Source: Octopus vulgaris (taxonomy: Eukaryota). From it: DNA of 64,000 bases. Below are positions 1-64,000 of the stretch, one piece after another. Position 1 is the first letter of the stretch. Each line of letters opens with the position of its first letter. Both the position numbers and the translations under genes were made by a program. The DNA lies in the NCBI GenBank assembly GCA_951406725.2, contig OX597827.1:1178001-1242000 (forward strand), given 5' to 3'. The notes beneath the pieces are model-generated. The model had not been told where the DNA came from and searched no databases. It was given only the letters and a program-made list of their open reading frames with translations.

Positions 1-49
1 CAAGTTTATTTCCAAATTCCAGTTACTTTCTTCCATTTTATTGAAATAA

Positions 50-495
<446 letters not shown>

Positions 496-807
496 CTCTA
501 TATTTCTCTTTTACTTCTTATTCAAACTTCTTCCTTATTCTATATTCTTCCATTTTATCTATTTTTCACACTAAATCGTGATTCTTCTTCACTTTATATA
601 TTATTTTATTCTCTTATACTTTAATTGTCACCAATTCTCAGCAAAGATTTTTTTTTTGTTTTTACATATTATTCGTTTTGTCTTTTTGATGTCGTTTTTC
701 TTCATGTGAAGGTAAAATGGAGGAAAAAAAACATAAAAGAAATCAAAAAACATTATAGGTTTTCTGCAAATTTTTCTTGAGTCAGTCATTATTTTACTTC
801 AATTTCA

Positions 808-857
<50 letters not shown>

Positions 858-946
858 TCTCTTGTTAATGTGTTTTCTCTCTCTTCACCATTCCTTCAGT
901 CAGTCTCTCTGTCTCTTTCTCTCTCTGCTCTATTTCTAACTCTTCT

Positions 947-989
<43 letters not shown>

Positions 990-1277
990 TTGTCCCTCTT
1001 TAATCTATTTCCTCACTTCCTTCCTAGCCTACCCCCACTTGCAACTCTAATGTACATGTAGACACATGCTTACAAACACACACACTTTCTACACACATCT
1101 TTGTCTCTCTCTCTTTCTTTTTGCACACTTCTCTTTACCTTTCTCCCACCTTCTCTCTCTCTCTTTCTCTCTTACACACTTTGCTACTCTCCCTCTCTCT
1201 TAGTCTATATTTCTCCTTATCTCTCTCTCAGCCAGTTAGCTTTCTAACTGTTCTTCTCTTTCAAGTTATATGGCACA

Positions 1278-1318
<41 letters not shown>

Positions 1319-1344
1319 ACACACTCCAGCACGTATGCATTTGA

Positions 1345-1530
1345 ATGGATCCTCCATCAAGTTTTGATGATGAAAATTCCAGTTGTTTGATCAACAAGCC
1401 AGCCTACTCATTAAATTAACATGTACGTCAGTGAGCATCCCACATAAAAGACACTGGTACTCAGCGTAATTCTTAAGAAGAACCAGCTTGACACTGTCAG
1501 TGACAAGACTGGACGCTTTAATTACAGGTA
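1345..1530 (+). mobile_element. Degenerate SINE body fragment; reverse-oriented relative at ~56915-57070
   Basis: gtgagcatcccacataaaagacac...ttcttaagaagaaccagcttgacactgtcagtgacaag aligns with the reverse complement of 56941-57020. Confidence 0.55.
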
Positions 1531-1652
1531 GAGTTCGTATACATGTGTATTTGCACATGGACACACACACATAAGAACAACCTACACGTTGCCATATCTG
1601 ACAGCATAAAAGACACACAGGTTTTTAATGTATTAAAACATGTGGTATTTAA

Positions 1653-1851
1653 TCCTTTAGCATTTAAACTAGCCATCCCTGGCCCAAATATTTCACTTGT
1701 CTTATGTTGGTACCAGCTGGATACAGCCTCTCATACCTACAATGTTGTTTTAAAAATTGAAACCTCAAAGCTATGAAATAATGCATGAATAATTTAAAAC
1801 AAATTGAATAAATAAGCATTACATTAGATAGATAATCTGAATGCCAAAGAG
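1653..1851. mobile_element. piggyBac-type MITE, degenerate
   Basis: TTAA at 1649-1652 and 1852-1855; ends tcctttagcatt ... aatgccaaagag are imperfect terminal inverted repeats (TIRs). Confidence 0.7.
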
Positions 1852-1987
1852 TTAAAGCAACCTAGTACTACATTACAAAAGTACCTCATTTTTTATAGCT
1901 GTATGTAATGTGCTTCGAGAACCCTTATTCCAAATGTGAATTATTTCAAGTTCTCTAGAAAGTTTATGAAATTCTTATAAGCCAACA

Positions 1988-2061
<74 letters not shown>

Positions 2062-2092
2062 CATTATTAGTATTATTATTATCATCATTATA

Positions 2093-2163
<71 letters not shown>

Positions 2164-2172
2164 TAATATTAA

Positions 2173-2239
<67 letters not shown>

Positions 2240-2240
2240 A
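1988..2240. repeat. (TTA)n tract; similar tracts at 13158-13740, 22240-22352, 62186-62330
   Basis: Direct inspection. Confidence 0.97.
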
Positions 2241-2244
2241 TGAA

Positions 2245-2465
2245 GAAGGTGGTGAGTTAGTAGAGTTGTTAGCATGCCTGGTGAAATGTTTAGCAGTTCT
2301 TTGTCTGTCTTCACGTTCTGAGTTCAAATTCCGCTGAGCTCGACTTTGCCTTTCATTCTTTTGGGGTCGATAAAATAAGTACCAGCTGAGTACTGGGATC
2401 GATGTAATTGACTCCCCCCCCCCTCTCCAAAATTTCAGACCTTGTGCCAATAGTAGATAGGATTA
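2245..2465 (+). mobile_element. SINE family S2 (tRNA-like head, Meta/MESC-like core, ATT tail)
   Basis: B-box-like gagttcaaattcc followed by cgactttgcctttcattctttttggggtcgataaaataagtaccag; more than 12 copies in the window. Confidence 0.85.
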
Positions 2466-2717
2466 TCATCATTAATATTATTACTATTCGATGTAATTGA
2501 CTATCTCCCCCCACCACCACCACCGAAATTTCAGGCCTTGTGCTAGAGTAGCATTAAAAAGACAATGAAATAGTTTACATCCAACAAGCCAATAAAACAC
2601 TACATTCATTAGCATAAAATCAAGCCAGCCACCAGCCACATCGAACAATATTGTGAAGGATATCAGGATTGATTGATCCCTTGTTTTGTATAATAAGCAC
2701 TATTTCAGTAATGTTAC

Positions 2718-3095
2718 ATCATCATCATCATCATCGTTTAATGTCTGTTTTCCATGCTAGCATGAGTTGGATGGTTCGACCGGAGTCTGAGAAGCCAGGA
2801 GGCTGCACCAGGCTCCAGTCTGATCTGGCAGTGTTTCTACAGCTGGATACCCTTCCTAACTCCCTGAGTGTAGTGGTTGTTTTTTACATGCCACCGGCAC
2901 AGGGGCCAGAGGAGGCTGGCAAATGGCTATGATTGGTTGGTGCTTTAACGTGTTACTGACACAGATGCCAGTCAGGTGGCGCTGGCATCTGCTATGTTCG
3001 GACGGTGCTTTTTACGTGTCACCAGCACAGGTATCTTAACTACAATTCTCATTTGATTTTTATTTTGATGTTGGTGTTAACGTACTTGACTCAAT
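2718..3095 (-). mobile_element. SINE/LINE-tail family S4 ending in (GAT)n, RTE-like 3' tail
   Basis: catcatcgtttaatgtctgttttccatgctagcatg... is shared with copies at 7770, 17012, 19470, 35095 and 47060. Confidence 0.75.
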
Positions 3096-3228
3096 AGGTT
3101 ACAGATTACCAAAATAATACCTCAATGGTGGTTTGCAGGAGAATATTTATTTTATAAGAAGAGACTACAAAAACCCTAACAGGCATTATTATATTAAAAA
3201 AACTCAAGGCGTTATCGTATAAGTTTAT

Positions 3229-3580
3229 TTTAATTTAAATGTACAGACCAGTATAAGCAAAAGTCTTTTGGAACTGATAAGCCCTCACACGTGCCTACAG
3301 TTAAATCTTCAACCAAGACTAATATAGTCAACTATGCCACTATTGAGAATTCCATTATATCTTCAAAGAAACTTAACAGCATAAACTTTACAACTTCAAT
3401 TTCCGAACCAAATAGGAATTGCAATTATTTCAATGTCATATCATGTTCTTAGAATAATGGATCAATTCTATATCAACTTCAGGATATCACAGGCAATGTG
3501 TGATCTGCAAAAAATTATATTGGTTTGTTGATGAACCTGTTCAAGAGGAGATCCAATCAACATTGATAGACTTTTAACAG
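3229..3580 (+). pseudogene. Fossil Penelope-like element: RT-endonuclease linker and GIY-YIG fragment
   Basis: Manual translation gives FNLNVQTSISKSLLELISPH (cf. NVKTNIGxxFLxLIDKHF) and KNYIGLLMNLFKRRSNQH (YIG at 3516-3524; cf. YIGxTxxxFKxRYxNH), with stops and frameshifts. Confidence 0.7.
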
Positions 3581-3651
3581 TCTAGTCTCTAAACCAGACA
3601 CAAATTTTCAACATATATGAACATATTTAGAATTTGATATTCTTTATTCAT

Positions 3652-4046
3652 TTTTTATTCTTTTACTTGTTTCAGTCATTTGACTGCAGCCATGCTGGAG
3701 CACTGCCTTTATTCGAACAAATCGACCCCAGGACTTATTCTTTGTAAGCTTAGTACTTAATCTATCGGTCTCTTTTGCTGAATCACTTACAGGGATGTAA
3801 ATACATGAGCTTCCGTTGACAAGTGATGGTGGGGTGACTAACACAGACACACAAACATACATATACATAAATATATATATATATATATATATATGACAGG
3901 CTTTTTTCAGTTTCTGTCAACCAAATCCGCTCACAAGGCTTTGGTCGGCCCGAGGCTATAGTAGAAGACGTCCAAGGTGCAACACAGTGGGACTGAACCC
4001 AAAACCATGTGGTTGGTAAGCAAGCTACTTACCACACAGCCACTTC
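3652..4046 (-). mobile_element. SINE family S1 (tRNA head, CORE-like accttgggcaagtgtcttc, internal TA/CA microsatellite)
   Basis: Near full-length reverse complement of 8475-8837. Confidence 0.88.
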
Positions 4047-4819
4047 TACATCTAGAAATTTATACAATGATAAGAAATCTGAGTTATCAAAAGTTTTCTG
4101 TAAAAGGAAGGATGTTTGTCAGCTATGCTTATCTGAAAAATACTTTATTCTGCTAAAACAACCTGAATCAAAATGTGGAATAAATTATGTTCTATCTCTA
4201 CTGAGTAATTGTTTATTCAAAACATTTGTAACCAAATATATATAGTACACTTGTTTTTCTAAGAAAATATTAGCTATTTCCCTTACTTTCTGCAATGGTC
4301 ATGGAGCATAAAGATATCTTTTTTTTAATTGGAAAATTTATACATCTATAGGAGTTAATGAACATAGCTGAGTCATTTTGGATAGGATCATATTTTACTT
4401 CAATTTTTAAATATGTTTAATGACATGCAAAAAATCATATGATACATAATTACTGCAATCAGCTAAACAGATTGCTGAGCTGTTTTCAAATACTACTACT
4501 ACTACTACTACTACTGTAATTATTATTATTTTGTGTGATTGAAACTGTCATGCTTCTTCATAAATTTTACTATTGCCTGATGTACTGAAATATGAAGCTT
4601 CAAGTAATAATTAAAAAGATTCAATTTTTAATATATATTTCCAAGCATAAATAATGTATTTATCTCTCCTACTATTATTTGTATTTATAACTTCCATCTT
4701 ATCTTGTCTTTCTCTAACACATACATGCTATCTGTTACATAGACATCTATATAATTATAGGAGTATGAGATACACACACACACACACTCATATATATATA
4801 TATTCTTCTTCTTCTTAAT

Positions 4820-5249
<430 letters not shown>

Positions 5250-5358
5250 TATATGTGGAGACCCATCTATTTACACATCCATTGATAGCCTGGTCTGAGA
5301 TTTGAACACGTGATCCTCGACTGTGAGCCCGCTGCTCCAACCACTAGGCCATGTGCCT

Positions 5359-5419
<61 letters not shown>

Positions 5420-5436
5420 GTATGTATGTATGTATG

Positions 5437-5472
<36 letters not shown>

Positions 5473-5629
5473 TATATATGTGGACATCCATCTATTTACA
5501 CATCCATTGATAGATCTAACTGAATGTCTAACTTTCAGACTATACAACTATTGCTTGTGTGTGTGTGTGTAATTCCGTCATATATCATAGTCCTCCCCCA
5601 CTCTCACTTTACCTGTACGTGTGTGTTTG

Positions 5630-5728
<99 letters not shown>

Positions 5729-6262
5729 GTATGCATACACACACAACTATACCTCTCCATCCACATATAACAACCTCTACAGCCACTTCCACCCATACCC
5801 CACCCACCCCAACTAACCCCACCCCCCACTTGTCTTAACCACTCTCATATGCTTCATTCCAACTTCTCTGCTTCGTTTCACCCCCTCCTCTTTCTCCTCT
5901 TCCTCCTCCAGCCACTCCCTGTCAATAACAATTCCAATAAGAACCTTTCTTCCTGACACAACTACAGCAGCACCACCACCACCATTAACAGCAACAGCAG
6001 CTGCAGCAGTGATAGCAGCAGTAGTGATACTTGCAGCAACAGCAGCAATCTTTCCGGAATGTTTGTCTTGGCATTTCTATTCGTCAGGCAATGGGCCCTT
6101 CTCTCACTGCTTCTCTACGTTGCAGTAACTTAACAGCAGCTTTTGTGAGTTTACACCAAGGCAGACATCCAGATGTGTCTTTTACACACACAACGAACAT
6201 ATAAGTCAATACTTGAAGGGACACAGACACACACACATGCATACATACATGCGTGTGTATAT

Positions 6263-6302
<40 letters not shown>

Positions 6303-6430
6303 GCATATATATGTACATGCATGCCTATATGCACATATATATTTATACACACACATATATACCCACCCTAATATGTACATACATATGCATATATATATAT
6401 ACACATGTGTGCACATATACATGTATGCAG

Positions 6431-6471
<41 letters not shown>

Positions 6472-7039
6472 CATATACATGTATTCAGGTATATGTATAT
6501 ATATGTAGTCAGGTATATATATGTGTGTGTATATATATATATATAAATATATATATACATGTATATACATTCACATATATATATGTATATATATATATAC
6601 ATATATATACATGCACATGTCTATATATATATATATATATATACATACATACACACGTGTGCACACACAAAAGACACATGTATGTACGTATTTATACACG
6701 CCTGTGTGTATATAGCCAATTTCCTTTGCAACTTAAAACTGCCAGAGTCATGTTCAATTGTCTTTTCTATTGACAATGAACGACGCCTTAACATGATTCC
6801 AAACCATTTCTTACTTCGACTTTTGTCTATTTCTTTGCAATTTTCTCCCCACCCCCCAACCACTCCTGCTACCACATTGCCTACATAACACACCACCATT
6901 TTATGTCTTTTTTTCTATGTAGCAATCAATCAACCAATCATTCTCTATCTCTCTCTCTTCTTGTATCTATCTATCTATCTATCTTTCTATCTATCAATCT
7001 ATCTATCTTTTATTCTCTCTGTCTCTCTCTCTCTCTCTG

Positions 7040-7082
<43 letters not shown>

Positions 7083-7387
7083 CTCACTGTGTTAATCTAT
7101 CAGTCTACCTCCCTATTCATTTCTGTACTTACCTGTCTATCTACCTCGTTAGCTCTACATTTATACACACACAAGAATTTATATCTCTCTTTCCTGTCTT
7201 TTACACATTGATTTTTCTGTCTATCTCTATATCTATCCACTTACTTTACGCGCACACGCACACACACACACACACACTCACATTCACAAACACACACACT
7301 CACATTCACAAACACATGTGTATGTATATCTTCACCTATTGACCTGTTGGTAGGTTTCAGTGTAAATTATATATGTGTTTGTATATA

Positions 7388-7755
7388 CAGGCATAGCTGA
7401 GTGGTTAAAAACCTCAATTTGAAGCCACATGGTTTCAGGTTCAGTCCCACTGCATGGTATCTTGGGTTAGTGTCTTCTAATATAGCCCCAGGCCAACCAA
7501 TGACGTGTGAGTGAATTCAGTAAGCTAAACTGTGTGGAAGCCTGTAATTTCTATATATTTGCATGTGTGTGTGTTTATGTTCCCACCTCAGCTGCATGAC
7601 AGCTGGTGTTGGTTTATTTACATTCCATAGATTAGTGGTTTACCTAAAGAGACCAAACTTAAAAAAGTAACAAACTTAAAAAATAAGTACTGGGGCGACT
7701 TGTTCAACGAAACCCATGAAGGCAGCAGTTCAAAGACTGAAACAGAAGACAAAAG
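7388..7755 (+). mobile_element. SINE S1, diverged
   Basis: Colinear with 8475-8837. Confidence 0.8.
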
Positions 7756-7767
7756 GGACATATATAC

Positions 7768-8270
7768 ATCATCATCATCATCATCATTTAACATCTGCTT
7801 TCCGTGCTGGCATGGGTTGGATGGTTTGACTGGCAGAAATGTTAGCATGCCAGGCGAAATGCATAGCCGTATTTCGTCTGCCGTTACGTTCTGAGTTCCG
7901 AGGTCGACTTTGCTTTTCATCCTTTCGGGGTCGATAAATTAAGTACCAGTTACGCACTGAGGTTGATGTAATCGACTTGATACCTTTGTCTGTCCTTGTT
8001 TGTCCCCTCTATGCTTAGCCCCTTGTGGGTAATAAAGAAATATGTTTGACTGAGGACTGGCAAGCCAGAAGACTGCCCAGGCTCCAATCTGATCTGGCAA
8101 GGTTTCTTACAGCTGGATGCCCTTCCTAATGCCAACCACTCTGAGAGTGTAGTAGGTGCTTTGTTTATACATTCCACCAGCATGGAGGCCAGTCAAGCAG
8201 CACTGGCTTCAACCACGCTTGAACGGTGCTTTTAACATGCCACCAGCACGGGAACCAGTCAGGTGGGGGA
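7768..8270 (-). mobile_element. S4 element interrupted by an S2 SINE
   Basis: S4 sequence resumes at 8044 after the insert. Confidence 0.75.
7833..8043 (+). mobile_element. SINE S2 nested in S4
   Basis: Flanked by direct repeat gtttgactg (7824-7832 and 8044-8052). Confidence 0.88.
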
Positions 8271-8354
8271 GCTTGAAGATATTATTATTATCAAATAATA
8301 ATAATATAGGTGGCAAGTTAGCAAAAGCAAAAACCAAAAGGCAAATGTACAAAC

Positions 8355-8461
8355 AAGGATACTAGATAGCATCAGTTTTGCTAGAAATAGGAGTCAAAAG
8401 TGTCTCATTTAGTTACTTTTGACTTCTATTTCTAGTGAAACTGGTGCTATCTAGTAGCCTT
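8355..8461. repeat. Long inverted repeat / hairpin (~43-bp stem, ~11-nt loop)
   Basis: 8360-8402 pairs with 8414-8456. Confidence 0.92.
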
Positions 8462-8474
8462 ATATATATATATA

Positions 8475-8837
8475 GGTGCAGGAGTGGCTGTGTGGTAAGT
8501 AGTTTGCTTACCAACTGCATGCTTCCAGGTTCAGTCCCATTGCGTGGCACCTTGGGCAAGTGTCTTCTACTATAGCTTCAGGCCGACCAAAGCCTTGTGA
8601 GCGGATTTGGTAGACGGAAACTGTATGTGTGTGTATATGTTTGTGTGTCTGTATTTGTCCCCAACATCACTTGTCAACCGATGGTGGCATGTTTACATCC
8701 CCGTAACTTAGCGGTTCGGCAAAAGAGACCGATAGAATAAGTACTAGGCTTTCAAAGAATAAGTCCTGGGATCGATTTGCTCAACTAAAGGCGGTGCGCC
8801 AGCATGGCCACAGTCAAATGACTGAAACAAGTAAAGA
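8475..8837 (+). mobile_element. SINE S1, near full length
   Basis: ggtgcaggagtggctgtgtggtaag ... ggttcagtccc ... accttgggcaagtgtc ... actgaaacaagtaaag. Confidence 0.9.
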
Positions 8838-8854
8838 TTATATATATATATAAT

Positions 8855-9060
8855 CTGACAGCGTGTGTACCGTTGGCGATTTTTTTCCTCCATCTTCTCT
8901 TCTTTGGATCTTTCCTTTTCCTATGTTTCTGACGAAGAGCTCCACTCAAAACGTTAAACCCTCCTTCTTTCCTTCCTTCCCGAGCGTCCAATAATACTAT
9001 ATTTGTTCCACATCCTCGTGTTGTTGTGTTTTCTCTGTGTTTTCCTGTTTGGATTAACTT
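8855..9060 (+). mobile_element. (TA)n-flanked short element with a minimal hammerhead motif; probable Penelope-like terminal fragment
   Basis: Homologous to the reverse complement of 48359-48556; both are flanked by TA tracts. Confidence 0.75.
8925..8959 (+). ncRNA. Minimal type I hammerhead ribozyme motif, G12 read as A
   Basis: gttt CTGACGA agagc-tcc-actc AAAA cg TT aaac; stem I gttt/aaac, palindromic ACGT stem III. Confidence 0.65.
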
Positions 9061-9343
9061 CATATATATATTTATGGGTTCTTTATGGTCACTCAAATAT
9101 ACAATCTGTATTAACAAACATATTCTAGTTATATTTTTGTATGCATTTAAGTAGCTTTTTTATAAAGGGGTTCATCATATGCTCATCTTTATACACATAT
9201 ATACACAATATTATCTAAATTATCTAAATCCACATGTGTCTGGTAATGGTTTTTTTTTTATCATTCAAACAGGATTCTACATGTTAATGATATTTTCCAT
9301 ATCTATAAATCCTGCCCCAAATGAAATTGCACTTCATTTTTGA

Positions 9344-9423
9344 AGCTCTGACGAAGTTATAAAGTGATACACAAGCTCTTAACTAGGAATGCATTGCACT
9401 ATATGCAGAAACAGCAGTAAGCT
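9344..9423 (+). ncRNA. Type I hammerhead ribozyme motif with long stem II
   Basis: agct CTGACGA(9348-9354) ... GAAA(9408-9411) cagcag TA agct. Confidence 0.7.
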
Positions 9424-9540
9424 AATGAAGTTCATTATATAATTTCTAGTTCCCTTGTCATTTATATAATCTCTTATTCTGCTCTTTATTCAGCTAACAC
9501 TATTCTACCCACCCTCTCTCTCACATACACACACACACAA

Positions 9541-10075
9541 TGCAACAATCCAGATATGTAAACGCAACATCAATATGGAATTTAGGATTTCCAAATGCTC
9601 TGTGCTCAGTATGAAAAGAAGGAAGAAAGCAGTCTGTAGTGGATTAAGGTTGCTATCAGGAGAAACCATGGGGACACCAGAAGATAGCGGATACAAGTAT
9701 TTGGGGATTTTAGAACTGGATGATATTGTACACGCAGAAATGAAAGTAGAGGTGAGAGAGACATGTTTAAAAAGTATGCAAATTATTTTAAAATCCAGCG
9801 TGAATGGGCGAAATCTAGTCATTGCAATGAATATCTGGGCTGGGTTAAATATAGTGCATCCATTCTCAAGTGGACTGAAGAAGAAATATCAAAGGTGGAC
9901 AGAAAGATGAGTAAGTTAATGACATTGTATGGAGCTTTACACCTGAAAGCAAATATAAATAGTTTGTACAGAAAGAGAAAGAATGGTGGTAGAGGTGTCA
10001 TCAGGGTGGACTGTTGAATAAAGAGTGAGAAGAGGATACTTGCAGGGTATTTGGTGAACAGAGAATGCAAAAGGG
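9541..10075 (+). pseudogene. R4/Dong-clade non-LTR retrotransposon, RT C-terminal/thumb fragment, frameshifted
   Basis: INMEFRISKC, YKYLG, NLVIAMNIWA, KYSASILKWTEEEISKVDRKMSKLMTLYGALH...LYRKRKNGGRG across ORFs 9575-9910 and 9763-10017. Confidence 0.85.
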
Positions 10076-10192
10076 TAATCATCATCATTTAACATCTGTC
10101 TTTGATGCGGGCATGGGTTGGATGGCTTGACAGGTGCCAGCCAGGTAGAAGACTATCACAGGCTACTGGGTCCGTTTTGGGCACAGTGGACT

Positions 10193-10440
10193 GTAAAAAT
10201 GGTACCAGTAGTGATCAAAGCATTAGGGTCAATTCCACTGTAACTTCAAGAGTTCTTTCTTAAAGTAGTAGAAAATACCATGCAAGATTGGTGGTATACA
10301 AAACTTAGTCCTGCTAGGTACTGTGCACATTTTAAGGAAAGTATTATCTGCTTGAGGGCCTTGTTGTGACTTGACAGGTGACTAAATACTCTGGTGCTTT
10401 TTCCATCTACACTGCAGTAGAATTTGCACTTTTTAATACA
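10193..10440 (+). pseudogene. R4/Dong ORF C-terminus and 3' UTR remnant
   Basis: VKMVPVVIKALGSIP ... IQNLVLLGTVHILRKVLSA* (TGA at 10353-10355), matching the C-termini at 15191 and 25889. Confidence 0.8.
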
Positions 10441-10583
10441 TAAAGATGGGTAAAATATTGCTAAGCATTTGGTCCAGCCTGCTAATGATTCTGCCAGCAG
10501 GTAATGTCATTGACTGGCCTCTTCTCCAAAATTTCTGGCTTTGTGCTGATAGTAAAAAGGATTATCATTATTATTATCAAGTA

Positions 10584-10790
10584 AAGCAGTGAGCTGGCAA
10601 AATTGTTAGCATGCTAAGCAAAATGCTTAGTGGCATTTTGTCTGTCTTCACATTCTGAGTTCAAATTCCACTGAGGTCAACTTTGCATTTCATCTGTTCA
10701 GGGTCGATTTAAAAAAGTACCAGTCAAGTACTGGGGTCCATATAATCGACTTTCCACCTTCCCCAAAATTTCAGGCCTTATACCTATTTC
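10584..10790 (+). mobile_element. SINE S2
   Basis: gagctggcaaaattgttagcatg ... gaggtcaactttgc. Confidence 0.85.
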
Positions 10791-11012
10791 TTTACTACTC
10801 ACAAGGGGCTAAACACAGAGAGAACAAACAAGGACAGACAAACAGATTAAGTCGATTATATCGACCCAGTGTGTAACTGGTACTTATTTAATTGACCCCG
10901 AAAGGATGAAAGGCAAAGTCGACCTCAGTGGAATTTGAACTCAGAACATAGCAGCAGATGAAATACCGCTAAGCATTTCGCCCAGCATGCTAACGTTTCT
11001 GCCAGCTTGCCA
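10786..11012 (-). mobile_element. SINE S2, tail-to-tail with the preceding copy
   Basis: Reverse complement of 43718-43946. Confidence 0.87.
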
Positions 11013-11279
11013 CCATGTACCTTTAGTAGAAAGGATTATTATTATTATTATCAAGGTACATTGACAAAATTTGTAGAATTCCAGACAAAATATCTTGCAG
11101 TATTTGGTTTGTTTTCTCTTCTTTATAAGTGTGGCTCTGTGGTCAAGAAGAATGCTTCGCAACCATGTGATCTTGGGTTCAATTTTACAGCGGGACAGCT
11201 TGGACAAGTGTCTACAATATCCTTGGGCTGATCAAAGCCTTCTGTTGATTTGGTAGGTGGAAATTGAAAGAAACGCGTC

Positions 11280-11318
<39 letters not shown>

Positions 11319-12831
11319 TGTGTCTGTGTGTCTGTGTGTGTGTGTGTGCGTGTGCGTGTGTGTGTGTGTGTCCTAGTCTTGACATCATGTAATGTTTGTA
11401 ATTGAGCATCACTGTTTTAGAAGCAATGTTGTCTGCTTCCAGTCTCCAGTGGAAACATGTCTAGCTGTCGAAAAATATTATCTTAGTTGGAAACAGATGA
11501 GAGTTGGCAACAAGAATGGCATTTGGCCACAGAAAATACACCTCAACAAATTCTGTCTGATCTATGCAAGACAAGAATGGAAAAGAGGATATTTGAGGAT
11601 GATAAAATGATGAAAATGTTCAAATCCAACCAAAGGTGATTTTGTCCTCTCTCCCATCGAGGTCAATGAAATAACTACCAAGTCAGTTAATTGTGCAGCT
11701 ATTTTAAAAATCTTCATTAGTATTGTCATTATTATATCTATTAATTAGGTTTTGATGTTATTTATTTCACTGTTGAACGAACGGAAAGAAAGTCGTGAGT
11801 GAAATTCTTTGAGGAGAATTTTGTGTTAAGTGATAGCGACATAATGAAAAGAGGAGGGGGTAGGAGAAGGGGAAAGAAAGGAAACGATGAGAAGAAAGGA
11901 GAATCCCCCCTGCTTTATTCTTTATAAAAAGTAATGAGAAAAAAGAAGACCAACAGAGCGAGAAGACTTCCTAATTATCTTTGTGCCCTCTTTATTAATA
12001 ACAGCTTTGAACAAGATTTTTTTTTTCTGTTTTGGTCCTATTGACATCAAACCACATCCCTTTATCTTCACCTTCAACAACAACAACAACAACACCAACA
12101 ATAACAACAGAACAATAACAACAACGACACCACCACCACCACCGCCGACAATATCAACAACCACAATAACAACAATGGGAATAACAGTAATGATAACAAG
12201 AATAACAGAAAACAGGGACAAAAAGAACTACGTTAACTGTAATGAAAAACAACAATAACAACAGTAACAGCAATCACAGCCATAAGAGAAGAACCACAAC
12301 AACAACAACAACAACAGCGACAATGACATTACTAACAATGACCACAGAAACAAGAACAACCATATCAACTACAACAACCACAGCAATGTAATCACAGCAA
12401 CATTAACCACCACCACCACCATCACCACAACCTTCACAACTACATCAACAACAACAACATAACAAAACATTAAAAGGACCACCACCTCCTTCTGCTTCCT
12501 CCCCTCCCCCTCACCATTCGTACACCTTTCTAAATCTGCACCAGTTCTTCATTTCCTTTAACTTAACAGAAAAGGTTGGACTCTGTTCTTTCTTCATTAT
12601 AATCCCATAAATCCAAACAAACACCCACAGTCTTTCCATTATCTCACTCGGAATTTTAACCAAACTTTTCAAGAAAATTCTTTTTTTTTTAATGTATTTT
12701 TCTGTATTTAATCATTTAATTATTTTTTTCTTTATATATTTAACAAAATTTTTGCATGTGTGCACGTGTGTGTATGAAAACTTTTTCAAATTTTGTTTTC
12801 TTCATCTTTATTATTATTATCATTATCATCA

Positions 12832-12887
<56 letters not shown>

Positions 12888-13156
12888 TAAATTTTTTTTT
12901 CAAAATTTTCTTTATTCAAGCTTGATAATGTGTCAATGTTTGCAAAAGTTGATAGAATCTGAAGGTTTTTGTGCAAGCCATCTTAACAAGCCATTATATC
13001 ACTTAGCAATTATAGCTAACCAAAAGCGAATGAAGAAAAAAGAAATTTCATTTTATTTGTTTATTTATTTATTTGAAAGAAACAAAACAAAAATGCAACG
13101 AGACATTATGAGTAATGAAATAGTGTGAGGAAGTTTCAATTAAAATTCAGTTCATC

Positions 13157-13303
<147 letters not shown>

Positions 13304-13636
13304 CATCATTATTATTACATCATTATTATTAGTATTATATCATCATTATTCTTATTTCCATCTCTATCATTCATTGTAATAAAAATAAAAAAGATAACAA
13401 CAAAAACAATGATGATAATACTGATGATGGTGATGATGATGATGTTGATAAGAATAATAATGATAATAAGATAATCATAATAATGATGATGAGGATGATG
13501 ATGATGATGATATAATATAATGATAATAATAATAATAGTAATAATAATAATAAAAATAATAATATTAATAATAATAATAATGACAATAATAAGATAATCG
13601 TAATAATGATGATGATGATGGTATAGTAATAATAAA

Positions 13637-13725
<89 letters not shown>

Positions 13726-14097
13726 TAATAATGATAATGTCAAGAAAACTAAAAAAAACCCACTGAAAGGGAAAAAATGTAGTGTTTGGGAGAGAATGGA
13801 TTAAAAGATTTATGGATCTAAGGTGAAGAAGATAATCCTTTAAAAGTTTTCTCTAAAGTTTGCTTTGTATTTTTGTTTGTGTGTTTTTATTTTTATCGAC
13901 ATGTGTAAATGTGTATAAATCTGCATGGCAAGTTGTTTAATGCATTGCAATTGAATGTATAAAGGTGAGGTGTGGTGCATTTGTGGAGTTGCCATGAGTT
14001 TTGCTTGGGTGCACAAATATGTTTAATAACAAAGATAGAATCCATTCAGTATTGTTTCGCTATGAATGTATGTTTGGTTTAGTCAATAGTTTGTAGA

Positions 14098-14485
14098 TAT
14101 GTGGTAAGAAGCTTGCTTCTCAAACACATGATTCCGGATTCAGTTCCACTGTAGGACACTTTGAGCAAGTATCTTTCTGCTACAATAGCATCAGGCTGAC
14201 CAAAGCCTTGTAGAGTGGATTTGGTAGATAGAAACTGAAAGGTGCGACTGTGTGTCTGTGTTTGCCCACCACCACCACCACCACTATTTGACAGCCGGTG
14301 TTGGTGTGGTCACATCACTGTAACTTAATAGTTTGCCAAAAGAGACAGGTAGAATAAGTACCAAGCTTGAAAAAGACAAAAAAAGAGGTTCTGGGTGTTG
14401 ATGAATTTGATTTAAAAATATCCTTCAAGTCGGTGCCCCAACATGGCCACAGTCTAATGAATGAAACAAGTAAAAGACAAAAGAT
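14098..14485 (+). mobile_element. SINE S1
   Basis: Colinear with 8475-8837. Confidence 0.82.
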
Positions 14486-14615
14486 AAATATTTACCATAT
14501 TTTAATGTGTATAAGGAACCCCTAAATTTTGGGGCCAAAAATTTGGAAAAAAGGTTTTGTAAAGGATTATTATTATTATTATTCTTATTCTTATTCTCCT
14601 TCTTCTTATTATTAT

Positions 14616-14980
14616 TGAGTGAGAGAGCAGTGCATGCCACCAAAGTGACACTGGGGTAAAATATACGAAGCCCAGTATACCCATCACGACTACCCGTCTG
14701 ATAAGGGTACACTAGGCACGTGCATCACAACCATATGTGCATGACATGGTGACCACATATCAAGATAAGCAGCATATGACCTTGCAAGTGGAGCCCAGTT
14801 AGAATTTTCTACCGGTCGAGTAGCCTATCCTGCTCAAAAGGTCCCTGAATAAGGATTGTTTAAGGATATTGAACAAAACACCCATGTTTCCAGAGGTGAA
14901 TTATTCAAACCCCAAAGAATCCCTCTCAACGCATGGCTATGATGCTCCCCGACTACTTCTGCTCATGATCAGAGATGCAC
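14616..14980 (-). mobile_element. Non-coding repeat family S5, truncated copy between TTA tracts
   Basis: Reverse complement of ~24975-25333; orientation chosen so that it ends in (TAA)n. Confidence 0.8.
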
Positions 14981-15000
14981 TATTATTATTATTACTATTA

Positions 15001-15797
15001 TTCTATGTTTGACTTTTGCTTTATATTTGTACAAGTTGGCTCCAAGTCTCACCCAGAGACCTCAAGAGACAACAGGTTGGAAGTTCACGTTGTTGTTATG
15101 CCTAGTGTGCCATATATTTGGTTGTTTTTTGTGTTGTACTGGTGGATGTCTAAAAGAAAAAAAAAATAATGTTTGTTTTAAACCTTGAGATTACATAGAA
15201 AGTATTTTGCGTAGGATATGAGTAGTTCCCATGAGCACTATCTTTTGAATTTCTGCCATTTTGGGGTTTCCTGGTATCTGAGTTAGGTAGCTATCAGCCC
15301 CTTTTGCTATCATTCCCAGGGCACCTATGACAACAGGTATTGTTTTAGTCTTCAGGTTCCACATTTTGCTGATTTCTATTTCAAGATCTTTATATTTGCT
15401 CAGTTTTTGGTAGATCTTGACAGATACGTTTATATCGATTGGGACAGTCATATCAATGAGGAGGCATGTTCTTTGTTTGAAGTCTTTCAATATGATGTCT
15501 GGCCTATTTGCATCTATCTTTCTGTCAGTTTGAATGGTGAAGTTCCAGAGGAGTGAGATGTGGTCATTTTCAAGCACTGGGGGTGGTTTGTGTTCCCACC
15601 AGTTATTTTCATGGGGCAAATCCAGGTTTTTGCAGATTACCCAGTGAATATATTGTGCAGCTCTATCGTGCCTGTTGAGATACTCTGTAGGTGCTAGAAG
15701 ACTGCACTTGGAGACCACATGATCAATGGTTTCACTTTGTTGCTGGCATACACGATACGTTGGACTGCTGCTGATCTTTAATATGTTGGCCTGGTGT
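15001..15797 (-). mobile_element. 5'-truncated R4/Dong-clade element: CCHC knuckle, restriction-like endonuclease, 3' UTR (15001-15190), ending in (TAA)n
   Basis: ORF 15191-15919: YRVCQQQSETIDHVVSKC, RHD, RPDIIL...LIDMTVP, K..KYKDL. The first ~40 codons of the track ORF come from an unrelated adjacent repeat. Confidence 0.92.
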
Positions 15798-16199
15798 TGC
15801 AGTAGTGACTTGTTTTTCTTAAGTTTATGTAGAACCACCCTAAATACTGTGTCCTTCCCTGAGTAATAGGTCATTCGAGGAAATTTAGCTGCTATTTTTA
15901 GCAGGTCAAGAAACCACATAGAAACATCCTCACTATCTTATAATCATCAATGTTGTTGTTACTGTTGTTGTTAAACTCCAGAACAGTGCTGATTGAGCAG
16001 AAGGTCAATCAAAGCCTCTCAAACCATGACCACCCTCTCTTATGTCCAAATCTGACGACCGTCCACTTAGTAGTCACCATGATGCCGAATTTGTTGTAAG
16101 CTCCATGTTTTTACTTCTTCCTCTACTATACAAATTCATCATTTATTAGATATTTCAGTGTCACAGAGGATTGAGTCTTAGGAAGAATCACATGCACCA

Positions 16200-16720
16200 T
16201 GTTCCTGTCAATAATGTCAGCTAATTGCTCTCCAGAATATGAAGACACCGCAGATGAAATCTCTTAAATACCACTTTCCCCCAACCATACACACACGAGT
16301 TAACTAACTCTATGTGAACACTATCAATTATTCATGTATAATTCCATAAAGCAATAGAATTAATTTCTTCAGTATTCTTAATACTTTCTAAATTGCGAAT
16401 GATATCCACGGGGTATCAGTTGAATAATGAGAGTTACCACAGCATTAAGCAGATGGATGATAAATTTGGTTTCCTCTACGATGCCAACATGCTGAGTCCT
16501 GATAAGTTTATCTGGTAACTGCAATTACAAATTCATACCTAAAGCTTGTATGCAGTCTACTAGCTATTAACAATGGTACTACTCTTAGATGAAAAATAAT
16601 AAAGAATTACATGATTAGTATCAAGAATCTGTAACAATGGCTCATGAGGAACAAGTGACACTTGAAGCTACTATGTGTGGTTCTCAAGATAATGCTAAGT
16701 TTCAATGCTATTTTTTCTAA
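16200..16720 (+). pseudogene. Possible hAT transposase fossil
   Basis: SYHSIKQMDDKFGFLYD and KIIKNYMIS (cf. hAT dimerisation region LKxIKNYLRSTM); many stops. Confidence 0.4.
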
Positions 16721-18239
16721 AACTGAATGTCAGAGATAAGGGGGTGAACAAAACTTAGAAATTTATACTTAGAAATATACACTCAGAAATATATACTTGG
16801 AAATATATACACGTCCCCATCATTGTTTGTACATCCAAAGACAGAGTTTATTAAGGTAAACTTTCTGCACCTGGATTCTCTTCCTGTCACCAACCTTTAC
16901 CTGTTTCCATGCAAGATAGTATTTCCCAATGGCTAGGTGTGTTTTTGCAGAATATTGAAAATGAATAACATTTGTTTACAACAATCGCATGATGTGAAGA
17001 CAAGGAGACATTATCATCATTTAATGTCCGTTTTCCATGCTGGCATGGGTTGGACAGTTTGACAGGAGCTGGCAAGTCCAGGAGCTGTAGCAGGCTCCAT
17101 TGTCTGTTTTGGCATGGTTTCTACTTTTGATGGGTGCCCTTTCTAATGCCAACTGCTTTACAGAGTGTACTAGGTGCTTTTTAGTACAAGCACCAGTGCT
17201 TTTTACATGGTACCATTACTAATAGAGTCAGCAGATACCTTGCAAGACAAAAATCCCTCAGCTGGAAGGTGGCAATAGTATTGAGAAGAGGGTGACTTTA
17301 TGCTCTTTGAGAGATTAAAGTTATAAAGGGACAGAGATATTGCAACAGAGTAGATACATGGATACCCCAGTCGCAAAAGAAAGGAGGGTGAGATAGAAAA
17401 TATGATAAAGAGAGCAATTGAAAGAGAGATGACGGTGAAGACAGATGATTGGTGAAGACAGTAGACAAGGAAGATAACAGGAAATGGAGGCAATCTGGTG
17501 TGGGGGGGGGGAGAAAGGAAACTGAGTAAGTCAGAGGATGTAGTATGTTCCTATTCTACTATTCTGGTTTTAGGTGAAAGAGAAGTGCTGGATGTTAGGG
17601 GACCAAATGTGGGGAGAAATAGCTGATGGGGTAGAGAGGATGGAAGTTGGGGTGGGGCAGAGCATTACCCAGGTGGTTTTAAGATATCAATTCTGCTGTA
17701 GCGTATGGATCCTCTTGACTACAGCAAGCCACCAAATATTTTGGTCCTTCATCAACTCCTTTGCAAGGCTCAGTGTTTTGAGATTGGCTTTTGATACCTC
17801 ATCTCATGTCTTCCTGCATCTGCCTCTTCAACACACAGCAGGCATCTTTCAGTTTCCATCTACTAAATCCATTCACAAGGTTTTGGTTGGCCTGGGGCTA
17901 TAGTGGAAAACACATGTTGAATGTGCCACATAAGGGGACTGAACCAAGAACCAAGTGGTCAGGAAGCCATTCTCAATTAAATTCTTGACAAAAATATAAA
18001 TGCTGCAGCTCTTGGGTGCCAGACTTAGCACAGGGGAACACAACGATATATACTCAGTATCTTAGAAATTTACCAAACCAAAATAATTCTAAGAATACTC
18101 AAAGTAAAAAAGTAAAATTATTACAAAAAATACAGTAAAAAAAATTGAAATATGGAAAGATCATTTACTACTACAGCTACAAAAAATAAATGGATTCAAA
18201 ACAAAACTATTCACTCAAGGAACGAATGACCCTCAACAG

Positions 18240-18475
18240 CAATGTTTCTTAACCATATTTTGCCTGTGGACCCGTTTGATTCCTATTTTACTTTACTGGA
18301 CCCCCATAGCCATTCAGCATTTTAAAAAATCCAATTATATTTTTATAATTAAATATTTTAAGGAATTGTATAAAAGAATTGTTAAAATATTTTGTGAGTT
18401 ATAAAAGTGTATCCAATTTATTGTATGTAAATTTTAACCGTAAAATCTTATGTAGACCCCAGTTGAGAACCACTG
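18240..18475. mobile_element. hAT (Charlie-like) MITE
   Basis: Ends caatgtttcttaacc ... gttgagaaccactg (CAGTGGTTCTCAAC-type TIR), internal ggaccc motifs; no target-site duplication (TSD) visible. Confidence 0.72.
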
Positions 18476-18529
18476 GTTTCTATGGTCATTACATTCAACC
18501 TGCTAGAAATACCAATCAAATACTCTTTT

Positions 18530-18916
18530 ACTCTCATACTTGTTTCAGTCATTTGACTGTGGCCATGCTGGAGCACCACCTTTAGTTGAGCAAATCGCCC
18601 TAAGGACTTATTCTTTGTAAGCCTAGTACTTATCCTATTGGTTTTTTTTCCCGAACCGCTAAGTTACAGGGACGTAAACACACCAGCATCGGTTGTCAAG
18701 TGATGTTGGCAGGGACAAACACAGACACACAAACGTATACACACACACACACACATACATATATATATACATATATATATGACGGGCTTTTTTCAGTTTC
18801 TGTCTACCAAATCCACTTACAAGGCTTTCGTTGGCCTGAGGCTATAGTCAAAGACACTTGCCCAAAGTGCCATACAGTGGGACTGAACCCAGAACCATGT
18901 GGTTGGTAAGCAAGCT
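18530..18916 (-). mobile_element. SINE S1
   Basis: Reverse complement of 8475-8837. Confidence 0.87.
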
Positions 18917-18984
18917 GGAAGCAAAAGACACTGCTTAGATGATGGTGGAACTTGTTTACAACTCACAAAGTCAAGACAAAAGGA

Positions 18985-19520
18985 CTAAGACCCATGAAGC
19001 CAAATGAAACCATAGTTGTCGCCAATGCTGGTGTCACATAACTGGCACCTGTGCTGGTGACATGTAAAAAGCACCCTTAAAATGTTTGGCCTTATGGAGG
19101 CAATGACAAGTGACGGAGACCTTGCTTGAAAAGACTTGTGAAACCAAGTGAAATCATAGTTATAGCTGATGCCAGTGTCACATAAGTGGCACCCATGCTG
19201 GTGGCATGTAAGGAGCCACTTTGAAATGTTGAGCTGCACAGAGGTAATGACAAGTGACCGATACCTTTGGTGGTACGAAGCGCTTGGAAAGACCCATTCA
19301 GACAAGCAAAATCATAGTCATGGCTGATGCTGGTATCATGTAAATGGCACCCATTACACTCTTGGAATGGTTGGTGTTAGGAAGGTCATCCAGCCATAGA
19401 AAACTATGCCAAATCAGACTGGATTCTGGTGCAGCCCTCCAATTTACCAGTTTCAGTCAAACCATCTAACCCATGCTAGCATTGAAAGCAAACGCTAAAT
19501 GATAATGATGATGATGATGA
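18985..19520 (+). mobile_element. S4-related element with internal ~145-165 bp tandem units
   Basis: aaatcatagt...gctgatgc..gtgtcacataa.tggcacc occurs three times; ends aaacgctaaatgataatgatg. Confidence 0.7.
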
Positions 19521-19791
19521 CATTTGGAAGATATCTTCCAAATGCACTTGAAAGACCTTGATTGGTCCAGAACAATACAAAAAGACACTTGCCTAAGATG
19601 CCACATAGCAGGATTGAATTTGAAACTATGTGGTTGCAAAATGAGCTTCTTAACCACTCAGCCATTCCAGCACCTACCTTCTTAACCACTCAGCCATTCC
19701 AGCACCTACCTTCTCAACCGAGGTGTCACTGAGCCCCAAATCACATGGCCGCAAAGCAAATTTCTTAATTACACAACTGTACCAGCATTCA

Positions 19792-20187
19792 CTCTTTACT
19801 CTTTTACTTGTTTCAGTCATGTGACTGTGGCCATGCTGGAGCACCACCTTTAGTCGAGCAAATCAACCCCAGGACTTATTCTTTTTAAGCCTAGTAATTA
19901 TTCTATCAGTCTCTTTTGCTGAACCGCTAAGTTACGGGGACGCAAACACACCAGCATCGGTTGTCAAGCGATGTTGGTGGGGACAAACACAGACACACAT
20001 ACGTATAGATATACATATATATGATGGGCTTCTTTCAGTTTCTGTCTACCAAATCCACTCACAAGGCTTTGTTCAGCCCAAGGTTATAAGTAGAAGACAC
20101 TTGCCCAAGGTGCCATGCAGTGGGACTGAACCCGGAACAATGTGGTTCGTAAGCCAGCTACTTACCACACAGCTACCCCTACACCTA
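19792..20187 (-). mobile_element. SINE S1, full length
   Basis: Reverse complement of 8475-8837. Confidence 0.9.
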
Positions 20188-20795
20188 TTTTGTGTCTAAT
20201 TTTTCATGTTGAAGAGCAGTAAAACATAAAAACCCCTGCTTTCTATACATAAATTATTCAATGAAGAATTTTCGTATAAATATTTTCTACAGACATATTT
20301 CTGTATATTGCTTATTATTGCTGTCTTGTTCAAATCGGCACACAGCACCATTTAAAGCACCAACATTTATTGCTATTCTACATCACTTACAATAATAATT
20401 TTTCTTCCACTTTGTCCGAGCAGTTCTTCTTATAGACCACCAGTGGGAAAATACAAAAACAAACAGTTATACATATGTAAATATAATCACTATCCATTTG
20501 TTCCTCTCTCTACAATTACACAATGTCTATTCCCAATACCATACCTTAAAGATTATCATACACAATAACATAGGTTTATAGCTTTATCTTTTATTGTGTG
20601 GCAAATTCATCCAACCACATATTCATATTTCACACACACACACATATTGATATTTTGCTTAGGTATAGTGATATTAATAACATGGTGTTAGAAATCAATA
20701 TAGATATGCTACAGAATGAAGTGTCAGCTGAGTACAGAGCTGCAGTAAGAAATTAGAATGACAAAGGAATAAGCAATTATGTTATGAACTTTGTT

Positions 20796-20876
20796 AGCTT
20801 ACAGCTGTTTCTCCTCTAAGATGCAATGCACTCATAGGTGAATGCTTGAGTATCAGCTCATAGCTTCATCAGAGAT
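20796..20876 (-). ncRNA. Type I hammerhead ribozyme motif with long stem II and intact core boxes
   Basis: Minus strand: atct CTGATGA agctatgag...cttagagga GAAA cagctg TA agct. Confidence 0.72.
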
Positions 20877-21229
20877 TCAAACATGTTACACACACACACA
20901 CACACACACATACACACACACACACACACACATATATATTTCAATATGGATCAAATAATTTACAAGTAAAATATTTGCGAAGATATCATTGACTCTATTA
21001 TTATCTAGTGAAACAATGGGCTTCTTTCGGTTTCCGTCTACCAAATCCACTCACAAAGCTTTGGTTGGCCTGAGGCTATAGTAGAAGACACTTGCCCAAG
21101 GTGCCACGCAGTGGGACTGAACCCGGATATACAGAAACCCAGGCAGAGGGAAATAAACAGATACGTAGATAGACAAACTTATGGCTGGTAGAGGAGGAAA
21201 AAGAGATAAAGATAGACAGGTGGATATAG

Positions 21230-21610
21230 AGAGAGACAGACAGACAGACACTCAAGTAGATAAGCATATTTATGGAGAGAAAGCGAGAGAGACAGGTAGG
21301 CAGAGAGAAACAGATACAGACAATTAGAGAGATAGACACCCAGATTAGCATATTGAGGGAGAGAGAATGAGAGAGACTCTGGTGGATAAGCGTATTGAGA
21401 GAGGGAGTCCAAGAAAAAGTGGTAGGCTGAGAGAGACAGATAGAGACAAATAGAGAGACAAACACTCTGGCCAACAAGCGTATTGAGACAGGGAGACAGA
21501 GAGAGAGAGACAGGTAGGATGAGAGAGAGAAATAGAGAGACAGACACTCAGGCAGATAGGCATACTGAGAGAGGGAGACCAAGAGAAAGCGGTAGGCTGA
21601 GAGAGGTGGA
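21230..21610. repeat. Degenerate GA-rich minisatellite
   Basis: Recurring acactc.gg..ataagc.tattgagag and ggtaggc.gagagag motifs. Confidence 0.75.
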
Positions 21611-22281
21611 GGGAAAGAGGGTGGGTATAAATAGACATACAGAGAGGTAAATGAAAGGGAGAGAGAGAGAGACAGAGAGAGAGGAAGAAAGTCAGATGGA
21701 TAGGTTGAGAGAGAAAGAGAGGTGAGGAGGGAGAGAGAGAGCCAGGCAGACAGGTAAAAAGTAGGCAGAGACAGATAGATAGAGAGGGAGGGAGAGAAAA
21801 GAGAGACAGATAAATGAAAGAAGAGCAAACACACGTGTGAGGAAGTAGGAGGGGTGGGGGGGAGCAAGTTAATAGAAAATGTGACTAGTATTTCTCCATT
21901 GAAATTCCATTTACTTTCATTTTATTCCAATTTTGTTTTGACTTTCCTGTCCATCTTCTTCTTCTTTCTAATTTGTATCTTGTTGGTAAGTCTTCAAGTC
22001 TTCAGCAAATTTTAAACAATTTTTTTTCTTTTTGCATTTTGCATTCTTTTTTCCTTCTTTTTGTTGTTGTTGTTGTTGTTGTAGCAGAGCACAGAGCGGG
22101 AGATATTTCACTGGTTCTCTCCATGACAGACTTTTCTGACTTCGACATTTTCAATATGGCATTTTTATTTTATTTCCTTATTTTTTTTCCAATTTTTGTG
22201 TCATTTTCTTTTCTTTTTTTTTTACTTTTATTCCAAACCATTATTATTACCATTATCATTATCATTATTATTATTATTATC

Positions 22282-22353
<72 letters not shown>

Positions 22354-23409
22354 TTCATTTTTATGACATTCTTTCTTCTCTGCAGCATTAGCCTAAGGGT
22401 ATTTTCTCTTTGGTAAAATTTCTCTTTGTCCTCCTACCCCCCTCTCTCTCTCTCTCTCTCTCTCTATCTCCAACAGACATACAAAACTAACTACATGCTG
22501 TAACTAAAAACTCCCACATCTTACACTTTTACTAAAATATCTCTGCCCTGTCGACACCCACTTCCTTTCCACCACGACCACCACACATTAATTTTCTTTT
22601 TTTTTTTCTGTTTTTTTTTTAATAATTTTTTTCAAATTCATTCTGTTATTTATTTAGTATCTTCATTTAATATTTCTTGTTTGTTTTTGTATTGATTTTA
22701 ATGATTTATTTATTCTTTTATTTTCATAGTTTATTTTCTTAGATTTGCTCTTCATTTCATTTTACTATGGAATTCTGGGAAGAAGAAGAAGAAGAAGAAG
22801 AAGAAGAAGAAGAAGAAGAAGAAGAAGAAGAAGAAAATAGATTTCTTTTATTATTAATTTTTTCAATTATTTTTTATTTTTTATTTATTGATATTTTCTT
22901 GGTGTTGGTGGTTTTGGTGACAGTGAAGGAGGTGATAGAAGTAGGAAGGAGGAGGAGGAACAAGAAATGACAGAAGGGGAGGATGAGGCACTTTGAGAGA
23001 AACCTCTCACAGCTTCTGATCTGAATGGATTAAAGGGATGCAGAATTATTATTAACTCCTAATCTTATTTAAATCTGTCGCATTTTCTTGTGTTCACCTT
23101 TGATCAAAGAACCAGTAGCAATTTGGAGTCATTTTATTTTTTGTTCCATGTTAGCGCCATGTTGTTTCAATCAGTTGCTCCAAGGTAGAAAGGATCGGTA
23201 GCCATGTTTGAAATTTTGCTCACAGGCAATTCTTGCCCACTAATTCCACTCTGGAAGAACATCAAGACACACACACACACACACACACAACAGAGAGAGA
23301 GAGAGAACATGCACCTGTGTGTATGAGTATGGATATATATGTAAACATACATATAGCTAAACAAGTACGTAAGTTGGTAGTTACATAAATAGATGTATAT
23401 ACACAAAGA

Positions 23410-23451
<42 letters not shown>

Positions 23452-23469
23452 GATATGTATGTGTGTGTG

Positions 23470-23509
<40 letters not shown>

Positions 23510-24192
23510 TGTGTGTGTATGTATATACACGCACATACTTACACACACGTATATATGAATATATGTACATGTACGTGTGTATATGTGTGTGTGTGTATAT
23601 GTGTATGTATGAATGTTTGTAAGCATTTATGTAAGCAAATATCTGTGTATATGTAGGTAAGCATATATGCATGTAGGCATGTATACGCGTGTATATGTGA
23701 GTATATGAATATGCGCATGTGTGTAGGAAGCCATGTATGATATATATATATATATATCATACATATATGATATATATATATATATATATAAATATATCAT
23801 ACATATATGATATATATATAAATATATCATACATATATGATATATATATGAGATATATACATATATGATATATATATATATATATATATATATAAGAATG
23901 TGTCTGTATGTAAGTATATGTCATACTCCTACAGGTAAGGAGCTGGTTCCAGACTTACAGCATAAGAAAATAAAAAATAACAACAACAAAACCCTATTGC
24001 TGAAATTTAGTTAACAACAGTGAAGACTTACATATTAAATTTCAGAAAAGTCTTACATATTTTAACTGTTCTGCTTATTTACAAAATGTATGTTGGTCAC
24101 TTTCTTCACGTGGAAACTTCAGCTTTTCCGGAGTAAAAGTAAATACTTTGTAACATAACAAAATGTACATTTGGTTATTGGGTATGAACGGG

Positions 24193-24362
24193 CCATATTT
24201 GATGGCATATAAGGCATACCCTCATGTAAAATGTACCCCTATTTTATAAATATATTTTGTGAGAAAACAAATTTAGAATACTTCATCATACACTAATTGA
24301 TTGATATTTTAAAGTGGTTTTCTGGGGATAAAATGTATAATCTTGTGCGAATAAATGCAATA
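24193..24362. mobile_element. Degenerate Tc2/pogo-like MITE; related end fragments near 14494 and 60263
   Basis: ccatatttgatggcatataaggc ... tcttgtgcgaataaatgcaa resemble CCGTATTT-type TIRs. Confidence 0.4.
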
Positions 24363-24476
24363 TTGTGACAGTATATTGGAATAAAGTATGAAACTATAAA
24401 TTTATTGTCAATAAACTATGTTATGGGACTACTGCACCTCAGCTTTAACTTTTTCATGATGATGATGATGATGATG

Positions 24477-24540
<64 letters not shown>

Positions 24541-24784
24541 CAATCATAACTACTAAAGGCATGGGACCTGAAATTTGTGGGAGGGGACTACTTGATTACA
24601 TTGACCACAGTGTTGCAATGGTACATAATTTATCAACACTGAAAGGATGAAAGGCAAAGTCAACCTTGGCAGAATTTGAACTCAGAACACAGTGATGGGA
24701 AAAATACTGCTGATCATTTCATCCAGTGTTGCTAATGACTCTGCCATTTCACTGCCTTAATAACAATAATAGTAGTAGTAGTAT

Positions 24785-25333
24785 ACCATGATGCAGTACC
24801 AGGCAGTGGCTCTCATGGCTTCTGATCTTAACTGATCGGAAGTGTTATCATGTACATTGTTTTGTCTTGGTATAAAAGATGGGTTACAGCAAATATTCTG
24901 CTCAATACCACAGATTTGCTTGTCAGTTGTTTGACCTTAACCAGTTGAGCATGTCCCTTAGTGGCTGATGATATGTGCATCTCTGATCACGAGAAGAAGT
25001 AGTGGGGGAGCATCATAGCCATGTGTTGAGAGGGATTCTTTGGGGGTTTGAAAAAATCTTGGAACACAGGTTTTTCATTCAACATCCTTAAATAATCCTT
25101 ATTTAGGGACCTTTTGAACAGGATGGGCTGCTCATCCTGAAAAAATTCTTAACTGGGTTCCACCTGCAAGTTCATACTCTGTTTATCTTGATATGAGATC
25201 ACAATGTCACGCACATATGGTTGTGATGCATGTGCCTGGTGTACCCTTATCAGAGGGTAGTCATAATGGGTATATTGGGTTTTGTTTATTTTACCCCAGT
25301 GTCACTTTGAGGGCATGTGCTGCTCTCTCACTC
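24785..25333 (+). mobile_element. Repeat family S5, ~550 bp, followed by (TAG)/(TAA)n
   Basis: Homologous to 14616-14980; no ORF and no tRNA head seen. Confidence 0.8.
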
Positions 25334-25343
25334 AGTAGTAGTA

Positions 25344-25382
<39 letters not shown>

Positions 25383-25384
<2 letters not shown>

Positions 25385-25595
25385 CCTTTCTACTAAAGGC
25401 ACAAGGCCTGAAATTTGTGGGGAGGGTGCTAGTCGATTACATTGACCCCAGTACTTAACTGGAACTTATTTTATCGACCCTGAAAGAATGGAAGGCAAAG
25501 CTGATCCCATCAAAATTTGAACTCAGAACGTAAAGACAGACAAAATGCTACTAAGTAATTTGCCTAATGTGCTAACAATTCTGCTAGCTCACCTT

Positions 25596-25597
<2 letters not shown>
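25383..25597 (-). mobile_element. SINE S2 between TAA tracts (another at 24552-24760)
   Basis: Core gaccctgaaagaatggaaggcaaag. Confidence 0.82.
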
Positions 25598-25663
<66 letters not shown>

Positions 25664-25682
25664 AAGAAGAAGAAGAAGAAGA

Positions 25683-26070
25683 AAATATAAAGACCTACTC
25701 ATTGAAATTGAGAAAATGTGGCATCTCAAGGCGGTTACAATACCAGTGATCGTAGGAGCACTAGGAATGATCAAGAAGGGAACCGAAAATTATATGAGAA
25801 TGATCCCTGGCTTACCATCCCTGCAAGAAGTGCAAAAGATTGTCTTAACTGGTACATCACACGTATTGAGAAGAGCATTGTCGATGTGAGAACTGTTGCT
25901 GCTCATGTATTTTAATTTAACTTTTAAAAAAAAAAAAAAAAAATGAACGAACTACTGAGTTTGGTTTAATGGCCTACCAATATACACTATGAGTTTCTTT
26001 GCCCTAGGAGTCGGGAAGACACTCGGCAAGAAATGGAAGAAAATTTGAAAGAAGAAAAAAAAAAAAAAAA
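25683..26070 (+). mobile_element. Heavily 5'-truncated R4/Dong element: last 68 codons, 3' UTR, A tract, (TAA)n
   Basis: KYKDLLIEIEKMWHLKAVTIPVIVGALGMIKKG...EVQKIVLTGTSHVLRRALSM* (25683-25889). Confidence 0.9.
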
Positions 26071-27919
26071 AATAATAATAATAATAATAATAAGAAGAAG
26101 AATTATGATAATAATAATAATAATGAATATTCAATAATAATATCACAGGTATGACTGTCAAAGTAAAATAGTGCATTGGATGGCAAGACAACTTCTAGTG
26201 AGCTGGTGCCCTGATAAAATGCACCCTGTACCCCCTGTAAAGTGGTTGTTGTTAAGAAGGGTATCCAAGTATGGAAACTATGTGAAAATGAAGATATTGG
26301 AGCAAGACTGGCCTGCAACCCATTGAATCCTGTGTAACCATCTTGCCTAAGACAGATGGAAAGCAGACCTAATATGATGGTGGTGATGATACAAGTACAC
26401 ATACATACAGACTATACACATACACAGACACATGCAACCACACACGATACAAACATATATACATACAAGCACTCACATACAGGGGCAACGTTATCTTGAG
26501 AGTGGTTTATAGTACAGAAAAAACTCCAAGTCACTGAAGCCAAGATTGAACAGAAGCAAATTCTGTGATAAAATGATGGTTGTAGCTGAAATTTTATCAT
26601 GAAAAAAACTCTCACTAAGTGACAAATTCTCATAGCTGAACTGAAAAAGCTGAAGATAAAAAGCCACGAAAATACCAAAAAACAACAACAAAAATCCTAA
26701 CAAAAAGGAACAAAAATATAAATGAAGAAAAAATCCCCTAAATACAAAGATATTTGAGTGTGTATGTACATGTGTGTGCATGTGGACACAGAAGCATACA
26801 CATACACCCATATATATATACATATATAGACACACATGTATGTATATTATATTATACATGTGTATATCGTGTGTGATATTGTAACATTCATTAGATGTAT
26901 CTCAGATCATAGCTTGTGGGTTATTTATTTATTTTTTCTGCATCACTACACTCTCTGTCTCTCTCTCTTTCTCTCTCTTACCACTTTTTTTTATCCTCTT
27001 TTTGATGTATATGATGGTACAGAATGGCAAACAAATAGGTACGCAGTCTACATATAAGTAAATATATGTATACATGCATACATATATATATACATATATA
27101 TGTATGTTTGTATGTGTGTATGTATATATATATATACATATATATAGTTGCTGCACATACATGTACGTACACACAAAACATATGCAGAGGCGACATAAAG
27201 GAAATAAAAAAAATCATTTGCAAAAAGAAAAAAAAGGCAAAAAGTAAATGGGAGAAAGCATAACCCATACTGGATTTATCTTCAGATCGACTTCATCTGT
27301 TTTTGGGTGTTAGCCAAAGTTGGTGGTGCCCAGCAGTGTAAATGGCTTGGCTGAAAAACTGCACCATCACTATCATCACTATCATCACCATCATCATCAT
27401 CATCATCATCATCATTATTACCATTATCACCATCAGCAGCATCATTGTCACTACCATCATCATCATCACTGTCACCAGCATCTTGATCATGATCATCATC
27501 ATTGATGATCATGATCGACATCATAATAAGCACCATGAATCATCATCATCATCATCATTGTCACCAACATTAGCACCCCACCAATGATTACCATCACCAC
27601 CACCACCACCACAACCACCATCACCACCATCATCATCATCATCTACAGCAGCAACAGTAGCAGATGACAAAAATGCAATAGAACTTATCATCAAAGACTT
27701 TTTGCTACTAAAAAACTTTGCAGATATTACACTCACTCCCAAAGAATGGTCGGTGGATCCTCCAGCATATTCTAGGTTGAGTATTCAACTTATTCAATTA
27801 ACTAAACTATCTGACTCAATAAAGTATAACCTAAGTGGCTGAGAATTACATACACACACAAACATCTATCTTTAATGGGGGGAAAATCTGCAAGACAGAG
27901 TACGTGGCCTCAATGCTCA

Positions 27920-28284
27920 ACTGGTCGATAAAATATCGACCCCGAAAGAACAAAAGGCAACATCAACCCCACTAGAATTTGAACCCAGAATGTAAAGAAG
28001 CAGAAGAAATGGCATTATGTATTTGGTCAGGTGTGCTAACAATTTTGCCACCTTGCTCTCTTAATAATATTAATAAAATACCTTTCTACTGTAGGCCAGA
28101 AATTCTAAGGAAGGGGATAGTCAATTACATTGACCCCAGTGTTTCACTGGTATTTAATTTATCGACCCTGAAAGGATGAAAGGCAAAAATGACCTTGGTG
28201 GTATTTGAACTCAGAATGTAAAGACGGATGAAATGCTGCCTAGCATTTTTCTCCACATGCTAATGATTCTGCCAGCTTGCCGCC

Positions 28285-28343
<59 letters not shown>

Positions 28344-28567
28344 CCTTCCTACTTAAAGCACAAGACCTAAATCTTGGTGGGAGGGGACTAGTTGATTACT
28401 TCGACCCCAATGTTTTACTGGTACTTACTTTATTGATGCTGAAAGGATGAAAGGCAAAATTGACCTTGGCAGAATTTGAACCCAGAACATAAAGATGGAT
28501 GAAATGCCACTAAGCATTTTGCCTGGCATGCTAACGATTCTGCCACCAGGCCACCAGTAATAATGAA

Positions 28568-28624
<57 letters not shown>

Positions 28625-28660
28625 GGCACAATAACTTGTGGGGACTTGCAGGGAGGGGAT
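27920..28660 (-). mobile_element. Head-to-tail array of 3-4 S2 SINEs separated by TAA-rich tracts
   Basis: Cores at ~27940, 28165 and 28435; further partial tail at 28622. Confidence 0.82.
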
Positions 28661-28822
28661 TGACACCCAAACACTCTGAAATGTTCATATTGGAGCTTCT
28701 GGCATGAATGCCAAGCAGTACAGCATGTCGTTTCCAAATTTCTAGCAGAGTGAACTGAATCATGGTGATGTTTTTCTCACAGATGGTGCCCAATGGACCC
28801 TACTATACTGTGTAGTCGACAA
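28661..28822 (-). pseudogene. Tc1/mariner transposase N-terminal fragment
   Basis: MIQFTLLEIWKRHAVLLGIHARSSNMNISECLGVN looks like a helix-turn-helix transposase start; recognised from memory only. Confidence 0.5.
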
Positions 28823-29951
28823 AATCAAAGACAAACAATGTGCATGTGCAAAATTAAATATATGAAGCAACGACAATTTATCCACCACACCCTGTACATA
28901 CACATGCACACGCATACACATCTACATGATACATAACACACAGACATATATACATAGACACAAGATAAATAATATGCATGGCTTTTTATACACACATATA
29001 TACTCATATATACACAAATGCATACACACTTATGCATGAATATAGATATCATTGCCATAATCTCCAACCACCAATATTTTCAAGATTTGTCCACTTAGTG
29101 TCTCTTTCTCTATTTTGCACCATTACTACAACCACCACCACACACACACACACACACATACACACACAGACACAGACACATACACACACATCAACTTCCC
29201 TCTCTTCTTCCCTTCTGACTCAGACTCATATACCTATCCACCCGCCCACCCATCCACCCACCTTGTCCTTCCTTTTTTTTTCTAACTGTGTCTTCCTCCT
29301 TCGCCCCACCCCAAACACTTTACACTAATTAGCAAAAACCCATTGCACTATTGGTCAATATATGAAGGTCATTACAACATTGACAACCAATTTCCATATG
29401 GCTGATTTTCAGATTGTGTAGGCTATAACAACAACAACAACAACAACAACAACATTAACAACATTAACAGCACCAGTAACAATATCAAGACCAATTATAA
29501 TAATTTCTTTTGACAAGGAGCAAAGCCAATTATTGCCGTAATACTGAGAATATAGTCCCATGAATCAAACATCTGCCAATTTCAGGTACTCAATTGTACT
29601 GAGTTGATTAGTCAGTTTGATTTCAGTCCCTATGAAGTGTCTATAACCTCCTCCCTCCCCTCCCCACACTTTATTCTTGATGGCACAGTCTACCTAACTG
29701 TAAATAGGCACCATGTAGAAGTGCATTAGAGTAAAGAGTGCTACAAGCAAAGGTATTCTCTGAAGATGGCGAAACCAGCAGCTTTATTCTTTCTGGGTCC
29801 TGCAATAGCCTATTAGGCCAATATTAGCATGAACCCCAGTGGTTACAGAAGGGGCATGTAATAACAGAACTGGGACCCTGTAGGATTCTGTCTTACCATC
29901 CAACCCTTCTGTGATTATATCTGATTGTGAGTGCTGTATTCCAGAGTATAG

Positions 29952-30040
<89 letters not shown>

Positions 30041-30388
30041 AGTGTTTGTGAGGGCATTGTGGCCTTGTGGTTATGGTGTTACTCTCACAATCACAAGATC
30101 ACGGTTTCAGTTCCTTGACTGGGTGATGCATTGTGTTTTTGAGTGAAATACATCACCTGATGTGGTTCTGTGATTTCTTTGGCACCTGATATATGGTGCA
30201 CTGTGTAACTGTTCAGGCAATGTTGATTTGATGGGAGGTGGGGAGTGAGTTGATGTACCGTTTATTCATTTTATCACAATAAACAAATCATTTGTGCACG
30301 ACGTTCGGATTACAAGAGATTACCATCAAATCAATTGATATATTTAAACACCATGTGTTGATTGAAAATAGGTATCATCATCCTACAA

Positions 30389-30660
30389 GTGTGGAGGCAC
30401 ATGGCCTAGTGGTTAGAGCAGCGGACTCACAGTCCAGGGATCGCGGGTTCGAATCTCAGACCGGACGATGTGTGTGTTTATGAGCAAAACACCTAAACTT
30501 CTGCTGACTCTTTTGCCACAACTTTCTCTAACTCTTTCCTCCTGCATCTTGCAGCTCACCTGCAATGGACCGGCGTCCCGTCCAGGTGGGGAACCTATAC
30601 GCCAAGAAACCGGGAAACCAGCTCTTATGAGCCAGGCATGGCTCGAGAAGGAACAAACAA
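30389..30660 (+). mobile_element. SINE S3 with internal deletion
   Basis: tggcctagtggttagagcagcggac ... gggttcgaatctc. Confidence 0.88.
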
Positions 30661-31765
30661 AAAAATATCATCTGGCTTGGAAAAAATTTGGTTGTTATTT
30701 CTGGCAAATTTGAGTGACCACATAAAGGCATTCACCTTAGCTTGCACATTACATTGAAGTGAAGGTGCTCCTGCCTCAACCATCCTGTTTTATGTTGTCT
30801 TATGACAGCAGAGTCTTATTTGAGGGAAAATATAAGTGCTATTTCTAACAGGTCAAGCAAGAGGAGAGGTTATTTCAACCATGACCATCCCATCTGTTTT
30901 GAGACAGTAAGGGTGTCCAGCTAGGCAAATGGTAAAGAGGCTTTTCTAATTCAAGGGCCCTTGATGTCACAAAAATACCATAAAGCACCAATTCCAATGG
31001 TGCATTCTAACCAATTCTGCAACTGCATCATCTTATCATCTGATAGTGATACTAATACTAATACTAGCAGCAAATAAATACAAAAAAAAGAAAAGAAAAA
31101 AAGAAGCAATAAAGATAAAAGTAAAAAGACAGAGGAGAAGGGGGGGTAAGGGAGGTAAGTAAGAAAGAAATGATGTCAGGCAGATTAAACGATGATTCCC
31201 TTTTCTCATGATTTATTCAGTTCTTGCCCTTTTATTTATTTGATTTTTATGGGTTTTTTTTATATATTTTATGTATTTATTTATTGGTCCTTTAGATCTG
31301 CACACAAAGTTCACAAGTTTCTGCAGAGAATTTTATTGTTTTTTTTTATGTATATATATACTTTATTTATTGTTATTTTTGTCGTTGTAGTTGTTGTTGT
31401 TACTGTCATTATCGTCATTTTTGTTGTAGTTGCTGATGTCTTTGTTGTTGTTGTTGTTGTTGTTGGCTGGTCTCTCGAGGTGTGTTTAACACTGGACATT
31501 GGCTAAGCTTTCTGGTCAAATGGAATAAAAGAGGAGGAATTATTCAATAGGAAAAAAAAAAGAAAAAGAGGGAAAAAAGAGAATGTCTACATGGCGTTGG
31601 ACCTTTGCCAGCTTCCTTTAACTGTGAGTGAATGAGTGAGTGAATGAGTGAGCCAGGGCCTCATTCATTCAGTTTCAGGCAAAGCACTTCATAACAACTT
31701 TATATATGTGTATATATATACATATATATATATATATTATATATATATGTATATATATATATGTA

Positions 31766-31839
<74 letters not shown>

Positions 31840-31896
31840 TGTATATATATATTTATATGTATACATACATAGACTCTCATACACACACACATGCAA

Positions 31897-31938
<42 letters not shown>

Positions 31939-31959
31939 ATTATGGTTGTCAGATTCGAT

Positions 31960-32423
31960 CCCACTGCATGGAACCTTGGTCGAGTGTCTTCTACTATAGC
32001 CCTAGGACAAACAAATGCTTTGTGAGTAGATCTGGTAGACGGAAACTGGAAGAAGTCCATCGTGTATGTATATGAATATATACATACTTATATTTGTATG
32101 TGTGTGTGTATATATATATATATATACACACACACAACTGAGTGGATTTGGTAGATGGAAACTGAAAGAAGCCTGATGTGCATACATATATGTGTGTATA
32201 TATATATCTATGTGTGTGTGTCTTAGTGCTTGCATTTGTTCTCCCAAATGCTGGTTTGTTTACATCACAGGGTCTTGATGGTTTGGTAAAAGAAACCAAT
32301 AGAATAAGAATCAGGCTGAACAAAAAAATAAGTATTGGGTTTGATTTATTTGACTAAACATTCTTCTAGGTGGTGCCCCAGCATGGCCACAGTCTAATGA
32401 CTGAAACAAGTAAAAGATAAAAG
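31960..32423 (+). mobile_element. SINE S1 with a duplicated internal segment
   Basis: gagt.gat.tggtaga.ggaaactg occurs at ~32024 and ~32140. Confidence 0.78.
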
Positions 32424-32798
32424 TGTCTTAGTAATTTTTCATTTCATCTCCAATATGCCACAGAGTCAAAACGATTGACAACCATTGTTCTGCACAACTA
32501 CTTGATCTGCTAAAGATAGCAGCCAAATAGAAATTGATCTAAAATCAGACTTTACTGTCTTGTAAATGGAAGAGCACGTTTAACAATGTAGTCCTAGATA
32601 TACAATTCACATGATGGGCATGGTTAGAATGAATCTGATATTAAATTGGTTCAATCAAGCTTGACCTTGGGTTAAATAATAACAATAATAATGTTATAAT
32701 TGGGGTAATTATCATGGTGACTCATCACTGTCAATACTGCCGAGACACCAACCACCACCACCACCGCCGCCACCGCTGCCACTGCCACCACCACCACC

Positions 32799-32829
<31 letters not shown>

Positions 32830-33102
32830 GCAGCAGCAGCAGCAAACAAACACCATCAGCAACAGAGCCAACAAGGTAGCCTCAATGTAGGTGTTTTTCT
32901 TGTTAGAAATTGCAACCAAATAACCTTGAAATCACATCTAAGTCTTATATAAGTAAAGGACAACTTTCAAGTTGACTTTACACTCCAAACATATAAGATT
33001 CAACATCGAAGCAATTAGTATTTTGAATTAAATGTAAAAGAAGGAAGGTGCAATGTTACAGAAGATTATAACAAATAAGTGTTAGAAAGGGAATCAAATT
33101 AA

Positions 33103-33326
33103 CCCTTTCGTTACTCTATTTATTTTGAGATGCTCTGTGTTTTTTTTTTCAATTATTTTAAATATAACAAAGAATTTAGGAAAATAACTTAGTTATCATT
33201 CAGCTAGTGTTAGGAACATAAATTGTGACTAAGGTTTGGTGGAAGATTTTTAATTCAAAACTTATGGAAACAAGACATTTGTACTCAGAGCCAGAACCGG
33301 TTTCAGCCGGGTTGGTAACGAAAGGG
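33103..33326. mobile_element. piggyBac-type MITE
   Basis: Perfect 12-bp TIR CCCTTTCGTTAC / GTAACGAAAGGG; TTAA on the left, TTGA on the right. Confidence 0.88.
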
Positions 33327-33377
33327 TTGAAAACAGAAACAAGAATGGTTTATTTAAACTAACATATTAACACTAGT

Positions 33378-33785
33378 GCAGGCATGGCTGTGCGGTAAGA
33401 AGCTTGCTTTCCAGCCACATGGTTCCAGGTTCAGTCCCACTATGTAGCACTTTGGGTAAGTGTCTTCTACTATAGCCTCAGGTCAACCAAAGCCTTGTGA
33501 GTGGATTTGGTAGAGGGAAACTAAAAGAAGCCCATCATATATATGTGTGTGGGTGTGTGTATGTGTGTGTGTATGTGTGTGTGCATGTGTGTGCGTCTTT
33601 GTCCCCCCCCACCACCACTTGACAACTAGTGCTGGTTTGTTTACGTCCCTCACAACTCAGTGGGTCAATAAAAGAGACCAGCAGAAATAAATACTGAAGT
33701 TGATTCATTCTACTGAAAATTCTTGAAAGTGGTGCCCCAGCATGGCCACAGTCTAATGACTGAAGCAAATAAAAGAAAAGACAAA
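33378..33785 (+). mobile_element. SINE S1, full length
   Basis: Colinear with 8475-8837. Confidence 0.88.
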
Positions 33786-34484
33786 GGGAAACTACTGTGT
33801 CTAGTATAACTGACCAATCAGTGACCAGCCATGCCACACACCTCTGAAACCATAAAGAACTGTTAATATTATTGTTGCTGTTTAGCCCTTGGTTTCATTT
33901 TGATTGAGAAGCAAATCAAAGTTATTCCATTCACGACCATCCTTAATTGTTGATAAGAAACCACAATTATCTGAAGTCTTGCACCACAGTTATCTGATGC
34001 CAATGAAACCTATTTTAAAATGGTACGTTGTGAATTGAGGGAGATTTGGTTGCTATTTCTAGTAGATAGAACAATCACACAAAGACTCTGCCATTATCAT
34101 CATTCATTAATGAATCTGAAGTTGCCAGAAAAACTTTGTCTTCAAGAGCTTGTATCCTTGGAGACGGCTTGCTGAAATAACGATAAGACTCTATAAAATC
34201 CATGCTGTCTACAGCTAATAAGAACCTACAGTTATATCCAACTATCATGTGAACAAAGATTTGATTGTGTAAGGACTGGTAGTTTTATTCCTTTGTACAT
34301 GGCCTCCCCCCACGTCCCCCCTCCTCCACACTCTTTCATTATCTCTTTCTATGTTATATGTCCAGTCCAAGATTTACTCTATGGAAACAACAAAGTGGAC
34401 ACAAACAAACCATAGTGGATCAATAGAAGCTGTCATTAGTACTTTTTCTCAAAAGGAATTTTACAATATTTATAGGTGTAAGCA

Positions 34485-34705
34485 GTGGAGGCGCGTGGCT
34501 TAGTGGTTAGGGTGTCAGCACCATGATCGTAAGATTGTGGTTTCGATTCCTGGACCGGGCGACACATTGTGTTCTTGAGCAAAACACTTCATTTCACGTT
34601 GCTCCAGTCCACTCAGCTGGCAAAATTGAGCACTGCTGCAATGGACTGGCATCCTGTCCAGCTGGGGAACATATACGCCATAGAAACCGGGAAACCAGGC
34701 CCTTT
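34485..34705 (+). mobile_element. tRNA-head SINE sharing its head with S7 and its tail with S3
   Basis: tggcttagtggttagg, gtttcgattcc, gttcttgagcaaaacactt, gcaatggactggcatcctgtccag. Confidence 0.8.
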
Positions 34706-35062
34706 ATCATTTGGCAACCAGTATTAATTTTTTAATGTCCTTGCAACTTAGCAGATCAGCAAAAGAGACTGATAGAATGAGAACCAGACTTTAAAAAATA
34801 AGTACTTGATGACAGTTTGTTCAATGAAATCCTTCATGGTGGTGCACCAGCATGGCCACGGTTCAATGACTGAAGCAAGTACAAAGCAAAAGATAAAAAA
34901 TACAAGCTCGTTTTAACTGATAGAGAGAGAGAGAGGGAGACAAATAGGTAGATAGATAAATTGATCGATAGACAGAGAGAGAGAGAGAGAAGTTGATAGA
35001 CAGGGAGAAGGAGAAAGAGAGAGACAGTCAAATAGATTTTATATATATATATATATATATAT

Positions 35063-35091
<29 letters not shown>

Positions 35092-35093
<2 letters not shown>

Positions 35094-35342
35094 ATCATCA
35101 TCATCATCATCATCATCGTTTAGCGTCCGTTTTCCATGCTAGCATGGGTTGGACGGTTCAACTGGGAGCTGGGAAGCCAGAAGGCTGCACCAGGCCCAGT
35201 TTGATCTGGCAATGTTTCTACGGCTGGATGCCCTTCCTAACGCCAACCACTCCATGAATGTAGTGGGTGCTTTTTACGTGCCAGACGAGTCTGGCAAACG
35301 GCCACGAACGGATGGTGCTTTTTACGTGCTTTTTACGTGCCA
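35092..35342 (-). mobile_element. S4 element
   Basis: (CAT)n then cgtttagcgtccgttttccatgctagcatgggttgg. Confidence 0.8.
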
Positions 35343-35675
35343 TATATATATACAATGTAGTGATCCATGACAGAAAATTCAACAAAAAAAGTGTTCCATC
35401 TGGTGAGAAGTAAATATATAGATAGATAGAAAGAGATATAGCTAGATAGAGATAGAGAAGAAGAAGAAGTGGAGACAGACAAATGGAGAGAGAGAGAGAC
35501 AGAGAGACAGACAGATAGAAGGAGAAAGAGACTAATAAAGGGAGAGAGACATAGAAACAGAGACAGAGAGGTAGATATATAGAGATAGATGGATATATAG
35601 ATAGATAGATAGCGAGACAGTCAGACAGTCAGACAGACAGACAGACAGACAGATAGATAGACGGACGGACGGATG

Positions 35676-35709
<34 letters not shown>

Positions 35710-36594
35710 GAGATGGACAGTCAGACAGAGAGATGGACAGACAGAAAGATAGATAGATGGATAGATAGATAGATAGATAGATAGACAGAAAGATAGCGAG
35801 ACAATCAGACAGTCAGACAGACAGACAGTCAGACAGACAGATAGTCAGATAGATAGATAGATAGATGAGCCAGCCAGCCACCCCATTGAGAATGGACATC
35901 TAGGCCTGCATGTATAAAAGGAGTATTGAAATCTGCCCCATTGATACTCAGAAATCCTCATTATTGTCTCAGTAGTGTTGTTCATGCCTTTGTTGCTTCT
36001 GATGTTAATCTTATGTGAGAGCAACAATAACAACAACAATAGCAGGCATCAATGGACAAAGAAACCTCCTTACACACATATACGGAAAAATGTAGGCAGA
36101 AATAAGATGTATGGAAATTTATATATATATGTATATACATGCATATGCATGCACACCTACAGATGCACACACTCAGAGTCTGAGGTCAACACTCACACAC
36201 ATGCAGCCACAAAGATATATGTGTGTGTATATGTATATATATGTATAAATATGTGTGAGTGTATATATATATGTATATATAGATACATACATAACATGCA
36301 CACATGTATATATGTATGCACATATATGGACAGGGCCAACACTCACCTGGATTCCCAAAATGTATATATATATATCATCATCATCATCATCATCAAGATA
36401 TAGATATAGATATATATATACACATATACATATATATGTGCATACACATATATGATAGATAGAGAGGTAGATAGATAAATAAACAGATATATAGATGCAT
36501 ATATGTTTATGCTTATGTATTCATGTATAATATGTGTAATGTATGTGTGTATGCATATGTCAGAGTGCGTATGCTTGTGTATGTACATTATGTG

Positions 36595-36681
<87 letters not shown>

Positions 36682-37099
36682 GTGTGTGTGTATATATGTT
36701 TGTATGCATTAATGTATATGCATGCATGTATATACATCTGTGTGTGTGTGTGCAGAGACACATACACATATATATACACACAAGCATACATGCAAACACC
36801 AAAAGGCAAAAACAGAAGACAGAAATTCATAAACACACACACACACACACACACGTGCAAAGACAAATATAGAAACATGCACAAAAGAAGTGGTCATTTG
36901 TGCATGTTAAAAAGATACAGAGGCTGGTGTGGTCATAAAGAACCATTTAATGGCATTGCACTGTTGTTTTGGACAACAAAAACCACCCCATCAATGCTGA
37001 TTTTTCAGTTTCCTTTATGTTTTCTCTTCTCTCCTTCCTCTTTCTCCTCCTACTTCTCCCACTTTTATGTGCCCTCTCTCAGAGGATATATATATATGT

Positions 37100-37131
<32 letters not shown>

Positions 37132-37637
37132 ACACACACACACACAGAGCAGAATAACAAATGATACAAACAATAGCCTTTTGGTTTAGCTCAGCCCACT
37201 ACAAACCAAGCTGGAGTTCCAATGTGGTTGCAAGGCAAATACTGACAAAGTTATGGGGCCCTGGGGAAATATCAGCCAGCCAACACTGGCTGAATATGGC
37301 TCCTTATATATTGCCCCTAACTTATCAGACACATACATGCTCAGATTAATTTGGTGTGAGTGTGTGTTTTATGAGTTACTTATGTTATCATGTGCATTTG
37401 TGTATGTGTCAATGGCAACACACATGCACAGATGCATGCAAACACATGTGTATATATATCACCAACGTCATTATATATATGCACACATACATGTTTGCAT
37501 GTTTATATTTACATATATGCACATACACACAACTATATTTACACACACTCATATATATATATATATATATAAAGTATATATACATACACACACATATATG
37601 TATATAAATGCATACACTTATGTACATGTGTGTATGA

Positions 37638-37670
<33 letters not shown>

Positions 37671-38949
37671 AACATATATGTATATATAAATGCACACATA
37701 CATTATTACATGTTTATATTATGCATACACGTATGTACATGTACATATATATATATATATATATGCACAAACACATACACATACAACATACATGAATGAC
37801 TCTGTATGTATATGTATATATATATATACATACACATACATGCATGCATGCATGCATATACCTATGTATATAATATTTGTTTATAAATATTTATAAATAG
37901 ATTTTAATGCTTGTATATACCATTATACATTCCTACTCATATATTTATATATACATACATGCCTGTGCATGCATGTACACACACACACATACACACACAG
38001 ATGTACATAAAAACATAGTGAAAATGAGAGAGAGAGAGTTAGTTATTTGTGCATGTATTTAAATGTTCTTACATACAGGTATGCAAATACACACACACAC
38101 ACACACACACACCAGCTGCACCTACCTTCCACATCATAGGTACAAATTTTATAACATGCTTTTCCTCATAATTACCATATTTATATCTGCTCGTTTTGTT
38201 CTCTATGTATTGCACCAGTTTACTTTTCTTACTCTTTGCTTCTCCGTCTTCCTTGATTCTATGCTGTTATGTATATATATGTATCTCAATCATTGTTAGC
38301 TTCCAACTATAAAAATCTCATTTTTCTATTATATACCAATGGCTAACATTGGCACAAGGCCCATACAGTTTGGAGAAGGTGCAGCCGGTCAAAGCTAACC
38401 TAGTACTTCAATGCTACTTTATTTTATCAACCTCAGAAAGATTAAAGTCAAAGCTTGACCTCAGTGGCATTTTCATCAATATCACTATTATTCTATACCA
38501 ATCTCTATTTCTTTGTTGAATGGCAACTGTAAAAGAAAACATGCCAAAATTGGTTTCACACAAGTGTCTGATCTCTCCAAACCTGGAGTGCCTCCAAAAT
38601 GCGGAATTCTTTCTTTTTTTCACTTCATTTTTTTTTATGAATTTCAAAGTATTCTGTTGACAAATATAAAACTATTCGTTTTAGTCATTTCTTCCAGTTA
38701 GACTAATATTTTAGTATCACTTAAATGTTATGTATGGCTGTGTGGTAAGTTGCTTGCTTCTCAACTACAGGGTTTTGGGTTCAGTCCCACTGCGTGGCAC
38801 CTTGGGCAAGTGTCTTCTGCTATAACCTCAGGCCAACCAAAGCCTTGTGAGTGTATTTTGTAGAAGGAATCTGAAAGAAGCTTGTCGTATATATATTTAT
38901 ACATCTGTCTATGTGTGTGTGTGTTTGCCCCCTCCCCGTGTCATCTTTC

Positions 38950-39249
38950 TTCAACCAATACTAGAGTATGGTAAAGAAGACTTGCTCTTCCTTCCATAGA
39001 AGAAAAAATTCAAATTGGACCATGTTAACACCAAAAATTATTTACATCAAAAAGGTGCTTTTTTTCTATGAAAATCTCTACTTTTTAACGATATTTTGTC
39101 TGCTGTCTCACCATTTTTCGGTGTATTTCAACCAGAAAAATGTTCACTTAAAGAGAATAACAAGCTACATAATGCAAAATTTTTACTTTTCAAAAATTCC
39201 AATTCTAAAGGGCTGAAACAAACCTGAGCAACGCTGGCGATACTGCTAG
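38950..39249 (+). mobile_element. Non-autonomous Helitron 3' fragment
   Basis: Ends cctgagcaacgctggcgatactgCTAG followed by T (39246-39250): degenerate GC hairpin plus CTAG terminus. 5' boundary uncertain. Confidence 0.65.
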
Positions 39250-40554
39250 TAAATATATATATATATATGTATATATATGTGTGTGTGCGTGTCTTTTTAC
39301 TTTTCTTGTCTCAGTCATTAGACTGTGGCCATGCTGGGGCACCACCTTGAAGAATTTTATTTAAATGAATTGATCCCAGAACATAATAACTCTTTAAAAA
39401 GCTTGGTACTTATTCCATCAGTCTCTTTTGCCAAACAGCTAAGTTATGGGGATATAAGGAAACCAGCACCACTTTCCAAGTAATAACTGGCAGGAGGAGA
39501 CAGACAGAGACCTAAAGACACACACGTGTATGCCCCACACACACTCACGCACATGCACGTGCACACACACATACACACACACACATACACACATGTATAT
39601 ATATACAGCAGTGGTAACTCTGGCACTCAGGTTGTTCAGGCTTAGCCTGAGGATAAATTTAGTAAAGTGAACTTGTATTTGCAATCTGATTTAATTTCTG
39701 CCAACGTTGTGACTTCAAGTATGTAATTTCAGCCAATAACTTGGGCTTCTTTTATTGAGCCTGGCTGCAGTTTATTTATTTTCATTCAGCATCTGGTGAT
39801 TGTTTTAGAGGTGCCCTGTGTCAGAAAATCTCATTCGTAGCACATGTTCTCTTGACATCGTTCACACACACCTGACTCAGGCTCAGAAGTTACAGCCTGA
39901 GTTATCTTTAACCATAAAAATCAAAAGTAATTCAAACTCAATGCTTTCTTGAGACAATAAATTTCTATAGAGATTAGGATTTAAATTCCAATCTATGAAA
40001 AGTTTCTGTTCTACAATATTCTTAAAGGAATGAAGAATTATCCAGCAACTTGGGCTAATATGAACGAGGCTGGTAGGTGTAAAAGACTAACTGGCATCTC
40101 TTGTCAAGAGCACAGGTGACAGTCAGATCGGTGATGTTTGATGAGAACTCTGGTTTCATTGATTGATTGCTATTAGTCTGTGCATCTGTGTGTAAAGATC
40201 AGTTGTGTTTTACATGGCTGCTTTAGAAATGGAGAAAGACATAGGGGTAGGTATAAAGAATAAACCGTTTAGGGCTAGAAATAGGGCAGAAAAATGTGAA
40301 ATTCTTCAAGCAGGCATGTGTCTTATGTGAAGTCTGTTATGAGTCCAAGTGATGCTGATGACCTGGAGTTGCCTCCGATGTGTAGATATAATGGGCTTCT
40401 TTCAGTTTCTGTTTACCAAATCTACTGACAAGGCTTTGGTCAGTCCAAGGCCATAGTAGAAGGCACTTGCCCAAATTGCCATGTACAAGGACTGAATCCA
40501 GAACCATGAGGTTGGCAAGGAAACTTCTTACCACACTGCCATGCCTGAGCATCT

Positions 40555-40616
<62 letters not shown>

Positions 40617-40706
40617 CATATACACATTGCGGAAATTGACAAAGATCCATTTACAATATTTTACATGTGTGTGTGTGTGCATGTACATCAGTAAGTCTAT
40701 CTACAG

Positions 40707-40834
<128 letters not shown>

Positions 40835-41046
40835 CACTTTGTATGTCTTCACCACACTGTATTCATAAACCACTTAATTGTTTTATATATACAATCCAGA
40901 TATATTGACAAGATAAAATGAAAAAAAACATTTAATAATTGGAATATATCTAACTTGTCAAATGAAAATAATTAAATAGAGTGGGTAAAATTATCCTAAC
41001 ATCTGGGCAGGTATTTTGTTTGTATGTGTTTTATATATATATATAT

Positions 41047-41094
<48 letters not shown>

Positions 41095-41677
41095 ATATAT
41101 AAGTTTTTGCTGATAATGGTATAAAATATATGTATATATATATATGTGTGTGTATATATACACACATACACACAGATATATGTGTCTATATATATTATAT
41201 TGTGTGTGTGTTTAGAATATGTGGGTGGTATGTAAATGCCAAGTAACATGTTGTCTGATAAAGAACTTGATACAAATTGTAGAGTAAAATAAGTATATTT
41301 TAATAGAGTTTTTGTAGTATTTGAGCTTAAATTCCATTTTATTCATGGCTTTTGCCTAAATCACCTGCAATTAAAATGATTGAAATATACTATTATTTAT
41401 CTATAATTTATTCATTTTTTTGTTTTGTTCCGTTTTTTATAGTGAGTTCCTTTTTTTATCATTACATATGCAACCACACAAATATTCACAATCTATTTGA
41501 TATTATCTTTACACTCTTGCATCCAATCAAATCATTACATTTTATTTTCATTATCTGAATATTCTTATTAATGATATGCTGTTTCATTCCTCAAATTTCA
41601 TTTCAAATTTGGCGATGCGAAACTCAGTTTCTCTGCATGTATCATTATATCTTGAGCTCTGTTTGTTGTATTGAGTA

Positions 41678-41711
<34 letters not shown>

Positions 41712-42219
41712 TAAACACACTGGCAGAAGTTCATTTTATGTATATCACAAGCTTAAAAGCTGCACCCCATGCTGACTTTTTAAGTTAGCTCCTATTGAAG
41801 GCTAATTGGGCCTGTGCCCCAAAACTGAAGAGAGCAATAATAATAAAGCATTTATTGGTACCCTACCAATATGGTATTACCCTACCAATTTAGTATCAAT
41901 TTAAATTCAGTTTAAATGAAAAGCTTTTAAGTTCACAAGTTTTTGGAGTTCTTTTAAAATTTGAATTTTCAACTGTTAGTATATAATGAATCCCCATCCA
42001 AGATTTCAAGGACCAAATGAAGGGCAGATTTTTAATACTAGTGATGTTGCTATACAGCTTGCAAGGCAACTGTTGCCATACAGCTTGTAAAAACTGAGGA
42101 GGGAAGCAGGGTACATTCAACTATCATTGAAAATCTGTTTCAATAGACTCTCTCGCACCCATGAAAGCATAGAAAATAATTGGACATTAAATACACACAC
42201 ACACACACACACATACAGA

Positions 42220-42587
42220 TGTGGCTGTGTTAAGAGGCTTGCTTCTCAACCATATGGTTTTGGGTTCAGTCCCATTCTGTGGCACCTTGGACAAGTGTCT
42301 TCTACTTTAGCTTCGGGCTGACCAAAGCCTTGTATATTTGGTAGACAGAACCTGAAAGAAGGCCATTATATATATAGATATATATGTCTGTGTTTGTCCC
42401 CCCATCACCATTTGACAACCAGTGTTCATGTGTTTATGTGCCAGTATCTTAGCAGTTCGGCAAAAGAGTCTGATAGAGTAAGTACTAGGCTTAAGAGATA
42501 AGTCGTTGGCCTGATTTGTTCAACTAAAACCCTTCAGGGCAGTGCAATAGCATGGCCACAATCAAATAATGGAAACAAGTAAAAAGA
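42220..42587 (+). mobile_element. SINE S1
   Basis: Colinear with 8475-8837. Confidence 0.85.
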
Positions 42588-42590
42588 ATA

Positions 42591-42634
<44 letters not shown>

Positions 42635-42675
42635 ATGTCCATTTTCCAAACTAAACACAAAAATTTATTTTAATT

Positions 42676-42754
42676 GCTTTGAGGAAGCCATAGGATGTTG
42701 CACAAGCACTCAGATCTGAGTGCACTGTTTCCTACAGCAGAAACAGCTGTAAGC
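42676..42754 (+). ncRNA. Type I hammerhead motif with long stem II, C3 mutated
   Basis: gct TTGAGGA a gccatagga...gcactca gatc tgagtgc...tcctacagc a GAAA cagctg TA agc. Confidence 0.65.
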
Positions 42755-43177
42755 CAATGAACTTGATTACATGACTCCAGTTCTCTTATATATATATATA
42801 TACATACACGCATATATATGTATACATGTATGTGTGTGTGTACATATATAAACACACACACACACATGTATCTATGTGAGTGTCTGTGTAGATGAATATA
42901 TATATGAATAAATGGATTTATATAACAAAAGGCATAAATAATGGACTTTATAAATCATTCGTCCAACCATGGATTTACAAAGTCAACTGATGATAGACTC
43001 AACTTCAGATCTTGCTTCTGGATTACCTGTGGTTCAATGACAGTGACTAAACCTTTTGTTAGCCCATTCTATTTGTATCAGCAGAGAGATTAAGTAGTAT
43101 TTTACCGAGATTACTAATCCCTTATTAATTAACTCTTTGTATATATGTGTGTGTATGTTGTTTTATATATATATGTA

Positions 43178-43246
<69 letters not shown>

Positions 43247-43247
43247 A

Positions 43248-43620
43248 TTCTTTCATTTGTTTCAACCATTGACTCTGGCCATGTTGTGGCACTGCCTTTA
43301 GGCAAACAAATCGACCCCAGAACTTATTCTTTGTAAGCCTAGTACTTACTCTGTTGGTCTCTTTTACCAAACCTCTTGGTTACAGGGACGTAAACACACC
43401 AACATTGGGGACAAACACAGATCCACAAACATATACTGTACATACATATATTATATATATAATGGGCTTCTTTCAGTTCCCCTCAACCAAATCCACTCAC
43501 AAGGCTTTGGTTGGCCTGAGGCTATAGTAGAAGACACTTGCCTAATGTGCCATGCAGTGGGACTGAACTCGGAACCATGTGGTTGGTAAGCAAGCTACTT
43601 ACCACACAGCCACACCTGCA

Positions 43621-43623
<3 letters not shown>
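43248..43623 (-). mobile_element. SINE S1
   Basis: Reverse complement of S1. Confidence 0.87.
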
Positions 43624-43657
<34 letters not shown>

Positions 43658-43717
43658 CTGGGAACATTTTTCAGCCATAGTCACTCAATAACTTAACCAG
43701 ACAGAAAGAGAATGAAA

Positions 43718-43946
43718 GCAGTGAGCTGGCAGAAACGTTAGCACGTCAAGCAAAATGCTTAGCGGTATTTCGTCTGCTGTTATGTTCTGAGTTCAAATTC
43801 CGCCGGGGTCGACTTTGCCTTTCATTCTTTCAGGGTCGATTATATAAATACCAGTTACACACTGAGGTTGATGTAATTGACATAATCCATGTGTCTGTCC
43901 TTGTTTGTTCTCTCTGTGTTTAGCCCCTTGTGGGTAGTAAAGAAAT
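43718..43946 (+). mobile_element. SINE S2, full length (similar copy at 45168-45397)
   Basis: gagctggcagaaacgttagcacg ... agccccttgtgggtagtaaagaaata. Confidence 0.9.
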
Positions 43947-44629
43947 AAGAAAGAGAATGATGTTTCATAAACAACTACAAATAGCAGCCAAATAACCTTT
44001 GACACACACACACACACACCAGCGAGTAAAAAGGACAGATTACCAAATATAATCTTGAATATAATCTTGATTATTAAATGAAGAACACAGAGCTGGAGCT
44101 AAGCAACAAGCACTACTTGTTCAGTTTCAAGCTGTCTCGTCTTCACAATTTCCACCTGTTTATTTTCATTTCTTCATCATAAAATAACGATCTCTCAGTA
44201 ATCAAGTGTAATTTACTGATTATTTTAAATCAAAGTTCTTAATATATATTTTATGGTCCATGAAAATAAAAAAATAATTTACTATTAAAATAGACTTGTT
44301 GATTTCTTTATAGATTGGCAATAAAAATGGATACTGGACACACACATGGAGAGAGATAAAGCTCTTTATCACAAAGGAATCGAGATATATGTTCAATATA
44401 TAGAAAAACAACTCCATGCTTTGTATAATCTATAATCACAGTTTAATCAACAATATTGATTAAGTACTATCTTTATGAACTGTAAATTACGGAGTAATTG
44501 TTTCTATTAGAAACAAAAATTGCTAAATTGGTGAGCAGTCAACACGCTGTGCTTATGCATACAAACATACAGCTGTATACACATATGCACACACACACGT
44601 GCACACACACACACACACACACACGTGCA

Positions 44630-44671
<42 letters not shown>

Positions 44672-44794
44672 AACACACTGATATATGTATATATATATAA
44701 CTACTTGATGGCTAATGCATCATTAGATTCTTCCTTATTACTGTACCAAACACTCTATTGTCTCTCATTTGTTAGATACAAGTCTGCTGCTTTT

Positions 44795-44825
<31 letters not shown>

Positions 44826-45502
44826 CAACCACACACACATATGCACACACATATATGAATGAAAGTCAGCCAAACTAGTAACAAGTATAACAATCACTTG
44901 TAAACATCCTGCAAAGCAAAGATGAACTTCATAACTGAGCTGATAATCAGCAGCTTCCATAACATGAATATCATGAAACTGTCTCCTCACCGTTAAATGC
45001 AATGCAGAATCATGTCAACAAACATTGTGTACAGACATATGTTTCTTTAGACTAACACCAGGAAGACACTGTCTATTAACATTATTAGCAGATATGTTAT
45101 TTTTGGTGGCAAAGACTCACAGCTTGCTTTGATTCATGTATCTCTGAGTAACCAACAAGATCAGCCTTGGTGAGATGGCAGAAACGCTAGCACGACAGAT
45201 GAAATGTTTAGCAGTATTTCGTCTGCTGTAACGTTCTGAGTTCAGATTCCGCCGAGGTCGACTTTGCCTTTCATCCTTTCAGGGTCGATTAAATAAGTAC
45301 CAGTTACGCACTGGAGTCGATATAATCGACTTAATCCGTTTGTCTGTCCTTGTTTGTCCTCTCTGTGTTTAGCCCCTTGTGGGTGGTAAAGAAATAGATA
45401 GTTAAACTCAGTTATAAGCTAGCATACCAAGGAAGGACATGTTGATGCCTATGGAATTTTTCCTTCTTGCATCTTATAATTTTGCATATTTAGCCCTTTA
45501 GG

Positions 45503-45800
45503 TGAAGGCGCATTGCTCTGTGGTTAGAGTGATGGGCTCACAATCATGAGGTAATGAGTTCGACTCCCAGACTGGGCTGTGTTGTGGTCTTGTGTAAGAC
45601 ACCTTATTTCAAGTTGCTCCAGTTCACTCAGCTGTAAAAATGAGTTGTGACATCATTGGTGCCAAGCTGTATCAGTCTTTGCCTTTCCCTTGCACAACAT
45701 CAGTGGTGTGGAGAGTGGAGGCTGGTATGCATGGGCAACTGCCGGTCTTCCATAAACAACCTTGCCTGGACTTATGCCTAAGAATGGCACTTTCTAGGCA
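45503..45800 (+). mobile_element. tRNA-head SINE S7 (relatives at 48875-49185 and 57345-57548)
   Basis: gtggttagagtgatgggctcacaatc, gagttcgactccc; shared ggtcttccataaacaaccttgcc. Confidence 0.8.
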
Positions 45801-45933
45801 GCAAATGCTAAATGGTTAATCTGATGCCCTTCAAAATACAAGTCAGTGTACAGAGTATATATTTTCTTCTCAATCCTGATCCCTTACAATAGTTTCTCAG
45901 TTTCTACGTGAATATCAATTACATACATACTTG

Positions 45934-46350
45934 CTTTTACTCTTTTACTCGTTTCAGTCAGTTGACTGTGGCCATGCTGGAGAACCACCTTTAGTTGAGC
46001 AAATTGACCCCCCAGGACTTATTCTTTGTAAGCCTAGTACTTATTCTATGGGTCTCTTCTGCCGAACTGCTAAGTTACGGGGACATAAACACACCAGCAT
46101 CGGTTATCAAGCAATGTTGGGGTGGGGTGGGGGTGGGGGGCAAACATGGACATACAAACAAATACAGACACATACATATATATATACGACGGGCTTCTTT
46201 AAGCTTCCCTCTATCAAATCCACTCACAAGGCTTTGGTCGGCCCGAGGCTATAGGAGAAGGCACTTGCCCAAGGTGCCATGCAGTGGGACTGAACCCAGA
46301 ACCATGTGGTTGGTAAGCAAGCTACTTGCCACACAGCTGCTCCTGCACCT
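45934..46350 (-). mobile_element. SINE S1, full length
   Basis: Reverse complement of S1. Confidence 0.88.
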
Positions 46351-46884
46351 ATATTCACACATATATTCAATCACATTTTGACGTACATAATTGCATATAT
46401 TTTCAATATATGAGACATCCAAACTTTCTGATGATGATGGTGGTATCTATTTCTTACAAAAGTTATTGTTCTATTTTGTATCTGGTTTATGAGATTCTTG
46501 TTGTGAACTCATGATTTAAAACATATTTTGTTGAATCTTGGGAGGGTCATTGTCCCAATAATAAACATATGCACTGGTTACATTTTACTTCTTTTATTAT
46601 TATTAAGAGTCAATTAGTTAACTATTTAACCAATTAACTAATCGATTGTTTAATTAATTATTCAGTCAAGTAATCAATCAGATAATTTTTTTTAAAGTCA
46701 TTTTGTCACCATTCACAATCTCATCAGCGAAATGACCTGTTTGTTTTAGATCAGTCTGTCCATAAATGCAAACACTACTCAATCTGTTTCCAGCAATAAT
46801 TCTCCTAAGTTATTATTCCCTACAGCGGTTTGTTGCTGTATAAACCAAACATATTTGGAAAATATTTTTAAAAATACCATCTGA

Positions 46885-47102
46885 GCATGGCCGTTGCCAA
46901 TACAACCTGACTGGCCCCCATGCCGGTGGCACGTAAAAGCACCCACTACACTCTCGGAGTGGTTGGCATTAGGAAGGGTATCCAGCTGTAGAAACTCTGC
47001 CAGGTCAAGATTGGAGCTGGTGCAACAATCTGGTTCGCCAGTCCTCGGTCAAATCGTCCAACCCATGCTAGCATGGAAAGCGGACATTAAACAATGATGA
47101 TG
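46885..47102 (+). mobile_element. S4 element
   Basis: ggttggcattaggaagggtatccagctgtagaaac ... gcggacattaaacaatgatga. Confidence 0.82.
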
Positions 47103-47614
47103 AGGAGGAGGATGATGATGAGGATGATAGAGGGAGAGAAACAGAGGTGTTGCTATAGAGACCTTTTACTGGAGATATAACACCAAGAAGAAGAAGAAGA
47201 AGTAGATGACAGAAACTGAAAGATGCCATTTGAGTGTATGTGTGTGTTGTAGTGAAAATGGTACTCCTCTTCCTACATGAGAAAGTGGTCTGACCCAGCC
47301 ACTATAAAGTCAGACAGCCAGTCGTTGTTGGAGCTTATTAGTAGTAGACTCATTGTAGGTTTTCTCAGTTGGAGTCAGTTATGTGATACATACGAGTTCA
47401 AGTTACTGTCAAGATATGTTTCTTTATTAGCCACACAGGGCTATAGTCGTCACAAAGTCATTGTCTTGTGGAGCTATCAGTGACAGTATGATAGATGAGT
47501 CAAAGATAATAAGACATGGAATACGGCCACAACATAATAGTGGTGACAAGAATATTACAGTGCTGACAATAATATACAAGTGGATGAGGATCCATATTAT
47601 ATCAATGTATGTGT

Positions 47615-47653
<39 letters not shown>

Positions 47654-47847
47654 TGTGTGTATCTGTGTATCTGTGTGTATCTGTGTGTGTGTCATTTAGA
47701 ACATTAACAATCATGTTTACTCTTTAGTTACCAAACTCCAGGTTGATGATGGAACTGAACCTCTTGGCTCCTAAATCTCCCATAACTTTCTGAAGGACCA
47801 CAAGTTGGACTTTAGCTCTGACCCAAATATGTGTGTGTGTGCCACAG

Positions 47848-48055
47848 GCACCACCACCACCACCACCACCACCACCACCACCACCACCACCACCACCACT
47901 ACCACTACCACCACCACTACCACTACCACTACCACTACCACCACCACCACTACCGCCACCACCACCACCACCACCACCACCACCACCACCACCACCACCA
48001 CCACCACCACCACCACCACCACCACCATCAACAACACCAACAACAACAACAACAA
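47848..48055. repeat. (CAC)n/(CAA)n tract
   Basis: Direct inspection. Confidence 0.97.
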
Positions 48056-48307
48056 AGAAAGATTGTAAAATAAGCTTCCCAAAGTGTCAGACGTATTGGT
48101 AGAGAAAGAAGAGTTTGATTAGCTGGATAGTGCCAAAGACGTAAGGGGGAGCTGGTTTGTAAAACCCCTTAATGGAGAGCTTAGTATGGACATAATAACA
48201 TCGGTTACCTTGTGACATCACTGGAAGGAACTATAACATGTCAGGATAGACAGCTGGATGGATGGATGGAGGAGGGTTGTGTGAATCTGAGCAAGCTTGA
48301 CCAAATG

Positions 48308-48358
<51 letters not shown>

Positions 48359-48359
<1 letters not shown>

Positions 48360-48556
48360 GTTAAAATTAATCCAAACATGAAAACACAAAGAGAAAACAC
48401 AACAACGCGAGGACATGGAACAAGTATAGTGTTATTGGACACCCAGGAAAGGAAAGAAAGAAGGAGGATTTAAGGTTTTGAGCAGAGCTCTTCGTCAGAA
48501 ACATAGAAAAAGGAAAGGTCCAAGGAAGGGAAGACGAAGAAAGAAAATCACCAACA
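48359..48556 (-). mobile_element. (TA)n-flanked element with a degenerate minimal hammerhead (48468-48502)
   Basis: Minus strand: gttt CTGACGA agagc-tct-gctc AAAA cc TT aaat; homolog of 8855-9060. Confidence 0.72.
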
Positions 48557-48802
48557 TATATATATATATAATATATATAATATGTATACATTATATATAT
48601 ACACACATGCACACACAAACACACACACTCTCACTCATATATGGGTGGGAAGTAAAGTCCAGCTTGTGGACTTTGAGAAAGAAGTGGAAGATTTTGGGGT
48701 TGAGAGGCTTGGTTCCATCAGCAACCTGGAATTTAGTAACTAAGAAATGAACATGTTTGTTAATGTACTTAACAGTATACACTCAAATGCACACACACAT
48801 AC

Positions 48803-48878
<76 letters not shown>

Positions 48879-49235
48879 GCATGCCTCAGTGGTTAGGGCA
48901 TCAGGCTCACAATATCAAGGCTGTGAGTTCATCCCAGACTAGGATGTTTGTTGTGTTGTTGAGCAAAACACTTTGTGGTTACTTAAATGAAGAAACAAGT
49001 TGGGACATTACTGGTACCAAACTGTATTAACCTTTTCCTCTACCTTGGACAACATTGTTACCATGGAGAGGGGAGACAGGTATGCAACTGCTGGTCTTCC
49101 ACAAATAACCTTGCCCCAGATTGGTGCCTTGGAAGGGAACTTTCCAGGTGCAATCCCATGGTCAGTTGTGAGCAAAGGAGGTCTTTATATATATATAACA
49201 TGACAGCAGTCAAAATGACTGAAACAAGTAAAAGA

Positions 49236-49273
<38 letters not shown>

Positions 49274-50300
49274 GCACAATGGGTTTCTTTCAGTTTCTGT
49301 CTACCAAGTCCATGCACTAGACTTTAATTGGCCTGAAACTGTAGTAAAGTAAAAGACACTTGCCTAAGATTCTACACAGTGGGGCTGAACTCAAACCATG
49401 TAGTTGAGTAGCAAACCACACAGCCATGCATGCACCTAGCTTGGCCTGTGCCTCACTATACTTCCAATGTCAAGACTACTTGGTTAGGAGGCCTGCTTTT
49501 TAACCACACAGCTATGCCTGTATCGTGTAAAAAGAAATTTAATTTACTGTAAAACAACTTCAAATATTTTGTAAATTTTACACATTGTTAAAACATTACA
49601 ATGTTCTAAAAGAACCTTCACATTATTGAAGGCAAATATCAAACGCCAATATTAGAAGCTCCATACAGTTGCTCAACTTGATAGAAATCGCAGCCAAACC
49701 TACTTTAAAGTATCTCCTACTGCCTTAAAGAAAAACAGAAGAGGCTTAATTGAATAATCTAGTTTCTTGATATAAGAAATGAAAGGATGGTTATGGAAAA
49801 AAACCCCTTTTGATCAGAATTGACCTGAGACAAGATAGTTACAAAAGAAATACTACAAGTTCTTCAACAAGGATAATATAAAAGTTAGTCATAACTGTTA
49901 GCTGTATGGTTAGTGTAACTCATCAATGTTGTAGTAATATGTATGATGAATTTGAAGCAAAATAACATAGCAAAAACAAAATAAACTCACAAAAGGTATA
50001 TACAAAAGCATAATCAGTCAACATAACTATGTCTTCTGGGAAAGAACTATATGAAGATCTAGATTATTAATCCAACAAATTTAGGTCTTAAAGAGAATAT
50101 TATTCAGAAAACAATAATAAACTCATAGAGCAATTTCAATTCCAAACAATAAGTCTAATGAATTGTGCATAGAAGAAGATAATTAGAAAAGCAACAAAAT
50201 GAAGCGTTACCTTTGAACAAATAAATTCATATAGATATATATAATATCTACTATATGTATTTTATATATATATATCTGTGTGTGTGTGTGTGTGTGTGTG

Positions 50301-50332
<32 letters not shown>

Positions 50333-51010
50333 ATATATATGCACATATATAATTTATATCATCATCATCACCATCATTATAATGTCTACATTTCCATGCT
50401 TGCACAGGCCAGACAGAATCGGGAATAGAGGATAATGCTTGCATGCTGGTGAAATTTGTTTACAATCATCAAAGAGACAATAATACACAAATGCACACCC
50501 ATACACACACATTTATATATATACACACATATATATGACAGTCTTTGTTTCAGTTTTCATCTATCAAATCCACTTATAAGGAATTGGTTGGCCTCGGGCT
50601 GTAGTAAAAGACACTTTGTCCAAGGTGCCCCCCAGTGGGACTGAACCTTGGACCATGTGGTCGGAAAGCAAACTTCTTACCATACTTCCATTCTTATGTC
50701 TATATATATATGTGTGTGTGTGTGTGTATACATACATACATACATACATATTTACATACATATATACATATGTATATATATGTATATATTTCTGTGAGAG
50801 TTAGCGGTTAGGAAACCAACCAACTAAGGGATAGTACCTATCCAATATACTGCTGGTGGTGTACTCAATTATTCATACCTAAATGCTGGTTATTGCGTGG
50901 CAATCTCGCAATTGAGTGTCATATATGGGTTGGGGTAGAAAGTGGTTTACCCTTAAGTTATACGGCAAATAAGAAAATGTTGTTTTGTATCCTCTCCATT
51001 TTCTTATTTG

Positions 51011-51106
<96 letters not shown>

Positions 51107-51508
51107 GTAACATATATATTCACATTTATATGCTTGGTTATGCATGTGTATATATAAAAAGAGAGAAAGAGGAAGCAACAAAAGAGTTACTATGGTAACA
51201 TACATACACATACATATATGTGTGAATAGATCATCTAAATTTTTCTGATGTCCTCTCTATGTGTATATATAATAGGTGTGTATGTGTGTGTGTAGTTCTT
51301 CAATGTGAGTTTTCATTTTCTACCAGGCATAGGGTAAAAATAGTGAGACAAGCAGACAGAGAGATACCCATCCACAGATACATATATTTACATATACTTA
51401 TCTTCATACATATTTGCATACATAATTGCATATAGATACATATATGCATTGATAAGTGGATGCATCTACTCACACACATTCATACTGCAAATGAATATTT
51501 ATATTACG

Positions 51509-51557
<49 letters not shown>

Positions 51558-52204
51558 CATACATATGTAGACACACACATTATACATATATAAATGAGTG
51601 TATGTACATCTATGTGTGTATGTTTAAGTTTCTCTTAAAAGTCTGGTTTTGCATATAATAATAATAATAATAATAATAACATGAAGTTAATAAAACGTAT
51701 CTGATATTATTAATAACACATTTTCTGATATCAATTCTAACGATATTAAAATATATTCCACCCGCTATTAAGATATTCTAGAATATATAAAATAAAATAA
51801 CAAACTAAAAAAATAAATAAATAACAAATTTAAAATATATAGATATATATATATAAATAAATTAATAAAAATTAAAAATAAAAGTAAAAAAACTCAAAAC
51901 AAAAATATGTAAATAAAGAAATTAATAAAAAGAAACAGTGAGATACTGAGGGAAGGAACTGGAAGAATATATATTCCAAAAATTTTGAAAAAAAAATTCA
52001 AAGAATGAGAAATGAAGATGAAAATTGGAGAATATTCTTGTAAATCAATTAGAAGCTTGAACAGAAAGAGATAATAAATTTTTATCGTTTATTTTATTAT
52101 TATTATTTTTTAACTGTTTGTTGTATTGAAAATGGCGTTTTGTATAATGGTAAAAATTCCTGAAAGTTAGTCTAACTCAAGAGATGGAGATAGATTAGAC
52201 CTAC

Positions 52205-52242
<38 letters not shown>

Positions 52243-52271
52243 GTATATATAGTTATATATGTATATAATAT

Positions 52272-52329
<58 letters not shown>

Positions 52330-52937
52330 ATGTATATATTAATGGGTATATAATGTGTAAATGCAAGTGAGAATACTTGTTTTTATATTTTTTGTTTTTT
52401 TTTCTATTGTGTGTGCTAATGCATATATTTCTCATTGAACACACACACACACACACACATTTGTGTATATGTGTATAGGTATATACCTCCATATGTTTCT
52501 ATAACCATTGTATGGAAAATTATCACTTGCACAAAGAATACATCGCCATATGCACACACACACACACACACACACACATGCACACACACACACACACACA
52601 TGCATTCTGAGATTGAGAGATAGTTAGCTCAATTGATTAATTGATTAAAGGCTAGATAAAGGCATATATATATATATACATACACATTACACAGGCGTAC
52701 ACAATGACACACAAACACACACACACATACGCATACTTATTGCATATAATAGATAAAAATTTTAGATAGATAAATAGAAACATATCCATGCATATATACA
52801 TAAGTGTTTGTATGTGCCTATGTATATGAAATTATATATATATATGTAGATAGATACATACATTACCATATTTAACATACATATGTGGCAGAATATTTTC
52901 TGATAGTCATCTTTAATTTGAGTGTTTCCATTTCTCC

Positions 52938-52960
52938 ATGTTGGTTGAAGAGTTTTATAA
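52938..52960 (+). CDS. Tentative upstream exon end, MLVEEFY(N); could instead be a 10-nt microexon at 52951-52960
   Basis: GTATGT donor at 52961 gives phase 2, compatible with the exon at 53067; acceptor/start unclear. Confidence 0.2.
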
Positions 52961-53000
52961 GTATGTATGCACACACACACATGCACATACATGTGTGTGA

Positions 53001-53033
<33 letters not shown>

Positions 53034-53066
53034 CATGTAAGAATATATAAGCATGTGTTTAAATAG

Positions 53067-53111
53067 CTATCATTTGTTACATGTGAAACTGGAGACATGT
53101 GATACATTTCA
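53067..53111 (+). CDS. Candidate 45-nt phase 2-2 exon, YHLLHVKLETCDTF(Q)
   Basis: tttaaatAG acceptor, GTGAGT donor, open frame, joins in frame to 55586. Confidence 0.4.
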
Positions 53112-53256
53112 GTGAGTGTAGATAACACAGAATCGTGTGTTGGATTTGCATTTATATCTTTTGGCGTATGAAGAACAATATACAATAAGAGAATGATCAT
53201 GCTACATCTATCCATCTACATATGTATGCATGAATGTACATATGTATGTATGTATG

Positions 53257-53287
<31 letters not shown>

Positions 53288-53399
53288 TGTATGTATGTAT
53301 GTATGTATGTATGTATGTATGTCTGTATGTATGTATGCTTGCATGCATGTATGTATTTATGTATATATTGATGTATGCATGTATCTATCTATCTCCCTC

Positions 53400-53431
<32 letters not shown>

Positions 53432-54000
53432 TAAAAATTGTAGAGTACATTAAAATACATAGTTACATAGTGCAAACATTATCTAATCAAGAACATATGT
53501 TTTATTCTCTCAAAAGTTAGTCTACTCTGAGTTTTATCTCATTTTCTTTTATATTTTCATACATGTGTGTATGTGTTTGTGTGTTTGTTTTTGTGTGTGT
53601 TTTGTGTGATAATGATGTGTGTACACACACTTCGTCATCATTGTTTTAACATCTTCTATTCCATGCTAACATAGGTTGGACACAGTTTATTGAGGCATAT
53701 TTTCTATAGCCAGATGCCCTCCCTGTCATTAACCTTTACATGATCCCAAGCAAGGTAATGTTACCACAGAACACTTTAAATGAATGTCATTCATTTACAT
53801 AGTACTCAATGTCAAGACAAGGTCACACAAACACACACACGACAAGTTTCTTTCAGTTTGCCCTCAACCAAATCTACTCACAGGGTTTTCATTGGCTTTT
53901 GATGGCCCAAAATGACATCCAGTGGGACTGAACCTGAAACCATGTAACAGGGAAGCAGACAATGGAGTATACCTATATACACAGATGTGTATATATATAT

Positions 54001-54157
54001 ATTCATTTTCTCTGTTTATTTTCTCTTATTACTTTCTGTTGAAGAGCGTATGCTCAAAACGTAAAAGACTTTCTCACTTTCCTGACCATCAAACTAATAC
54101 ACCTGCTTGTTGTTCATACACCTGTCTTTCTCTTTTGTTTTTCTGTAAATTTCAACT
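54001..54157 (+). mobile_element. (TA)n-flanked element with a degenerate minimal hammerhead (54032-54067)
   Basis: cttt CTGTTGA agagc-gtat-gctc AAAA cg TA aaag; ends ...aact(ATAT)n like 8855-9060. Confidence 0.68.
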
Positions 54158-54409
54158 ATATATATATATATATATATCTGTAAAGGTAATACGTGACAGT
54201 TATTTGGTAGCCATGATGAAACTTCGAGTTTCGGATGCCGAGGTGGAAATCCACGCCACCATCTCTTTCGTTATCCAGCCATCAGAAAAAAAATATATAT
54301 ATATATTTGTGTGTTTGTGTACATACACATATGGTGGACTGTCCTGTTATAAACACCAATACAATGCGTGCAAGCACAAACACATAAATGTATGTATATA
54401 TTTGGTCTC

Positions 54410-54570
54410 TTCCTATCATAATTGCATCTGTGAAGTCCTTAACGCTTCTTTCTTAATTCATGTTTGTTTTCAACATGACTTGCTGGCTCCACATCTCTCC
54501 TTCATAATTTTCACAATTAGTTGAAAACATGTCTTCATCCAGCAAGTATTGACCATTTGCATTACACATT
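54410..54570 (-). pseudogene. Possible RTE-clade LINE C-terminal fossil
   Basis: VMQMVNTCWMKTCFQLIV...RCG (cf. HVxRMxxxxWxKxxxxxxVxGxRxRGRP). Confidence 0.35.
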
Positions 54571-55096
54571 TGTAAATGCAGAGTCATTTCTTTCACACTA
54601 ATAAGCACATAACATGCCTAAATATCAGTTTGTATGCATATTTGCAGAGAGGCTTAATAATAATGGATCTCACAATACGTTTGACACTAAATACACAATT
54701 TGCCCAGTCAACTAAAACTGTCTAAATACTAAGGAAACACAGGGTGATACTTAAGTAATAAGGGGCTAGTCTTGTTGAATTACCAATACAATATATTCTC
54801 TGGGTTTCTGTCTAATGCAATTACCCTCCCAAGTTACAGGTCAATTAAATGCTACTGCGGAAGATACTTGCCTAAAGTAGCTTAGAATTAGAACAGAACT
54901 CTGGACATTTTCATTGTGAAATGAATATTATATGAATATCATGATCATTCAACCATCAGTGAAGCTTGTGTGTTGTTCATGTCAATTTTGCCAAATATAT
55001 ATATGTGTGTGTGTATGTATGTATATGTATGTATATATGTATGTATATGTATGTATATGTGTATGTGTATATATTTATATATATGTGTGTATGTGT

Positions 55097-55129
<33 letters not shown>

Positions 55130-55585
55130 AAATAAAAGAAGGAAAGTGCATACAGTTTACATAGTTTTAATATATTTTTAAATATATTTTATAAGTGAAA
55201 GAGTATTGTGTTTGTCGACTGGTTTTGCTTTCACTAATCACGACATTGAAATTATCGTAACTTCATATCTTTTAAGAAGATTTTGGTCCATGTTGTGTAC
55301 GGATGTTTGTGAATGAAATGAATCAACAAGTAGAAAAATTTAAGGGGAGGTAATTGATGATCGATATTATTCAAGACAGGGGATGTAATTGCTAATTTTT
55401 TTGGAGAGGAGGTAAATATATATACAAAAACTCTAAAGCTAAAGCAGTGAGATAAAATATTTACAGTGATGTGTATGTGAACATGAATTAAAATATATGA
55501 GATCAAAGTTGGTTATGCATTCATATTAAGGTGTGTTCTGTATTTTTTGATAAATGAATTTTCTTTGTTAAACATTCTTGTACAG

Positions 55586-55690
55586 AAATTGTTTCTTTGC
55601 GCTGGAAGATGGGGAAAATTGTGAAGTTTGGCTGGACATTACCTGTAGAGCTCTCTATGTGTTCACTCAAAAGAATCTATCTGTACTGCG
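55586..55690 (+). CDS. Candidate 105-nt phase 2-2 exon, NCFFALEDGENCEVWLDITCRALYVFTQKNLSVL(R); PH-domain C-terminal helix-like
   Basis: Pyrimidine-rich tract plus tacAG acceptor, GTAAAT donor, length a multiple of 3, no stops, non-repetitive sequence. Confidence 0.5.
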
Positions 55691-56674
55691 GTAAATGGAT
55701 CCGTTTACCACACTACAGACAGAATTTTAAGTAAAACTTCATACTAAACTCTTTCCTCTCATATCCATTTTTAGTAAAACTTACAATCAATAAATAACTT
55801 ATAAGCGTTTTAAAATAGGGAGTTACTTTTCAATCACCCTGTACATATGTGATGGCATATGAGCATTCAGTTTTTGCTGAACCACCTGCAAAAATGAATT
55901 TTTATGATAATCGAATGCTTGTTCATGCCACCCATCAGCTCATTTTTTCCATCAACTCGGTGTTGTCTGAACAGGTGCACAGTGTATCAAGCATCATGTA
56001 TTTTATCTTTTATTTTTCGTTTATTTCAGCCATTAGACTGCAGCCATACTACGGCACCACCTTGAAGAATCATCCCCAGTACATAGTTTTTTAAAGCTTG
56101 GTACTTATTCTCATGGTTTCCTTTGCTGAACGGCTAAATTAGAGAGATATAAACACTGCGACACTGGTTGTCAGACAGTGGCGAGGGGCACACACATCCC
56201 AAAGCTATAGTAGAAGACACCTGCCTAAGGTGGTGCACCGTGGGACTGAACCTGAAACCATGTGGTTTGGATGTAAGCTTCTTACCACACAACCACACTT
56301 GCGCCTATAGCCATACTGGTGCATATGGCCTCACCTGTGCCTGTATATATAATTAATTAAGATTCAGTTAAAAACCTAGTAGAATGCTATGCAGAGTTCA
56401 TTCCCTGTAATTATATCTTGTATGTCACTATAAGTATGATTTTAGTTTTGTCTGTGAACTGCAGGGAATGACACATCCAACAGTGAAATGATGAGAGGAT
56501 CTAACAAAGAACTTATTTAAACAATCACCTGAGGTGTTGCATTATACACTTTGTCTGTAAAATAATGGTTGCACAACATCTCATCTATGTACAACAATTG
56601 TAAAAATGCATTGAAACAATTGTAGTGATTTTAATTTTTAAAAATGTCATTAATTCCATTTTCTTTCATTTGTC

Positions 56675-56728
<54 letters not shown>

Positions 56729-57826
56729 TTTATTATAAATATGTAAATAAGTAAATATATGCATATATATGTGTGTGTATGCCTGTCTGTATGTCTGTAT
56801 GTCTGTGGTGGTGATGATATGAGGGCATAGGAGATGAAGTATAGATAGTCATATCAAACATTTCTGGTCACCCACACTGCTGCATCCTGTTTGGAAAGCC
56901 ATGAGGTGGATTGCACTTGTAATTCATTAGGCATGAATTTATCACACACTGTGTCACACTGATTCTCCTTAAGAATCACATTAAGTGTATGCATGTCTGT
57001 GGAATTCTCAGCCACTTATATACTAACACAATGAGTAGATCATTCTACTGACTAAATAATTGCAACACATAACAGTAAAACTAATTTTAATCTGCTTATT
57101 GATTGATTTGTACTTCACCCAGAGATTTTTCTTACAGCTGTTTCCTTTAAAGGAGTAACAACTGAATTTCTATAGTATGTAAATGAGGAAGCATCTCTTA
57201 CTTACTTAGGCCCTTTGTTCTTGATGGAGCATAGGCCATTGACAAGTTTTCACTCTTTTTTTTACATTGGGTTGTTTTGTTTTTCTGCTTCTCTCCAGTT
57301 AGAGCCCTGCTTTTTCAGCCCTGTTTCCTGTCTCAACTTCCTTTCGAATTTGAGTTACGATGTCACTGGTCCCAAGCTGTATTGGTCTTTACTTTTGACT
57401 TGAGCTACATCAGCGACATGGAGAGGAGAAGCTGGTATGCATGAGTGACTATTGGTCTTCCATAAACAACCTTGCCCAGACTTGTGCCTCATAGGAAAAC
57501 TCTCTCGGTGCAATCCCATGGTCATTCATGATTGAAGGGGGTCTTTACTCTTTTTACAAAAAAAAGAACCCATTTTACGTAATGTAATCCTGGATACTAT
57601 TCGTGAATAAGACAGGGTGGTCACAGAAGGAGTACTTTGATGAGGGCTAACATCTGAATCTATACAGTATTTATACAATATGAGGTATAGACACACAAAC
57701 TATATTTGAACCTAGAACCAGCTTTGTAAATGATTGCTTCTCTTCAATTTAACACGACTCTTCTGCTGTTTACGAATTATTTCTGTAAAGTTTCCTTTCT
57801 ACTGCATGCTTTCATCTTTAATGCAG

Positions 57827-57949
57827 ATGAAAACGATAATGATGATGATGATGATGATGATGACGATGACAGTGGTAAGGACGATGGTGATGACGGCGAT
57901 ACGCTATTCATCGATGATTACACCTTGATGCACAATCTGATTAACTTAA
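57827..57949 (+). CDS. Tentative 123-nt phase 1-1 acidic exon (DENDNDDD...DTLFIDDYTLMHNLINL)
   Basis: Good tgcAG acceptor and GTGAGT donor, but low complexity, and a direct join to 55690 gives an immediate stop. Confidence 0.25.
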
Positions 57950-58285
57950 GTGAGTGATATGTGTACAAGCATACACATACAATTCTACATGGCTATTAAG
58001 TTATATATATGTAAAGAATAAAAAAAAAAACCTGCATATAAACACACACATACATACACACACACACACATACACACACACACACACACTCACAGATATG
58101 TATGTATATATACATACATGCATATCTATTTTTATCAGTTTTATATAGCTTAATAGCCATCAAGAATTACATATATGCGTATGTATAGATATATATTTTT
58201 ATATATATAGATGTGTTTATATATATAGATATATACAGATATTTATATATATATAGATGTATATACACACACTCATATATATGTA

Positions 58286-58327
<42 letters not shown>

Positions 58328-58417
58328 TTTATGTAAAGGCATATATATATTCTATATCAGATAATGTTTAATCACTGCATAACATACATATATATTAAAC
58401 ACTTTTATATTACTAAA

Positions 58418-58467
<50 letters not shown>

Positions 58468-59100
58468 ATATGTAAAAAGAAAATATGGCATAAATGCATG
58501 CATGCATCTGTATGTATGTGAATGATTCATAATACATACACACATAAACACACACACACATACACATGTATATACACACGCATAAAAAACGTAACGGGTA
58601 AAAAATGTCAATTGAAAAGATAAAACAACACCAGGACAAAACTACAGATAAAAACCAAAGAAGAACTCTAACACAACACTGTCATATCCCATTATATGGA
58701 GTCAATATTAATTGATTGATACATTGGAAGAAAAAATATATATATAAATATATATCACTGAAATATAAAGGATATAAGTTAATATCAAGTAAAAATATCA
58801 AAGGCATCTCTCACCACCTCAATTGTCGTGTGTGTGTGTGTATGCAAATGTGTGTGTGTGTGAGTGTAAATATCTGGAGTTTGTTTCTGTATGTTTAAGA
58901 GTTTATCTATGTATAAGTGTGTGTTGGTGTATGATAGCATATATAATATCACTTAAGAGAAAATATGTAAATGTGTGACTGTGTGTGCATGTGTGTGTCT
59001 TTGGAAATATCAATTTGAATGTGGAAGTACATTTGTCTATATGAAGCCGTTTCCTATACACACACACAGATATATATACATACATATATATACAGATTTA

Positions 59101-59171
<71 letters not shown>

Positions 59172-59333
59172 TATATACAGATCTATATATGTGTATATAT
59201 ATATATAAATATATATACAGATTTATATATCATAATGATGATGATGATGATGATACATATGTATGTGTGTATGAGACTGTGTTTCTGAAAGTGCATGTTT
59301 ATGTCACTGCTTAAATGGAGGTGTGTGTGTGTG

Positions 59334-59364
<31 letters not shown>

Positions 59365-59942
59365 CTGTCCACCCAACCATCCGTACATGTATTGATCTCT
59401 CTAGTTATTTATCTGTCTATTCATCTTTCTATTTACCAATCAATCCTCTCCCTTTGTCAGTGTGTATATGCATGTTTGAATATGTGTAAGTGTGTATAAA
59501 TATTTTACTAACAGCACATGATTCATTCTCATATCTAACAAAATTTATCTAATATTGAGAAGATGTTGGCAAAATTTCACCATATTCTTACACATTTTGA
59601 AGTCTAAGCACTTAATATTGTCAAGACCAAAAATGCCAGTGTGATTGGAACCCACACACACCACGACAACATTAAAATTATACAACAAACTCTCATGTGT
59701 GATCTGCAATTATTATATCTTAAATTGTTATTTTAGAAATAAGAATTCCTGTTATGTGTGTGTCATCAGCCTTCATCTAACACGTTTCTACCCTTTGTAC
59801 AAACTGCCCATTGCTGCTACCAATGGAATGGTCTGGTGAGGTCCTTGGATGTGGCGTTAAGTCCACTTATACATGCTAATGTTTTTTTGTGATGGTCTGG
59901 AGAAGATGACCAAACCTGATTACTTAGAAGTAGTAAAAGGTA

Positions 59943-60250
59943 CTTTGTTTGTTCCTTCTCGAGCCACGCCTGTCTCATAAGGGCCGGTTTCCCGGTTTCC
60001 TTGGCATATAGGTTCCCCACCTGGACAGGACGCCAGTCCGTCGCAGGTTAGCTGCAAGATGCAGGAGGAAAGAGTGAGAGAAAGTTGTGGCGAAAGAGTC
60101 AGCAGAAGTTCACCATTACCTTCTGCCTGAGCTGCGTGGAGCTTAGGTGTTTCGCTCAAAACACACACATCACCTGGTCTGAGATTCGAACCCGCTATCC
60201 TTCGACTGCGAGTCCACTGCTCTAACCACTAGGCCATGTGCCACCACACC
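59943..60250 (-). mobile_element. SINE S3, full length with TSD
   Basis: taaaaggta at 59934-59942 and 60251-60259. Confidence 0.92.
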
Positions 60251-60481
60251 TAAAAGGTATCTACCATATTTTGATAGCATTTATGATGCCGTTTTGCAAC
60301 CAAAGATCTTTCAAAGAATCACCCATGACTTATATGCAAATTTGGGCCTCCCACAAGCTAATTTTATCCCTGATGCCCACTACTATAGGTTAATTTTAAT
60401 TTAACCCACATGGCCACTTCTACTTAGCCTGGCTTACTTTTTATATAGGAATGTTTTCTGTTTATAGCTAAGGTACTTTTG

Positions 60482-60726
60482 CAGAGGCGCATGGCTTAGT
60501 GGTTTGGGTGCTGGACTCATGATTTTAAGATTGTGGTTTTGATTCCTGGGAGTCTGACTCATCGTATTCTTGAGCAAAACGCTTCACTTTATGGTACCCC
60601 ACTCAACTCAGCTGGCAAAAATAAGTAATCTTGTGAGACCAGTATCTCGTCCAGGGATGGTGGAATATTCACACCACGGAAACCAGAAAACCAGCCCTAT
60701 GACTCTACATTAGTCATGAAGGATCC
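60482..60726 (+). mobile_element. tRNA-head SINE of the 34485 type, with a 12-bp TSD
   Basis: aaggtacttttg at 60470-60481 and 60727-60738. Confidence 0.85.
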
Positions 60727-60993
60727 AAGGTACTTTTGTCAAGTTCTTTGTCATGTGCTGCTACATTGCTTTATATATTACATGCTTTAATGCACTAAAA
60801 AGTGCTTTTTCTTGAATGTGTTGCTGAAATTGGGAAGCATCTAATAAGCTTGCATATCTTTTATGCCATCAAGTGCAGCACATCATTATTATATGAAATT
60901 AGTTATTGTTATTACCAATTTAACCTGATGCACTAATTAACTTCTTCAGTAGAAACGAACCTGTTTTAATAATTATACTTAAGTCAACAAAAG

Positions 60994-61205
60994 TAGTGAG
61001 GTGGCAGAATCATTAAGATGCCAGGCAAAATGCTTAGTGACATTTTGTTTGTCTTTATGTTCTGAGTTCAAATTCCACTGAGGTCGACTTTGTCTTTCAT
61101 CCTTTCAAGGTCAATAAAATTAGTACCAGTTGAAAACTGGGGTTGATGTAATCAACTTTCCCCCCTCCTTGAAATTGCTGGCCTTGTGCCAAAATTTGAA
61201 ATCAA
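60994..61205 (+). mobile_element. SINE S2
   Basis: gaggtcgactttgtctttcatcctttcaaggtc core. Confidence 0.85.
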
Positions 61206-61601
61206 TACTTACTTCAACACTGCACCAAAGTTTTCAAAGATATAGTCTGAAGGTATTTAGTGAAACTTATAAGATGTTAAGTAAAGGTGTTCTCATGATT
61301 GTAAGACCGTGGTTCCAATACTAAGACCAGATGGTGTGTTGTGATTTTGAGCAAGACGCTTAATTTCATGCTGCTCCAATCCTCTCAGCTGTAAATATGA
61401 GTTTGAGTAATACTTGGGTAGCTAACCCAGAAATAGGCACACAACCCATTGTAATCTTAGTCAATTGTAGGCCATGGAAACTGGATTAAGGTCTGGCGTT
61501 ACGAGACCTAGGGCTCATGACAGACCTAAGTAAGTCCATTAGACATTAAGTGGTGCAAAAATAGATATTAGCAACAGAGACAGTATTAATACTGGGAGGT
61601 G

Positions 61602-61999
61602 ATATTTATCCCCATTTAAATATGGATGTTCTGTTAGAACCGAGTATATTGTGGTAGATACCATGAGAGAAACTCCCATCCTGGTTTTTGGCACAAAATG
61701 CACTCTTGTTTATATCACTAGTGGGGAGATAACTCCCTGACATCTTCAGAGTCAAGACTACCGTTTTACATGATTTTGACTTTCCTTAGTCTCATCAATG
61801 ATGGACACTCGACAGCTAGAGACCGCAGTGACTCATCTTCCTGTCAGCAATTCATAGAGAAAAAAAAAGTGTCAGAGCAGGTGCTGGCGTCATGTTTAGC
61901 CATTTTGCACCAGAAGTCAATAAAAGAGTTTATCTCATGGTATATACTGCCGTATAGATTCTTCTAACAGAACATCAATGCCTGAATGGGAATCGATAT
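61602..61999. repeat. ~100-bp imperfect inverted repeat enclosing hammerhead-like remnants
   Basis: 61602-61700 aligns with the reverse complement of 61901-61999 (gatgttctgttagaa...ataccatgaga.aaactc...caaaatg). Confidence 0.8.
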
Positions 62000-62052
62000 T
62001 AAGTGGTGACTGGCTTCAACCTCTTATAGGGTGATATATAATAATAATGATA

Positions 62053-62815
<763 letters not shown>

Positions 62816-63260
62816 GCATTAGCAGTACTAGTAGTAGAAGTAGTAGCAGCAGTAATAATAATGGTTTCTCTGATTTAGGCAGAAGGTGAGAAATTCAGAA
62901 AATGATTCAAGTAGAGTTTCATGAAAATTCACAAAAAAACAAAAAAAAAATGAAGAACCAAAGAACCTGAAATAAAATTTTACTTTTACGATTTGTTCAT
63001 GCTTTTACTTTTGTTGAAAAATATTAAATTAATTTACATAATTATATTATTAATTTACATAATTATATTTCTAATCAGTAATTTTTTTTCCAATATTTTT
63101 TGCATTGCTTCCGGGAAAACACTGTTTGAAGTGTTTCAGTGAAAAGAACATGTTTCAGAAAAAAAAGTCACATGATCAATGAGATTCCTTCAGAGAAAGT
63201 TGTACCAAAATGTAAAATTTCAGCAACTTAAGTGAAACACCGGATTTACAACTTCATACA

Positions 63261-63295
<35 letters not shown>

Positions 63296-63664
63296 GTGTG
63301 TGTGTGTGTGTGTGTATTTTCATAATAGTAATAGTAATTATAATAATACTAATAATAATATTTTATAATCTTAGAACTTATGAGCGATCACCGTGTAATG
63401 ACTGAAGAAAATTGTGTAATATTGGGGCATATAAGCCCTTGACAAAAAAAGTGGGTTTTTGTATGCATGGGACTTGAACACACAAATCTATATATTCACA
63501 ATATAATCATACATACATATATCGTCCAAACCAGGCTAGCATGGAAAGTGGGCGTTAAACGATGATGATAAGCATCATCATATATATATATATATAAAAG
63601 AATTTTTTGCATAATAAGATAAAAAGAAGGCTGTATAGATGTTAGAGCATTTATAGATAGAAGG

Positions 63665-63714
63665 TCTTACAGCTGTTTCTAGGATATTAATTAATAATAT
63701 CCTTTCATTGGAGA
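63665..63714 (-). ncRNA. Type I hammerhead-like motif with a degenerate first box, in a TA-flanked element (~63598-63835)
   Basis: Minus strand: tct CCAATGA a aggatatt-attaatt-aatatcct a GAAA cagctg TA aga. Confidence 0.6.
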
Positions 63715-63842
63715 TGGTGTGAGAGGAAAAATTAAGTCATAGTTAGTTTCAATGTGATACAAAATAGAGAGTGAGGTGGAGGAAAGAAAATAGATGTAAG
63801 ATAATATTGAAATATTGCATAACGGTATATATGCAATATATA

Positions 63843-63955
63843 AGAGACCGATAGAATATGTACTAGGCTTACAAAGAATAAGTGCTGGGTTGATTTGTTT
63901 GACTAAAGGCAGTGCTCCAGCATGGCCGCAGTCAAATGACTGAAACAAATAAAAG
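63843..63955 (+). mobile_element. SINE S1 3' fragment
   Basis: agagaccgatagaatatgtactaggc ... actgaaacaaataaaag. Confidence 0.85.
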
Positions 63956-64000
63956 GATATAGATATGTCTATGTATTAATATAAAGCATTAAGTCAGGAG

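What the first reader, a model, noticed from the sequence alone, without database searches (positions are those of the whole stretch)
20796..20876. Dispersed hammerhead ribozyme family with long stem II and an A.A core junction (best-preserved core)
Seen: three homologous loci (9344-9423 +, 20796-20876 -, 42676-42754 +) read stem I-CTGANGA-A-[~50 nt]-A-GAAA-CAGCTG-TA-stem I', and share a downstream flank (agctaa..aagttcat). My by-eye consensus folds the insert into gctatagg/cctatagc capped by gcactca/tgagtgc. Established: Penelope-like elements and non-LTR retrozymes carry type I hammerheads with short palindromic stem III that act as dimers; the canonical core has a G10.1-C11.1 pair. Inference: this is a non-autonomous ribozyme-bearing element with a non-canonical A.A junction that standard descriptors would miss. 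I cannot tell whether it has been described.
Basis: partly seen in the sequence, partly recalled or inferred. Interest (0 to 1): 0.75.

Follow-up and report, generated by a model that had tools for sequence, protein, structure and literature searches.

The report
Decayed Penelope-element hammerhead ribozyme copies
These are three broken copies of what is likely the tail end of a Penelope-type jumping gene, carrying a hammerhead-shaped RNA predicted to cut itself; its odd A·A junction is one of several junction states in related repeats of this genome and was already allowed for in published work, so this is a new example of a known kind.

Summary
The three loci are real homologs. They are 5'-truncated copies of a dispersed ~430-nt repeat (1,771 first-look candidates) lying 10-12% from their subfamily consensus. 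All three window copies are damaged, including the 'best-preserved' one, whose G-C pair next to the junction is G·G.

The family inserts like a Penelope-like element (PLE): divergent inverted arms in 25 of 110 loci, no tandem, two 3'-end classes, microsatellite flanks. The type I hammerhead layout is well supported across 27 sequence clusters (stem I 3.26/4 pairs vs 1.64 shuffled; palindromic loop III 15/27 vs 2/103 in phage hits).

A·A is not special. Related families use A·C, A·G, A-U, U·U, U·A and C·A there. The 2014 PLE descriptor allows extra N10 and N11 and shows one A..AGAAA row; U·U is common in Hydra-clade PLEs. Searches miss this family mainly because of its 52-nt stem II.

A family with the same layout flanks a Hydra-clade ORF; this family's own parent was not found. 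Cleavage and expression are untested. Earlier notes of this scan read other DNA of this genome the same way.

The parts
20651..20885 (-). 5'-truncated copy of the family, long-end type (hammerhead region, short-end point near 20745, ~95-nt tail); flanked by (TG)n/(TA)n
   Evidence: 90.6% to the family majority sequence over 235 nt; flanks read
20873..20876 (-). stem I 5' strand, ATCT (family AGCT or GGCT); 3 of 4 pairs with 20796-20799
20866..20872 (-). core C3-A9, CTGATGA
20865..20865 (-). extra A (N10), the 5' side of the A·A junction
   Evidence: A in 81 of 84 family copies
20813..20864 (-). 52-nt stem II; in this copy the pair next to the junction is G·G instead of G-C
20812..20812 (-). 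extra A (N11), the 3' side of the junction; A 62, G 15, T 6, C 1 in 84 copies
20800..20811 (-). GAAA, palindromic stem III and GUA; predicted cut between 20800 and 20799
   Evidence: the 8-mer is self-complementary, duplex -11.1 vs hairpin +2.4 kcal/mol
20796..20799 (-). stem I 3' strand, AGCT
20651..20745 (-). PLE-type 3' tail; in most long copies it ends just after a conserved ATG (likely the parent's ORF start), changed to ATA here
   Evidence: the tail reading follows PMC11167929 passages
9317..9506 (+). second copy; core 9348-9354, GAAA 9408-9411, loop III AGCA (palindrome broken), 1-nt deletion in stem II
   Evidence: 80.9%
42676..42816 (+). third copy; C3 changed to T at 42679, proximal stem II damaged, GAAA 42740-42743
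   Evidence: 79.4% over 42676-42772, to 42816

Best explanation
The three loci are decayed, 5'-truncated copies of a dispersed ~430-nt repeat that is likely the 3' end (pseudo-LTR plus tail) of a Penelope-like retrotransposon, probably of the Hydra clade, whose master RNA is predicted to have carried a type I hammerhead that would cut after GUA as a dimer. Shown: the repeat, its decay, its insertion pattern, the multi-family hammerhead layout and the free N·N junction. Inferred: a PLE RT/GIY-YIG protein copied this RNA end into TA/TG microsatellites from two start points (short end, long end), often as two divergent arms; two ribozyme copies pair through the self-complementary 8-mer to form helix III; the N·N position next to the core is tolerated as U·U is in other hammerheads; cutting is probably weak or protein-assisted, as reported for another PLE. 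The window copies are most likely inactive fossils.
For: Insertion pattern: 25 of 110 unique loci have divergent 5'-5' inverted arms; none is convergent or head-to-tail. 3' ends cluster at about 320-345 and 420-434, and 71 of 106 such ends are followed by a microsatellite within 40 nt. These are the PLE hallmarks in PMC8557442 (passages) and PMC11167929 (passages). Layout: genome-wide patterns give 581, 2,332, 1,224, 742 and 255 hits against reversed-pattern controls of 2, 12, 3, 15 and 2. In 27 clusters from 107 held motifs, stem I has 3.26/4 pairs vs 1.64 shuffled, stem II pairs 2-4 have 2.11/3 vs 1.22 (0 of 5,000 shuffles reach either), and loop III is palindromic in 15 of 27. The similar pattern in 103 phage hits gives 1.62, 1.16 and 2 of 103. 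Subfamily majority sequences fold at z -3.1 with stem II pair probabilities of at least 0.98. Monomer hammerhead -26.6 vs monomer MFE -34.8; double hammerhead -69.1 vs twice the monomer MFE -69.6 kcal/mol. A family with the same layout (A·C; its A·A sister clusters with it) flanks an RT plus C-terminal GIY-YIG frame with DKT, CxCx5C, CxxC and CxH (L138), the Hydra features of PMC8557442 section 11. Hydra hammerheads in that paper's File S2 often have U·U at this position and several have an ACAG..CTGT stem III.
Against: No ORF was linked to this family. None of 30 tail-selected loci continues into an ORF, no sequence beyond the 5' microsatellite is shared among 30 loci chosen for the 5' part except other repeats, and the one apparent link (L082) was rejected. 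No cleavage or RNA data were obtained. The predicted MFE of both monomer and dimer is a slipped fold in which the stem I 5' strand pairs with the loop III palindrome (cofold -72.6 vs double hammerhead -69.1). Only 32 of 84 copies keep the core and 5 of 84 keep core, stems and palindrome. U4 is C in 20 of 84 copies. Twenty of the regions behind the 27 clusters were hand-picked from listings in which stem II and loop III (not stem I) were visible, and one cluster (L221) reads better as the usual bulged-A form.
Confidence: 0.75

Rival explanations
1. The family is a non-coding retrozyme: a ~480-nt unit (5' part, hammerhead, tail, internal microsatellite) processed from tandem transcripts into a circular RNA and mobilised in trans by PLE proteins.
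For: No ORF found. Both ends fade into microsatellite, so a circular unit is conceivable. Earlier notes report ~485-495-nt tandem long-stem-II units elsewhere in this genome (unchecked).
Against: No head-to-tail or permuted same-strand pair in 110 loci; the 6 same-strand pairs are collinear pieces of single copies. No same-strand tail lies upstream in 30 loci chosen for the 5' part. The tail ends a few codons after a conserved ATG, and the autonomous L138 element also has TG/TA tracts in its 3' UTR.
Confidence: 0.15
2. A·A is a specific, selected core variant that defines a distinct catalytic subtype.
For: A·A is the commonest state in this family (62 of 84; 58 of 62) and is in 18 of 27 clusters, although those clusters came mostly from a pattern that asked for A and a purine.
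Against: A sister family has A·C in a young family with an ORF; A-U gives 255 hits and Y·N 742 hits. A G-bearing, CpG-decaying subgroup exists in this family (CG 6, TG 7 of 54). PMC4209133 allows extra N10 and N11 and lists one A..AGAAA row.
Confidence: 0.06
3. The hammerhead-like fold no longer cut in this lineage; it served only as a protein-binding or folding element, or was a passive relic.
For: Slipped folds beat the active fold in prediction; U4C occurs in part of subfamily A2; hammerhead cleavage was dispensable for insertion in vitro in another PLE (PMC11167929 passages).
Against: Core letters, an NUH site, stem I and palindromic loop III are kept across many unrelated stem sequences, which is expected if catalysis is selected in active masters.
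Confidence: 0.1

Closest known systems
Hammerheads of metazoan Penelope-like elements (Cervera and De la Pena 2014, PMC4209133; read: main text parts 1-2 of 4 and all 3 parts of supplementary file 2; file 1 not searchable)
   Same: Type I; short stem I; extra nucleotide after A9; palindromic stem III for dimers; scattered truncated copies, some in opposite-strand pairs; descriptor allows an extra N11; one of 56 rows has A..AGAAA (by row order in the extracted text the Cotesia bracovirus PLE; the order is my reading of a PDF text layer).
   Different: Stem II here is 52 nt with bulges, against 3-8 bp and a short loop; the extra N11 is the rule in these families rather than 1 of 56; stem III has a 6-nt palindrome.
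Hydra-clade PLEs (Craig et al. 2021, PMC8557442; read: passages, section 11, supplement part 2 of 59 and search hits)
   Same: (TA)n insertion, inverted 5' copies, tail; hammerheads often with an unpaired N·N (U·U) at the base of stem II and, in several, an ACAG..CTGT stem III; the same-layout L138 element has the Hydra protein motifs. PLE-X1_sMoe in File S2 has a ~53-nt stem II, marked as deviating, and PLE-X1_cBra has C·A.
   Different: No A·A row and no long stem II among the Hydra rows of File S2; this family is not among the searched sequences (two short motifs each gave 0 hits); no ORF of this family was found.
U10.1·U11.1 hammerheads (Perreault et al. 2011, PMC3088659, passages; axolotl HHR_Amex2, PMC7229834, passages)
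   Same: Natural hammerheads with a mismatch at the base of stem II.
   Different: U·U, short stem II; U·U is described there as the best tolerated mismatch, so A·A may be slower.
Small PLE hammerhead variants of Lunse et al. 2017 (PMC5785218; not held, nothing seen; known only from citations in PMC6765202 and PMC11014351)
   Same: Cited for dimer cleavage and for an 11-nucleotide core without a fixed G-C in stem II.
   Different: Could not be compared; it may already describe A·N junctions.
Animal non-LTR retrozymes (PMC7229834, passages; bioRxiv 10.64898/2026.07.22.740005, part 1 of 5)
   Same: Type I hammerhead, no ORF in the copies, proposed PLE origin.
   Different: Defined by tandem units; none seen in 110 loci.

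Membership tests
Type I hammerhead ribozyme | CUGANGA and GAAA core with an NUH site | tested here: met
   Family majority has all; intact in 32 of 84 copies; 2 of 3 window copies
Type I hammerhead ribozyme | Three helices, stem I open, supported by sequence variation | tested here: met
   Across 27 clusters vs phage control; within this family only one-sided changes were seen at the four pairs checked
Type I hammerhead ribozyme | G10.1-C11.1 pair directly next to the core | tested here: not met
   An N·N position lies between core and G-C; published PLE and other hammerheads share this departure
Type I hammerhead ribozyme | Self-cleavage at the NUH site | not testable with these tools
   Only contigs were available, which show no RNA ends
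Rfam hammerhead families | Covariance model match | tested here: not met
   No hammerhead among 8 matches at E<=10 on L004 or among the 150 of 487 window rows listed
Penelope-like element | 5' truncation, inverted 5'-adjacent copies, optional 3' tail, microsatellite targets | tested here: met
Penelope-like element | Hammerhead near the 3' end | tested here: met
   Predicted cut at position 285, short end near 340, long end 434
Penelope-like element | Own ORF with PLE RT and GIY-YIG | tested here: inconclusive
   Not found for this family; only best-scoring subsets of the genome could be examined
Hydra-clade PLE | RWK-like, DKT, CxCx5C, CxxC, CxH motifs in the ORF | tested here: inconclusive
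   Met for the same-layout L138 element (RWA, DKT, CxCx5C, CxxC, CxH); not testable for this family without its ORF
Non-LTR retrozyme | Head-to-tail tandem units, each with a hammerhead | tested here: not met
   0 of 110 loci
Non-LTR retrozyme | Circular RNA | not testable with these tools
   No raw RNA reads
Naiad PLE | Similarity to published cephalopod Naiad 3' ends | tested here: inconclusive
   Four short family motifs gave 0 hits in the supplement, where line wraps could hide them; the visible 3' end of Naiad_Obim is unlike this family

The most novel reading that the evidence does not exclude
This genome's PLE families form a natural library of active hammerheads in which the junction next to the core takes almost any N·N state and stem II has grown into a 35-60-nt domain; that domain would be a binding platform by which the element's own protein switches the ribozyme from a slipped inactive fold to the cutting dimer.
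Probability: 0.2. Interest if true: 0.55.

Novelty: new member of a known kind. Interest (0 to 1): 0.25.

Why it matters
Modestly. It shows that hammerhead censuses capped at short stem II miss thousands of PLE ends in this genome: 3,910 hits summed over the four long-stem patterns, which can overlap slightly. It also supplies natural A·A, A·C, A·G and U·U sister ribozymes, some on a young element with an ORF, for testing how free the 10.1/11.1 position is and whether PLE proteins assist cleavage. The window copies themselves are fossils.

Tried and rejected
1. Parent search by walking upstream: the family ends at a TG/TA tract; sharing further upstream is other repeats.

2. L082, where a Hydra-type GIY-YIG frame runs into a family copy on one strand: rejected. 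Its relatives end in their own 3' end, and none of 29 other loci has this family downstream on the same strand. Hydra-type frames near inverted copies (L146, L147, L179) belong to different families and are read as co-insertion at shared targets.

3. Tail-based search: 0 of 30 loci continue into an ORF.

4. This is weak and biased by BLAST selection, so inconclusive; the copies decay nearly neutrally.

5. Naiad 'half-core' link: no support.

6. Expression: one run guessed to be RNA has a contig over 20500-20712 only; four small-share runs laid nothing on 20660-20880. No evidence either way.

7. Pfam gave no PLE family even for the L138 frames and one weak zf-RVT hit among 10 of the 36 window frames. 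A strict scan for intact hammerheads in the window printed none.

8. Literature: eight searches found no paper on this family or on cephalopod long-stem-II hammerheads. Lunse et al. 2017 was not held, and file 1 of PMC4209133 and most of the PMC8557442 supplement were not read; these may bear on novelty.

9. No covariance model was built: within-family variation is decay, and the cross-family test was done directly.

Full report
Observation. The three loci are at the stated coordinates and are homologous. Each has a core-like heptamer, an A, a 51-53-nt insert, an A, GAAA, a six-base stem III region and TA, followed by a shared flank. No Rfam hammerhead appears among the listed window rows or on a near-consensus copy.

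The family. The genome is 2.8 Gb in 227 contigs; I take it as octopus-like only from recalled resemblance of its repeats and from earlier notes, not from a test. The 181-nt query gave 1,771 first-look candidates, of which 40 were scored. Walking outwards defines about 430 nt, with a 5' limit at a TG/TA tract and variable 5' truncation. Of 110 unique loci, 25 have two divergent arms joined at their 5' ends, and none is convergent or head-to-tail. 3' ends fall in a short class (about 320-345) and a long class (420-434), and 71 of 106 such ends are followed by a microsatellite. In most two-armed loci one arm is short and one long. The long end stops a few codons after a conserved ATG. PMC8557442 lists truncation, inverted 5' copies, tails and microsatellite targets as PLE traits. 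PMC11167929 explains the tail by two reverse-transcription start sites. Two subfamilies lie 10.3% (n=29) and 12.2% (n=54) from their majority sequences, so the family is old.

Is it a hammerhead? Copy-level conservation is a poor test for dead copies: core 0.919 vs rest 0.885, p 0.02, with selection bias. The better test is across families. Patterns that fix only the core, the G and C of stem II and the C..GU of stem III give 581 hits (A·purine, long stem II, excluding this family's second stem base), 2,332 (C before GAAA), 1,224 (short stem II), 742 (pyrimidine after A9) and 255 (T before GAAA), against controls of 2, 12, 3, 15 and 2. From 107 motifs held as loci, 27 clusters were formed. Stem I, which the patterns do not touch, has 3.26 of 4 pairs against 1.64 when shuffled. 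Stem II pairs 2-4 have 2.11 of 3 against 1.22, and loop III is palindromic in 15 of 27 with many different palindromes. Phage hits to a similar pattern give 1.62, 1.16 and 2 of 103. Twenty regions were hand-picked for diversity, with stem II and loop III visible to me, so stem I is the cleanest figure. The layout is therefore real.

The junction. Within this family the base before GAAA is A 62, G 15, T 6, C 1 of 84, with a G-bearing subgroup that shows CpG decay. A young family has A·C and clusters with an A·A sister, with a U-A to C-G change in stem II. Other families show A-U, U·U, U·A, U·G and C·A. So the junction is a free N·N, and A·A is one state. My patterns fixed the following G-C, so they cannot show that it is required. 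One search also includes ordinary bulged-A forms such as L221.

Precedent. PMC4209133 calls the extra base after A9 usual, its descriptor allows an extra N11, and one of 56 rows has AGAAA after an extra A. File S2 of PMC8557442 lists many Hydra-clade hammerheads with U·U, one plant PLE with C·A and one with a ~53-nt stem II. PMC3088659 and PMC7229834 report natural U·U. The published descriptor misses this family because of stem II length and the six-base stem III, not because of A·A.

Which element? Spaced pairs of the A·C family enclose an RT and C-terminal GIY-YIG frame with Hydra motifs and a long 3' UTR holding TG/TA tracts (L137, L138). That ties the layout to Hydra-clade PLEs and would explain why this family's copies begin at a microsatellite. 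The family's own parent was not found. One apparent link was tested and rejected, and a tail search found no continuing ORF in 30 loci. The clade is therefore inferred.

Mechanism. As a monomer the active fold is 8 kcal/mol above the MFE, in which the stem I 5' strand slips onto the loop III palindrome. As a double hammerhead it is level with two monomers and 3.5 kcal/mol above the slipped dimer. This fits dimer-dependent, weak or protein-assisted cleavage after GUA, as reported for other PLE hammerheads, but nothing here shows cleavage. No RNA evidence was obtained.

Verdict. A real hammerhead-type motif in fossil 3' ends of a probable Hydra-clade PLE; a new member of a known kind. Notes on other DNA of this genome reached the same general reading; they are unchecked, and I used two as leads for the tandem and end-class tests. 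Interest 0.25.

Noticed in passing
window 8925-8958 +: Remnant of a short bulged-A PLE-type hammerhead of another family (core at 8929; GAAA changed to AAAA); similar motifs occur in flanks of L066, L089 and L168.
   Followed up: no
window 57130-57145 - and 63665-63680 -: Only the GAAA-palindrome-GUA half, resembling the short-stem-II family; no matching 5' half upstream.
   Followed up: partly
L138 292-5045 (G000:C1:13055800-13061300) and L137: Young Hydra-clade PLE with long-stem-II A·C hammerheads at both ends, RT and EN in different frames in these copies, and a 1.9-kb 3' UTR; near-identical motif copies fill most rows listed. Best natural candidate for cleavage assays.
   Followed up: partly
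family alignment position 26: U4 is C in 20 of 84 copies, with a CpG-decay pattern pointing to a U4C master in part of subfamily A2.
   Followed up: partly
family majority fold: Stem I and loop III share the same palindrome in this family, giving a slipped inactive fold; a two-hairpin fold lies 5-6 kcal/mol higher and is the MFE in L004 and L052. Other families do not share this coincidence.
   Followed up: partly
L183, L185, L188, L196: A separate old Hydra-type family with its own decayed 3' hammerhead-like end; L082 carries this family's copy right after that end.
   Followed up: partly
window 21013-21130 - and about 42215-42370 +: Copies of a very abundant short repeat (summed depth above 10 million), SINE-like by recall.
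   Followed up: no
window 15194-15937 -: 248-aa frame with a weak zf-RVT match (E 0.0003, below the Pfam cut-off), likely a LINE remnant.
   Followed up: no
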